In this document: in pieces, positions 1 to 64,000 of the stretch
Layout of the letters: every line of letters starts with the position of its first letter
How positions within the stretch are numbered: the first letter of the stretch is position 1
Assembly: GCA_038087875.1 (NCBI GenBank)
Contig: CM075977.1
Coordinates: forward strand, 300,018,001-300,082,000
Origin: Malacoraja senta
Taxonomy: Eukaryota
DNA length: 64,000 bases
Reading direction: 5' to 3'
Position numbers and translations under genes: made by a program
The notes under the pieces: model-generated
Told to the model about the DNA's origin: nothing
The model's input: the letters and a program-made list of their open reading frames with translations, nothing else
Database searches by the model: none

Positions 1-540
1 GGCAATTCTGTTATAACGTGATAGGCATATTCCTAAGAAACATCGTATTATAGAAAATTACAAAACCATTTATGTCAATGGAGAAAGGGAGTTAGGGGCT
101 GGAGAGTTGCAGACTCATAGTAACAAGGTTTTTCTCACAGGATTTTCAAAAATTAAGATATTTTTAATAGCTATTAGTTTAATTTTGTTACTACCAACCA
201 GCTAACAATACTAAAGGCCGTATGTTACATTGTTCAATAGATATCATTGAACGTGTCAATAGAGGTGATTGCTTGTCAACTACAATGGCCACCTACAGTG
301 AAACTAATAGACTGAATACTTAAGAGACATTGGTGTCTGTTTACTGCGGAGAGGTAACAAGGAATCAGTTATTTTTTCCAAGACTTTTCAAGACAGCTTT
401 TTTCCTGCATGTCAATTTCCAAAGTAACTTTTAAGTTGTCCTTGAGTTCCTGATCAAGATCGTGTTTGGCCAAAGTCGGCTCATGTAATAAAAATAGTGT
501 TCCTAATTCATCAATCATGTGATAGCCAATTTGCGTTATT
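1..540. repeat. Old interspersed repeat, probable DNA-transposon (pogo/Tigger-like MITE) remnant; second copy at 27512-27925
   Basis: Collinear similarity with 27512-27925 (e.g. ttctg.tataac, tatgtcaatgg, cttaagagaca, gcatgtcaatttccaaagtaacttttaagt). The family assignment is tentative. Confidence 0.6.
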
Positions 541-755
541 CAGCCCATGAGTCTCTGTCCTCTCTCAGAACAGTACAATCTATCCCATTTCCTGACCTAT
601 TTTGCTATAACCTTTTTTTATATGCCAATCATGAGAATCTTCCCAATTGATTCTCTAGCCAACCTTTTACAATAAGATAATTTGCAATGGTCACATAACC
701 TGCTCACACGCAAGTCTGTTGATGTCAAGAGAGTCAAGAGTGTTTTAATGTCATA

Positions 756-1236
756 CTAGACTGTGGGACCCGTTGGGGGAGGGGGGGTTGTGGGGGAGGG
801 GGAGGGTGGGTGGGGGAGGGGGGGTGAAGTGGGGGGAAGGGGGGTGGTCGCAGCAGGCGCACCCCGCACCTTCAGCTTTCGGCCTCACGCAGTAGCTCCC
901 GGTCCCACTCCGACTTCACTCAGAGGCTTCCGATTCAACTTAACACTCAGCCCCGCCGCCGGGGTTTTATTCCCCGCGGGTGCCGGAAGGGGCGTTACCT
1001 TCATGGTGACAGACAGGCGAGAAGACCAATCTGCTGATCTCACGATGTTTTAAACCTTCATAACTTTTCAAATATTTCACCGATCGGAACAAAACTTGGT
1101 GCGCTTGGAGCAGAGGTGAATGGTGAGTAAGGTGGCGAAAAAATCTGAGCGATATATGTTACCATTTTTGCGCAAATTAAAAAAACCGCAAACCGGAAGT
1201 GGTCAAGATGAGAGATTTAGTAATAGTATAGATAGA
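756..1236 (-). mobile_element. Non-autonomous Helitron, copy 1
   Basis: The minus strand begins (A)TCTATCTATACTA.. and ends ..CCAACGGGTCCCACAGTCTAG|T, giving TC...CTAG termini at an A|T site with a degenerate 3' hairpin. About 230 bp of its 5' region is shared with the element at 61125-62533. Confidence 0.75.
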
Positions 1237-1259
1237 TGAAGGCATTGATAGATATATGT

Positions 1260-3550
1260 TAGGAATCACTAGAGTCAGGAGTGGTCCCAGATGATTGGAA
1301 AATTGCCAATATTACCCTGCTGCACAAAAAGGGAGCAAGGCAGAATAGTGGGAACAATAGGCTGGTTAGTCTGACTTCGGAGGTTGGTAAGATTTTAGAG
1401 TTCATTATAAAGGATGATATTACGGAGTACTTAGAAGTTCTTTTAGGAAGGATATGAGGAGGAATTTCTGTAGTCAGAGTGTTGTGTACTGTGGAATTCT
1501 TTGCCACAAAGGCTGTGGAAGCAAGGTCAGATTAGTAAAGTTTGTAGATAATACAAAAGTGGATGGTTTTGAAGATAGTGAAGATGGTTGTGAAACATTG
1601 CAGCAGGACCTTGATCGATTGGCCAGGTGGGTTGAGGAATGGTTAATGGAATTTAATTTAGAGAAATGTGAGGTGTTGCATTTTGGGAGGTCTAACATTG
1701 GCAGGACCAACACAGTGATGGGTCGGACTCTGGGGAGTGTTGAAGAGCTGAGGTATCTAGTAGTGCAGGTGCATGGTTCCTTGAAGGTCGAGTCGCAGGT
1801 AGATATGGTGGTCAAAAAGGCTTTTGGCACATTGGCCTTCATCAGTCAGAGTATTGAGTATCGAAGTTGGGACGTTATGTTGCAGTTGTATAAGACATTG
1901 GTGAGGCCGCATTTAGAGTATTGTGTTCAGTTCTGGGCACCGTGTCATAGGAAAGATGTTGTCAAGCTGGAAAGGATACAGAGAGGATTTACAAGGATGT
2001 TGTCAGGAGGATGAGGGGTGATCTTATTGAGGTGGATAAGATCATGAGATGAATAGATCGGGTAGATGCACAGAGTCTTTTGCCCAGAGTAGGTGAATCG
2101 AGGACTAGAGGACAGGCTTAAGGTGAAGGGGAAACAATTTAATAGGAATCTGAAGGGTAACTTTTTCACACAAAGGGTGGTGGGTGTATGAAACAAGCTG
2201 CCGAGGGGGGGGGGGGGTGGTTGAGGCAAGGACCATCCAAACATTTAAGAAACAGTTAGACAGGTACATGGATCGGACAGGTTGTAGGGATATGGACCAA
2301 ATGCGGGCAGGTGGGACAAGTGTGGCTGGGACATGTTGGACAGTGTGGGCAAGTTGGGAAGGATGAGGGGGTGGTTTCTGAGGAAAGATGTGCTGACTGG
2401 AGAGGGTCCAGAGGAGGTATACAAGAATGATCCCAGGAATGAGTAGGTTAACCTATGATGGGCGTTTGTCAGCACTGGGCCTGTACTCGCTGGAGTTTAG
2501 AAGAATGAGGGGGACCCACATTGAAACATACAGAATAGTGAAAGACTTGGATAGAGTGGGTGTGGAGAGGATGTTTCTACTAGTGGGAGAGCCTAGGATT
2601 AGAGGTCATAGCTTCAGAATTAAAGGATGTTCTTTTAGGAATGAGATGAGGAGAAATGTCTTTAGTCAGAGGGTGGTGAATCTGTGGAATTCTTTGCCAC
2701 AGAAGGCTTTGGAGGCCAAGTCAGTGGATATTTTTAAAGCATAGATAGATACATTCTTCATTAGTTCAGGTGTCAGAAGTTATGGGGAGAAGGCAGGAGA
2801 ATGGGGTTAGGAGGGGGAGATAGACAATAGGTGCAGAAGTAAGCCATTCAGCTCTTCGAGCCAGCACCACCATTCACTGTGATCATGGCTGATCATCCAC
2901 ACTCAGTACCCCGTTCCTGCCTTTTCCCCATATCCCCTGACTCCGCTATCCAACTCTCTTGAAAGCATACGGAGAATTGGCCTCCACTGCCTTCTGAAGC
3001 AGAGAATTCCACGGATGCACAACCCTGTGTGAAAAAGTTTTTCCTCATCTCCATTCTAAATGGCTTACCCCTTATTCTTAAACTGTGGCCCCTAGTTCTG
3101 GACTCCACCAACATCGGGAACATGTTTCCTGCATCTAGCATGTCCAAACCCTTAATAATCTTATATGTTTCAATAAGATTCCCTCTCATCCTTCTAAATT
3201 CCAGAGTATACAAGCACAGCTGCTCCATTCTATCAACATATGACAGTCCCGCCATCCTGGGGACTAACCTCGTGAACCTCCCCCAATAGCAAGAATGTCC
3301 TTCCTCAAGTTTGGAGACCAAAACTGCACACAATACTCCAGGTGTGGTCTCACTAGGGCCCTGTACAACTGCAGAAGGACCTCTTTGCTCCTGTACTCAA
3401 TTCCTCTTGTTATGAAGGCCAGCATGCCATTCGTTTTCTTCATTGCCACATTGAATTGCGGAGTAGACTTGAGGGGCCGAATGGCCTAATTCTACTCCTA
3501 TCACCTTATGAAGAGCCTGTTTCCACATTCTATGACTATGACTCTATAAC
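1260..3550 (+). mobile_element. Nested cluster of CR1 (HER1-like) LINE 3' fragments; + strand copies with a - strand CR1 inserted at ~2820-3450
   Basis: ORFs 1454-2014 ([32 protein letters not shown]), 2427-2744 and 2893-3449 are CR1 ORF2 C-terminal motifs. A (ctatga)n tail lies at ~3530. Confidence 0.9.
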
Positions 3551-4135
3551 TGGTGAAGCAGCCGCAAGCAGCCGAATGGGCGACGTGCATCTATTGCATA
3601 TGATTTTATGATAAACATCCTTCAAAGAATGTAAGTTTGCAATAATTGTTGACTAATTTCAAATGCTGTAAATACAGGATGTTTGGAAAGTGGTTGAATT
3701 TAAACTGTTTCCAAAGACTCTCCCACATAATTTTATTTTATTTTTTTGGTCTGTTGAGACTAATTTATTTTATTTGATAGCTTTGTTAATCAACAACCAG
3801 ATCTTCATTTTAAAATGAGCCTGCAGGTCATCATCATAGAATTTTTGGTAAATTATATTCACAAAAGTTAAAAACGGATTTTGAAGATAGTTATATCCAT
3901 ATGATTTCGCATGACAATAAAGTTTCCAAGATTATTCTCACTAATCTTATGAAAAAATATGCTGAAGTACTTTTGACGGACCAACTTTTCAAAGTGAATT
4001 GGTTTGTATTTTGTAACTCTTGAGAATACGCAAAATATATTGATGCGAAAGGTATTTGACCAATTTCAAAAACTTGAAGGATTTTTAAAAATTGAAACTC
4101 CTAGTGTTAAAACAGTTACCAAACTATGTAACTAA

Positions 4136-4987
4136 AGGTCCTGTCCCACGGGCAGGCGACTCCATGCGGCAAGCACGACCTAACCGGAAGCGGGGGCCGA
4201 GTGATCACCGTACGGCCTGTCCCACGGGCATGCGATTCCATGCGGCAAGCGCAACCTAACCGGAAGCGGGGGCGGCGCGGAGGCCGAGTGATCACCGTAC
4301 GGCCTGTCCCACGGGCATGCGATTCCATGCGACGAGCGCGGCCTAACCGGAAGCGGGGGGTGCGCGGACGTCCAGTTCGAGCGAAGTCCGCTGGAAGCTC
4401 GAGCGGTTTTTATGTAGGTGAACACGGGTAGGTGATGTTTTGGTTTTTACGTAGGTGAACACGGGTAGGTGATGTTTTGGTTTTTATGTAGGTGAACACG
4501 GGTAGGTGATGTTTCGGTTTTTATGTAGGAGAACACGGGTAGGTGATGTTTCGGGTCGAGACCCTTCCTCAGACCAGAGAAGACTGCAGAAGACTTCAGT
4601 CCGAAGAAGGTGTCTCGACCCGAAACACCACCTGTCCACAGAAGCTGCCTGATCTACTGAGTTACTCCAGCATTATTGGTGTGTCCATCTTCGGTGTAAA
4701 TGGGCATCTGCAGTTCCTTCCTTCACAACAATTCCAGAGTTGACGGAGACGGTGCACGCGGCGTTGAGGCGGTGCGCGCAGCCTCGATGCGGCAGCGGGG
4801 CGGCAGGCCGTTGCCGCGCGGAATTTTTGAACAGTGTCAGTTTTTCGGAGCCCCGCGCGGTGTCGGGACCAACTCCATACGGCTCCGGCGATTTACGTGG
4901 GACCAGCACCCGCGACCTCCGCACGGCCCCCGCTTCCGGTTAGGTCGCGCTTGCCGCATGGAGTCGCCTGCCCGTGGGACAGGCCCT
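4136..4987. mobile_element. PIF/Harbinger-type non-autonomous element with TAA TSD
   Basis: TAA at 4133-4135 and 4988-4990. ~60-bp TIR AGGTCCTGTCCCACGGGCAGGCGACTCCATGCGG.. / ..CCGCATGGAGTCGCCTGCCCGTGGGACAGGCCCT. Confidence 0.85.
4405..4553. repeat. 37-bp tandem repeat x4 inside the Harbinger element
   Basis: Units ggtttttatgtaggtgaacacgggtaggtgatgtttt start at 4405, 4442, 4479 and 4516. Confidence 0.9.
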
Positions 4988-5133
4988 TAATATTTCTTAA
5001 ACTGATACAACAATAAATGGAAGTGCTGAATAGTAGCCCAGTGGTTATGATACTGCATCGGCCAACCGGACAAATTGATTTCAATGAATCTAATAATTTG
5101 TATGCTGTCACTGGAATTAATCACATGGACATA

Positions 5134-6711
5134 CAGTGCATTCTGAAAGTATTCAGATCTCTTCACTTTTTCCACATTTTTGTTACGTTACAGCCTTTTT
5201 CTAAAATGGATTAAATTATTTTCTTTTATTATCAATCTACTCACAATACCCCATAATCAAAAAGCGGAAATAGGTGTTTAGAAATGTTTGCAAAATAATT
5301 TTTTTGTTTTTAACTGAAATTTCATATTTACATAAGTATTCAGACCCTTTACTCAGTACTTTGTTGAGGCACCTTTGGCAGCGATTACAGCTTCAAGTCT
5401 TCTTGGGTATGACACTACAAACTTGGCACACCTGTATTTGGGTAATTTCTCCCATTCCTCTCTGCAGATCCTCTCAAACTCTTGTCAGCCATTTTCAGGT
5501 CCCTCCAGAGATGTTCGATCGTGTTCGAGTCCAGGCTCTGGCTGGGCCACTCAAGCACATTCACAGACATGTCATAAAGCCACTCCTGCGTTGTCTTGGC
5601 TGTGTGCTTAGGTTCGTTGTCCTGTTGGAAGGTGAACCTCCGCCCCATTCTGAGGTCCTGAACGCTCTGGAGCAGGTTTTCATTAAGGATCTCTCTGTAC
5701 TTTGCTCCGTTCATCTTTCCCTCGATCCTAACTAGTCTCCCAGTTCCTGCCGCTGAAAAACATCCCCACATCATGATGCTGCCACCACCATGCTTCACCA
5801 TAGGTATGGTATTGGCCAGGTGATGAGCGGTGCCTGGTTTCCTCCAGACGTGACGCTTGACATTCAGGCCAAAGAGTTCAATCTTGGTTTCATCAGACCA
5901 GAGAATCTTGTTCAAGGTGCCTTTTGGCAAACCCCAAACAGGATGTCATGTGACTTTTACTGAGGAGTGGCTTCCGTCTGGCCACTCTACCGTAAAGGCC
6001 TGATTAGTGGAAAGCTGCAGATATAGTTGTCCTTCTGGAAGGTTCTCCCATCTCCACAGATGAACTCTGGAGCTCTATCAGAGTGACCATTGGGCTCTTG
6101 GTCACCTTCCTGACCAAGGCCCTTCTCCCCAGATTGCTCAGTTTGGCCGGGCGGCCAGCTCTATGAAGAGTCCTGGTGGTTCCAAAGTTCTTCCATTTAA
6201 GAATGAGGGAGGCCACTGTGATCTTCGGGACCTGCAATGCTGCAGAAATTGTTTTATACCCTTCCCCAGATCTGTGTCTCGACACAATCCTGTCTCGAAG
6301 GTCTACGGACAATTCCTTCATCTTTGTGGCTTGGTTTTTGCTCTGACATCCTTATATAGACAGGTGTGTGCCTTTCCAAATCATGTACAATCAATTTAAT
6401 TTACCACTGGTGGACTCCAATCAAGTTGTAGAAACATCTCAAGGATAATCAATGGAAACAGGATGCACCTATGCTCAATTTTGAGTGTCATAGCAAAGGG
6501 TCTGAATACTTATGTAAATGTGATATTTCAGTTATTTATTTTTAATTACTTTGCAAAAATTTCTGAACACCTGTTTTTACGCTTTTTTATTATGGGGTAT
6601 TGTGTGTAGATTGATGATCAAAAAAATGAATTTAATCCATTTTAGAATAAGTCTGTAACGTTACAAAATGTGGAAAAAGTAAAGAGGTCTGAATACTTTC
6701 TGAATGCACTG
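5134..6711 (-). mobile_element. Tc1-family DNA transposon (IR/DR-type long TIRs) with a decayed transposase
   Basis: TA|CAGTGCATTCTGAAAGTATTCAGA ... TCTGAATACTTTCTGAATGCACTG|TA, with inner direct repeats aagtattcagaccc. Minus ORFs 6004-6321 (paired/HTH, GRPAKL) and 5415-5930 ([24 protein letters not shown]) are interrupted by stops and deletions. Confidence 0.95.
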
Positions 6712-6864
6712 TAAATGACTGCAGATACTTTAAAATGGAGCAGAAAATAATCTTCTGGAGAAACAGTGCGTCGAGCAGCAACAGGGTGGGGAGAGGGGGG
6801 AAGAATTGTTGCCTTTTTAAGGTTAATGCCTTGCATCGGCAATAAAAGAGGGGAGATGGCCATT

Positions 6865-7270
6865 AAGGCATCACTATACTAACATCTACATCCAATACAT
6901 CATCTTTTGGCATTTCCTCCAGCTGCAACGAGATCCCACCACATCCCCATTTCTTTCTGCCCTCTGTTTGGATCACTATCTCTGTGATTCCTTGGTCTAC
7001 TCACCCCTCCCCTACGTTCCCTACCTGATCCCTGGCGGTTTCCCCAGAAACTGCAGGAGGTACAATACTTATACCTGCGGTTCCACTCTCACCACCATCC
7101 ACAGAGCTAAAAGTCATTCCAGGTGAGGAAAAGTTTAATGTGCACCTCCTCCATCCTTGTTTACTATATTTGGTGCATTCAATACCACCTCTCTACATCT
7201 GTGAGACCAAGCACAAACTAGGTGACTGATTTGCAGGACACCTGCGCTCTGTCTACAATGGCCATCCCGA
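6865..7270 (+). mobile_element. Penelope-like element fragment (GIY-YIG endonuclease region)
   Basis: Degenerate translation FQVRKSLMCTSSILVYYIWC..LYICETKHKLGD*FAGHLRSV resembles the PLE GIY-YIG motif. Confidence 0.75.
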
Positions 7271-7424
7271 GCTTTTCACTTTACCTCGGTACATGTGACA
7301 ATAATAAACTAAACAAGTTCATTTTTTCCTATTCAATTATTAAAATTCATTTTTGCAAACACATTTATTAAAACAAAATGTACCTGCCCACTAGTTCTTG
7401 TAGTGGCTAACTTCTACACAGGCT

Positions 7425-7750
7425 AGACAAAAAATGCCCAGAGTAGGGGAATCGAGGACCTGAGGACATAGGTTCAAGGTGAAGGGGAAAAGATTTAATA
7501 GGAATCCGAGGGGTAACTTTTTCACACAAAGGGTGGTGGGTGTATGGAACAAGCTTCCAGAGGAGGTAGTTGAGGCTGGGACTATTCCATCGTTTAAGAA
7601 ACAGGTAGACAGGTACATGGATAGGACAGGTTTGGAGGGATATGGACCAAGTGCAGGCAAGTGGGACTAGTGAAGCTGGGACATTGTTTGCCGGTGTGGG
7701 CAAGTTGGGCCGAAGGGCCTGTTTCCACACTGTATCACTCTATGACTCTA
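7425..7750 (+). mobile_element. CR1 LINE 3' end
   Basis: KGKRFNRNPRGNFFTQRVVGVWNKLP motif, 3' UTR and ctatgactcta tail. Confidence 0.9.
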
Positions 7751-8704
7751 ACAGGCAGCATCTCTGGATAGAAGGAATAGGTGATGTTTCGGGTCGCTTT
7801 TTTCATACCACTGCTAAAGATCAGTATGCTCGGATGTGTGACCAAATGCTAATTCCCAAATGGGAAGGCTCATCGTAAGAATTGTGTCTAAGAAATAATT
7901 GTGTCAAGTCAGGGCTCAATTCACAGCTAAAAAACAATGATAACTGGGGAGAAAAAAATACAATCAATCCAAATCAACTAACAAGGGTCTCGACCCGAAA
8001 CGTCGCCTATTTCCTTCGCTCCATAGATGCTGCCTCACCCGCTGAGTTTCTCCAGCATTTTTGTCTACCTTCGATTTTCCAGCATCTGCAGTTCCTTCTG
8101 AAACATTATTATCTATTATCTTTCTAGATCTTTCTAAACTTAGTTTACTTTACCAATCAATCTTGGCTGATCTATTTTTTCCCCTCAACACCAGTCTCCT
8201 GCCTTGTTCCTGTAACCTTTCCAATCAAGAACTTATCAATCTCCACTTTAAAAATACCCAATGTATTGGCCTCCACAACCATGTGTGGCAATGAATTACA
8301 CAGATTCACCACCCTCTCGCTAACAAAATCCTCCTCGTTAAAGTAGACATCCAGCTTTAATGTTTATTATAATATTTGAATCACAAAATATATCCATCTT
8401 TCTCCCCCCAAATTATCCATGTGTTTGTTTAAAAGACTTATTTTGAATTATAATTGCTGATTGAGGATACTAAACTAACAAATTTTAATCCAAGGGACAC
8501 CTATTTCTGGAAAATTTTCTATCATCTCTGAGTTTGAAAGAATAATAGGCTAATTTGCTGGTACAAAATGTACTCTACATATCAGTTCATATGCTTACTT
8601 TTAAACCTCTTGGCATTTGCTTTTGCATGAAAGCTGTTTATTGCTTTGCACTCCATTCAACCAAACATTGTCACTTAATTACATCAACCAGTGGAGTGGT
8701 TTAT

Positions 8705-9240
8705 ATTGTGTAGGAAGGAACTGCAGATGCTGGTTTACACCAATGAGAGACACAAAATGCTGGAGTAACTCAGCAGGACAGGCATCATGTCTGGAGAGAA
8801 ATTCCTTCGGGTCGGGTCCCTGCCTCAGACTGAGAGTCAGGGGAGAGAGAAACTAGAGATATGTGGAAGGGCAAGGTGTGAAAATGACAGATCAAAGCAG
8901 ACAATGTTCAAGGAAATGTAGAATGATTCATTGTTGGCTGAGGGGAAGCTGACAACGAGGCAGACAAACAGTAAATTTTATCAGAAGGACAGTGAAACTA
9001 GTCGGAGATCTAGTGTGGGGGTGGGGGGGGGGGGGGAGATGGAGAGAGAGGGAAAGCATAGGTTACTCGAAGTTAGTGAAATCAATATTCATACCAGGTT
9101 GTAAGCTGCCCAAGCAAAATATGAGGTGCTGTTCCTCCAATTTACATTTGGCCTCACTCGGACAGAAAGGTCATTATGGGAATGGGAAGGGGAGTTAAAG
9201 TGTTTAGCAACTGGGAGATCGCGTAAGCCTAGGCGGACCT
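8705..9240 (-). mobile_element. Penelope-like element 3' end with terminal repeat
   Basis: Terminal repeat (gaaggaactgcagatgctgg..ctcagactga) followed by sequence homologous to 29900-30090. Confidence 0.7.
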
Positions 9241-10589
9241 GTATTTTTTCTATATTTCTGTGTATCATCTTCAGGAGTTCAATAACATGTTCCTAACTCT
9301 TTTACTCTTTCTTGGTGTTTTCCATTCAAGAATCTGAAAAAAAATAAGCGTTAAATATATACAAACACACAATTATCATTCTGTAAATATTGCAGGGTTT
9401 TTAAAATATTGTATCAAAAATACAATATGTTGAATTGTTTATAATCCTACTTAAATAATTAAGTCTTTTGGATCACAGTTTACTTTTTTCTTGCCCACTC
9501 AATAGATTGTTCCTAATTATAGTCTTTGGCACTGTAATTTTACTTTTCACCAAGTAATTCCAATTGTAGCTTTAGATGCAAAAATGTTATACTAGGAAAT
9601 AAATTAACCAGATTATTTATACACTGATTGTCATGTGTTTTAAAATATGGCTATTGAGTAAAATGGGGGTTAAAAAGAAAGGAATAATGTGACTATAGGA
9701 TGTAAATGTAATTCTATCCCATTTAACTACCTCCAGTAAAGCAAAGCGTAGGGAATGTGAAGGACAAGGTGTCTGTTGAGTTGGCTGGACATAGGAGTTC
9801 CTCAGAAGTTCAGATTATGGAGCTGCAAATATAAAAACTGTACTGTCAGGCCAAATTGTCCAAGGAATATTAATGCAAGGTGAGAATTTGATCAGCCAGC
9901 ATCAATTATTGATGTGAATATAAGAATTTATTGTGGAATAATTGGGTCTCTCACAGAACAATTGAGATTTAGAACATTTGAAATTTGGAACTCTGTCCCT
10001 CAAAATCTATAAATTCAAGTTCAATTAACATTAATCATATTTGTTGCCTTGTATGTTTACATTATAAATGATATTGCACATTTTTTTAAATGGATTCTGA
10101 GATGCCAACTAGCACTAGAGCATGATTATAGTGGTTTCATGACATGAAGAAATATTAACAAGTGTTAGTTTGTCTCTAGTTTCATTTATTATTGTGGACA
10201 ATTAAGAATTTGTAATTGAAATATTATCAGCAAGCATATGTGCCTAAAAGATTTAAATGGATATGACATATAATTTTTAATGTATTTTAGGTATTTTTGG
10301 AGAGAATTTGGGGCTTACATTTTTAGCTAATAAATATCGTACAAGATCACCTGCAAAGATGGATTATCGATTCAAAGCATTTTACTCCCCTAATGATTTG
10401 GATAACTGTAGTGTGTTTCTAATATTTGCTCTTCAGTAGACTTTAATTTGTATGAGCTGTACCAAGGACAACAAAGATTTCTCCAAAGGTTTTTGATCTA
10501 CACAAGGCCTCACATCTCACAGGCCCAGAAGGTTACATGTCTATTTTATATTCATCCCGTGCTGGACAAATTATACATACAACATAAAT

Positions 10590-11005
10590 AGACAGTGCAG
10601 CACAGGAACTGGCCCTTCGGCCCACATTGTCTGTGCCAAACATGATGCAATCTCATCTGCCCGCCCATTATCCATATTCCACCATTCTCTGCACATGCAC
10701 ATGCCTATCCAAAAGCCTCATAAATGCCACTACCATATCAGCCAACACTCTTCCCCTGGAAGCGTGTTCCAGGCAACTACCATCCTCTGTGTCAAAAAAA
10801 AACTTGCCCCGCACATTTCTCTTAAATTCTGCTCCTCTCACCTGAAAGCTTTGCCCTTTGGTTTTTAATATTTCTACACTGGAAGGTTTTGACTATCTAC
10901 CTTACCTGTAGCTCTCATAATTGTATATTCATCTATCAGGTCTCCCCTCAACCTCCCATGTTCCAGAGAAAACATTCCAAGTCTGTCCAACCTCTCCCTG
11001 CAGCT
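10590..11005 (-). mobile_element. Degenerate CR1 LINE 3' end
   Basis: Reverse complement of CR1 ORF2 C-terminus and 3' UTR (ggcccttcggcccac..). Confidence 0.75.
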
Positions 11006-11067
11006 AAGCCCGGCAGGCAGTGACTAGTGAGGTGCCGCAAGGCTCGGTGCTGGGACCGCAGATATTT

Positions 11068-11630
11068 AGTCAAGTCAAGTCAAGTGAGTTTATTGTCATG
11101 TGTCCCTGGTAGGACAATGAAATTCTTGCTTTGCTTGAGCACAACAGAACATAGTAGGCATTTACTACAAGGCATTCTATAAATATATACACAATGGTCA
11201 ATATACTAATAAAGTGCAAATAACAGTACTGGCTAGTAAAGTTCAGTGTTATCTCCGAGCCAGGTTTAATAGCCTGATGGCTGTGGGGAAGTAGCTGTTC
11301 CTGAACCTGGTCGTTGCAGTCTTCAGGCTCCTGTACCTTCTACCTGAAGGTAGTAGGGAGATGAGTGTGTGGCCAGGATGGTGTGGGTCCTTGATGATGC
11401 TGCCAGCCTTTTTGAGGCAGCGACTGTGGTAGATCCCCTCGATGGAAGGGAGGTCAGAGCCGATGATGGACTGGGCAGTGTTTACTACTTTTTGTAGTCT
11501 TTTCCTCTCCAGGGCACTCAAGTTGCCGAACCAAGCCACGATGCAACCGGTCAGCATGCTCTCTACTGTGCACCTGTAGAAGTTAGAGAGAGTCCTCCTT
11601 GACAAACCGACTCTCCGTAATCTTCTCAGA
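11068..11630 (-). mobile_element. Rex1/Babar-type LINE 3' end inserted into a + strand CR1 (11010-12247)
   Basis: ORF LRRLRRVGLSRRTLSNFYRCTVESMLTGCIVAWFGN..PSGRRYRSLKTATTRFRNSYFPTAIRLLN with a (gtcaa)n tail at 11069-11085. The CR1 RT motif (QGSVLGP | YINDLDEG..KFGDDTKL) is split around it. Confidence 0.85.
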
Positions 11631-12249
11631 TTACGTAATACGTAATATACAATACGTATACTTGTATACGTAATATACAATACGTATATTAATGATTTAG
11701 ATGAAGGAATTAAAAGTAACATTAGCAAATTTGGAGATGACACAAAGCTGGATGACAGTGTGAACTGTGAAGAGGATGCAGGGTGACTTGGATAGGTTCG
11801 GTGAGTGGGCAAATGCATGGCAGATGCAGTATATTGTGGACAAATGTGAGGTTATCCACTTTGGTGGCAAGAACAAGAAGGCAGATTATTATCTGAATGG
11901 TGTCAGATTAGGAAAAGGACCTGGGTGTCCTTGTACATCAGTCACTGGAAGTAAGCTTGCAGGTACAGCAAGCAGTGAAGAAAGCTAATGTATGTTGGCC
12001 TTCATAATGAGAGGATTTGAGTACAGGAGCAAATAGGTCCTTCTGCAGTTGTACAGGGCCCTGGTGGGACCACACCTGGAGTATTGTATGCAGTTTTGGT
12101 CTCCTAATCTGAGGAAGGACATTCTTGCTTTTGAGGGAGTGCAGCATAGGTTCATTCACAAGGTGAATCCCCGGGATGGCGGGACTGTCATATGATGAAA
12201 GAATGGGTTTTTATTTACTGGAGTTTTGAAGGATGAGAGGGGATCTTTA

Positions 12250-13752
12250 CAGTGTTTGGGACAAAGACCTATCATTTATTTATTTGCCTCTGTACTCCAC
12301 AATTTGAGATTTGTAATAGAAAAAAATCCCGTGGTTAAAGAGCACATTGTCAGATTTTAATACATTTTTATCCATTTTGGTTTCACCACGTAGATATTAT
12401 AGCTGTGTTTATACATAGTCCCCCCATTTCAGGGCACCATAATGTTTGTGACACATGGCTTCACATGCATTTGTAATTGCTCAGGGTGTTTAAATGCCTC
12501 CTTAATGCAGGTATAAGGGAGCTCTCAGCACTTATTCTTTCCTCCAGTCTTTCCATCACCTTTGGGAACTTTTATTGCTGTTTATCAACATGAGGACCAA
12601 AGTTGTGCCAGTGAAAGTCAATGAAGCCAGTATGAGACTGAGAAACACGAATAAAACTGTTAGAGATATCAGCCAAACCTTTGGCTTCCCAAAATGAACT
12701 GTTTGGAACATCATTAAGAAGAAAGAGAGCACTGGTGAGCTCACTAACCGCAAAGGGACTGGTAGGCCAAGTAAGACTTCCACAGCTGATGACAGAAGAA
12801 TTCTCCCTATAATAAATAAAAATCCCCGAACATTTTTCCGACAGATCAGAAACACTTTTCAGGAGTCAGGTGTGGATTTGTCAATGACCACTGTCTGCAG
12901 AAGACTTCATGAACAGAAATACAGAGACTACACTGCAAGAAACAAACCACTGGTTAACTGCAAAAATAGGATGGCCAGGTTACAGTTACCAAGAAGTACT
13001 TAAAAGAGCAACCACAGTTCTTGAAAAAGGTCTTGTGGACAGATGAGACGCAGATTAACTTATATCAGAGTGATGGCAATAGCAAAGTATGGAGAAGAGA
13101 AGGAACTGCCCAAGATCCAAGGCAGACCAACTCATCTGTGAAACACGATGGTGGGGGTGTTATGGCCTGGGCATGTATGGCTGAAGGTACTGACTCACTT
13201 ATCTTCATTGATTGTATAACTGCTGATGGTAGTAGCAAAATGAATTCTGAAGTGTATAGACACATCCTATCTGCTCAAGCTCAAACAAATGCCTCAAAAC
13301 TCATTGGCCGGCGGTTCATTCTACAGCAAGACAATGATCCCAAACATACTGCTAAAGCAACAAAGGAGTTTTTCAAAGCTAAAAAATGGTCAATTCTTGA
13401 GTGGCCAAGTCAATCACCTGATCGGAAGCCAATTGAGCATGCCTTTTACATGCTGAAGAGAATACTGAAGGGGACTAGCCCCCAAAACAAGCATAAGCTA
13501 AAGATGGCTGCAATACAGGCCTGGCAGAGCATCACCAGAGAAGACACCCAGCAACTGGTGATGTCCATGAATCTTCAAGCAGTCATTACATGCAAAGGAT
13601 ATGCAACAACATATGCATGACTACTTTCATTTACATGACATTGCTGTGTCCCAAACATTATGTTTGCTGTGTCCCAAACATTATGGTGCCCTGAAATGGG
13701 GGGACTATGTATAGACACTGCTGTAGTTTCTACATGGTGAAACCAAAATGTA
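12250..13752 (+). mobile_element. Tc1-family transposon, decayed, right end truncated; same family as 30538-32223
   Basis: TA|CAGTG start inside a CR1, ATG at 12590. ORF 13021-13620 has WTDETQ, QQDNDPKH and WPSQSPD..IEH; stop and frameshift upstream; inner repeats cataatgtttg.gacac. Confidence 0.92.
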
Positions 13753-15124
13753 ACTCACCAAATATGGTAGATTTTGCCATTGCACGATGCTGAAAAGGGG
13801 AGCACCTGGTGAGAGAATTCTAAGCTGTAATGTTTTTGAAATTATTTTGTCATTGATTATTTCATTTCCAGAAGAAAGATTCATTGGTGAGAGCCAAAAT
13901 TAAATAAGAACGATTTTTAAATGATTGCAAGTGATGACTGTAAAGTTGAATTACAGTGGCATTTTACAAAGCTAATACAAGAACAGAGCTCAGGAAAATG
14001 GAGCAGAAGTTGTCATTTTACCCCTCATGCCTGACCTACCATCAATATAATCATAACTGATATGCCCCTGACATCTCTTCTATGCCAGATCCCCAAATTC
14101 CCTAATCTTCCAAAATTATATCTACCTCCTTATTAAATACTTCCAGTGATCTATCCTTCACGACCCTCCAGGGCAGAGAATTCCAAAGATTCAACCGAAC
14201 CTTTGGGAAGAAATGCCTAACACATCTCAGCTTTAAATGATCAACTCTTATCTTGTAACTATGTTCCCTCATTTGAGTCACTACCATTAATGAACATCTC
14301 AATTTATACCCTGTTACACTGCTTTAAGATGTTATTTGTTTCCGTAATATTATCCCTTGCACCCAATTCTTCTAAACTCTAAAGAATACCAACTTTGTTA
14401 GCTCTTTGTGATGGGACAACCCTCCCAACACAGACATTGGTATATTGAATCTCTTCTGCATGATAACATCATGTGCAAATGCTCATAGATCCTATAGTGC
14501 ACTCATTTGTAATCCCTCTTCAATTACATAATAGCCAGTCTTTTGATTCCGCTAACTGAAGTGTATGACCTCAAAGTTTCCAGGACTGCCAACATTGGGT
14601 GAGAGTTGAGAGTGAGAAATTGCGAGGGAGCATAGCGACTGGGGGGGGGGGTGGGTGTGGGAGGGAGGGGAGGGTGTGGGAGGGAGGATGTGTGCCCCCC
14701 TTCCACGGTAGGGAGCTTTGGCATTTTTCAGATTTAAATTGTGCAATCTGGTGCATACTGTAGCGAGTCTTTTAACTTACACTTGAATGCAACATTTATG
14801 CTTCAAATTGGATTAGGTATGAATAAGGTTAGGCTAAATTACATTCTTAATAACATTCCACAGTAGAGCCAGGCTCTGATCAACAGGTGCAGCACATGAA
14901 TGACCTTAGTATATTCATGTATGGAAATCAGATTATAATTCATGCTGCTATGCATATATATAGAGAAACAAAAACATAGAAACAAGTCAAGAGGAGTCAC
15001 TTCCATCACTGTTCTGCACAAATAAATCAATCAACCTTACCCTTAGAAACAAGACTTAAGTAATGCCACATATTCAACCGTATATGGTTCCATGAAATTA
15101 AGATATACATGTAAAACATATATA

Positions 15125-15410
15125 TGGAAACAGGCCCTTCAGTCCAACAAGTCCACACCGACCAGCAATCTACCATACCATCTACCACCAGTTGTATCCT
15201 ACACGCCAGGGACAATTTACAGAAGCCAATTAACCTACAAACCTGCACTTCTTTCGGATGTGGGAGAAACCGGAATATCCAGAGAAAACCATGTGGTCAT
15301 AAGGAGAATGTACAAATACTGTACAGACAGCACCCGTAGTCAGGATCAAATCTGGGTCTGTGGTGCTGCAAGGTAGCAACTCTACTGCTGTGCCACCGTA
15401 TCACCCCATT
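15125..15410 (-). mobile_element. tRNA-derived V-SINE/HE1-like SINE carried inside composite element A
   Basis: Reverse complement of 50144-50442; tRNA-like head, V-domain-like core ccggtttctcccaca, CR1-like tail. Confidence 0.75.
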
Positions 15411-16158
15411 AAATTCTTTTTTTCTGTTATATATTTATTATGGTGTCATGTCAATAAAGACGAACACATGATTCTGATTTCTGCCCTTAGTTGGATAACA
15501 CACATCTCCAGTCATTGTGTTTTATGGCTGGTTTTCAACCTCTTCAGTCTGAAGGTCTTAACCCAAAACATCACCTATTCTTTCTCTCCAGAGATGCTGC
15601 CTGTCCTGCTGAGTTATTCCAGCTTTTAGTTTCTATCTTCAGTTTAAACCAGCATCTGCAGTTCCTTCCTACACTCTTTGTTAAGCGAAACAGGTCCTAT
15701 TCTTATAATATTCACCTCAACTAAATCTTTTCTTCACCTCCGTTGCTGCAGAGAATACAATCCCAGTTATCAAATCTTTCTTCAAAGTGAAATAAAACTC
15801 CAGCCCTGCCAATATGTTCATAAATCGCACCTGGATCCACTCCAGAGCAATTGCACCCTTTCTACAGTGTGTCATAGTCTTACAGCATGGAAACAGGCCC
15901 TTCATCCCAACTTGTCCATGCAGATCAAGATGCCCCATCTAAGCTAGTCCCATTTATCCACATTTGACCCATATCCCTTTAAACCTTGTGTGTGCCAGTG
16001 TGTGTGTAAGGGTGTGTGTTATGTTGTGTGTGAGAGTGTGTATCAGTGAAGCAGCGACAACACCCGGAATAAGCGGAGACTTGGCGACTTGGGGAGCATT
16101 TCCCTCTCTCCCCCCCTCCGCGGGAATGCGGGCCGGCCCAGGTCCTCTGTGTGCAGCT

Positions 16159-16388
16159 GGGGTCCGGGGGAGGTGAGGGTCAGTGACCCGGGGGTCCGGG
16201 GGAGGTGAGGGTCAGTGACCCAGGGGTCCGGGGGAGGTGAGGGTCAGTGACCCGGGGGTCCGGGGGAGGTGAGAGTCAGTGACCCAGGGTTCCGGGGAGG
16301 TGAGTGTCAGTGACCCGGGGTTCCGGGGGTGGTGAGGGTCAGTGACCCGGGGGTCTGGGGGGAGGTGAGGGTCGGTGACCCGGGGGTC
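16159..16388. repeat. ~32-bp G-rich minisatellite x7
   Basis: Unit gggtccgggggaggtgagggtcagtgacccgg; only ~2 units occur in copy B (49322-49390). Confidence 0.9.
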
Positions 16389-16868
16389 AGGCATCGGAGT
16401 GGAGCTTTAGCCCGAGATTCATCCCCGCGGCTCCAGAGGCGGCACCGACGCCCTCACTCACCCGGTCCGCTCCTGGCTCCGGGCCAGGGTCAACACTCCA
16501 TGCGGTGTAGACAGAGCGGCCGCCGGACACAGAGCCGCCGTAGGTGAGGATGGGAGGTGTGAGCGGTGCCTCAGGGGGGTCGGTGCTGGGACCACGGCCG
16601 TGTCTCACCTATCACACCATCTGCACGGGAATGTGAATGCGGGTGAGACAGCATCTATAGAGCGATAGACAAAAATGCTGGAGAAGTGCTTGAGTCTGAA
16701 GAAGGGTCAAACTCATGCTGCCTCACCCGCTGAGTTTCTCCAGCATTTTTGCCTAAATTGCCATTTTAAATAGTGTGCGATGGGCTTAAGCCAATTAAAT
16801 TGCTCGTTCTTTACGGGGAACCCGCCGACAGAAAACTATTCTCATTGGTGAGTGTGGAGGAGTGTGGC

Positions 16869-16912
<44 letters not shown>

Positions 16913-19894
16913 TTTGAGCGTGAGAACTTCTGTCATCAGCGTGAGAGTGTGAGAATTTCATCAAATGCGTGATTCTCACGCTCGATGCGTGAGAGTTGGC
17001 AGCCCTGAAGTTTCCTACATTAAACTCTTATTTGCCAAGTCATTACCCGCACTACCCATGTCCCATTGCAGCGTACAAACTCACTCCCCTCCTCAAAGTT
17101 ATTGATATAGAACATAGAAACATACATTACAGCTAATCTTACCTTTTAAAATAAAAGTCATTTTTTAAGGGTTTTTTTTTTACCCCTACCATACGTCTAT
17201 TTCAATCCATCTATCAGTGCTTTGCTGTATAGTTCAACTGGTTAACAAATGTAAAAGTCACAATGCTGCAGGAAGCTATTAGACCCATTGAGCCTGTGCA
17301 GGCTGTCTGCAAGAGCAATTAAATCTTTCTGTTCCCAGCTGCAGCTCTGCCTTACATTGTCCCTCATGTATCTATTCAGTTCCCTTTTTAGAAGGATGTG
17401 AAAGTAATAAATGTATTTGCTTCCACCACCTTTGAAGATAATAAATTCCAGATCATGACTACTCATTGTAAGGTTTTTCTTCATCATTCTTGGTTCTTTT
17501 GATATTCACTTTAAATCTTTGTGTTCTGGTTCCTGCTCTTCCTGCCAATGGAAAGTTTACTTTGTCTAGACCATGATCTTGAACACCTCTGTCAAATCAC
17601 TTTTAAACTCTCTCTGCTGTAGGGGGGATAAAAATTAATGTCTCCAAGCTCCAGGTAGTTATGCTCCACATCCTTGGAACCATTCTACTTAATCTTTCCT
17701 ATGTTCTGTGACATTTGCAGCCTTCCAATGGTGCAGTGACCAGAGCTGCAGCAATATTTCAGTTAGAGTTAAAGTACTTTGCTACAGTGGCACAACTTAA
17801 TCACTTTACAAAATTAATTAAATGTGCATTGTCTTGTGTATTTTATTTGTGAAGTAATAATCTGACGTATCATTTTCTGTTCCTGTTTTAACGATGTGTA
17901 TTAACTTATTATTGAGAACTTCTAATAGTCAGTCTTTCATCTGTGGTTAAAAAAACATCCTGATAAAGTAATACTACCACCTTCCTACTCGTTAAAACGT
18001 TAAAAGAATTTCAAGTATATTTTGTGTTGAATTTATTGTTTTAGGAATTTAATCATTTTATTATCAGCTCCAAGTGATTATTTTTTCCACAATCTATCAG
18101 TTAATAAAAGGCGAGCTGCAACAAAACATTGATTTGCAAAATTAATTTGCAACAAACTATTAAGCTATTTATGAGAACAGCAGCCTTGGGGTGTTTTAAA
18201 GAACACTGGTTTGTTTTTATGGTGAACTTTAAGATTGGCAAGATTAAATGTGTTTATGCTGAAGAATTCTGTTTGTTTTCTCCTTGTTGCCACAACATCA
18301 GTGATGATTTGTAGTTGCCTCTGCCTGAGTGACAGGACAAAGCAGGAATGCTGTCAAAATCACCTTCAAACTATAGAATGGTATTTAGTGACAACAGCTG
18401 GAGTAGTATGATATCTGCCCTTCCGTAGTGCCTGTAGGCAACATCAGTCAGCATCTGATATACTACAGTCAGTTTCTAGTACTAGAGAAGCGACTTAAAT
18501 GAGTTAGTACAAAGATGAAGAGTATTGCTGACAGCTGTGAAGGATCATCCAACAAAAAAAAAAGAGATGATTATAGTTGGTCTTGGCCTCAACAGTCCAA
18601 ACAGCTGGATTCGATTATAGTATCTCAAATGCATGTTGCAAAGCAGGCTGGTTTCACAGCTGTTCTCAAGCTGTTTAAAAGCCAGACATTTTTGGGTGTT
18701 TTGAGTGGCTGGGTACAGAGAGAAAAGAATAGAAAGTATGAGAATAGCCCTACAATCCAAACCAGGTGCCAGGTTACCCTGAGAGAATTAGTTACATCGA
18801 GCCAACAGCAAATCAAGTAACATCAGGTGGTGCAATCAAAAACTTTATCCTTTCCCATGAGTACACTTTTTGTGAAACTGAACTAATCGATGAAAGATTG
18901 CTATTGGCGAAAAGATCTGCAATTCCATAAATATTTTGATTTTAACCACCATACAATTTCAGGGTAGATGCAAATGCTCTTGCAAGTCAGAATTTGAGCT
19001 GGTGTGTTTTAATTTTGAGTGTCATTTGTAAGCCACCAGTAGATGCCGCTTTGAAAAAGTCCATCAGAATCCACCAACTCACACTCGTGTTATATGTCAG
19101 CCAGTAGTTAAGTTGATGGCAGAGGATGTAGTAATAAGCAAGGAAAGTCACAACTTTCTTTGTGGAATCAAGGGAAGTTCTCAGCTCCTCTTTGTTCTGT
19201 GTCTTCAAAAGTAAGTTATGAAATTTAATTATGTAAATTTATGAATTTTCCACCTACTTCTTGTGGTCATTTCAGCCACTTAACTGCAGTTGGCATTTAT
19301 AATTGTGGCCAGCAGGGTTTTAATGAAAACGGGACAGAGTGCAAAATGCTCTGTTACAAGGACTGCCCAATCCATTGCCACCAATTGAAGTAGTTAAAAT
19401 TTCCTTCCCTCAACAATAAGAGATTTTTGGTTGCTACCTTAAGGGACCTCTTAAGAACTGTTGATTACTTTATCTTTCATCACATTTTGTCAGATGCAGT
19501 AATTCCTTGATTTATGGTGCTTTGATTTACAGATTTTTACTTTAATGCCATTGACTCTTTGGAATATATGTCTACAATAACAAAGCTACACATAGGAATG
19601 CGCTGTATTGAAATGTGAATAATGCATTTTGCCCAGCCTTTTTTGAGTTGTGAAATTTTGCATACTGAACCATTTTCTAGGTATTCATCTCTAAATTAAG
19701 GCATTAATATCAGGAACTACTTTCCAATGAGTCAGATCGTTCTTGAACCAGCCAGGTGCCCAGGCTCACTGGCCACCCACAATTTTTTTGTAAATTGTAT
19801 AGGACTGAACAAGCTGAACCTTTACCCCCTCAATTGGCATCCAATGAGGTGGAATGTGTTTCACACAGTACAGGACCTTCAGCCTGTGAGTACT

Positions 19895-20315
19895 CATAAG
19901 GTCATAAGTGATAGCAGAATTAGGCCATTCGGTCCATCAAGTCTACTCTTCCATTCAATCATGGCTGATCTATCTCTCCCATCTAACCCCATTCTCCTGC
20001 CTTCTCCCCATAACCCCTGACACCCGTACTAATCAAGACTCTATCTATCTCTGCCTTAAAAATATCCATTGACCTGACCTCCACAGCCTTCTGTGGCAAA
20101 GAATTCCACAGATTCACCAAAGTTCTCTGAAATTCCTCATCTCCTTTCTAAAGTAACATCCTTTAGTTCTGAGGCTATGCCCTCTGGTTGCAAACATCCT
20201 TTCCACATTCACTTTATCCAAGCCTTTAACTATTCGGTCGTTTCAATGAGGTCCCCCCTTATTCTTCTAAACTCCTGCGAGTACAAGCCCAGTGCCGTGA
20301 AACGCTCATCATATG
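19895..20315 (-). mobile_element. CR1 LINE 3' end
   Basis: cataaggtcataagtgatag tail and reverse complement of CR1 3' UTR/ORF2 end. Confidence 0.85.
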
Positions 20316-20754
20316 TACTGCAAATACTGCACCCTTTTCTTGAGTTCTTACTCTGGAATGACCTGATACTCTTTGATTTCATAGGCTGTAGAAAGCATTT
20401 TACCATTTTTAATGAATATGAGATTGATCCATAAAAATAAAATAATTTAGAAATGTATGTATTTAAAATTATATAGATATAAATTTATCAAAACATACTA
20501 AATAATAAGAAAAACTTAAATGTTCAAGTAATGTAAGATATCTTTTCATTAGTAAGTTTGCAGATGACACCAAAGTGGGTGGTATCGTAGGTAGTGAAAT
20601 TTATCAAAAATTACACCAAGATCTTAATCAGTTGGGTATGCGGCCTGAGAAATTGTTAATGGAGTTAATGGAGTGTGAGGTGTTGCCTTTTGGTAAGTCA
20701 AAGCGGGGTAGGATCTTCACAATGAATGGAAGGACCTTTGCAGTGAATGGCAGA

Positions 20755-21285
20755 CCTGGCGCACAGTAGCCTGCAGGTGGACGCTGTTGAGCCAGCACCC
20801 TTTTGTAGGACCCAGCGGATCACTGCCTGGAAGGGAGAGCCCACAGATCTGTCTTCTGTTCGTACCCCAAAGACAAGAGACTGGGAGGATGGAGCTGGTG
20901 ATGACGACGAACACGACAGGCAATGAGCAAGGTCAGTAGGAGAGTGAACCAGGGTCTGGCAGAACGTGCCACTGGAGAACAAATGGAGAAGACATTGTTT
21001 GCTGGTCGATCCACATGTGCAAGGAAGGCGACGTCTGTAGTCCCGCAGCAGTCTGGGGCTTGCCTGGATCAGGCACTGCTCATAACAACTAGGGTGCGGA
21101 CTGAACTTTGAAAATGGCAGGAAAACATGGCGCGTCTTGCATGCGGTCTCATGGGCTATTTCTGTACAATTTGCTAATTGGTATCGGACATTTGCTTAGG
21201 TATGGCAATACTCTACTGGACTGTTTGCAAGAAAATAATTTCACCATGAGTCTGCACATGTGACAATAAAAGCACCATTGTACCA
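20755..21285 (+). mobile_element. Non-coding retroposon with a Rex1-type 3' tail (LINE-dependent SINE-like insert)
   Basis: Inserted into the CR1 between near-duplicated cagtgaa.gg sites; ends tttcaccatg..cacatgtgacaataaa like the Rex1 tails at 7275-7315 and 53395-53450. Confidence 0.55.
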
Positions 21286-21466
21286 GTGAAGGGTCCTGGG
21301 AAGTGTTGTAGAGCAGAGGGATCTAAGAATGCAGGTGCATTGATTTGTGAAAGTAGTGTCACAGGTAGGAAGGGTGGTCAACAAGACTTCTGGTACATTG
21401 GCCTTCAGCAGTCATGGTATTGAGTATAGAAGTTTGGATGTTATGTTACAGTTGTACAAGACATTG

Positions 21467-23698
21467 CAGGGCTCTCGCTTAACTTTTTTTCCCTGTTGCC
21501 AGCCGGGCAACCTTGGCAGCTTTTTAGGTTGCCAAATGACAGTTTAGTTGGTCATTTAAGATGGCTTGCATGACGCGTGCGATAATGTGCTCGGACGAAG
21601 TGCGTAGTTACCAGTCGGAATTATACTCAATGAAGCATTCACATATTATTTCTGCTTCAAATAAAGTCACAAACTAAACATATTCACCAATCAAGACATG
21701 ATATATCCCACAATGACATGCAGCAAAATTATAAGACAGTATCTCAACTCTTTTTACACGTTGCAATTAATGCAATTTCTATTAGTTCTTTCCACTTCCA
21801 AACAAAAATGTGGTTGGATTATTCAGCGTATGATCAACCTGTGTCAATAAATCCTGGACCATGGTAACATATATGCGTACGTATAGTTGTGAATGTTGCT
21901 CATTAAATAACTACAGTACTGATACTCCATATTAAAAGCATTGATTTGCCGTTAAAATGAATTCTGTAATAACGTGTCAACGGCAGCAGTGACAATCAAA
22001 CACTGCGGTTTTAATGTTTCACGTGTTCACAATTTAATTAATCCATCTTTATGGATTAAAACAAATAATAACATTGGGAATTAAAACACATTTGATTGCA
22101 TTCCGTTATCAAACATAGTCAATGTTCGCTCTGAAGACATTTCCAGCACAATAGGGTCAGGGAGGGGGGTGTGTGTGAATCAGTGCGGGGTGGATAGATG
22201 TGGGGAGGGGGATTAGAAGGCAGTCGGTGCAGAATGGATGGATTGAGGCAGGTGAATTAGTTAGTGTTGGTTGGAGTAGGTAAAATTGTGAGGGGAGAGC
22301 ACCGGGGATGTCAGTGGTGTTGAATGGGGGGGGTTCAGTACGGGATGGATGGGGGTAGACAAAAGTGCTGGAGAAACTCAGCGGGTGAGGCAGCATCTAT
22401 GGAGCGAAGGAAATAGGCAACGTTTCGGGTCGAGACCCTTCTTCAGACTGTTCCCCCCATTCTTCTTGAATGGGAGGATCAGTACAGGATGGATGGGAGC
22501 GGGGGGAGATCAGCGCAGGATGAATGGGGGGTGGGGGTCAGTACAGTGTGGATCGGAGGGTCTGTGCAGGATGAATGGGGGATCACTACAGGATAAATGA
22601 GGGGAAGGTGCAGGGTAAATGGAGGGAGGGTCAGTACGGGATGAATGCGTGGATTAGTACAGGATGGATGGGGGATCAGTACAGGATGGATGGAGGAGAC
22701 GTGCAGGATGGATGGGAAAGGGGTAAGTACAGGGTGAATTGGGGAACCAGTGTAGGATGGATGGGGGGGGGTGGGGTGGCAGGAGAATCAATGCGAGGTG
22801 GATAGGGTGATCAGCGCAGGATGAATAGATGGGGGGGGGGTAGATGTGGAGGGGAGCACAGGGGATGTCAGTGAGGACTGAATAGAGGTGGGAATGGGGA
22901 TCAGTGTGGGATGGAGTGGAGGGGTCCCAGGATAAGAGGGTGGAGGGGGCGTACAAGAGAGGGAGAGGTGGGGCGAGGTGGGGAGGAAGGAAGGTGAGCG
23001 CTCCTCGGACAACATCGCCCGTTGGGAACTCCTCGCCACCGCCTCCCCTCCTCCGCCAACCAACAGCAAGGTGCAGGACCGAGCGGTCCAGCTCAGAGAT
23101 CCTATAGCTATAAGATCTTTGGTGCAGCTGCTTCAGAAGGGTCGGAGCGAATGACGGGCCCCGAACAGTGGCAGCAGCGGCCGTGACAGCGGCTCCATCT
23201 CCTCCTCCTCCCGCCCCCCCGCCCGCCCTGATAAGGGCCTCTGCTTGTAAATCCGGTAACGGACTTTCAAAACAAACTCTCCCGCACTCCGAGGCCTCCC
23301 CCTCCCTCCCTCCTCCCGGTCTCGGCGTGTGGGAGGGTTTGTTTTGAAAGCCCGTTACTGGATTTACAAGCAGAGGCCCTTATCAGGGCGGGAGGAGGAG
23401 ATGGAGCCGCTGTTCGCGGCCGCTGCTGCCGCTGTTCGGGGCCCGTCATTCGCTCCGACCCTTCCTCACCCCGCACCTAGTATCTTTGCCCCGCACAGCC
23501 GCCGACGACACAAAACATCGCGTTCCTTTTCTCCAGAGATGATGCCTGACCCGCGGAGTTACTCCAGTTTTTTGTGTCTATTTTCGGTACAAACCAGTAT
23601 CTGGTTGCCAAGCCGGGCAAAATGACTCGGTGTTTAGGTTGCCCCGCGGCGCTTTGAGTGGTCAGTGGCACCCGGGCAACCGCTAATTTCGAGCCCTG
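21467..23698. mobile_element. Non-autonomous hAT-like element with 5-bp TSD (hAT5-type)
   Basis: CATTG at 21462-21466 and 23699-23703 precisely splits the CR1 LYKTL|V codons; TIR CAGGGCTC / GAGCCCTG; subterminal ttgcc/ggcaa repeats. Confidence 0.85.
22416..22450 (-). ncRNA. Minimal type I hammerhead ribozyme motif in a Penelope terminal repeat
   Basis: Minus strand CAGT-CTGAAGA-A-GGGT-CTCG-ACCC-GAAA-CG-TT-GCC: CUGANGA and GAAA core boxes, helix II, palindromic ACGT helix III, GUU cleavage triplet. Confidence 0.65.
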
Positions 23699-26600
23699 CA
23701 TTGGTGAGCCCACATTTGGAGTATTATGTTCCATTTTGGTCATCCTGCAATAGCAAAAATGTTGCTAAGCTAGAGAGAGTGCAGAAAAAAATTGAAAGGA
23801 TGTTGCCAGGACTTGAGGGCCAGAGGAATAAAATGAGATTGGGCAGGTTAGAACTTTATTCCTTGGAGTGCAGGAGACGGAGGAGTGATTTTATAGAGGT
23901 GTATAAGATTATGAGAGGAATAGATAGAGTGAATGCACAGAGTTTTTTACCCAGAGTAGGGGAATCAAGAACTAGAGGACATATGTTTAAGGAGAGAGGC
24001 CCCGTACTCCAAGTGTGGTCTCACCAATGCATACAGCTACATTATAATGTCCCCACTTTTGTACTCAATACCCTTCCCAATGAAGTCAAACGTACCAAAC
24101 GCCTTCCTCACCACACTGTCCACCTGACTCATCATGGGGACGATCAGCCATGATCACAATGAATGGCGGTGCTGGCTCGAAGGGCCAAATGGCCTCCTCC
24201 TGCACCTATTTTCTATGTTTCTATCACCTTCAGAGACCATGCACCTGCACTCCAAGATCTCTCTGTTTTGCAACATTCATAAGGGCTCTAAATTCTGCTC
24301 TGATTTGATACACCATAGTGTAACATCTCACACTTATCAGAGTTAAATTCCATTTGACATTCCTTGGCTCACCTTCCCGACTGATCTAGATCCTGTTATG
24401 AACTTAAATATCCTTTCTCACTGTCCACTATTACCACCAATTTTGGTGGCATCTGCAAATTTTTTAACATTAAAGGCCTTGCTAAAGTCCATTCTAACAA
24501 TGTCCATTGCCCTGCCCTCATCAATCCACTGGCTGGCCTTCAAAAATCTCTTATCAGATTTGTGACCCACAATTCTCTCGCACAAAAGCATGCTGACTAT
24601 CTCTAATCAGTCCGTATCAATCCATATGGTGGTAGATTCTAAGAATCCCCTCCACCAACATTTGCTCCACAAATGTCAGGCTCACCAGCCTGTAGTTCCC
24701 TGCACTTCTTACATAACAATACAGCATTCCAGTCTTCTGGAACTTCACCTGTGGCTACAGGTGCTGAAAGTACCTCTGCAATATCCTCCCAGCTTCCAAG
24801 AAGGTCTAAGGATGCACTTGGTCAGGCACTGAGATTTATCGACAATGCACTTTAAAATTGCCAATAACTCCTCTTTGGTAGTTCGTATATGATCCAAGAC
24901 ATCTCAACTCCAATGCCTCATCTTGCTCTGATATGACTTAAAGAAATACCTGTTAATCAAGATGCCTTTAGTTTTGCATTTGTTCCTATATTAGTACTTG
25001 AGTAGAGAGTAAATGTTATAAAAATATTGGGAAATACCTTTTGTACTAAGCTTATCCTTTTCCTCAGTGCTGCACAGAAAGTCACAGAATGGCAACTCTA
25101 CAGGAACAGCCTCCACATCCACTGATTCCATTGTATTTCCTCGATACATCCAAAATGATTAATTTCACATTTGAAAGTTTTTACTGTTTTTTCCTTCAAA
25201 CCATGTTTAAATGTTGACTTCCCATATATGTCAATGACTAAACATTTCTGCAGAAGCATACCATTATGATTGAATGTGGCATAACAGCAAACATGGTAGT
25301 GTGGTCTGTGTAGTTAAAGACTCATAAAAACATGCAGCATCAGAATGTTGAAGATCAAACAACTCCAGGTGCTGAAAATCTGATATAAAGGCCAAAAAAA
25401 GGCCATATGTTAACAGAGGGAATCCTGAAATGTCAACTGTGTTTATTTTCCACAGATGCTGCCTGAGCTGCGGAGTGTTTTTAGCATTTTCTCGTTTTAT
25501 TTTAGGTTCAGAACGATTTATGTTTATTCACAAAATGTCTATACTCGTCATTATCTCTAGAGCAATGGAAATAACGATTTGGGGGGAAAGGGTTTTTAAA
25601 AGTGTGCACTGTTAGTAACAGATAGAGGGCACAAGGAACTGCAGATGCTGGAATCTTGCATAGAACACAAAGTGCTGGAGTAACTCAGTGGGTCAGGCAG
25701 CATCTTTGGAGTACATAGATCAGCATCGTTTTGGGTCAGGAGCCTTCTTCAGAACCGAAACGTCAGCTATCCGTGTCCTCCAGAGATGCTGCCTAACCTA
25801 CTGAGTTGCTCCAGCACTTTTTCTACATCCTAATCTACTTAAAGCCTTTGAATAAATAATGATACCCTAGAAATTGATACCTGAGAATTCAATGTGAATT
25901 ATGGCATTGGAGCAGATCTTTTCACACCAATATCTGGTATTGGTAAACTGATCCAATCTTCTTGATCTTCATTTAAACTGATGATGAATGATTATCTGCA
26001 AAATAGCAACTTTATTATGTTTATATGCAATATGCAATTAATATCAATGTGATATTCCTTCAGCTTTATTGTATGGCACAACATAGTCTAATCAGAGGTG
26101 TCCACACCAAGGCAAATATATAACAAATTCTGAAGAAGGGTCTTGACCCGAAACGTGACCCATTCCTTCTCTCCAGAGATGCTGCCTGCCCCGCTGAGTT
26201 ACTCCAGCTTATTGTGTCTATCTTCGGTTTAAACCAGCATCTGCAGTTCCTTCTTATACATATAACAAATTGCCTTGGCTTAGATGGAAGAATGCTTGGT
26301 ATCACAATAAAAATATTTTGCTACTGAAAATCTATACCCACAATATTAATTGTACAATGCTCTCCATGATTAAATCATTGTAATTAAACATGGTTTGGAT
26401 TTAAAAATGTGTGCTTATATTTATTTAAATATTGTAAATATGTGTCAGTTAAATTTGAAGTAGATTATTCTCTCCAAAAGATTCCTCATACTACCATAAA
26501 GCAGATTGGTCCATAAATGCCAGGTTAAATCCATGCATCGTCTAAAGAAGGGTCTTGACCCAAAACGTCACCCATTCCTTCTCTCCAGAGATGCTGCCTG

Positions 26601-26748
26601 TCCCGCTGAGTTACTACAGCATTTTGTGTCTACCTTCGATTTAAACCAGCATCTGCAGTTCTTTCCGACACAACGTCTTTTACATTGGATAGAATGCATT
26701 TGCCTCCAGAATGCAATTTTTTTTTAAATGACTTTTATTTAGTTGCAG

Positions 26749-26858
26749 AGACTGAACCAGCTCCAAATAGTGCACTGGCAGAATATCTAAATGAAAGGAA
26801 GAAATATGAAGAAATACGCAGACAAAAGCCAAAGAAAGGACCAACCCGTGAAGAGCAG
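26749..26858 (+). CDS. CWC27: CWC27 internal coding exon (..ETEPAPNSALAEYLNERKKYEEIRRQKPKKGPTREEQ), phase 1 to phase 0
   Basis: Pyrimidine tract and ttgcAG acceptor at 26747-26748 (alternative in-frame tAG at 26741-26742), CAG|GTAATG donor at 26859. The peptide matches my recollection of vertebrate CWC27 (EEAPPDGAVAEYRREKQKYEALRKQQSKKGTSREDQ) and joins in frame to the next exon. Confidence 0.93.
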
Positions 26859-26914
26859 GTAATGGATCTTCGTCAAAGATTTTGATTCAGCATGTTTTTA
26901 ACAATGCTGTTAAG

Positions 26915-27475
26915 GAAACAGGTCGGAGGGGAACTTCACACAGAGGGCGGTGGGTACATGGAATGAGCTTCCAGAGGTGGTAGTTGATGGGCCTGTCCCA
27001 CTTACGCGACTTTTTCGGTGACTGCCCGCACCCGTCATAGGTCGTTACAGGTCGCCGAAAATGTTCAACATGTTGAAAATCCAGCGGCGACCAGAACAAG
27101 GTACGACTCTCTGGGCGACCACTCACGACCATACAGGCTTCACCCCGCGACATGTCGCCAGGGTGTCGCCTGTATGGTCGTGAGTAGTCTCCTCAGTCGC
27201 CCAAAGAGTCGTAGCGTCTTTCTGGTCGCCGCTGAATTTTCAACGTTGAAAATTTTCGCCGACCTGCAACGACCTATGACGGGTGCCAGCAGTTGCCGAA
27301 AAAGTCGCGTAAGTGGGACAGGCCCATGAGGCAGATATTATAACAACATTTAAAATACATTTGGACAGGTGCATGGATAGAAAAGGTTTAGAGGTGTATG
27401 GGCCAAATGTGGGCAGGTGAAACTAGTGTAGATGGGACATTTTGGTCGGCAGGGGCAGGTTGGGCCGAATGGTAC
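26915..27475 (+). mobile_element. CR1 3' end just downstream of the CWC27 exon, interrupted by a MITE
   Basis: cacacagagggcggtgggtacatggaatgagcttccagaggtggtagttga | ggcagat..ttggacaggtgcatggatag.. Confidence 0.8.
26988..27326. mobile_element. PIF/Harbinger MITE, near-complete palindrome, TGA TSD
   Basis: TGA at 26985-26987 and 27327-27329; TGGGCCTGTCCCACTTACGCGACTTTTTCGG / CCGAAAAAGTCGCGTAAGTGGGACAGGCCCA; the arms pair through to the centre near 27150-27165. Confidence 0.92.
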
Positions 27476-27511
27476 ACTCTCAACATTTTTATGATAAAAA
27501 TGAATATAAAG

Positions 27512-27925
27512 ATAGTTCTGCTATAACATCATAGTTGCATTTCTGAGAAACCTTGTGCTATGGAAAATCATGTTATAAAGATAATTATGTCAATGGGGAT
27601 AGGCAGTTTGGAGCGAGAGGGTTTAATAGAAATGATTGCCTGTCAATTTCAGTGGCCATCCTTGGTTAAAGTAGAAGCTGTGTTCTTAAGAGACAATAAT
27701 GTCTGATTACTGTGGAGACTGGAAGCATAAAAATATATTTTTTAATCCCTGTACTGTTTAAATCCAAGGCCAGTTTATTTTTTGCATGTCAATTTCCAAA
27801 GTAACTTTTAAGTGGTTCTCTGGTTGCTGCCTGAAATTGCATTATAACCAGTTTGGCCTGCGTAATGCAAATAATGTTCTCCAATTCATCACTCACGTTA
27901 CATCCGATTCGTATTATGGAAACGT
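27512..27925. repeat. Second copy of the old repeat at 1-540 (direct orientation)
   Basis: Shared blocks such as gcatgtcaatttccaaagtaacttttaagt and gttc..caattcatca.tca.gt. Confidence 0.6.
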
Positions 27926-28309
27926 AAGTTATTGCCCATTCCTGGAAAAACAATCACACACTACAAATTATTTTAACAGACTTCAAGATCATATAAAGGT
28001 GTAATGTTTTGAATACATTTATCACTATCAACTGATGGTATTTCCTCCAACATTTGGGCCATAACTTAGTCCCAGTACAAAATTACCAACTGATCTTTTG
28101 GGGAAAATTAAATTTGGCATTCACATTCTTCAACCTGCACTTAATCAGAAGAATAGTTCACATCTCAACTAATTCTGCCATATTTTTGATCACTCTTTTA
28201 ATCTTTGACTTGACATGTCAGCTTGTACTGGCTCCTCATTTCATGCTCTGCGAATCAAACAGAACACTTGGTACAGTTTTTCTTGTGCAAATAGATTGCT
28301 TTCAATCAT

Positions 28310-29170
28310 TTTATAGAGTCATAGAGTGATTCAGTGTGGAAACAGGCCCTTCAGCCCAAGTCGCCCACACCAGCCAACAATATCCCACCTACACTAGTTC
28401 CACTTGCCTGCGCTTGGTCCATATCCCTCCAAACCTGTCCTATCCATGTACCTGTTTCTTAAACGGTGGAGTAGTCCCGGCCTCAACTACCTCCTCTGGC
28501 AGCTTGTTCCACGCACCCACCACCCTTTGTGCGAAAAAGTTATCTCTCGGATTCCAATTAAATATTTTCCCCTTCACCTTGAACCTGTGTATGAATCTGG
28601 TCCTCGATTTCCCTACTCTGGGCAAAAGACTCTGTGCATCTACTCGATCTATTCCTCTCATGATTTCCTCTATAAGATCTCCCCTCATCCTCCTGTGCTC
28701 CATGGAATAGAGACCCAGCCTACTTAACCTCTCCCTATAGTTCACACACTCTAGTCCTGGCAACATCCTTGGAAATCTTTTCTGAACTCTTGCAAGCTTG
28801 ACAATATCTTTCCTATAACATGGTGCTCAGAACTGAACACAATATTCTAAATGCAGTCTCACCAACATCTTATACAACTGCAACATGACATCCCGACTTC
28901 AAAGTGCCAAAAGCCTTTTTGACCACCTTATCTACCTGCGACTTGACCTTCAAGGAACCATGCACCTGTACTCCTAGATCCCTCTGCTCTACAACACTAA
29001 CCATAGACCTACCATTTACTGTATTGGTCCTGGCCTTGTTCGACATCCCAAGATGCAACACCTCACACATTTCTGTATCAACCATTCGTCCGCCCACCTG
29101 GCCAATCGATAAAGATCCTGCTGCAATCTTTCACAACCATCTTCACTATCTGCAAAACCTCTAATTTTGT
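28310..29170 (-). mobile_element. CR1 LINE 3' portion
   Basis: Minus ORFs 28440-28766 and 28870-29097 (CEVLHLG, QRDLGVQV, FFAQRVVGAWNKLP); (atagagtc)n tail. Confidence 0.9.
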
Positions 29171-29732
29171 GCTCTGATGCCCATGAAATTAAATTCCTTC
29201 GGTTATCAGAACCTGATATTATCAGTTATCAAATTGCACCACGTAATGGGAGTCAGCTGTAACAGGATGCTGTCCCTGTGTTCAATGTGACAGGTGACAA
29301 TATGATCGCTTGACTGAGGAACTGCAGCAACAATAAAAAAAAATTTCAAGACAATCATATCAATAAGCTGTAAATATCAGCTCTTCAATTCTTGCTGTGC
29401 AAATGGAAAAAAACTACTCCCGTTTTTTTTTCCCAGGAATTTTTATTTTTTTTCAGTCATTTGGGACTTGGGCTGCTGTCAGATTGTTAAGAATGGAATA
29501 AAGTGAGAGCAATTAATAAAACAACCATTGCAGGAAGATAGCGTCAACTTTCCCATACGTTAGAGAGATGTTGAGGATGATGAAGAATTATGTGCTAAAT
29601 CTATCACACGTGCCCACTTTAATGATATGGAGTATTATTACCAAAGACTTAATACCCCACATTTCTTATCCCTTCACTACTAGCTCTGCAATATTATGGA
29701 GGAAGCAAAAATAAAACAGGAAAATAAACATA

Positions 29733-30437
29733 GGGTAGATAAAGAATGCTCGAGAATTTATGGAGCGAAGGAAATAGGCAACGTTTCGGGTCGAAACCCT
29801 TCTTCAGACTGATGTGAGGGATGGGGGGGGGGGGCGGGAGGAAGAAAGGAAGAGGTGGAGCCAGAGGGCTGAGAGAGAGCTGAGAAGGGGAGGAGAAAGT
29901 AAGGACTACCTGAAATTAGAGAAGTCAATGTTCATACCGCTGGGGTGCAAACTGCCCAAGCGAAATATGAGGTGCTGCTCCACCAATTTACGGTGGTCCT
30001 CACTCTGGCCATGGAGGAGGCCCAGGACAGAAAGGTCGGATTCGGAATGGGAGGGGGAGTTGCTGAGCCACCGGGAGATCAGGTTGGTTATTGCGAACTA
30101 ACCTTCTGAACCTGTATGAACATTGACTTCTCTAAGTTTGCACCCCAGCGGTATGAACATTGACTTCTCTAAGTTTGCACCCCAGCGGTATGAACATTGA
30201 CTTCTCTAATTTCAGGTAGTCCTTTCATTCTCCCCTTCTCAGCTTTCCCTCAGCCCTCTGGCTCCACCTCTTCCTTTCTTCCTCACGCCCCCCCACCCTC
30301 ACATCAGTCTGAAGAAGGGTTTCGACCTGAAACATTGCCTATTTCCTTCACTCCATAGATGCTGCCTCACCCACTGAGTTTCTCCAGCATTTTTGTCTAC
30401 CTTCGATTTTCCAGCATCTGCAGTTCCTTCTTAAACA
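29733..30437. mobile_element. Penelope-like insertion with two inverted 3' terminal repeats
   Basis: 29733-30098 (minus) is the reverse complement of ~30190-30437 (plus). Each arm carries a CTGAAGAAGGGTTTCGACC.GAAAC motif; a 37-bp tandem repeat lies at the junction. Confidence 0.85.
29777..29811 (-). ncRNA. Minimal hammerhead ribozyme motif (UUCG-capped helix II)
   Basis: Minus strand CAGT-CTGAAGA-A-GGGT-TTCG-ACCC-GAAA-CG-TT-GCC. Confidence 0.65.
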
Positions 30438-30537
30438 AATAAACATAGGGCCTGTTTTGGAAAACAATCCTGTGAATTTCTTCTCTAGTTAATGGACAGT
30501 GAAATACTAATTCAAGAGACCTTATTGACCATACTTA

Positions 30538-32223
30538 CAGTGCCCTCCATAATGTTTGGGACATTTATTTATTTTCCTCTGTACACCACATAAGCATATA
30601 AAAGGCATGCTCAATTGGGTTCAGATCAGGTGATTGACCTGGCCACTCAAGAATTGACAATTTATTTGCTTTGAAAAACTCCTTTGTTGCTTTAGCAGTA
30701 CGTTTGGGATCATTGTCTTGCTGTAGAATGAACCACCGGCCAATGAGTTTTGATGCATTTGTGTGAACTTGAGCAGATAGGATGTGTCTATACACTTCAG
30801 AATTCATTATGCTACTACTATCAGCAGTTGTATCATCAATGAAGATAAGTGAGACAGTACCTTCAGCAGCCATACATGCCAGGCCATAACATCCCCACGA
30901 CCGTGTTTCACAGATGAGGTGGTATGCTTTGGATCTTGGGCCGTTCCTTCTCTCGTCCATACTTTGTTCTTGCCATCACTCTGATATGTTAACCTTCGTC
31001 TCATCTGTCCACAAACCCTTTTTCCAGAAATATGGTTGCTCTTTTAAGTACTTCTTGGCGAACTGTAACCTGGCCATCCTATTTTTGCGGCTAACCAGTG
31101 GTTTGCATCTTGCATTGTAACCTCTGTATTTCTGTTCATGAAGTCTTCTGTGGACATTGGTCATTGACAAATCCACACCTGACTCCTGAAGAGTTATTCT
31201 GATCTGTTGGACAGGTGTTTGGGGATTTTTCTTTATTATAAAGTGAATTCTTCTGTCATCAGCTGTGGAGATCTTCCTTGGCCTGCCAGTCCCTTTGTGA
31301 TTAATAAGCTCACCAGTGCTCTCTTTCTTCTTAATGATGTTCCAAACAGTTCTTTTTGGGAACCCTAAGGTATGGCTGATGTCTCTAACAGTTTTATTCT
31401 TGTTTCTCAGTCTCATAATGGCTTCATTGACTTTCATTGAGTTTAGAAGGATGAGGGGGATATCTTATAGAAACATATAAAATTATAAAAGGACTGGACA
31501 AGCTAGAAGCAGATAAAAGGTTCCCAATGTTGAGCGAGTCCAGAACCAGGGGCCTCAGTCTTAGAATAAAGGGGAAGCCATTTAAGACTGAGGTGAGAAA
31601 AAACGTTTTCATCCAGAGAGTTGTGAATTTGTGGAATTCCCTGCCACAGAGGGCAGTGGAGGGCAAGTCACTGGATGGATTTAAGAGAGAGTTAGATAGA
31701 GCTCTAGGGGCTAGTGGAATCAAGGGATATGGGGAGAGGCAGGCACGGGTTATTGATTGGGGACGATCAGCCATGATCACAATGAATGGCGGTGCTGGCT
31801 TAAGGGCCGAATGGCCTCCTCCTGCAGCTATTTTCTATGTTTCTATGTAACTTTGGTCCTCATGTTGATAAACAGCAATAACAGTTTCCAAAGGTGGTGG
31901 AAAGAGTGGAGGAAAGACTAAGTGCTGAGAGCTCTCTTATACCTGCATTAAGGAGGCATTTAAACACCCTGAACAATTACAAACATATGTGAAGCCATGT
32001 GTCCCAAACATTATGGTGCCCTGAAATGGGGGGACTGTGTATAAACACAACTGTAATTTCTACATGGTGAAACCAACATGGATAAAAATGGCCTTTAAAT
32101 AAAATCTGTCAATGTGCACTTTAACCACGTGCAATGTTTTTCTATTACAAATCTCAAATTGTAGAGTACAGAGGCAAATAAATTAATGATGGCTCTTTGT
32201 TCCAAACATTATGGAGGACACTA
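30538..32223 (-). mobile_element. Tc1-family transposon with an internal deletion and a nested CR1
   Basis: TA|CAGTGCCCTCCATAATGTTTGGGACA ... TTCCAAACATTATGGAGGACACT. Minus ORFs 30976-31437 (TGRPRK, WTDETK) and 30565-30960 (QQDNDPK, WPGQSPDLNPIEH). Reverse complement of 12250-13752. Confidence 0.92.
31439..31848 (+). mobile_element. CR1 3' end inserted in the Tc1 transposase 5' region
   Basis: ORF 31527-31850 SRTRGLSLRIKG..QRVVNLWNSLP; ctatgtttctatgt tail. The Tc1 sequence resumes at 31849. Confidence 0.9.
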
Positions 32224-32476
32224 TGTCAAATTGTAAATTACTTGTAATTTTAATGCAATCTCTGTCCTAGTCAATAAGTTATCCAGTTCTCTTTTGACAG
32301 AATACAGTGAATCAGTATAAATCACATGAGCCAAAGTGTTGTCATCTTTCAAAGAAAAGAACACACCAAATATGTGGTATAATTTTGCTCTCGTAGTTTA
32401 TGCAACTCTTGCTGAAATGTAACAACTAGATGCTTCATTCACCTACCAAATTGCAATTCTTGTAGGTACACAATAG

Positions 32477-34247
32477 CATGTGCGGACGTGGCGTCGAAGG
32501 ACGAGAAGCCGAAGCAAAGAAGTGGAAGCCAAATAACCGAATGGAAACAAAGCCGAAACACCAAATAACCGAAAGCGTACGAAGCCGAAACGGCAAATAA
32601 CCGAAAGGGTGGGACGCCTAAAAGCAAACTAACCGAAAGGGCGGGACGCCTAAAAGCCAACTAACCAAAAGGCTGTGTCGCCTAAAAGCAAACTCACCGA
32701 ATGGCCGCTCTGCTGAAACGCCACCTACCCAATAGGCTGCGTTGCCTACAAGCCAACGAACCGAATGCCGCTCAACTGAAAAGTCAAATAACGGACATGA
32801 CGTTGCCGGGGGGCGGGACTTGTCAGCGATTGGTCCAGACCCCTGCGTCCATCACATCACTGGCTGGTGGAGACGGGAGGGTGGGGGTCATATTCCCACA
32901 CAAGCCGTAGGTGACTGGGCAATCTGAATCCAAGCACCAAGTTGTAAGCGGCCGAAGGTGTGCATCCCTCTGGACAGCCCCCACTCTCCCACAGCCACGG
33001 CCGCCTTCCGCCTCGTCTCCCCTGCACTGTGACGGTCTGTGGGTCGGGTGGAGCGGAGGTGTGGGACAGGCTGGTCCCTCCGCCCACCCAGAGTCACTGG
33101 CCGTGATGCATCGTCATCGGACCCTAACCCCCACCCAGGGTGATTTCCCCTCCGACCCCCGGACCCTGACACCCACACCGGGTGATTCACCCTCACCCCG
33201 GCCGTGGGGACAGACGGCTCCAGGCATAGTAAATCGCTTTTAAAACATGGGGACACACACACATTCCCTGGCGGGCCGATGACAAGACTGAGTCTGAAAA
33301 GTCTCGACCCAAAACGCCACCCATTCTTTCTCTCCAGAGATGCTGCCTGTCCCAGTGAGTCACTCCAGCATTTTGTGTCTATCTTTGGTCACACCAGGAA
33401 GAGACGCTTTACATGCCACTTGCATCTATTCACCCAAGTGTGCTCTTAATGAAATCTCACATCTTTGCGAGGGAGGGATGGAATGAATGTGACCACTGGC
33501 TAAAGCAAAGGCAGAGTTAGGACAGGGAAATAATCCTACCACTTAATAAACCAGGTTCCCGAATGTAAGAACTATTTAAACATGTAACATTTTTGTTTTT
33601 AAATCAATGTAACTCTTTTTTGATTTTTAATGCCAAGTTAAAACCCCGTCCTGTTGGAAGGGCTTGCGGCAGCTGGTTTCATAGTGCCTTCATTGTTGAT
33701 AGGTGCTGTCCTTTCACATGGACCGGTCAGTGCCAGTTTTCTCAACTTCCATAAGTGTAGTCAGAAGTGAATCCGCTCTATGATCTTTGACAGATTTAAA
33801 AACAAAACTGTTGTCGTGAGGGATGCGCACCTTCGGCCGCTTACAACTTGGTGCTCGGGTTCAGAGTACCCAGTCACCTATGGCTTGTGTGAGAAAATGA
33901 CCCCCACCCTCCCGTCTCCACCGGCCAGTGATGTGATGGACGCGGGGGTCTGGACCAATCGCTGACAAGTCCCGCCCCCCGGCAACGTCATGTCCGTTAT
34001 TTGACTTTTCTGTTGAGCAGCATTTGGTTCGTTGGCTTGTAGGCGACGCAGCCTTTCGGGTAGGTGGCTTTTAGGCGTCCCGCCCTTTTGGTTAGTTTGT
34101 TTTTAGGCGTCCCACCCTTTCGGTTAGTTGGCATTTCGGCTTCGTACGCTTTCGGTTATTTGCCGTTTCGGCTTTGTTTCTATTCGGTTATTTGGTTTCC
34201 ACTTCTTTTCTTCGGCTTCTCGTCCTTTGACGTCACGTCCGGGTACC
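32477..34247. mobile_element. Mutator/Foldback-like non-autonomous element with ~430-490 bp TIRs and 9-bp TSD
   Basis: ACACAATAG at 32468-32476 and 34248-34256; 32483-32970 is the reverse complement of 33818-34242; the arms are built from repeated (A/G)CCGAA modules. Confidence 0.85.
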
Positions 34248-34614
34248 ACACAATAGAGTCTTTGCATTATTTTGTTGATTTACGATGTTGGACTAAAATA
34301 TATTTTTTTAATTTCTATCTAAATACTTACGGTTCTTCTAGATGCAAATTATTCTTCCGGCAATCATTTTAATGTTTTATTTTACCAACTGAGCTGTCAA
34401 TGCTGTATTTGAGTTTCAAACTAAGTTTTAAAAAATGATTATGAAACCATCTTAAGAAATACCTTATCAAATAAACTTTCATCCTTTTATGATCAGTGGT
34501 GACAATTTTTACTGAAGAGAAAGAGACTGGGCTAGACCTTCGTAGCAACCAAAATTGTAGCTTTCAGTAGTCTCAATGCCAATAGCTGCTAATGAAAATC
34601 CCCTTATTTTGTAG

Positions 34615-35280
34615 CATCATGCAGGACAGATTCAAGCCCTTTCGTCCACAGTATTCATGCCAATCATCAATTAATCATCTATTCTAATCCCATTGACCTG
34701 CACTTGATCTGTCACTGACCATGCCTTGACCTTTCAAGCGTTCATGCAGATACTGCTTAAATCTTATAACATCACTCAGCTCCACATCTTCTTGGGTAGG
34801 ATATTCCAAATTACAACTATTCTCTGGGTAAAAAAGCTTTTCCTCAGATCACGTTTAACATTTTGCTCCTCACCTCAAACATATGCTGTCTCATTTTAGA
34901 TATGTCTTATGAGGGAAATATTCTTCCTATCCACCCTTTCTGTCCCTTCATTTTGCACATCCCTTTCTGGATCCCTTTCTACCTCCTCTGCACTAAGAAA
35001 AAAAACTAAACCTATCCATTCTCTCCTTTTAACTGAAATGTTCCATCCGTGGCAAGATCCGAGTGAATTGCTGTTGCACCCACTCCAATGCAATCACATC
35101 CTTCCTCCAGCTTGACCAAACCAATGTTTTACAAAGTTGTATCTTAACCTCCATGCTCTTGTAGTCCATGATTTAGGGATCTATGGACATACACCAAACT
35201 CTTTTGATTCCTCAATACTCTCTTGGACCCCAACCATTCATGGTGCATTTCCTACCAATATTAATCTTCCCAAAATGACA
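34615..35280 (-). mobile_element. Degenerate CR1 3' portion
   Basis: Reverse complement of CR1 3' UTR/ORF2 end, highly diverged. Confidence 0.6.
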
Positions 35281-36049
35281 AGACATTCTATACAATGTAT
35301 TGGAAATTGATGCTCCATTTGCTGAAGGTTTTACTCTTTCAGCCAAATGGGAGGAGGTCTAAAAGAAGTGGAAGAATGATAGGTATTTCTGGACTAATAA
35401 TTATTTAACCCTTGCTGGAAAAGGAAAAAAAATCATAGATTCCCTTACCTTTACCCAAAGGATTTCTAAACCATGTACTAGTAGATTCTGCTACTGTTGT
35501 TCAAGTAGACATAAGTAAGACATCTTCAGCTAAAGGCTCAGTCCCACCAGATGAGTAATCAAAGTTGTTGGGACACCTCGAACAAATGTTATAGATACAA
35601 GGAATGTGTGTGACATCAGTAATCTCTTACCATAGTCAATGGATAAACATTGCCCTTGGGCACTCAAACTGTTAAGCCAGTTGTTCATATCCCTCCACAG
35701 ATGGTGATTTAGATTCATGTGGACAATATTAGCTTGGTGTTTTGACTTTTGCTTCAGACAACTACACTTGTTCTGGAAGCAGAAATAGAAAGCACCAGGC
35801 AATTGGAGTTTTTATGCCAATTCACATTTATAAACCTCAAACTTTCCCAACATGCATAACGGTGACAGATGAGTTATCTTTCTCGGGAATGTGATATATC
35901 CAGTATATCGTCCAGCCACTGTGATAATTGAGAATTAAAATGTGGCTTAAGTACAAATCTCTCATCTTCTGATATGATGTTCCAAAATGTAATTATCGCT
36001 ATGATATCTCATTGCTAACATCCTGACATCCAGCATCATGAAGTGATTT

Positions 36050-36540
36050 AAGAGGCTGATCATGCACACATCAACTTCGGCCGCACAGACGCCCTTGATC
36101 CACAACAATTTCCTACTGCCGCAACAGGTTCATGGCAGATTCCATCTCCCTGACCTACACTCATCCATGGAACATCTGGATGACAAAGACACCTAATTCA
36201 GAGTAATTATTGACCATAGTTCAGCCTTCAACACCATAATTCCAACCAAATTCCATCTCCGAACTCCAGGTCCTAGGAATCAGCCCTCCCCACTGCAACT
36301 GAAACCTTAAATTCCTAATGTCTAGACCGCAATTATTAAAGATAGGTGACAAAATGCCCTCTGCGATAATTCTCAACAACAGTGCCCTGCAAAGCTGCAT
36401 TCTTAGTCCCTTACTATACTTCCTACACGCTCACAACTGTGTTCCCAAATTCTGCTCTTATTCCATTTACAAGATGACATCACCGTGATGGTCCAGATTG
36501 CAAACAACGATGAGACTGTGTATAGGAAGGGGATAGAGAA
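36050..36540 (+). mobile_element. Rex1/Babar RT fragment
   Basis: Degenerate IDHSSAFNTIIP..PQSCILSPLLYFL motifs. Confidence 0.7.
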
Positions 36541-36699
36541 GAAAAAACTTTTCAACTCATCAAAGATTAAAATGTCAAGGAGAATCAGTAGACTGTTTTT
36601 GGTGATGTTCCGTGTTGGTGCTGAGGATCAGGTTGAGGATCAGGTGTCCTTTTATCTAGTTGTACAGTATTTATAATAATTATTTTCCTAGCCCCAGCA

Positions 36700-37765
36700 A
36701 TGCTCCTTGTGGTGTGCTGTTTGTGGTTTATATCAATTATTTAGATGAGAATGTACAAGGTTTGATTAGCAAGTTTGCAAATGACATGAAATTGGGTGGC
36801 ATCGGTGATAGCAAAGATGGTTATCAGAAATTGCAGCAGGATCTTGATGGGTTTAGACAATAGACAATAGGTGCAGGAGTAGGCCATTCGGCCCTTCGAG
36901 AAAATGTACCGCCATTCACTGATTCACATTCAGTACCCCGTTCCTAATAGACAATAGACAGGTAGGATGTGGAATGGAGTTTAATACAGATATGTGCGAG
37001 GTGTTACATTTTGCGAAGTCAGACTAGAGCAGGACTCACAGTGAATGGAAGGGGCAGTTGAGTGTTGTAGAACAGTGTGATCTAGGGGTGCAGGTACATA
37101 ATTTCTTGAAAGTAGCGTCACAGGTAGATAAGGTGATCAAGAAGACTTTTGCCACATTGGCCTTCATTAGTTAGAATATTGCGTATCGAAGTTAGGAGGT
37201 TGTACAAAGTGTACAAAACATTGATGAGGCCTCATTTAGAGTATTGTGTTCAATTTTGGTCATCTTGTTATAAGAAAGATGTTAAGCTGAAACGGGTGCA
37301 GAGAAGATTTATGAGGATGTTGCCAGGACTTGAGGCCCTGAGCTATAGGGAGAGGTAGAACATGCTAAGACTTTATTCTTTGGGGCACAGAAGGGGATGA
37401 GGGGTAATCTTTTAGAGGTGTATAAGATGATTAGAGGAATAGAAAGGGTAAATCCACAAAGTCTTTAAAGCAGAGTAGGGGAATCAAGAATCGGAGGACG
37501 TAGGTTTAAGGTGAGGGGGGAAAGGTTTAATCAGAACCTGAGGGACAACTTTTTTATATAAGATTGTTGGATATATGGAACTAGCTGCCAAAGGAGGTCG
37601 TTGTGGCAGATACTATCATACCATTTAAAAGACATTTTGTAAGATATATGGGTAGGATAGGCTTAGAAGGTTATGGGCCAAACGCAGGCAGGTGGGACTA
37701 GTGCAGAAGGGACATGTTGGTCACCGTGGGCCATGGGGCCTAATTCCATGCTTTATGACTATAAA
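36700..37765 (+). mobile_element. CR1 LINE 3' portion ending ~120 bp upstream of the CWC27 exon
   Basis: LFVVYINYLDENVQGLISKFANDMKLGG; [17 protein letters not shown]; 3' UTR. Confidence 0.88.
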
Positions 37766-37883
37766 AGTAAAACTTATGAAGTGCAGAAAAAGGTTTTATT
37801 TTAAAGAGCCAAATATAACAGATTTATAATGAACATGATTTCAATTTTTGTATTTTCTAATTACTAATAATTTCTATTCACAG

Positions 37884-37987
37884 ACATTGGCATTGCTTGA
37901 TCGATTCAAATCGAAGCTTACAAAAGCAATCTCAGAAACTCCAGAGGAAGATGTAGTTCAACCAGAAGGGGAAGATGATGAAGGCTG
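37884..37987 (+). CDS. CWC27: CWC27 internal (probably penultimate) coding exon (TLALLDRFKSKLTKAISETPEEDVVQPEGEDDEGW), phase 0 to phase 2
   Basis: tttctattcacAG acceptor at 37882-37883, TG|GTTAGT donor at 37988, 104 nt. The peptide matches recalled vertebrate CWC27 TLALLNQFKSKLTQAIAETPENDIPETEVEDDEGW. Confidence 0.95.
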
Positions 37988-38334
37988 GTTAGTTCTGTTA
38001 ACAAGCACCCTGCATATCATTATACAATAGTTTAAGAAGTAATCTCCAACCTTGTGTTATTTGTTTTTAAACAAACAGAGCTCACTATTTGGTGAGGTAT
38101 CTTAGTTCTGCAAACACTGCCCCAGAAATTAGTTTGTACCAAAAAGGAAATCAAATCGTTGATTTGATTTGACTAGATCATGGTGATGTTACTGCATGAG
38201 GATTTTACAGCAATTCCACAAAGCACAAAATACCACTTTGTCATAGTAAAGGATGGCGAGCAGTGAAATTAAAAAGCAAGAAATAGATAAAGAACAGGTG
38301 CTTCAAAGTTTGGTATTATTCAAAGTAAACCAGT

Positions 38335-38540
38335 CAATAGACAATAGGTGCAGGAGGAGGCCATTCGGCCCTTCGAGCCAGCACCGCCATTCAATGTGAT
38401 CATGGCTGATCATCCCCAATCAGTACCCCGTTCCTGCCTTCTCCCCATATCCCCTGACTCTGCTCTCTTTAAGAGCCCTATATAGCTCTCTCTTGAAAGC
38501 ATCCAGAGAACCTGCCTCCACTGCCCTCTGAGGCATAGGA
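38335..38540 (-). mobile_element. Young CR1 3' tail
   Basis: caatagacaataggtgcaggaggaggccattcggccc.. matches 2820-3000. Confidence 0.85.
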
Positions 38541-39149
38541 TGCATCCTAGATTGCTGAGGGAAGTAAAGGTGGAAATAGCAGAGACTTTTGCCAGAATCT
38601 ACCATCCTGTCAAGCAGTTTAAGAAGTAATACCTCAATGGACCTGGTGATTAATTACAGAGATGTTTATAGCATCTCCTTTTTTAATTTCTGACCCATTT
38701 AGTATCTTAGTTATGTTCATAAGCATGAATATTTTCAATGATTTGTGAAGTCATGAACTTTGTACAGCCTAATTCAGCTCCTTTCTCTTCTATACATACA
38801 CTTTTTGCTGTAGTGGGCTGCTTCTGCATTTTTTTAAATCAATTTCTGCCAAGATTTACATTGTAATTCCTATCAAGTGACAAACACATCTCCTGCTGCA
38901 GTAATATTCTCTGCCAAGGATTTATTTGCATAGCTTTGGAAATAGTGTGAATCCTTGTATGGAATTTGATCTACAGAGCCTCTAGATTGATCTTTTATAC
39001 CTCACTTGCAATCTGTAATTTTCAGCATCATGTTTGATATACGTTAACTTACATTTTTCCAATTAAGATCTTTAAAATATCCCAGCGTCATTGGTTTCCA
39101 TGCACATTTGAGTGAATAGATATTGCTTGTACGTTATCTTCAATACCAT

Positions 39150-40860
39150 AGGACCCAAGCACTGTTGTACCACCATCAGGAACACCTAGCACTCCATTCC
39201 ATGCCCACACTTTGGAAGTGTGACCACCTGCCTATGCTTCTACTTCCTGCCTATAAACAGAGACTGAAAATTGCAGCACCAGGAAAGAGGACTAAGAAGT
39301 GCTGATCAGAGGAGCATTTGTGAGACTTCTTTGAATCAGTGGACTGGGCCATGTCGTAGGATTTATCAGCGGACCTGAATGGATATGCCACATCCTCACC
39401 AACTTCATAAAGAAATGCGTGGTCAAGTGTGTACCTACAAAAACAATCCGCGTTTTCCTCAAACAGAAGCCCTGGATGAACCAGGAGACGCAAATTCTGC
39501 TGAGGACTAGCCTCTGATGTTTAAGATTGGCAATCCACTATCATGCAAGTCCAGCTGTGACTTTTTGAAGCCTCCAAGAACGGAAAGAGACATTTCCAGG
39601 CTAAGCTGGAGTCACAGATGGGCAATCGACAGATGTGATGGGGCTTGCATATTAGCACTTCTGAACAAGCCAAAACTGGGTAGCATAGGTGGCAACAGTG
39701 CATCACTTCCTGATGAGATTGCCTTTTATGTAAGTTTTGAAAAGGAGAACAACGACAAACCTACACAAGCCTCCACACCCCATGACAAGTCTATAATCTC
39801 AGTCTTTGAGTCAACATCAGAGCATCCTTCAAGAGGGTGAATCTACACAAGGTGTGCAGCCCAGGTAGCGTATCTGGCCATGCACTAAAGACCTGAGTGG
39901 ACCAACTAGCCAGAATATTCAAGGACATCTTCAACTTCTCACTTCTGCGCACTGAGGTTCCCACCTGCTTCAAAAGGGCTTACATCGTAACAATGTCCAA
40001 GAGGAGCATGGTAACTTGCCTCAGTAACTACAATCCGATAACATCCACAGTAATTAAGTTATTCAAGAGGTTTTTATTTACGATACGAGTCGACTATTAA
40101 TTTAGAAATGACCAGTATCCATTTCAATTTGCCTATTGTCACAGCAGATCAACTGCAGATGCTATCTGACTGGTTCTCCACCCTGCTCTGGAATTACAGG
40201 AACACATACATTGGATTGCTGTTCATTGACTACAGCTTGCCATCAAACTTTCATCCCTTCCAAACTGTTCAGCAAACTCTTGGGCCTCAGTAACTTCCTT
40301 TGCAACCGAAACCTTGACTTCCTCATAGACAGACTTCAGTTAGTGAATCAGTAACATAATTTCCTTCTTACAGACACAGATGCATTCCTTCTTCCATTAA
40401 CATAGCTGCATCACAAGGCTGTATACTTGCAGTAACTGCATGCTCTACAGTCTTTACATCCATGACTCTCTAGCTAAGCACTGCTCCAATGCCATGTATA
40501 CATTTGCTGATGACATCACAGTTGTGGGCAGAATCACGGTGCTGATGCCAGCGTGCAGGAGAGAGATAGAACTCCTGGGTGACTGGTGCCATAACAACCT
40601 CTCGCTGAATGTAAAAAAACAAGGAATTAGTCTTTGACTTTCTAAAGGGGAAGTCGGTAGTCCATGCCCCAGTTTTCACTGGTGGGTCAGCAGAGAGTTA
40701 GCAGCTTCACGTTCCTGTGCGTTACATCTCAGATGACCTGTCCTGGGCTAGGACGTAGATGCAATCATGAAGAAGTTACACCAGCGGATCTACATTCTTA
40801 GAAGTTTGAAGAAATTTGGCATGCCAATGAATACTTCAACAAACTTCTACAAATGCCCTG
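39150..40860 (+). mobile_element. Decayed Rex1/Babar LINE ORF
   Basis: DHLPMLLLPAYKQRLK, QKPWMN, DIFNFSLLRTEVPTCFK, LLFIDYS, YTFADDITVVG motifs across frameshifts. Confidence 0.85.
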
Positions 40861-42529
40861 TTTTTAAAAAGAAAGGTCATTCAGTCCATTGAGTCTATGC
40901 TAACTCAAGTATTCTCGTTAGTCCCACTCCCATGTTTAATTCTCTATTCTCTCTCTCTCTCTCTCTCTTATGCCCTTCAATTCTTTCCGATTCGTCTCTA
41001 TCAGCAATTTACAGTAGCCAATGAAACTATCAGCACATCTTTGGGATTTGGGTAGAAACCCACACAGTCACAAAGAGGATGGAGAAATTCAACTGAGGCA
41101 GCATCTGTGCCCAGAATTGAAATTAGATTACTAGAGCTGCAAGGGATCAGTTAATGCTGCAATTTTTCTTTTTGTTACTACTAAGTAACGGTATTAAACT
41201 TAAAATAAATACATAGATTCTTTATTTACTTGCTTCTGTATTATGTATGATTTGTGGTATGAAATTTGATGTATTATGTAAGATTTTGCATTCTGTGATG
41301 TAGCCAGCAGGAAGCAATCTTGTCCTGTTAACAACTGGAAATGTGACCTAATTTAAATGTAAATATTCTGGAATTAGAGTATGTTAGAAGCAATTGTCAA
41401 ACCAATCCTTTAAGTTAGTGTCTCAATTAAGTTTACATTTGAATATGTCATTAATGCCTTCTGCGTGTTCTCCATTTACCTCCAATGATCCTCCCTCTAA
41501 TTCCCTTTATCCCCTCTCAAACCACAACATTAGGATTTAACTGGCAGATAATGCACACTCATTTTTATAAATGTTCACATCTTTTATATATTTGTTGTAC
41601 TGAGCTTGTTAATTTTTAAAGTACTGGTGTAGATATTTTGATTTTTTTTGTACAATATATATGAGGTTAGTACAAATACATAGGAGAAGGAACCCAGAAG
41701 AGCTGAAGTCTAGACAAACAGCTGTGTGGTCTGCCATACGTTTACAGAGTAAATAATTTTGTTTAATCTTGTGATCCAACTACTTTCATTCATGATTATT
41801 ATGTAAGTCTTAATGTCAGATTTAGTTGAAAAATCTTGGTTCAAATATTTGAAAAACATTTTAGACATTTTATTTGTTTGCTTTCTACAAGTTGCTTCAT
41901 TTGTTTTATACCTGCAAGATGGAACATAAATGACTTCATATATATTTAGATACTTTTTGTGCCAATGAAGTATTATAGCTGTTGTATGATCATTATAGCC
42001 TAATTCCAGTTTATTTTGCATTGAAACACAAGGGTAATAATGTTAACTGTAAAAGTCATGTGGCAATTGAAAAAAAAAAGAGGTCTGATTGGAAATGCTT
42101 TCCTGAAGTATTTCAATATTTTGAACATTTTGAGCATTCAATTAAGTAGAATATTGACTTCATTTTCATAAGTTGATATTCATAAAAATGTGCCTTCTGC
42201 AATATTGGAAAATGTTTGGTGATGTTTCATTCCTTCAGTTTTGAAATGTTTGTTTCAGCTCTCATTTAATGTCACAGTGACATGCAGTTTGGTTAGACGA
42301 AGGGAGCCAAGAAATATCACTGGAACGAGTGACGACTTCTGCAATGTATTTTTTTCATTTAACTCATTCTCCTTGACATCTTTTTCAACACCAAAATCAG
42401 TCACAAATGTCTGCTTTTGCATTTCTTTTTTTGCAGGAAGAAGGTGGTGGTGAGCTCCTTTTCTGAATTGTTGCAATTCGCCAACAATTAGATTCATGAA
42501 CTTGACACATATCTGTCCAAAGTATTGTT

Positions 42530-45500
42530 GGGTGGGCGCAAAGAACAAACTGCTGGTGGGATTCACCGGGTCAGGCAGCATCTGTGGTGGGAAATAAATT
42601 GATAACATTTTAATTCGGGACTAGTCTTCAAGACTGGAGTAAAGGAGAGATAGCTGCTAGAAAGAGTTCATGTGATAGGAGCAGAATTAGGCCATTTGGT
42701 CCACCAAGTCTACTCCACCATTCAATCATGACTGATCTATCTCTTCTTCCTAACCCCATTCTCTTGCCTTCTCGCCATAACCCCTGACACCCGTATTAAT
42801 CAAGAATCTATCTCTGCCTTAAAAATATCCATTGACTTGGCTTCCACAACCTTCTGTGGCATTGAATTCCACAGATTCACCACCCTCAAATTCCTCCTCA
42901 TCTCCTTCCTTAAGGAACGTCCTTTCATTCTGAGGCTATGAACACTGGTCCTCGACTCTCCCATTACTGGAAACATCCATAAATTGAAATTCAACATTCA
43001 TGCCGTTGGATTGTAGGCTACCCGCGAGGTGCTATTATTCAAATTTGGGTATGGCCTCACTCAGGTAGTGGACGAGGCCAAGGACAGACAGATGGAAATG
43101 AATATTGGGAATTGGAAAGGATGTTAGTTGGTGGAATCATTGTCAAGGTGTAGGCAGGAGAAAGTATGCAAGAACAGACACCAGGTGACTGTCTCCCAAA
43201 CCATCGCAGATCTCATCACTTCCGGCTATCTCCCCCTCTGCAGCCTCATACCTCAACTCTAACTACTCCCCCTACGTCCATCATCACATGCCTTTCATCA
43301 CTAACAATTCCTCAACCCCACACTGCCTTTTCTTTACCATGGACATCCAGTCTCTTTACAGTTACATTCCCCATCCGGGCCCTCTGTTTCTTCCTGGTAC
43401 AGAGACCCAACCAATTCCCGTCAACTGACACTCCCCTTTGCCTAATGGAACTTGTTGATTCCACTCATTTTCCTCAAATCAAAGATATAGCCATGGACTC
43501 TTGCATGGGTCCCAGCTATATCTGTTTTTTTTCATTGGCCAAGTTCAACATTCTGTTCCAAACATATCCCGACACTATTCCCCAACTCTTTCTCTGTTAC
43601 ACTGGGCTGACTCCTGCATGTGTGCAGAATTCTCATTTTCATCAACTTCATCACCAACTTCTATGTTACCCCACTTTTGCATCCTACACACTAGGAACAA
43701 TTGATAGCAGACAATTAATCTACAAATCTGCACTTCTTTGGAATGTGGGAGGTATCCGGAGCACCCGGAGAAAACTCAAGTGGACACGAAGAACGTACAA
43801 TCTCTGCACAGCCTGCACCCACAGTCTGGTGCTATGAGGCAGTGGTTCTCCACTGTGCCATTCTATTCCACTTGAGTAGCCTACAAGCTAATGGTGTGAA
43901 CATTGAATTACCCAATTTCAGATTTCACCCCCCCCCCCCCCCCCCGCTTTCAACCTCTCTTATGATCTACCTTGGTCCATTCACACATTTCTCCCTTTGG
44001 TTCTACATTTTACTCCTCACCTTTCCCATCAGATTCCACCATTTGCATCCCTGTGGTTTCATCATTTATCATTTCCAGCCTTTGTGACTATCTCTACCAG
44101 GCACGTGCCGTGAGTAATTACTCAGGGTAGGCAGTCAGTCGGCTTTAAAAAAAAATTAAACCGAGCATGCGCAGATTGCTCTCTCCGTAAAAATAAAAAA
44201 ATTAAAATAAAAACAGTAACAATTCAATTTGCCCAAGGCTTCCTAGTCTCCTTTATTCTGAATTACTGAAAGGGTGGGGGTGAAGGGTGATGGCAGGTGG
44301 AGAGATGGTGGGAAAAACGGGAGCACAGGGAAAAGTTGAATCAGTTGTCATCTAATTGAATAACACTTGTTCAAGGGACCAATTGGGGGGAGAGTTCCTT
44401 TCACAGCGTGTGGTGGGTCTGGCCAAGGGTAAAGTTGCGGGGAGGGCAGGAGTGTTGAGAAGGAGGGGGTCGGGGATGATGCCAGTACCTCACTCACTCA
44501 CCGCTGCTGCGGCGCTCCGACGCGGAGCCACCGCATTGTAGCCGGGGATAGAAGCAGCTCGGGGAGCTGCGAGCGGCCGCCGGGACCCGACAGCAGAACT
44601 GGCCGCCACTTCAGCGCCTTCGCTCATGTCAGCCGCTTCCCGCAAATCCTTAAATTCCCACAGCCGAGTAACCTCAATCGCGCTGTTGGAATTTAAGGAT
44701 TTGCGAGAAGCGGCTGACATGAGTGAGGCCAGCGAGCGTCAGGAGAAAGGTTTTTAGACGGAGAGGTGCCAGAGGTGAGCGGGGGCCGGCAGAAGGCGCA
44801 GAGGTGGCGGCCGGTTCCGCTGTCCGGCCCAGCGGCCGCTCGCAGCCACCCGAGCTGCTTCTCCCCCCCCCCCCCGTCCTCAATGCAGTGGCTCCATGCA
44901 AGGAGCGTCGCAAGTGGCATGATCCCGACCCCCTCCTTCACAACATTCGTGCCCTCCCCGCAACTTTACCCCGGGCCAGATTCCCCAAACGCTGTGAAAG
45001 GAGCTCTCCCCCCACCCCCACACCCCGGGAAATACAGTATTTAAAAACATAAAGCACCAAGAAATGTACTTACCACATTATCGGTATACAAACTCCATTC
45101 TTCTCTCTTTGTTTCCTAAGATACACTTAAAATAATGGCAATCCATATTTGAAAACCCCGCCAAGAAACTAGCGCTGCGCATGCACAGTAGGCTGCTGCG
45201 CCTGCGCAGTGCTGCAAAGGCAGAATTTCAGCTGCCTTCAGCCCCACTTGAAATTGACAGCTTGAAGCAGCGCTGACGGCACTTCAGCTGCACAGACCTT
45301 CAAGGGTTACATGTACTGCGGATGAAAGGCACGGAGAATTATGCCTACCTGAGAGATCGATCTCTTAGTTAGGCATAATTCTCCCATGCCTTTACTATTT
45401 ATATTTAGTAATTACCATGTTATAATTTTAGTCAGGGTAGGCAGTGCCTACCTTGCCTACCCTGAGGGCACGTGCCTGATCTCTACCCTTTCACCCACTG

Positions 45501-45750
45501 GACACATCTACCAATCAACCCTTCCTTGTCTGAATCCACCTATCATTTGCAGCTCCTGGCCCCATCTCTTACCCTCACCTCTTTCTACCTTCCTCCCCTT
45601 CTTCCTATACTTCTGCCTCTCTTGTACAGCCTTGAAGAAAGGTCCTGACCCAAAACATCACCTGACAATTCCTCTCCACAGATGTTGCCTGACCTGCTGA
45701 GTTCAGCCAGCAGTTTGTTCTTTTCTTGGGATTCCAGCACCTGCAGTCTT
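42530..45750. mobile_element. Degraded Penelope-like locus (inverted 3' end + RT + 3' end) interrupted by a CR1 tail (42665-42980), a SINE (43670-43860) and a hAT element
   Basis: ORF 43166-43837 has PLE RT-like pieces (ALCFFLVQRPNQFPST..IAMDSCMGPSYIC); terminal repeats at 42540-42635 (-) and 45630-45750 (+). Confidence 0.65.
44098..45478. mobile_element. Non-autonomous hAT element with 8-bp TSD
   Basis: ATCTCTAC at 44090-44097 and 45479-45486; TIR CAGGCACGTGCC / GGCACGTGCCTG; subterminal cagggtaggca repeats. Confidence 0.92.
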
Positions 45751-48129
45751 TTGTGCCATCATATTGTTGGGTGGGTGCAGCTTTGGATCAGAATAGAGGT
45801 GATAGTGTTCCTACGATCTGGCTTCTCTTGTACCACTTGGCAAAAGGGAACATGGAACAGGTATGCAAATTACTGACGTGCATCCTTAAGCTTATACAGA
45901 CTGCAGTCAGTGTGGACTAGGGAAGATATTGTCCATTTAGTAGGGTTGCTGATCACTTGGGCTGTTCTTTTCTGGATGATGTTGTGTATCTATAGTGTGT
46001 GAGCAACCAGAGAAATCATGAATATTCCCTCACTTTCTTGATTTTAACCAAGGGGTAATGGAGTTGGTTTGACGGGTGGGGGAGGGGGGGGAATAGTTTT
46101 GAACAGTCACCTTGAGTTATGAGCTATTCAGCCATTGTTTTGTTATGGTTAATTCAACCTTTTGACAATCAGTAAGAAATAGCTAATCTTTTTAATATGG
46201 TCATTATGTAACGCTTACCTGATTAAATTAATATGTGGATGTGGTCCAAATACTTCGATAAATTGGAATTAATACCACATGAGTTCTGAATAAAGCCAAA
46301 TGCTGTAGAATACAAGCAAACATTCCCTCCCTGCACATTGTAATGAACAGTATCCCCGTGTGATAGAATATGTGACATGCTGTCACATCACCATTGAATG
46401 GAATAGGTTGGATGGGACAGTATACTATAGCTGTTGACCAATTCTCATATCATTCTGTGGGATACCTGGTGCTAACCTTAACATGCCATGTGGACCAGGG
46501 GTTGGTCTCCCAGCTTAGTGTTGATAAAGGAACAAAGTTGTCAATAATGCTTTATTTGTCATATATGCAACTGCACAGTTAAATCGACTTTCCATATATT
46601 ACACATGCGGGAGCTGCCATTGTATACAGTACCAAGAAATTATAGGTTGAGACAGAATATAATTCTGCTGCTGATAAAACCCAACAGGAGCCAATGGTTG
46701 GTCAGTTTAGCATACCTAGCTTTCACCGCAGAATTTCTTAATGGGAGGTATCCCAATTATGAAAATAAGGTTGAGGTCTTACCTGTTCTGTCTCTCATCT
46801 TCCATAAACTCTATAGGGTACTTGCAGAAATCCTGGGTAAATGGCATAAATTGTCTGAATGCCATTTTACCAGTTTTTTCTCAGCTATTGCACCATCCTT
46901 GTGGCAGATATCAGGAGAGCTCGTGCAATTTTTTGACCTGGTCTTCATAATGGCTTCACAATAATCTCTGCTGATGTATTTGCTGGGGAGAAAGGAATGC
47001 AGGAGGCACATTGGTGAGAACAAGTTCAAGTAAGCAGTTCCCTTAAGTTTAATACTTCATTAGGTCATTCATGCTCACTATGCCAACAATGGTCCCTCTA
47101 GAGACTGTCAATGCTTCCCAAAACACTTCCTTCAAGTGATGGAGAATTGCTGATTCTCAATTGGGAGTAGTAGGTGGTAACATCGATGGCTTCTTAGTCC
47201 TGAAGCCGAGGCTTGATAATATTGATGTCACAGTTGTACACTTAGAGCCTTTATGAACATCCAGCTTAAAACATTTTTGTGGTGGCTCTGGGGGTCTGTC
47301 CTGCTGATGATGGACATTGACTGCCTTGGCTGATTGACTTTAAGGTTGCTTTTATTTTACTAATTCATTGAAGCAGCCCTATAAGCTTGCACAAGAAACT
47401 GGTGAGGAGGTTCACAAGATTGACCAGATGAGAATTTCTTGAGCCTTACCCAGATTCAGTGGCTGGTTAATTGACAATAGGTGCATCTTGTATTTATTTT
47501 ACTATTGAGTTTGATAGCAGTGGGTTAAAGCTTATTTGTGTGCTGGACCACTGCAGAGGGAATTAAAAGTGGACCATACTGCATAAGGCTGAAGCCATCC
47601 GTATACCACATTAAGTGTAGGTGTAGATTTTTTTTTTGGAAAAACTTGTCAGGTTTTTTCTTTGTGTGTAAGAAGGAACTGCAGATGCTAGTTTAAACTG
47701 AAGGTAGGCACAAAAAAATTGTTGTAACTCAACATTTCAGCCAACATCCCTGGAGAAAAGGAATAGGTGAGGTTTCGGTTCGAGAAGGGTCTCGACCCAA
47801 AACGTCACCTATTCCTTCTCTCCAGAGATGCTATCTGACCTGCTGAGTTACTCCAGCTTTTTGTGTCTATCCCAGGTTTTTTCTTTGATTATTAAAAGAC
47901 ATAGTATCAAATTTAATTTATGAAATACATGTATTCATCTAATCTGAAAAAATATTTAATTGTTCAGGAGCTAGAGTTTGATTTGTATTCATGTATCATC
48001 AATTCATGGTTAATTAAATAAACTAAATAATTGTAAGCTAGCAATAATTTGTAAGAATGAAAAGTCAGGAGATATAGTTGGCCAGATATTAAAAATGATT
48101 CACAAAGAAATATAATATTAAAATGCTTC

Positions 48130-48450
48130 ATAAAAAGTGCAGGAAAGATTTATGACGATGTTGCCAGAACTTGAGGGCCAGAGCTTAGGCTGAGGTAAGG
48201 GAGGCTAGGACTTTAATCCAAGGAGTGCAGGAGGATAAGGAATGATCTTATAGAGGTATATAAGATCATGAGGGGACTAGATAGGGTAAAAGTACAGACT
48301 CTTGTATCCAGAGTAGGGAAACAAGAACTGGGGAACATAGGTTTAAGGTGAGAGGGGAAAGATTTAATAGGAACCTTAGGGGCAACCTTTTCACACAGGG
48401 GATGCTGGGTATATGGAATAATCTGCCAGAGGAGGTAGTTGAAGGTTTGG
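48130..48450 (+). mobile_element. CR1 3' ORF fragment
   Basis: gatcttatagaggtatataagatcatgagg..ggtttaaggtgagaggggaaagatttaatagg. Confidence 0.8.
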
Positions 48451-48704
48451 TTGCTCTACTTATGAAAAGATAGAAACGGTAATTGAAACAATTCCAGCTT
48501 TCAAGCCATTGAACATTTTGATGTAAAGATGACGAAGTAAGATCTCTGCTTAGCAACAAAAAATGAACTTACAAAGTTGTTGGCTTGTCAGCCCTGGTCT
48601 TTTCCTATTCAATGTAACAACATTAATTTCTGACGTCTTAATTTTTGATAAACTGGTAAAAGGTCTTTATAGCTCTTGTTTTAGAAAACTTTGTATCACA
48701 AAGA

Positions 48705-50882
48705 CAGGGCTGCCAACTCTCACGCATTGCGCATGAGACTAACGCATTTGAGGAAATTCTCACGCTCTCACGCTGATGACAGAAGTTCTCATGCTCAAAA
48801 AAATATTTTTTTAAATATATGAATAAATAAATAAAGTCACATTCCTCCACACTCACCAATGAGAATAGTTTTTTTGTCGGCGGGTTCCCCGTAAAGAACG
48901 AGCGATTGGCTTAAGCCCATCGCACACTATTTAAAATGGCAATGTAGACAAAAATGCTGGAGAAACTCAGCGGGTGAGGCAGCATCTATGTCTGAGTTTG
49001 ACCCTTCTTCAGACTCAAGCATTTCTCCAGCATTTTTGTCTACCGCTCTATAGATGCTGCCTCACCCGCATTCACATTCCCGTTCAGATGGTGTGATAGG
49101 TGAGACACGGCGGTGATCCCAGCACCGTCCCAGCACCGACCCCCCCGATGCACCGCTCACACCTCCCACCCTCACCTCTGTGTCCATCGGCCGCTCTGTC
49201 CACACCGCATTGAGTTTTAACCCCGGCCCGGAGCCAGGAGCGGACCGGGTGAGTGGGGGCGTCGGTGCCGCCTCTGGAGCCGTGGGGATGAATCTCGGGC
49301 TAAGGCGCCGCTCCGGTGCCCGACCCCCGGGTCACTGTCCCTCACCTCCCCTGGACCCCCAGGTCACTGACCCTCACCTCCCCCGGACCCTAGCTCGACA
49401 CAGAGCACCTGGGCCGGCCCGCATTCCCGGGGAGGGGGGGAGAGAGGGAAATGCTCCCCGGACATCACCAAGTCTCAGCTCACTCCGGGTGTTGTCGCCG
49501 CTTCACTGACCCACACTCTCACACACAACCTAACACATACCCTCACACACACACTGGCACACACAAGGTTTAAAAGGATTTGGGACAAATGCAGACAAAT
49601 GGGACTAGTTTAGATGGGGCATCTTGATCTGCATGAACAAGTTGGGATGAAGGGCCTGTTTCCATGCTGTAAGACTAGGACACACTGTAGAAAGGGTGCA
49701 ATTGCTCTGGAGATGATCCAGGGGCGATTAATGAACATATTGGCCGGGCTGGAATTTTTGTTTCACTTTGAAGAAAGATTTGATAACTGGGATTGTATTC
49801 TCTGCAGCAACGGAGGTGAAGAAAAGACTTAGTTGAGGTGAATAATATTATGAGAATAGGACCTGTTTCGCTTAATAAAGCGTGTAAGAAGGAACTGCAG
49901 ATGGTGGTTTAAACTGAAGATAGATACTAAAAGCTGGAATAACTCAGCAGGACAGGCAGCATTTCTGGAGAGAAAGAATAGGTGATGTTTCGGGTCGAGA
50001 CCTTCAGACTGAAGAGGTTGAAAACCAGCAATAAAACACAATGACTGGAGATGTGTGTTATCCAACTAAAGGCAGTAATCAGAATCATGTGTTCATCTTT
50101 ATTGACGTGTCACCATAATAAATATTACAGAAACAAAATTTATGGGGTGGCACGATGGTGCAGCGGTAGAGTTGCTGCCTTGCAGCACCACAGACCCAGA
50201 TTGGATCCTGACTACGGGTGCTGTCTGTACAGTATTTGTACATTCTCCTTATGGTTTTCTGTGGAAATTCCGGTTTCTGTGGAAATGATTTACTGTGGAA
50301 ATTCCGGTTTCTCCCACATCTGAAAGAAGTGCAGGTTTGTCGGTTAATTGGCTTCTGTAAATTGTCTCTGGCGTGTAGGATACAACTGGTGTATGATAGA
50401 TTGCGGTCGGTGTGGACTTGATGGGCCGAAGGGCCTGTTTCCATATATATGTTTTACATATATATCTTAATTTCATTGAACCATATACGGTTGAATATGT
50501 GGCATTATTTTCATCTTGTTTCTTTAGTCAAAGGGTAAGGTTAATTGATTTATTTGTGCTGAACAGTGATGGAAGTCGGACTCCTCTTGCCTTGTTTCTA
50601 TGTTTTTGTTTCTCTATGTATGCATAACTGCATGAATTATAATCTGATTTCCATACATGAATATACTAAGGTCATTCATGTGCTGCACCTGTCGATCAGA
50701 GCCTGGCTCCACTGTGGAATGTAATTAGGAATGTAATTTAGCCTAACCTTATTCACACCTAATCCAATTTGAAGCATAAATGTTGCATCAAGTGTAAGTT
50801 AAAAGAATGCACCAGATTCCACAATTTCAAACTGAAAAATGCAAAAGCATCCTACCGTGGGAGGGGGGGGGTCCTCCCTCCC
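48705..50882. mobile_element. Composite element copy B, inverted relative to 14581-17007 and truncated at one end
   Basis: Starts CAGGGCTGCCAACTCTCACGCA, the reverse complement of 16986-17007, and stays collinear back to ~14690. The far TIR and TSD are missing. Confidence 0.9.
50144..50442 (+). mobile_element. tRNA-derived V-SINE/HE1-like SINE inside composite element B
   Basis: ggggtggcacgatggtgcagcggtagag (A-box-like) ..gattggatcctg (B-box-like), core ccggtttctcccaca..gtgcaggtttgt..ttaattggc, tail gggccgaagggcctgtttcc. Confidence 0.78.
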
Positions 50883-51529
50883 TATATATTCTGTTTGTCA
50901 AGCAAGAGTGCCTATAATTTTGGATTATTTTCATGTTACTTTGAAAATATTTTGAAATTGTTAATTCCGTGCCTGATTTGCTGTTTGGTATATTTACTGA
51001 CAATAGACGAAGACAGCTTATTTACTCTTAGTGGTCCCCATCATATTTTTTAAATTATTTCACCATTGATGAAGCAGATGGATGAAAAGCAGAAATAATT
51101 AGTTGAGATCATATGGGGATACCCTGGTTACAATATGTTGTATAATTATGTATTTAGTACATTGGGCACTCAGAGTTACAAAATTGCTCCTCATTGTCTG
51201 CACTAAATTATGTTAGATAAATATTTTTGTATCATAATCTGCTTTCCCACGTTAGGTTTCATTGATTGATAGACTATTAATTTCGGAGTTTTGATAAAAT
51301 CTGAAGATCACTAAGACCAAACTTATACGGTAAACCTAAAATTCAGTACCCCTCTGTAAATCACATATAGTGTGGAGGTAAATGATTGAATCTGGTGAGA
51401 GTTGATGAGGACATAGGGACATTTAAAATAAATATGATTAGTGTAAGTGGGCATTTGATGATCAGTGCAGGCTTGGGCCTAAGTCCTCATATCAAAATGT
51501 TTTCTATCTCCTTCCTATACTTAGTTTCA

Positions 51530-51930
51530 CCACAGTGGTGTCATCTGCAAACTCGTAGATGGAGTTAGAGCCAAATATGGCCGTACAGTCATAAGTATAT
51601 AGGGAGTATAGTGGAGGACTGAGAATGCATCCTTGCGGGGCACCAGTGTTGAAAATTATCGTGGAGGAGATGTTGCAACCTTTACCCACTGATTGTAGCC
51701 TGTGGGTCAGAAAGTCGAGACTCCAGTGCCAGAGAAATGAGCTGATTCCTGGGTCCAGATGTTTAGAGGTTTCTGAAGAGGGTCTCGACATGAAACATCA
51801 CCCATTCTTTCTATCCAGCGTTGCTGCCTGTCCCGCTGAGTTACTCCGGCATTTTGTGTCTATCCAGGTGTTTAGATATGAGTTTGGATGGGATTATGGT
51901 GTTAAAGGTAGAGCCATAGTTAATAAATAC
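51530..51930 (-). mobile_element. Rex1/Babar RT fragment with an inserted Penelope terminal repeat
   Basis: ORF 51504-51791 NTGAPQGCILSPPLYSLYTYDC..EFADDTTVV; PLE repeat at 51772-51865. Confidence 0.8.
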
Positions 51931-52264
51931 AGGAACAATACAAAGCAGCTCTTAAAATGGTTGCTTAAATGCTTAAAAAGCCCAGCTGACCTGGCTTTGG
52001 ATTGCATCATATTGTCATGAACAGCAACAACCCAGTGGGATTGTTCAGATCATAACAGATAAGTCAGCTGATTTGTGTTCCACACAATCATAGTTGTTCC
52101 TTTGTTAGAATAATTAGCATTTCTAATTTTCTCTTGAAGCACACATTACTAACATGTACGTAACGTGACGTAAGAATATAAGAATTAGAAGCAGGATTAG
52201 GTCATTCGGTGCTTGACCCTGCCATTCAATAAGATCATGACTGATCTTTAATTTCTGCATTAAC

Positions 52265-52790
52265 ATAGTCATACAGTGTGGAAACAGGCCCTTCGGTCCA
52301 ACTTGCCCACACCGGCCAACATGTCCCAACTACACGAGTCACACCTGCCAGCATTTGGTCCATATCCCTCCAAACCTGTCCTATCCATGTACCTGTCTAA
52401 GTGTTTCTTAAATGTTGGGATAGTCCCTGCCTCAACTACCTCCTCTGACAGCTTGTTCCATACATCCACCACCCTTTGTGTGAAAAAGTTACCCCTCGGA
52501 TTCCTCTTAAATCCTTTCCCCTTCACCTTAAACCTATGTCCTCTGGTCCTCGATTTATTCATCTCATGATCTAATACACCTCAAGAAGATCACCCCTCAT
52601 CCTCCTGCGCTCCAAGGAATAGAATCTCAGTTTACGTAACCACTGCTTATAGCTCAGACCCTCTAGTTCTGGCAACTCCTCGTAAATCTTCTCTGTACCC
52701 TTTCCAGCTTGATAACATCTTTCCTATAACACGGTACCCAGAACTGAACACAATACTCTAAATGAGGCCTCACCAACATCTTATACCCTA
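52265..52790 (-). mobile_element. CR1 3' end
   Basis: ORF 52269-52562 SRTRGHRFKVKG..FFTQRVVDVWNKL. Confidence 0.9.
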
Positions 52791-53708
52791 ACATCCATTG
52801 ATTTCTTTAGTATCTAAAGTCATTATCTGCCTTAACATTCACTAGGTACCTTTGAAGACATCAACATTGTCATCAAATCAAACTTGTAAGGCAGTAGGCA
52901 AGGCTTTTATTTCAGAGCTAGGGTATTAAGTGGCTTTTGCAAGTGGTATGGTGAAAGCCATAACATTAGTCATCCAGTGCGTAATGATGCTTAACTCCAC
53001 AAGTTCTGACATGAAGTTCCCCACTGTTTCCATGCTGATTGGGATGGACCAAGATCTTCCAAAGATATGCAGGGTTGTAGTTAATTGCCTTCCGTAAATT
53101 GCCCCTAGTGTGTAGGATGCAAAACTGGGATAAGATAGAACTAGTGTACGGGTGACAGTCAGTACGGGCTCGGTGGGCCAAGGAGCCTATTTCCGAACTG
53201 TATCTTTAAACTAAACTAAACTAAGTCTGCTCAAAGCCAATGTGCAAGATTGAAACCTGATGCTTGAAATTCCATATAGGCTGACAGACCAGTATGCAGG
53301 TCCAGCATTGGAACAAACCGGCAAGCGTTTCTACTTAGAAGTGAGAATTTTTTTTGACCAAAAGCATTTCCAGAGTAGTTTTTTCAAGTTTAATTTTAGT
53401 TTAGTTTATTATTGTCATGTGCACTAACGTACAACGAAAAGTTTTTTGTTGCATGCTATCCAGTCAAAGAACAGACATGATAATGTCCGATTAAAGATAG
53501 TTCAACGTTCAAAGGTCTCCAATGAGGTAGATGGGAAGTCAGGACTTAGGTTGTCAGAGGTTATGGGGAGAAGGCAGGAGAATGGGGTTAGGAGAGAGAG
53601 ATAGATCAGCCATGATTCAATGGCGGATTAGACTTGATGGGGCGAATGGCCTAATTCTACTCCTATCACTTATGACCTTATGACTGCATTTTCGCTGATG
53701 AATTTATG

Positions 53709-54399
53709 CTGGGGCGGAAATCGCTGTCAAGACATGGGGGGGACACAGTTTCTTGCTGAGAGCACGCGCACACACACACGCGAGGCTTCGGCCTTGGGCC
53801 CTGTGGACGGTAACATCGGGAGCTGACCTGGTTGGTGACCGACTCCAAACTCCAGCAACAGCAGCTTCGTCTGCCCCGAATCATAGGGCTTGAATCGGCC
53901 CATTCACGGGGCCTTTCATCGCCCGGCGCAGCTTAAAATCGTCCGGCGAGGGCTTCAACATCGGGAGCCTCAATCGCCTCGACGCAGCAGATTGATTTTA
54001 ATCCGCGACGGGCGATGAAAGGTTCCGCGAACGGGCCGATTCAGCCCTTAGAAAGCGTCTGATACCCGCTTGAATCTTTCAAAAGCTACAATGTGATAAA
54101 TAACACTTAAACAAATAAAACTGAAGCAAATAAAGGCAAACAGAAGAACGAACCTTGGAGGGGGGAGAGAGAGATGGGAAAAATATACTAAATAACGTGA
54201 GTGACTGTGAATGAGGGACTTACCTGCAAGCCAGCCAGTGACACCCCCACTCGCGGAATGCAGATTTTAATAGGGTTTTTTTCACCGAATTTCAAAATCT
54301 GGATTACAAAACATGGGGAGGATTGTCCCCCACCTCTCAAAACCTGGGAGGGACGTGTGTCCCCATCCCCCCCCCCCCCCCACAGGATTTCCGCCCATG
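53709..54399. mobile_element. hAT-like MITE (~690 bp) with imperfect TIR
   Basis: CTGGGGCGGAAATC / GATTTCCGCCCATG ends; subterminal gggac/gtccc repeats; the TSD is degenerate. Confidence 0.6.
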
Positions 54400-55550
54400 A
54401 TTGGATGGTTCAGTTGCTTAATAACAGCGATAAAGCAACTGTCTCTGAATCTGGAGATGTGCATTTTCAAACTTCTGTACCTCTTGCCTGATGGGCGAGG
54501 CGAGAAGAGGGACCAGGTGAGAGTGGTCCATGATTATTTTGGTGGCTTTGCCAAGGCTGTGTGAAGTTTAGATGGAGTCACAGGTTATATCCACAACCCT
54601 ACGCGGTATCTTGCGGTCTTGCAGCTGTTCCCAACCCATGCTGTAATGCATCATGACAAAATACTTTCTATGGAACATCTGTAGATGTTGAGGAGGGTTG
54701 TTGGGGATAGGACAAACTTCTTAAGCCTTCTAAGGAAGTAGAGGCGTTGGTGTGCTTTCTTGGCCATCGCTTCGATGTGGCTGGTCCAGGACAATTTGCT
54801 GGTAATATTTATTCAATGTCAGCAAGACAGACTTAAGAACTTGAAGCTTTTGACCATCTCTACTTTGGCGCCATTAATGTATGGGTGTGTGTACTGCTTC
54901 GCTTCCTGAAGTCAATCACAATCTCCTTTGTCTTGCTGACATTGAGGGAGAGGTGGTTGTTTTGGCACCAGGTTACAAGATTCTCATTCTCCCTCCTGCA
55001 TCATTATTTGAGATCTGACTCACTACGGTGGGGTCATCTCTGAACTTGTAAATTGAGTTGTATTGGTATTTGGCTGCACAGTCATGAGTGTATAAGGAGT
55101 TTATTAGGGAGCTGAGAATACATCTTTGCTGAGGATTATCCTAGAGGATAATTTATCACCTGTCCTCACTGATTGTGGTCTGTTGGTCAGGAAGTCAAGG
55201 ATCAAGTTGCAGGGTGTTTGCTGACCCCAAGTTTCACGAGTTTGGAGATGTGCATGGTTGAAAAGCAGAGCTGTAGTCTATTAATAGGAGTCTGACGTAA
55301 GTATCCTTCTTATGCTCCAGGGATGAATGTAAAGCCATGGAGATGGCATCAGCCGTGGACCTGTTGTGGTGGTAGGCAAACTATACTGTGTCAAAGTTGC
55401 TTGGTAGGCTGGATTTATTGTGTGCCACAACCAGCCTCTTGAAGCACTGGTGGATATCAAGGCCAATGGACGGTAGTCATGAAGGCATGGGATCTTGATC
55501 TTCCTTGGCACTGGGATAATAGTGGTCTTCTTGCAAAAGGTGGGTACCTC
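54400..55550 (-). mobile_element. Rex1/Babar LINE RT/C-terminal fragment
   Basis: Minus ORF PRKIKIPCLHDYRPLAL; region encoding QRLYFLRRLKKF at ~54720-54750. Confidence 0.8.
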
Positions 55551-55554
55551 AGAA

Positions 55555-56130
55555 CAGGTGTCAAGCTGAAAGGGTGCAGAGAAGATTTACGGTGTTGCCA
55601 GGATTCAAGGACCTGAGCTATGGAGAGGGGTTGTGCAGGCTAAAACTCTATTCCTTGGAGCGCAGGAAGATGAGGGGTGATCGTATAGATGTGTTCAAAA
55701 TCATGAGAGGATCAGTCTGAAGAAGTCTCGCTCCAAAACGTCGCCCATTCCTTCTTTCCAGAGATGCTGCCTCACCCACTGAGTAACTCCAGCATTTTGT
55801 GTCTACCCAAAATCTTTGCCCAGGGCAGGGGACTCTAGAACCAGAGGACATGGGTTTAAAGTGAGGGGGGGGGGGGGGGGGGGGGGAAGATTTAACAGGA
55901 ACCTGAGGGGTAACTTTTTCACGCAAAGGGTAGTAGGTGTATGGAACAAGCTGCCGGAAGGGGTACTTGAGGCAGGTACTAATGCAACATTTAAAAAACA
56001 CTTAGACTGGTACAGGGATAGGATAGGTTTAGAGGGATATGGGCCAAATGCAGGCAGGTGTGACATGTTGGCCGGTGTGGGCAAGTTGGGCCGAAGTGCC
56101 TGTATTCATGCTAAAAGACTTTATAACTAT
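55555..56130 (+). mobile_element. CR1 3' end with a Penelope terminal repeat inserted at 55713-55808
   Basis: ORF 55816-56151 SRTRGHGFKVRG..FFTQRVVGVWNKLP. Confidence 0.85.
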
Positions 56131-59100
56131 AACAGAGTAGGGGGAGATTAAAGATGTCTGGGAACACTTATGCTAGTTGGTCCGTGCAGTTCTTAAGGAT
56201 GCGGCCAGGAACTCCGTCTGGGCCAGTTGTGTTCCGTTGTTCACTCTGAGGAAGGCTGATCACACTTCTGCAACAGTGACTCTGGGAAAAGGCACATTCT
56301 TTTCAGTGGGACAGATGTCTTCGCCCAATTGGTCTTCTGCTCAGTGAAAGCATAGAATGCATTAATCAGGAAGAGTGCTGTATATCTATAGTTAAGATCC
56401 ACTCTGTCTCCAGGTTTAAAATCCCTTAGTAAGGATTTGGGGTACATTTAAAGTAATATCAGTAATATCAAACTCAAGATGGCATCATGTGTAATATCTC
56501 AATAAATGGTGGTCAATTTTCTCTTTAATGTTCTTTTGTATTTCATTTGCAAAACTGCATGTTAGTAAATCTACTAACTAGAGTAAATCAGGTTTTCTTC
56601 TGCCATGGATCATTATAAATACAGTAGATGTGATCGTGATTTTGCCCTTAGCATGGGGAAAACACTTGTTTGTCTCGTTGTTTTTCGAGCTCCCTAAAGC
56701 GAAAATTCCAATGATGTTGTACCAGCAGAACAGACTGTAATTTTCAAGTCAAGAGTGTTTTATTGTCATACGTCCCAGACGGGACAATGAAATTCTTACT
56801 TGCTGCAGCACAACAGAATATGTGAATATGTAAACATTGGATATAACGGGGGGGAAAAAGAAACAGTTCAATAAATAACAAATACAGTGCAAATAACAAA
56901 TAATAATATAGTCTTTTGCAGTTCAGAGCTCATAGCTTGTTCGTTGTGCATTTTTTGCTGCATATCAGTAGTTAAGATCCAATCTGATTCCAGATTTATA
57001 ATGCAACTGTCTAATGAGCGTGTATGTATGTTAGATGTCAGATGATTTCACCAGTGAATTAGGGAAAGCTATTTTCCAACAACACTTTGTGATAATAAAA
57101 CTTGAGTTGCTGAATTTCAGTGCCACAACATAATTAAAAACAACCAGTTAAGCCATTTAATCTGCACTTTGAGCAGAAAGTTAACCTATATCTCTGACAT
57201 TTGAATACTGCTTATTAGATTTAAAACTTCGAGAACTACTGGTTACAAAGAAATTCAAACAAATCAGGAGATATACACAACACCTAATGAAACATGAGTT
57301 GATAGGAGAGCAGTAAAGTACAAGAGCGGAAGTATTGCAGAAAGCACTGGTGGGAGGTTTAGAACAAGAAGCATTCAATGACTTTAGAGGCCCACTAATA
57401 GAATGTGGGTTATAGTAGGTCAGACACTGGAAGTCAAGTCTGGGCCATGAATGTAAACTATTCCATCTGTGTCTATGTCTAAACATTCTCTCAAAGGAGA
57501 TGACTTTTTTCTTCAAAAGCAAAGAAAACAAACTGTGGTTTGAGGCCATGTGTTATTGCACTGCAAAATTAACTGTTAACAGATATTGATAAGCATGTGT
57601 AGCATAGTAGGGTTTGTTAAGAAGCTATAATTCTGGATGATGAAACCAGGAAGCTGTGAGGATTGTGGCTGTTAAACAAATTAATGTGTCTGCTAACAAC
57701 CACAGCAGAAGCCGAGAGATATCCGAGGGAGTAGTCATGACATTCCAAGTGTAGCATCTAGTCACGCACATTTATTTTAATGTGATTGCAATTGACAAAA
57801 AAAATTCTGAATATCCAAACACATTTTATGAATTAATTATGATTACCTGAAATGATGATAGGTTAGTGATTATCAGAATTCTTATATATATATATAACAC
57901 AGGGATATCTTCTACTGCTGTGAGATTGCCAATTATCTGTGCTCTGGACTATACTATTTCTTCCAGGTGGGTCCAGGATAGAGTCTTCTAATGCGAGTCT
58001 ATCTCCTAATATGTCAACAGTTCTATAAGTTGAGCAGAACTTGCTCCAACACAAGTAGCTCATTCTGTTTTGACTGCTGGCAAGGCTCCTTCCCACAGTC
58101 CCCAGCTTATCTTCTGTCAATTTTAATTTGAAGGTATTTGATCATCACTAACATTTAGAATCAGCCAAGACCAAACAAAAATGTAAAAATCAATTAAAAA
58201 TTTGTATCAAAACGTTAATGTAGTAAAAAAGCATGTGCCATAAAAAGTAATTTTAGCATATAAACTTACTTAAATAAATCAAATAGAAACTTGCCTTTCT
58301 CTTGGCAACTGACTTATCTCATTGATTTCAGTGGACTCAGGGAGCAATTCCCTAATTAGTAGAAGGCTGCACTGTCATGTGCTATGTGATTGCCAAGTCA
58401 AGCGTATATCAGCTAGCAATTCTGCTGCAAATCTTGGCAGCAAATGTGTTCTTATATAGAAATAAAAAGCAAGCAATCTGAAAATAATTGATAATTATGC
58501 ATCATTTCAGTTAAGAGTTTTGTAAAACTTATTATCACCAGAATCAGTGGTGAGGCTTCTTAAAGATAAACAAAGACTGGAAAGTGAATGTCTGTGCACG
58601 CCATGAATATCATTAACTTCGTTGGGCATTAAATTCACTACAGTTTATGCCAGGTTGACCAATGAGTTGAAGTTCCACTTAACAATTTTATAAGGATACT
58701 GGGAAGTTGCTTTAAATTTCCTGACTTTACATCGCAGAGATTATGAAGAAGCAGAGTAGTTTATCTGACTTATTTTTACATGCTTTGATTTCTGTGAATA
58801 TTCCACACAACTAAATTCCTTGTGTTTATTTGCAAAATATGCAGTGGTCTGCATTTTTTTGGGAGGGGGAGTAATTTGTGGTTTGTTATTCTCTACGTAA
58901 CCATATAAAATGAATAGGAAATGTTATCCAGGCTCTGGCACCTAACCTATTCAAGAAGTGGAAAATCACTTCCTATCAGCACAAATATTCAGTGTCAAAT
59001 TTTCACTATTCTTATATCCATGCTCTCCATATGATTCCTCAGAATTTATATCCTTCACAAAATGTTTAAAAAATCACATTTGAAATGTTGTTCCTTTATT

Positions 59101-59719
59101 ATAGTAATTATATATGCCATTTATTAATTTGATTACATTCAGTTATTTTTCAAATGAATAAATGGATGTGCATTTGTTCCCAACATCAAGATGGGGGTGA
59201 AGGATGGTTAATGGGATATCTGCTCTCTATTTTACTTGAAGCTTATTAATTTTATATTCTTGTCTTTTACACATTTTGGACATTTTAGAAATCTTACCTC
59301 CTATTTAATTTCCCAGTAATAATCTTTCATTCTGTAAGTCTCCTTTATCGATCCTTAAAGTCCTGGAATTGACCTCAATGTTCTATATAAATACCCCAAT
59401 TACAATTATGTCTTTTTGAAGTACCCAAGTTTCTAAAGACATTTTTGTATTTGCATGTACATTACCCATTCTCCATGTATGCCTAGTATAAAGCATTTCA
59501 TCTTATTAAATGCACTGATGTGCAGCTCGATATTTAATTAGTATGCTAGCTTTCCTGATAATGGTTTCAAATTGATTGGTAGCTTTATGCATCTAATAAT
59601 ATCATCCTGATTTTATTATTTTCCTTGCTAGTTTTTTTTTAATTTTCTAATGCTTATTAATTTATATATATTAAAAAATCTGCCAGTTGAACTAGATATA
59701 TTTAGATGGTATAATTTTA

Positions 59720-60690
59720 TGATAAGTTCATAAGATATAGGATAAGAATTAGGCCATTCGGTCCATCAAGTCTACTCTGCCATTCAATAATGGCTGATCT
59801 ATCTTTCTCTCCTAACCCCATTCTCCTGCCTTCTTCCCATAACCTCTGACGCCCATACTAATCAAGAATCTGTCTATCTCTGTCTTAAATATATCCCCTG
59901 ACTTTGCCTTCTGTGGCAAAGAATTCCACAGATTCACCACCCTCTGACTAAAGAAGTTCCTCCTCATCTCCTTCAAAAAAGAACGTCCTTTAATGTCCTA
60001 GACTCCCACTAGTGGAAACATCCTCTCCACATCCACTCTATCCATGCCTTTCACCATTCTGTACGTTTCAATGAGGTCCCCCCTCATTCATCTAAACTCC
60101 AGCGAGTACAGGCCCAGTGCTGCTAAATATTCATATGTTAACCTCTTCATTCCTGGGATCATTCTTTTAAACCTCCTGTGGAGCCTCTCCAGAGTCAGCA
60201 CATCCTGCCTTAGATATGGTGCCCAATATTGCACACACTATTCTAAATGCGGCCTGACCAGCACCTATAGTCCCTCAGCATTACATCCCTGTTTTTTATA
60301 TACAAGCCCTTTCGAAATAAATGCTAGCATTGTGTTTGCTTTCTTTACTACCGATTCGACTTGCAGATTAACTTTTGGGGAATTCTACACCAGCACTCTC
60401 AAGTCCCTTTGGATCTCCGATTTCTGGATTATCTCCCCATTTAGTAAATAATCAACGACTTTATTCCTACTACCAAAATGCATGACTCCACATTTTGCGA
60501 CACTATATTCCATCTGCCACTCTCCCAACCTATCCAAGTCCTTCTGCAGAGTCCCTACTTTCTCTATGCTACCTGCCCCTCCACCTATTTTCGTATCATC
60601 CTCAAACTTGGCCACAAATCCTTCAATCCCCTCATGGAAATCATTAATATACAACGTAAAAAGAGCAGCGCCCCCAGCACCACGCCCTGT
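59720..60690 (-). mobile_element. CR1 LINE 3' ~1 kb
   Basis: Minus ORF LFTLYINDFHEGIEGFVAKFEDDTKIGG..KCGVMHFG; 3' UTR and cataag tail. Confidence 0.9.
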
Positions 60691-61124
60691 GGAACTCCAA
60701 GGAACTGCAGGAACTACAAGGAACCAAAGATTGACACAAAGTGCTGGAGTAACTCGGTCAGGCAGCATCCCTGGAGAACATGGATAGGTGATGGTTTGGG
60801 TCGGAACCTTCATGTTTATCTTATCTAGATACACAGCTTAGGTTCATCAAAATTTATATTGTGATTAATGTAAACATGTATGTCTATCATATTTTGCCTT
60901 TATTTTAAAAACATTAGCTAAAGATTAGGTTTTTTTTAATGTCAAATGTAGTATTTTATCAAATAAAATTATGGATAATTTATATATTTTTGACTGTTCT
61001 GATTGAGTTGCACAAAGAATTTTAACAAATTTGTCAGATATGATCTACTCTTGATAATTGAAATGTTTTTTCTTTGTGGCTTCTTCAGAGAACATTTGTA
61101 AATATCTTGAATGTTAATCTCAAA

Positions 61125-62533
61125 CTAGACTAAGTGGGACCCGTTAGTCTGTTCCCCCAACGCAACCCGTTCCCCCAACACAATATTCCACCACGCTCGC
61201 CTATCCCCCTCCCATCAAATCCACCGCTCCCTGTCCCCCTCTCCCCCCCCCCTCTACCCCACCTTGTCCATCACCCCAGACCCCTTCTATCCACCTTCCT
61301 GCACTCCACCACCTCTCTACCCCACCCCCTCCCTCTCCCTCCCTCTCTCACCCCCTCCCGCATCCCACTCTCCCCTCTCCCTCCCTCCCTCCCTCATCTC
61401 TCTCTCTCCCCTCCCTCCCTCATCCCTCTCTCCCCCCTCCCTCCGTCTTCTCTCCCACCCTGTACTGTAGGCTGTGCTGTGGCGCTCCTTCTCTCCGTGT
61501 AACACTGCGTTAGGGCCACTCCCGGTGTCCGTGCCCACGGGCAGGAGCCGCTGGAGCGCTGCCCGTGCTGGGGCCCGTGGTGTCCCTCACCAGCGGGTAG
61601 ACAGCGGGGCTCGGCACTGCCCCCCGCTCCCCCCATCTCCCTCTACCACCCCATCTCCCTGATCCCCATTTCCCTCATCCTTCTCCCCTCACTCCCATTC
61701 CCTGCCCCAGCACCTACCCAGGTCGTAGAGCAGCGCTAGGGCCTGGAACACAGCCTGGTTCTCGTACTCGGCCCGGCCCTGACTGTAGGTGGCTGAAGCA
61801 CTCGCGGACGTGGGCCTCGACGGAGCCGGGCTCGCTGTGCCGGGGTCGGGGTGAGGGTGGCGAGCAGCCGAGCCAGAGCTGCCCGCAGAGCAGGAAGCGG
61901 AGGCTGTACTGCAGGATGGCGGCGGTCGGGCGCCCCCCGAGGCGCTGGGACACCTTGACCCAGGCCCCGGGTTTGGACACGACTCCAGCCCTCAGCTTGG
62001 CCACCGCCTCAGCTCCAGTCCAGGCCCCGACTTCATCTCCGGGCTCGTCCCTGACCCCGGACCCAGGATCATCCAGGCCCAGTCCCTGGGCTCGGCCTGC
62101 GGCACCACCCTCCCCACCAGGTACTACGCGGCGGCGGTGGCGGCACTCCTTCATGGCAACATCCAGCCGATTGACAGCGGATGTAGCCAATCAATGCGGC
62201 GATGGTGCCAGGAAGAGCATCGCCGTCCCTGACAGGAGAAGAGACCAATCTGCGTGGCGGCGACTGACAGCAATCTGCGCATGCGCGTTTTCTACGATTT
62301 TTAAACCTTAATAACTTTTACAATATACCATCGATCGGAACGAAACGTGTTGTATTCACAGCACAGGAGAACGGTGAGTAAGCTTGCGAAAAATAGTAGT
62401 GCTGTCGCGTACCGTTTTTGCGCAAATAGAAAAACCACACAAACCGGAAGAGCACAAGATCAGAGTTTTAGTGATGGATGGATGAAAATAGATTGATGAA
62501 GATAGATGGATGAAGATAGATAGATATAGATAG
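61125..62533 (-). mobile_element. Non-autonomous Helitron, copy 2, carrying GC-rich cargo
   Basis: The minus-strand 3' end is ..AACGGGTCCCACTTAGTCTAG|T. Its 5' region 62230-62472 is homologous to 1012-1222, and a (GATA/GATG)n microsatellite runs into the assembly gap. Confidence 0.75.
61718..62060 (-). pseudogene. Putative captured host exon fragment, gene unidentified
   Basis: GC3-rich reading PGAWVKVSQRLGGRPTAAILQYSLRFLLCGQLWLG..EPGSVEAHVRECFS, then after a 1-nt frameshift TYSQGRAEYENQAVFQALALLYDL(G), ending at a G|GTAGGT donor (61712-61717). Confidence 0.55.
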
Positions 62534-62706
62534 NNNNNNNNNNNNNNNNNNNNNNNNNNNNNNNNNNNNNNNNNNNNNNNNNNNNNNNNNNNNNNNNNNN
62601 NNNNNNNNNNNNNNNNNNNNNNNNNNNNNNNNNNNNNNNNNNNNNNNNNNNNNNNNNNNNNNNNNNNNNNNNNNNNNNNNNNNNNNNNNNNNNNNNNNNN
62701 NNNNNN
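62534..62706. other. Assembly gap (173 N)
   Basis: Run of N next to a (GATA)n microsatellite. Confidence 1.
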
Positions 62707-64000
62707 TATTGCAAATGTGAACCTGAGGCTGTTTGTTTAAGAAAGAACTGCTGGAAAAATCGAAGCAAGACAAAAAATGCTGGAGAAACTCAGCGGGTGA
62801 GGCAGCATCTATGGAGAGAAGGAATAGGCGACGTTTCGGGTCGAGACCCTTCTTCATAAATGTTTTATCATTTCAGATCCATGCTATGTTTATTTAATCC
62901 TAAATCCCGATCTACTCTGTTTTTGCAATGCATTGATGATCTATATTGAAAGGTTTTAACCAAAGAAATAGGTTTTTCATTGGTATTTCATGGAAAGGAA
63001 TACTGTGCATTGAAAATTTCAACATGTACATTAGAATTTGTGTAGGAAAGAAAGTTTGATGGCTTGGATTTTCCTATTGATGAGTGAAACTTCAAAGGAA
63101 GTTGCCCTAAATGATCCCTGTGGCACAGTATGACATATGGGATCTCAAGGAACCAGCAACACTGATATAATCGGATAGGCTGAGCAGATAATCAGATTGA
63201 GGAATTCTAATAGATAGCAAGCTATGTGATGTTCCCTTGTGATGAGAATTTGCTTCAGAATCTAAGATGTGTCTCTTCACAGTTAAGCCGTGACTGGGTA
63301 TGTGGAGGGTGATGTAATTGTTGGTAGATGACATTTTCTGAAGCATGATATGATGCTAGGTGGCAGTGATGCACGTGTTTCTGCAGTGCAACAGAAGGAA
63401 AGAAAATAATTAGATAATTTAATGCATGACGAATATCACTTTAAAACATTTGGAAGGAGTGTTTCTTCATCTATTAATACGTGAAGAACATTAGAATGAT
63501 TTTTTACAAACAGTAGAGAGTGTTGAACCTTCCACCAAGTTTATGCTCTTAAGAGAAGCCTACTATTACGTTAATCATTGATATAATCAACAATTTATTA
63601 ATGGACCATAATTTGAGGACCGTAATAAATTTATATGGCTATTCCCTTCTGTGGGCAGAATGGAAATTGGAGAACCAGGAATGGTGCGGCTGGTTTTAGG
63701 GTCTGGTGTACCTGCCAGATTTGTATTTATTTTTATTTTCATCTCATCAGCAACAAATGTCAGTTAGGCGTGTGTCTATAATATTGAACCGAACAGAAGC
63801 TTGTGCATTCAGTATGTACTCCAGCACTGTAGAATTCTGCACTCTCAAATCAAGATGGTATTGCTGGTTTGCTGTGATGCAATAGAAAAAAGTAATCAGA
63901 CAATTACATTCCTGGTAAATCTCTTCAGAAATAAGTGAAGAGGTATTTGTTCATCTATTACTAACCTGGAATCTGTATCCGTGAATTCATCTAAATATCG

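Follow-up and report, generated by a model that had tools for sequence, protein, structure and literature searches.

The segment at 61125-62533 of the window (the whole stretch of 64,000 nucleotides that was analyzed) is very probably a fixed and decayed non-autonomous Helitron that carries part of exon 1 of the host gene SAC3D1, together with the splice donor of that exon and apparently the start of intron 1, all captured at the DNA level. Gene capture by Helitrons is well established in maize and bats, and the element is a further example of this well-known kind, for which the donor gene can now be named. The copy is old and dead, belongs to a skate Helitron that is very abundant, and by itself only adds to the number of dead examples; what makes it useful is that it is dated and well anchored, with a cargo specific to skates and an insertion present in at least three organisms. 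The features referred to below are as follows, with positions counted in the window.

61125-62533, minus strand: the larger element, cut by an N gap at 62534-62706 (a run of 173 N).
61125-61149, minus strand: putative Helitron 3' terminus, ending in TTAGTCTAG and followed by a flanking T (A at 61124 on the plus strand).
61150-61449, minus strand: filler of low complexity that is rich in G on the Helitron strand and shows (CCCT)n-like tandem arrays on the plus strand.
61450-61717, minus strand: intron-like segment, starting with GTAGGTGC directly after the donor and presumably the start of SAC3D1 intron 1.
61718-62163, minus strand: SAC3D1 exon 1 fragment, corresponding to about residues 57-284 of the Rhinoraja protein (HMMER, tblastn and alignments).
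62146-62293, minus strand: promoter-like leader, with three modules of the TGACAG..CCAATC type, the palindrome GCGCATGCGC and ATGAAGG (motifs named by eye).
62294-62475, minus strand: head, the conserved putative Helitron 5' region, common to the smaller copy (BLASTN and depth).
62473-62533, minus strand: 14-base tandem repeat in 4.4 copies, at the head and running up to the N gap.
756-1236, minus strand: smaller copy of the same family, sharing the 3' end (CTAG/T) and the head, with its putative 5' end at 1236/1237.
5415-5930, 13021-13620 and 30565-31437: remnants of Tc1/mariner-type transposases, with the Pfam domains DDE_3 and HTH_Tnp_Tc3_2.

On the plus strand the larger element and the smaller copy begin alike (CTAGACT..GTGGGACCCGTT), and the terminal 12-mer that they share occurs in the 64-kb window only at 763 and 61134, with 0.19 occurrences expected by chance. 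The heads, at 1042-1224 and 62294-62475, are 76% identical over 184 bp by BLASTN, and the shared head region measures roughly 185-240 bp in all; the interiors differ, and BLASTN of 756-1236 against 61125-62533 found no similarity between them. Inside, the smaller copy is G/C-rich and has ATGAAG/GTAACG (the slash here and below marks a border) in place of the SAC3D1 piece, and the segment of the larger element reaches 65-73% G+C against a background of 23-40%. The earlier note had proposed two elements with Helitron-type ends, a common 5' region of about 230 bp and unlike interiors, and the shared 12-mer and the alignment of the heads bear this out. The filler of the larger element is marked by a GC skew of -0.7 to -0.9 in 61150-61449 and by tandem arrays at 61312-61461. 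A low-complexity tract adjoins the 3' terminus in both copies, G-rich on the plus strand at 775-845 and C-rich at 61150-61449, the elements lying in the same orientation.

Helitrons are defined by 5'-TC/CTRR-3' ends, insertion into an A/T target, and the lack of both target duplication and inverted repeats (PMC4778049). The minus strand of both copies ends in GTCTAG followed by T, which is a CTRR 3' terminus. The opposite end is less accessible: the head of the larger copy enters the N gap at 62534, where its TC 5' terminus is hidden, and in the smaller copy A/TCTATC can be read in Helitron orientation at either 1236/1237 or 1252/1253, which is a reading and not a proof and which no other copy within the window fixes. 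No target-site duplication is visible at the smaller copy, where the A on the head side is presumed only, and no inverted pair links the ends of either copy. The 3' stem of the larger copy consists of 7 bp (AGACTAA/TTAGTCT) overlapping the CTAG and is weak, with -3.4 kcal/mol, a z of -1.1 and 29 of 200 shuffles doing equally well; a search for a 3' hairpin in the smaller copy (756-1236) found none. A 3' palindrome is not strictly required by Helraiser (PMC4778049). The 64-kb window holds no RepHel, judging by the list of open reading frames and by Pfam, which gave only Tc1-type DDE and HTH domains. Together the features of 61125-62533 fit a non-autonomous Helitron, and we infer the Helitron mechanism from the features of the ends alone. 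A SINE or other RNA-derived origin was dropped, since neither a tRNA-like part nor an Rfam family was found above chance in the elements.

It is conceivable that the segment is instead some other mobile or composite repeat, for example a plus-strand retroposon with a (GATA)-like tail that carries the SAC3D1 piece by chance, but we hold this to be decidedly unlikely. The plus strand of the element does end in GATA-like tandem repeats, and a hairpin no better than many shuffles and a 5' TC that is out of sight leave room for such a reading; yet it is opposed by the CTAG/T found in both copies, by their unrelated interiors, and by the absence of terminal inverted repeats and of a tRNA or other RNA family. 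It is opposed as well by the abundance of the parts, for which public contigs of four organisms were aligned to 59000-62533, with 61150-61449 skipped as repeat and with depth taken as a sum over contigs, not as copy number. Summed in this way, depth is about 12-50 in the unique flanks, about 20,000-200,000 in the tail (61124-61241) and the head (62304-62533), and about 600-60,000 in the interior. At 61124 the sum rises from about 120 to about 167,000, a step of more than a thousand-fold, and joints to this position occur in the runs of all four organisms; across 62294-62475 it stands at about 150,000-175,000 against about 20 in the flanks. Relative to the flanks of the four organisms, depth is thus raised about 8,000-fold at the ends and 270-3,000-fold over the cargo, again as contig sums rather than copy numbers. 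Ends that are about equally and extremely abundant, around a middle that is far rarer and variable, are what a family of constant termini and exchangeable cargo would produce, whereas 5'-truncated retroposons show the reverse pattern. To the left of the element, 59708-60887 is made of extremely abundant repeats of its own, where summed depth reaches as much as 8-13 million, compared with about 20 in the unique flank, and a minus-strand open reading frame at 60385-60834 is LINE-like by eye and has no Pfam match.

The cargo of this putative Helitron was identified by protein comparison. HMMER, run against 1.84 billion proteins, returned three matches, of which the best is P0001, a "SAC3 domain-containing protein 1-like" protein of Rhinoraja longicauda (E 4.6e-23), and the second is SAC3D1 of Mobula birostris; these SAC3D1 matches from Rhinoraja and Mobula carry the Pfam domain SAC3_GANP at 1e-59 to 1e-69. 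By tblastn (E 3e-30), residues 199-257 correspond to 61956-61786 in one minus-strand frame and residues 261-284 to 61787-61716 in the next, the latter stretch with 23 of its 24 residues identical, and a weaker collinear match extends back to about residue 57 near 62163. The minus-strand coding segment from which the earlier note had quoted peptides is therefore present, in two frames that meet near 61787-61790, and the protein match for the cargo at 61718-62163 names SAC3D1, of the SAC3/GANP family, as the donor gene that the earlier note had been unable to name. Several other searches with the fragment were silent: Pfam returned nothing in either frame or for the plus-strand open reading frame, even at E 10, a PDB sequence search returned nothing, the ESM Atlas held no usable match, and a word-based protein search was likewise empty, an expected outcome given that its candidates were limited to cluster representatives of 87-276 aa. 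The open reading frame was also considered as Myb/SANT, of which there was a weak echo in P0003, and this reading was dropped, as SAC3D1 matches far more strongly and in collinear order.

Comparison of the cargo with SAC3D1 of ten cartilaginous fishes also indicates the lineage of the donor. Two traits of the cargo, the repeat region EPGDEVGAW and the two additional residues of YSQGR(AE)YENQ, are found only in skate SAC3D1, being absent from rays, sawfish and sharks; the donor was therefore the gene of a skate, at a time when the skates had already separated from rays and sawfishes. The annotations of Amblyraja, Leucoraja and Rhinoraja each contain a full SAC3D1 gene.

The coding match stops at 61718, at G/GTAGGT, where the next minus-strand letters are GTAGGTGC and then G-rich sequence, and tblastn gave no coding match past 61716. 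Three independent bamboo-shark gene models place the border of exon 1 and intron 1 at this same G/GTAGGT and indicate that the putative donor at 61718 is the own donor of SAC3D1 exon 1. At this point the partial protein P0028 ends in ..YNL and P0025 starts with GSVK.., and the truncated bamboo-shark model P0029 reads through as ..YNLGRCSSLN, with the same G-R-C as the G/GTAGGTGC of the cargo. The exact end at G/GTAGGT and the intron-like G-rich sequence behind it, both described in the earlier note, can be read in the minus-strand letters, and its proposal of a captured host exon with a splice donor holds in that the SAC3D1 cargo ends at the exon 1 donor of the shark gene models. A simple model of exon 1 followed by exon 2 does not account for isoform X2 of Mobula (P0002), which lacks 43 residues with a junction 10 codons past this border. 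The segment at 61450-61717 is likely to come from SAC3D1 intron 1, on the basis of its first 8 bases and of its amplification together with the exon. In the four organisms many contigs, 83-90% identical, continue without a break from about 61483-61690 into the exon, so the exon end and the sequence that follows it were amplified as one unit.

This border also bears on whether the fragment could be a processed retrocopy of SAC3D1 made by a LINE, or a pseudogene left by segmental duplication, that happens to lie between two unrelated repeats. In favor are the degeneracy of the fragment, which has both a deletion and a frameshift, and the LINE-like and Tc1-like debris that surrounds it. Against these origins stand a match that stops at the exon 1 donor with the later exons absent, the retention of the donor and of intron-like sequence, the absence of poly(A), and a fragment that is multi-copy in four organisms and that begins right after an ATGAAGG also present in the smaller copy; we therefore regard them as very unlikely. 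Capture by a Helitron at the DNA level remains the reading that we prefer.

A skate-lineage member of the family would have acquired a stretch of SAC3D1 that started within exon 1, at about residue 57, and crossed the donor into intron 1, and the captured piece would have come to lie between a promoter-like head and a short CTAG tail. The route of capture may have been joint mobilization, starting at one element's head and ending at the tail of a neighboring one, or repair-mediated filler. Copies would then have spread by rolling-circle ("peel and paste") transposition, supplied in trans by the RepHel of an autonomous Helitron.

The present copy has since decayed. Its SAC3D1 fragment lacks the first 56 or so residues, and protein alignment reveals an in-frame deletion of 14-16 residues near 61957, which removes the nearly invariant DRLRSVRQD motif, and further suggests an 11-base deletion at about 61787-61790, with which the frame shifts 70 bases before the donor. 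Judged by its letters, the copy cannot encode a SAC3-domain or SAC3D1-like protein, and most likely it does nothing. Some contigs in all four organisms join 61787/61788 directly to 61981 or 62012, so that other members of the family lack 193-223 bases of the exon piece, and one edge of this deletion is the point at which the frame of the present copy shifts.

With respect to age, contigs of two of the organisms, B and C, span 60775-61175, which takes in the flank and the element's first 50 bases, and differ there by about 5%, and the unique flank at 59024-59773 shows the same divergence of about 5% in B and C. The same site is thus occupied in both, and the insertion is accordingly old, having been in place before at least three organisms diverged. 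No empty orthologous site was found, the site being occupied in organisms B and C; for the smaller copy, a paralogous empty site was sought in the window, which holds no other copy of its right flank.

The nearest counterpart is HelibatN3 of vespertilionid bats, which captured the NUBPL promoter, six codons and a splice donor (PMC4778049), and exon trapping has been shown both in bats and in HeLa assays (PMC4778049). Like the skate element, HelibatN3 is non-autonomous, has ends of the 5'-TC/CTAG-3' type (the TC end of the skate element being unseen) and exists in very many copies, and it too carries the beginning of a host gene up to and including a splice donor, with the coding piece preceded by a promoter-like leader. 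The skate element differs in its donor gene, SAC3D1, in its skate hosts, and in carrying about 220 codons of exon 1 without the start codon; of its two copies, moreover, one has a weak 3' palindrome and the other none, and no chimeric transcript of it was seen. The gene-fragment Helitrons of maize and rice (PMC2575219) resemble it in their short conserved termini around interiors that vary between copies, in the capture of exon plus intron at the DNA level, and in the decay of what was captured as pseudo-exons, but they often hold pieces of several genes, whereas the skate element holds one gene piece and low-complexity filler. The literature that was searched holds no account of Helitron gene capture, or of Helitrons in detail, in skates or other cartilaginous fishes. 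By distributing CpG-rich, promoter-like leaders, and host exons whose donors look functional, to thousands of sites, such a family could influence gene regulation and the range of transcripts in a vertebrate lineage that evolves slowly.

The leader itself is in part a property of the family. ATGAAGG is common to the smaller copy, where GTAACG follows it; in the larger copy it lies just upstream of the SAC3D1 fragment and in frame with it, and the ATG falls inside an open reading frame of 158 aa. On the plus strand, CCTTCATGG is common to the leaders of both elements. The CpG observed/expected ratio of the leader (62146-62293) is 1.18. Over wider stretches the ratio is 0.7-1.6 in 62164-62470 and 1011-1225, compared with 0-0.15 in the flanks at 59000-59700 and 60888-61124 and 0.43 in the window, and this high CpG has been kept although the larger insertion is common to organisms about 5% apart. 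The high CpG of both copies may reflect an unmethylated state like that of a CpG island, or simply masters that were CpG-rich.

Given such a leader, the segment might be taken for a functioning first exon driven by a promoter of its own, either the start of a real gene or an exonized Helitron that feeds a transcript. A CpG-rich (ratio 1.2-1.6) and CCAAT-rich leader, an in-frame ATG and a usable donor speak for this, as does P0018, in which a Helitron-type 5' part is joined to normal SAC3D1 exons. The break in the frame 70 bases before the donor speaks against it, no RNA run containing the stretch of the element was found, and P0018 may be an assembly chimera, so that we consider a live exon extremely unlikely and continue to read this copy as a dead Helitron.

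P0018 is a 252-aa protein encoded on a public Logan contig of 1029 bases, and was compared with 61786-61975 on the minus strand. Its first 25 or so residues show the derived deletion of the Helitron cargo, the wording KPGxWVK, and R-to-C and R-to-H changes of the kind that CpG decay produces, and the remainder is normal, fully spliced Leucoraja SAC3D1 down to the stop. P0018 can be read as a chimeric message or as a chimera of the assembly. P0018 gives a hint that the SAC3D1-carrying Helitron subfamily could act as a portable first exon, with leader, in-frame ATG and captured donor spliced into host messages. We think this improbable; if true, it would amount to true exon shuffling in cartilaginous fish.

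Several smaller motifs were also noted in the leader and head. At 62170-62290 on the plus strand there are three TGACAG..(C)CAATC modules together with GCGCATGCGC, and the smaller copy has one such module at 1010-1040. Within the leader, CGATTGACAG matches nine of the ten positions of a PBX-MEIS decamer, as read by eye. Finally, both heads contain GGTGAGTAAG, a near-consensus splice donor on the plus strand (62371-62380 and 1124-1133) and hence on the strand opposite to that of the Helitron and SAC3D1; as it lies downstream of the CCAAT-rich part, the leader looks two-directional.
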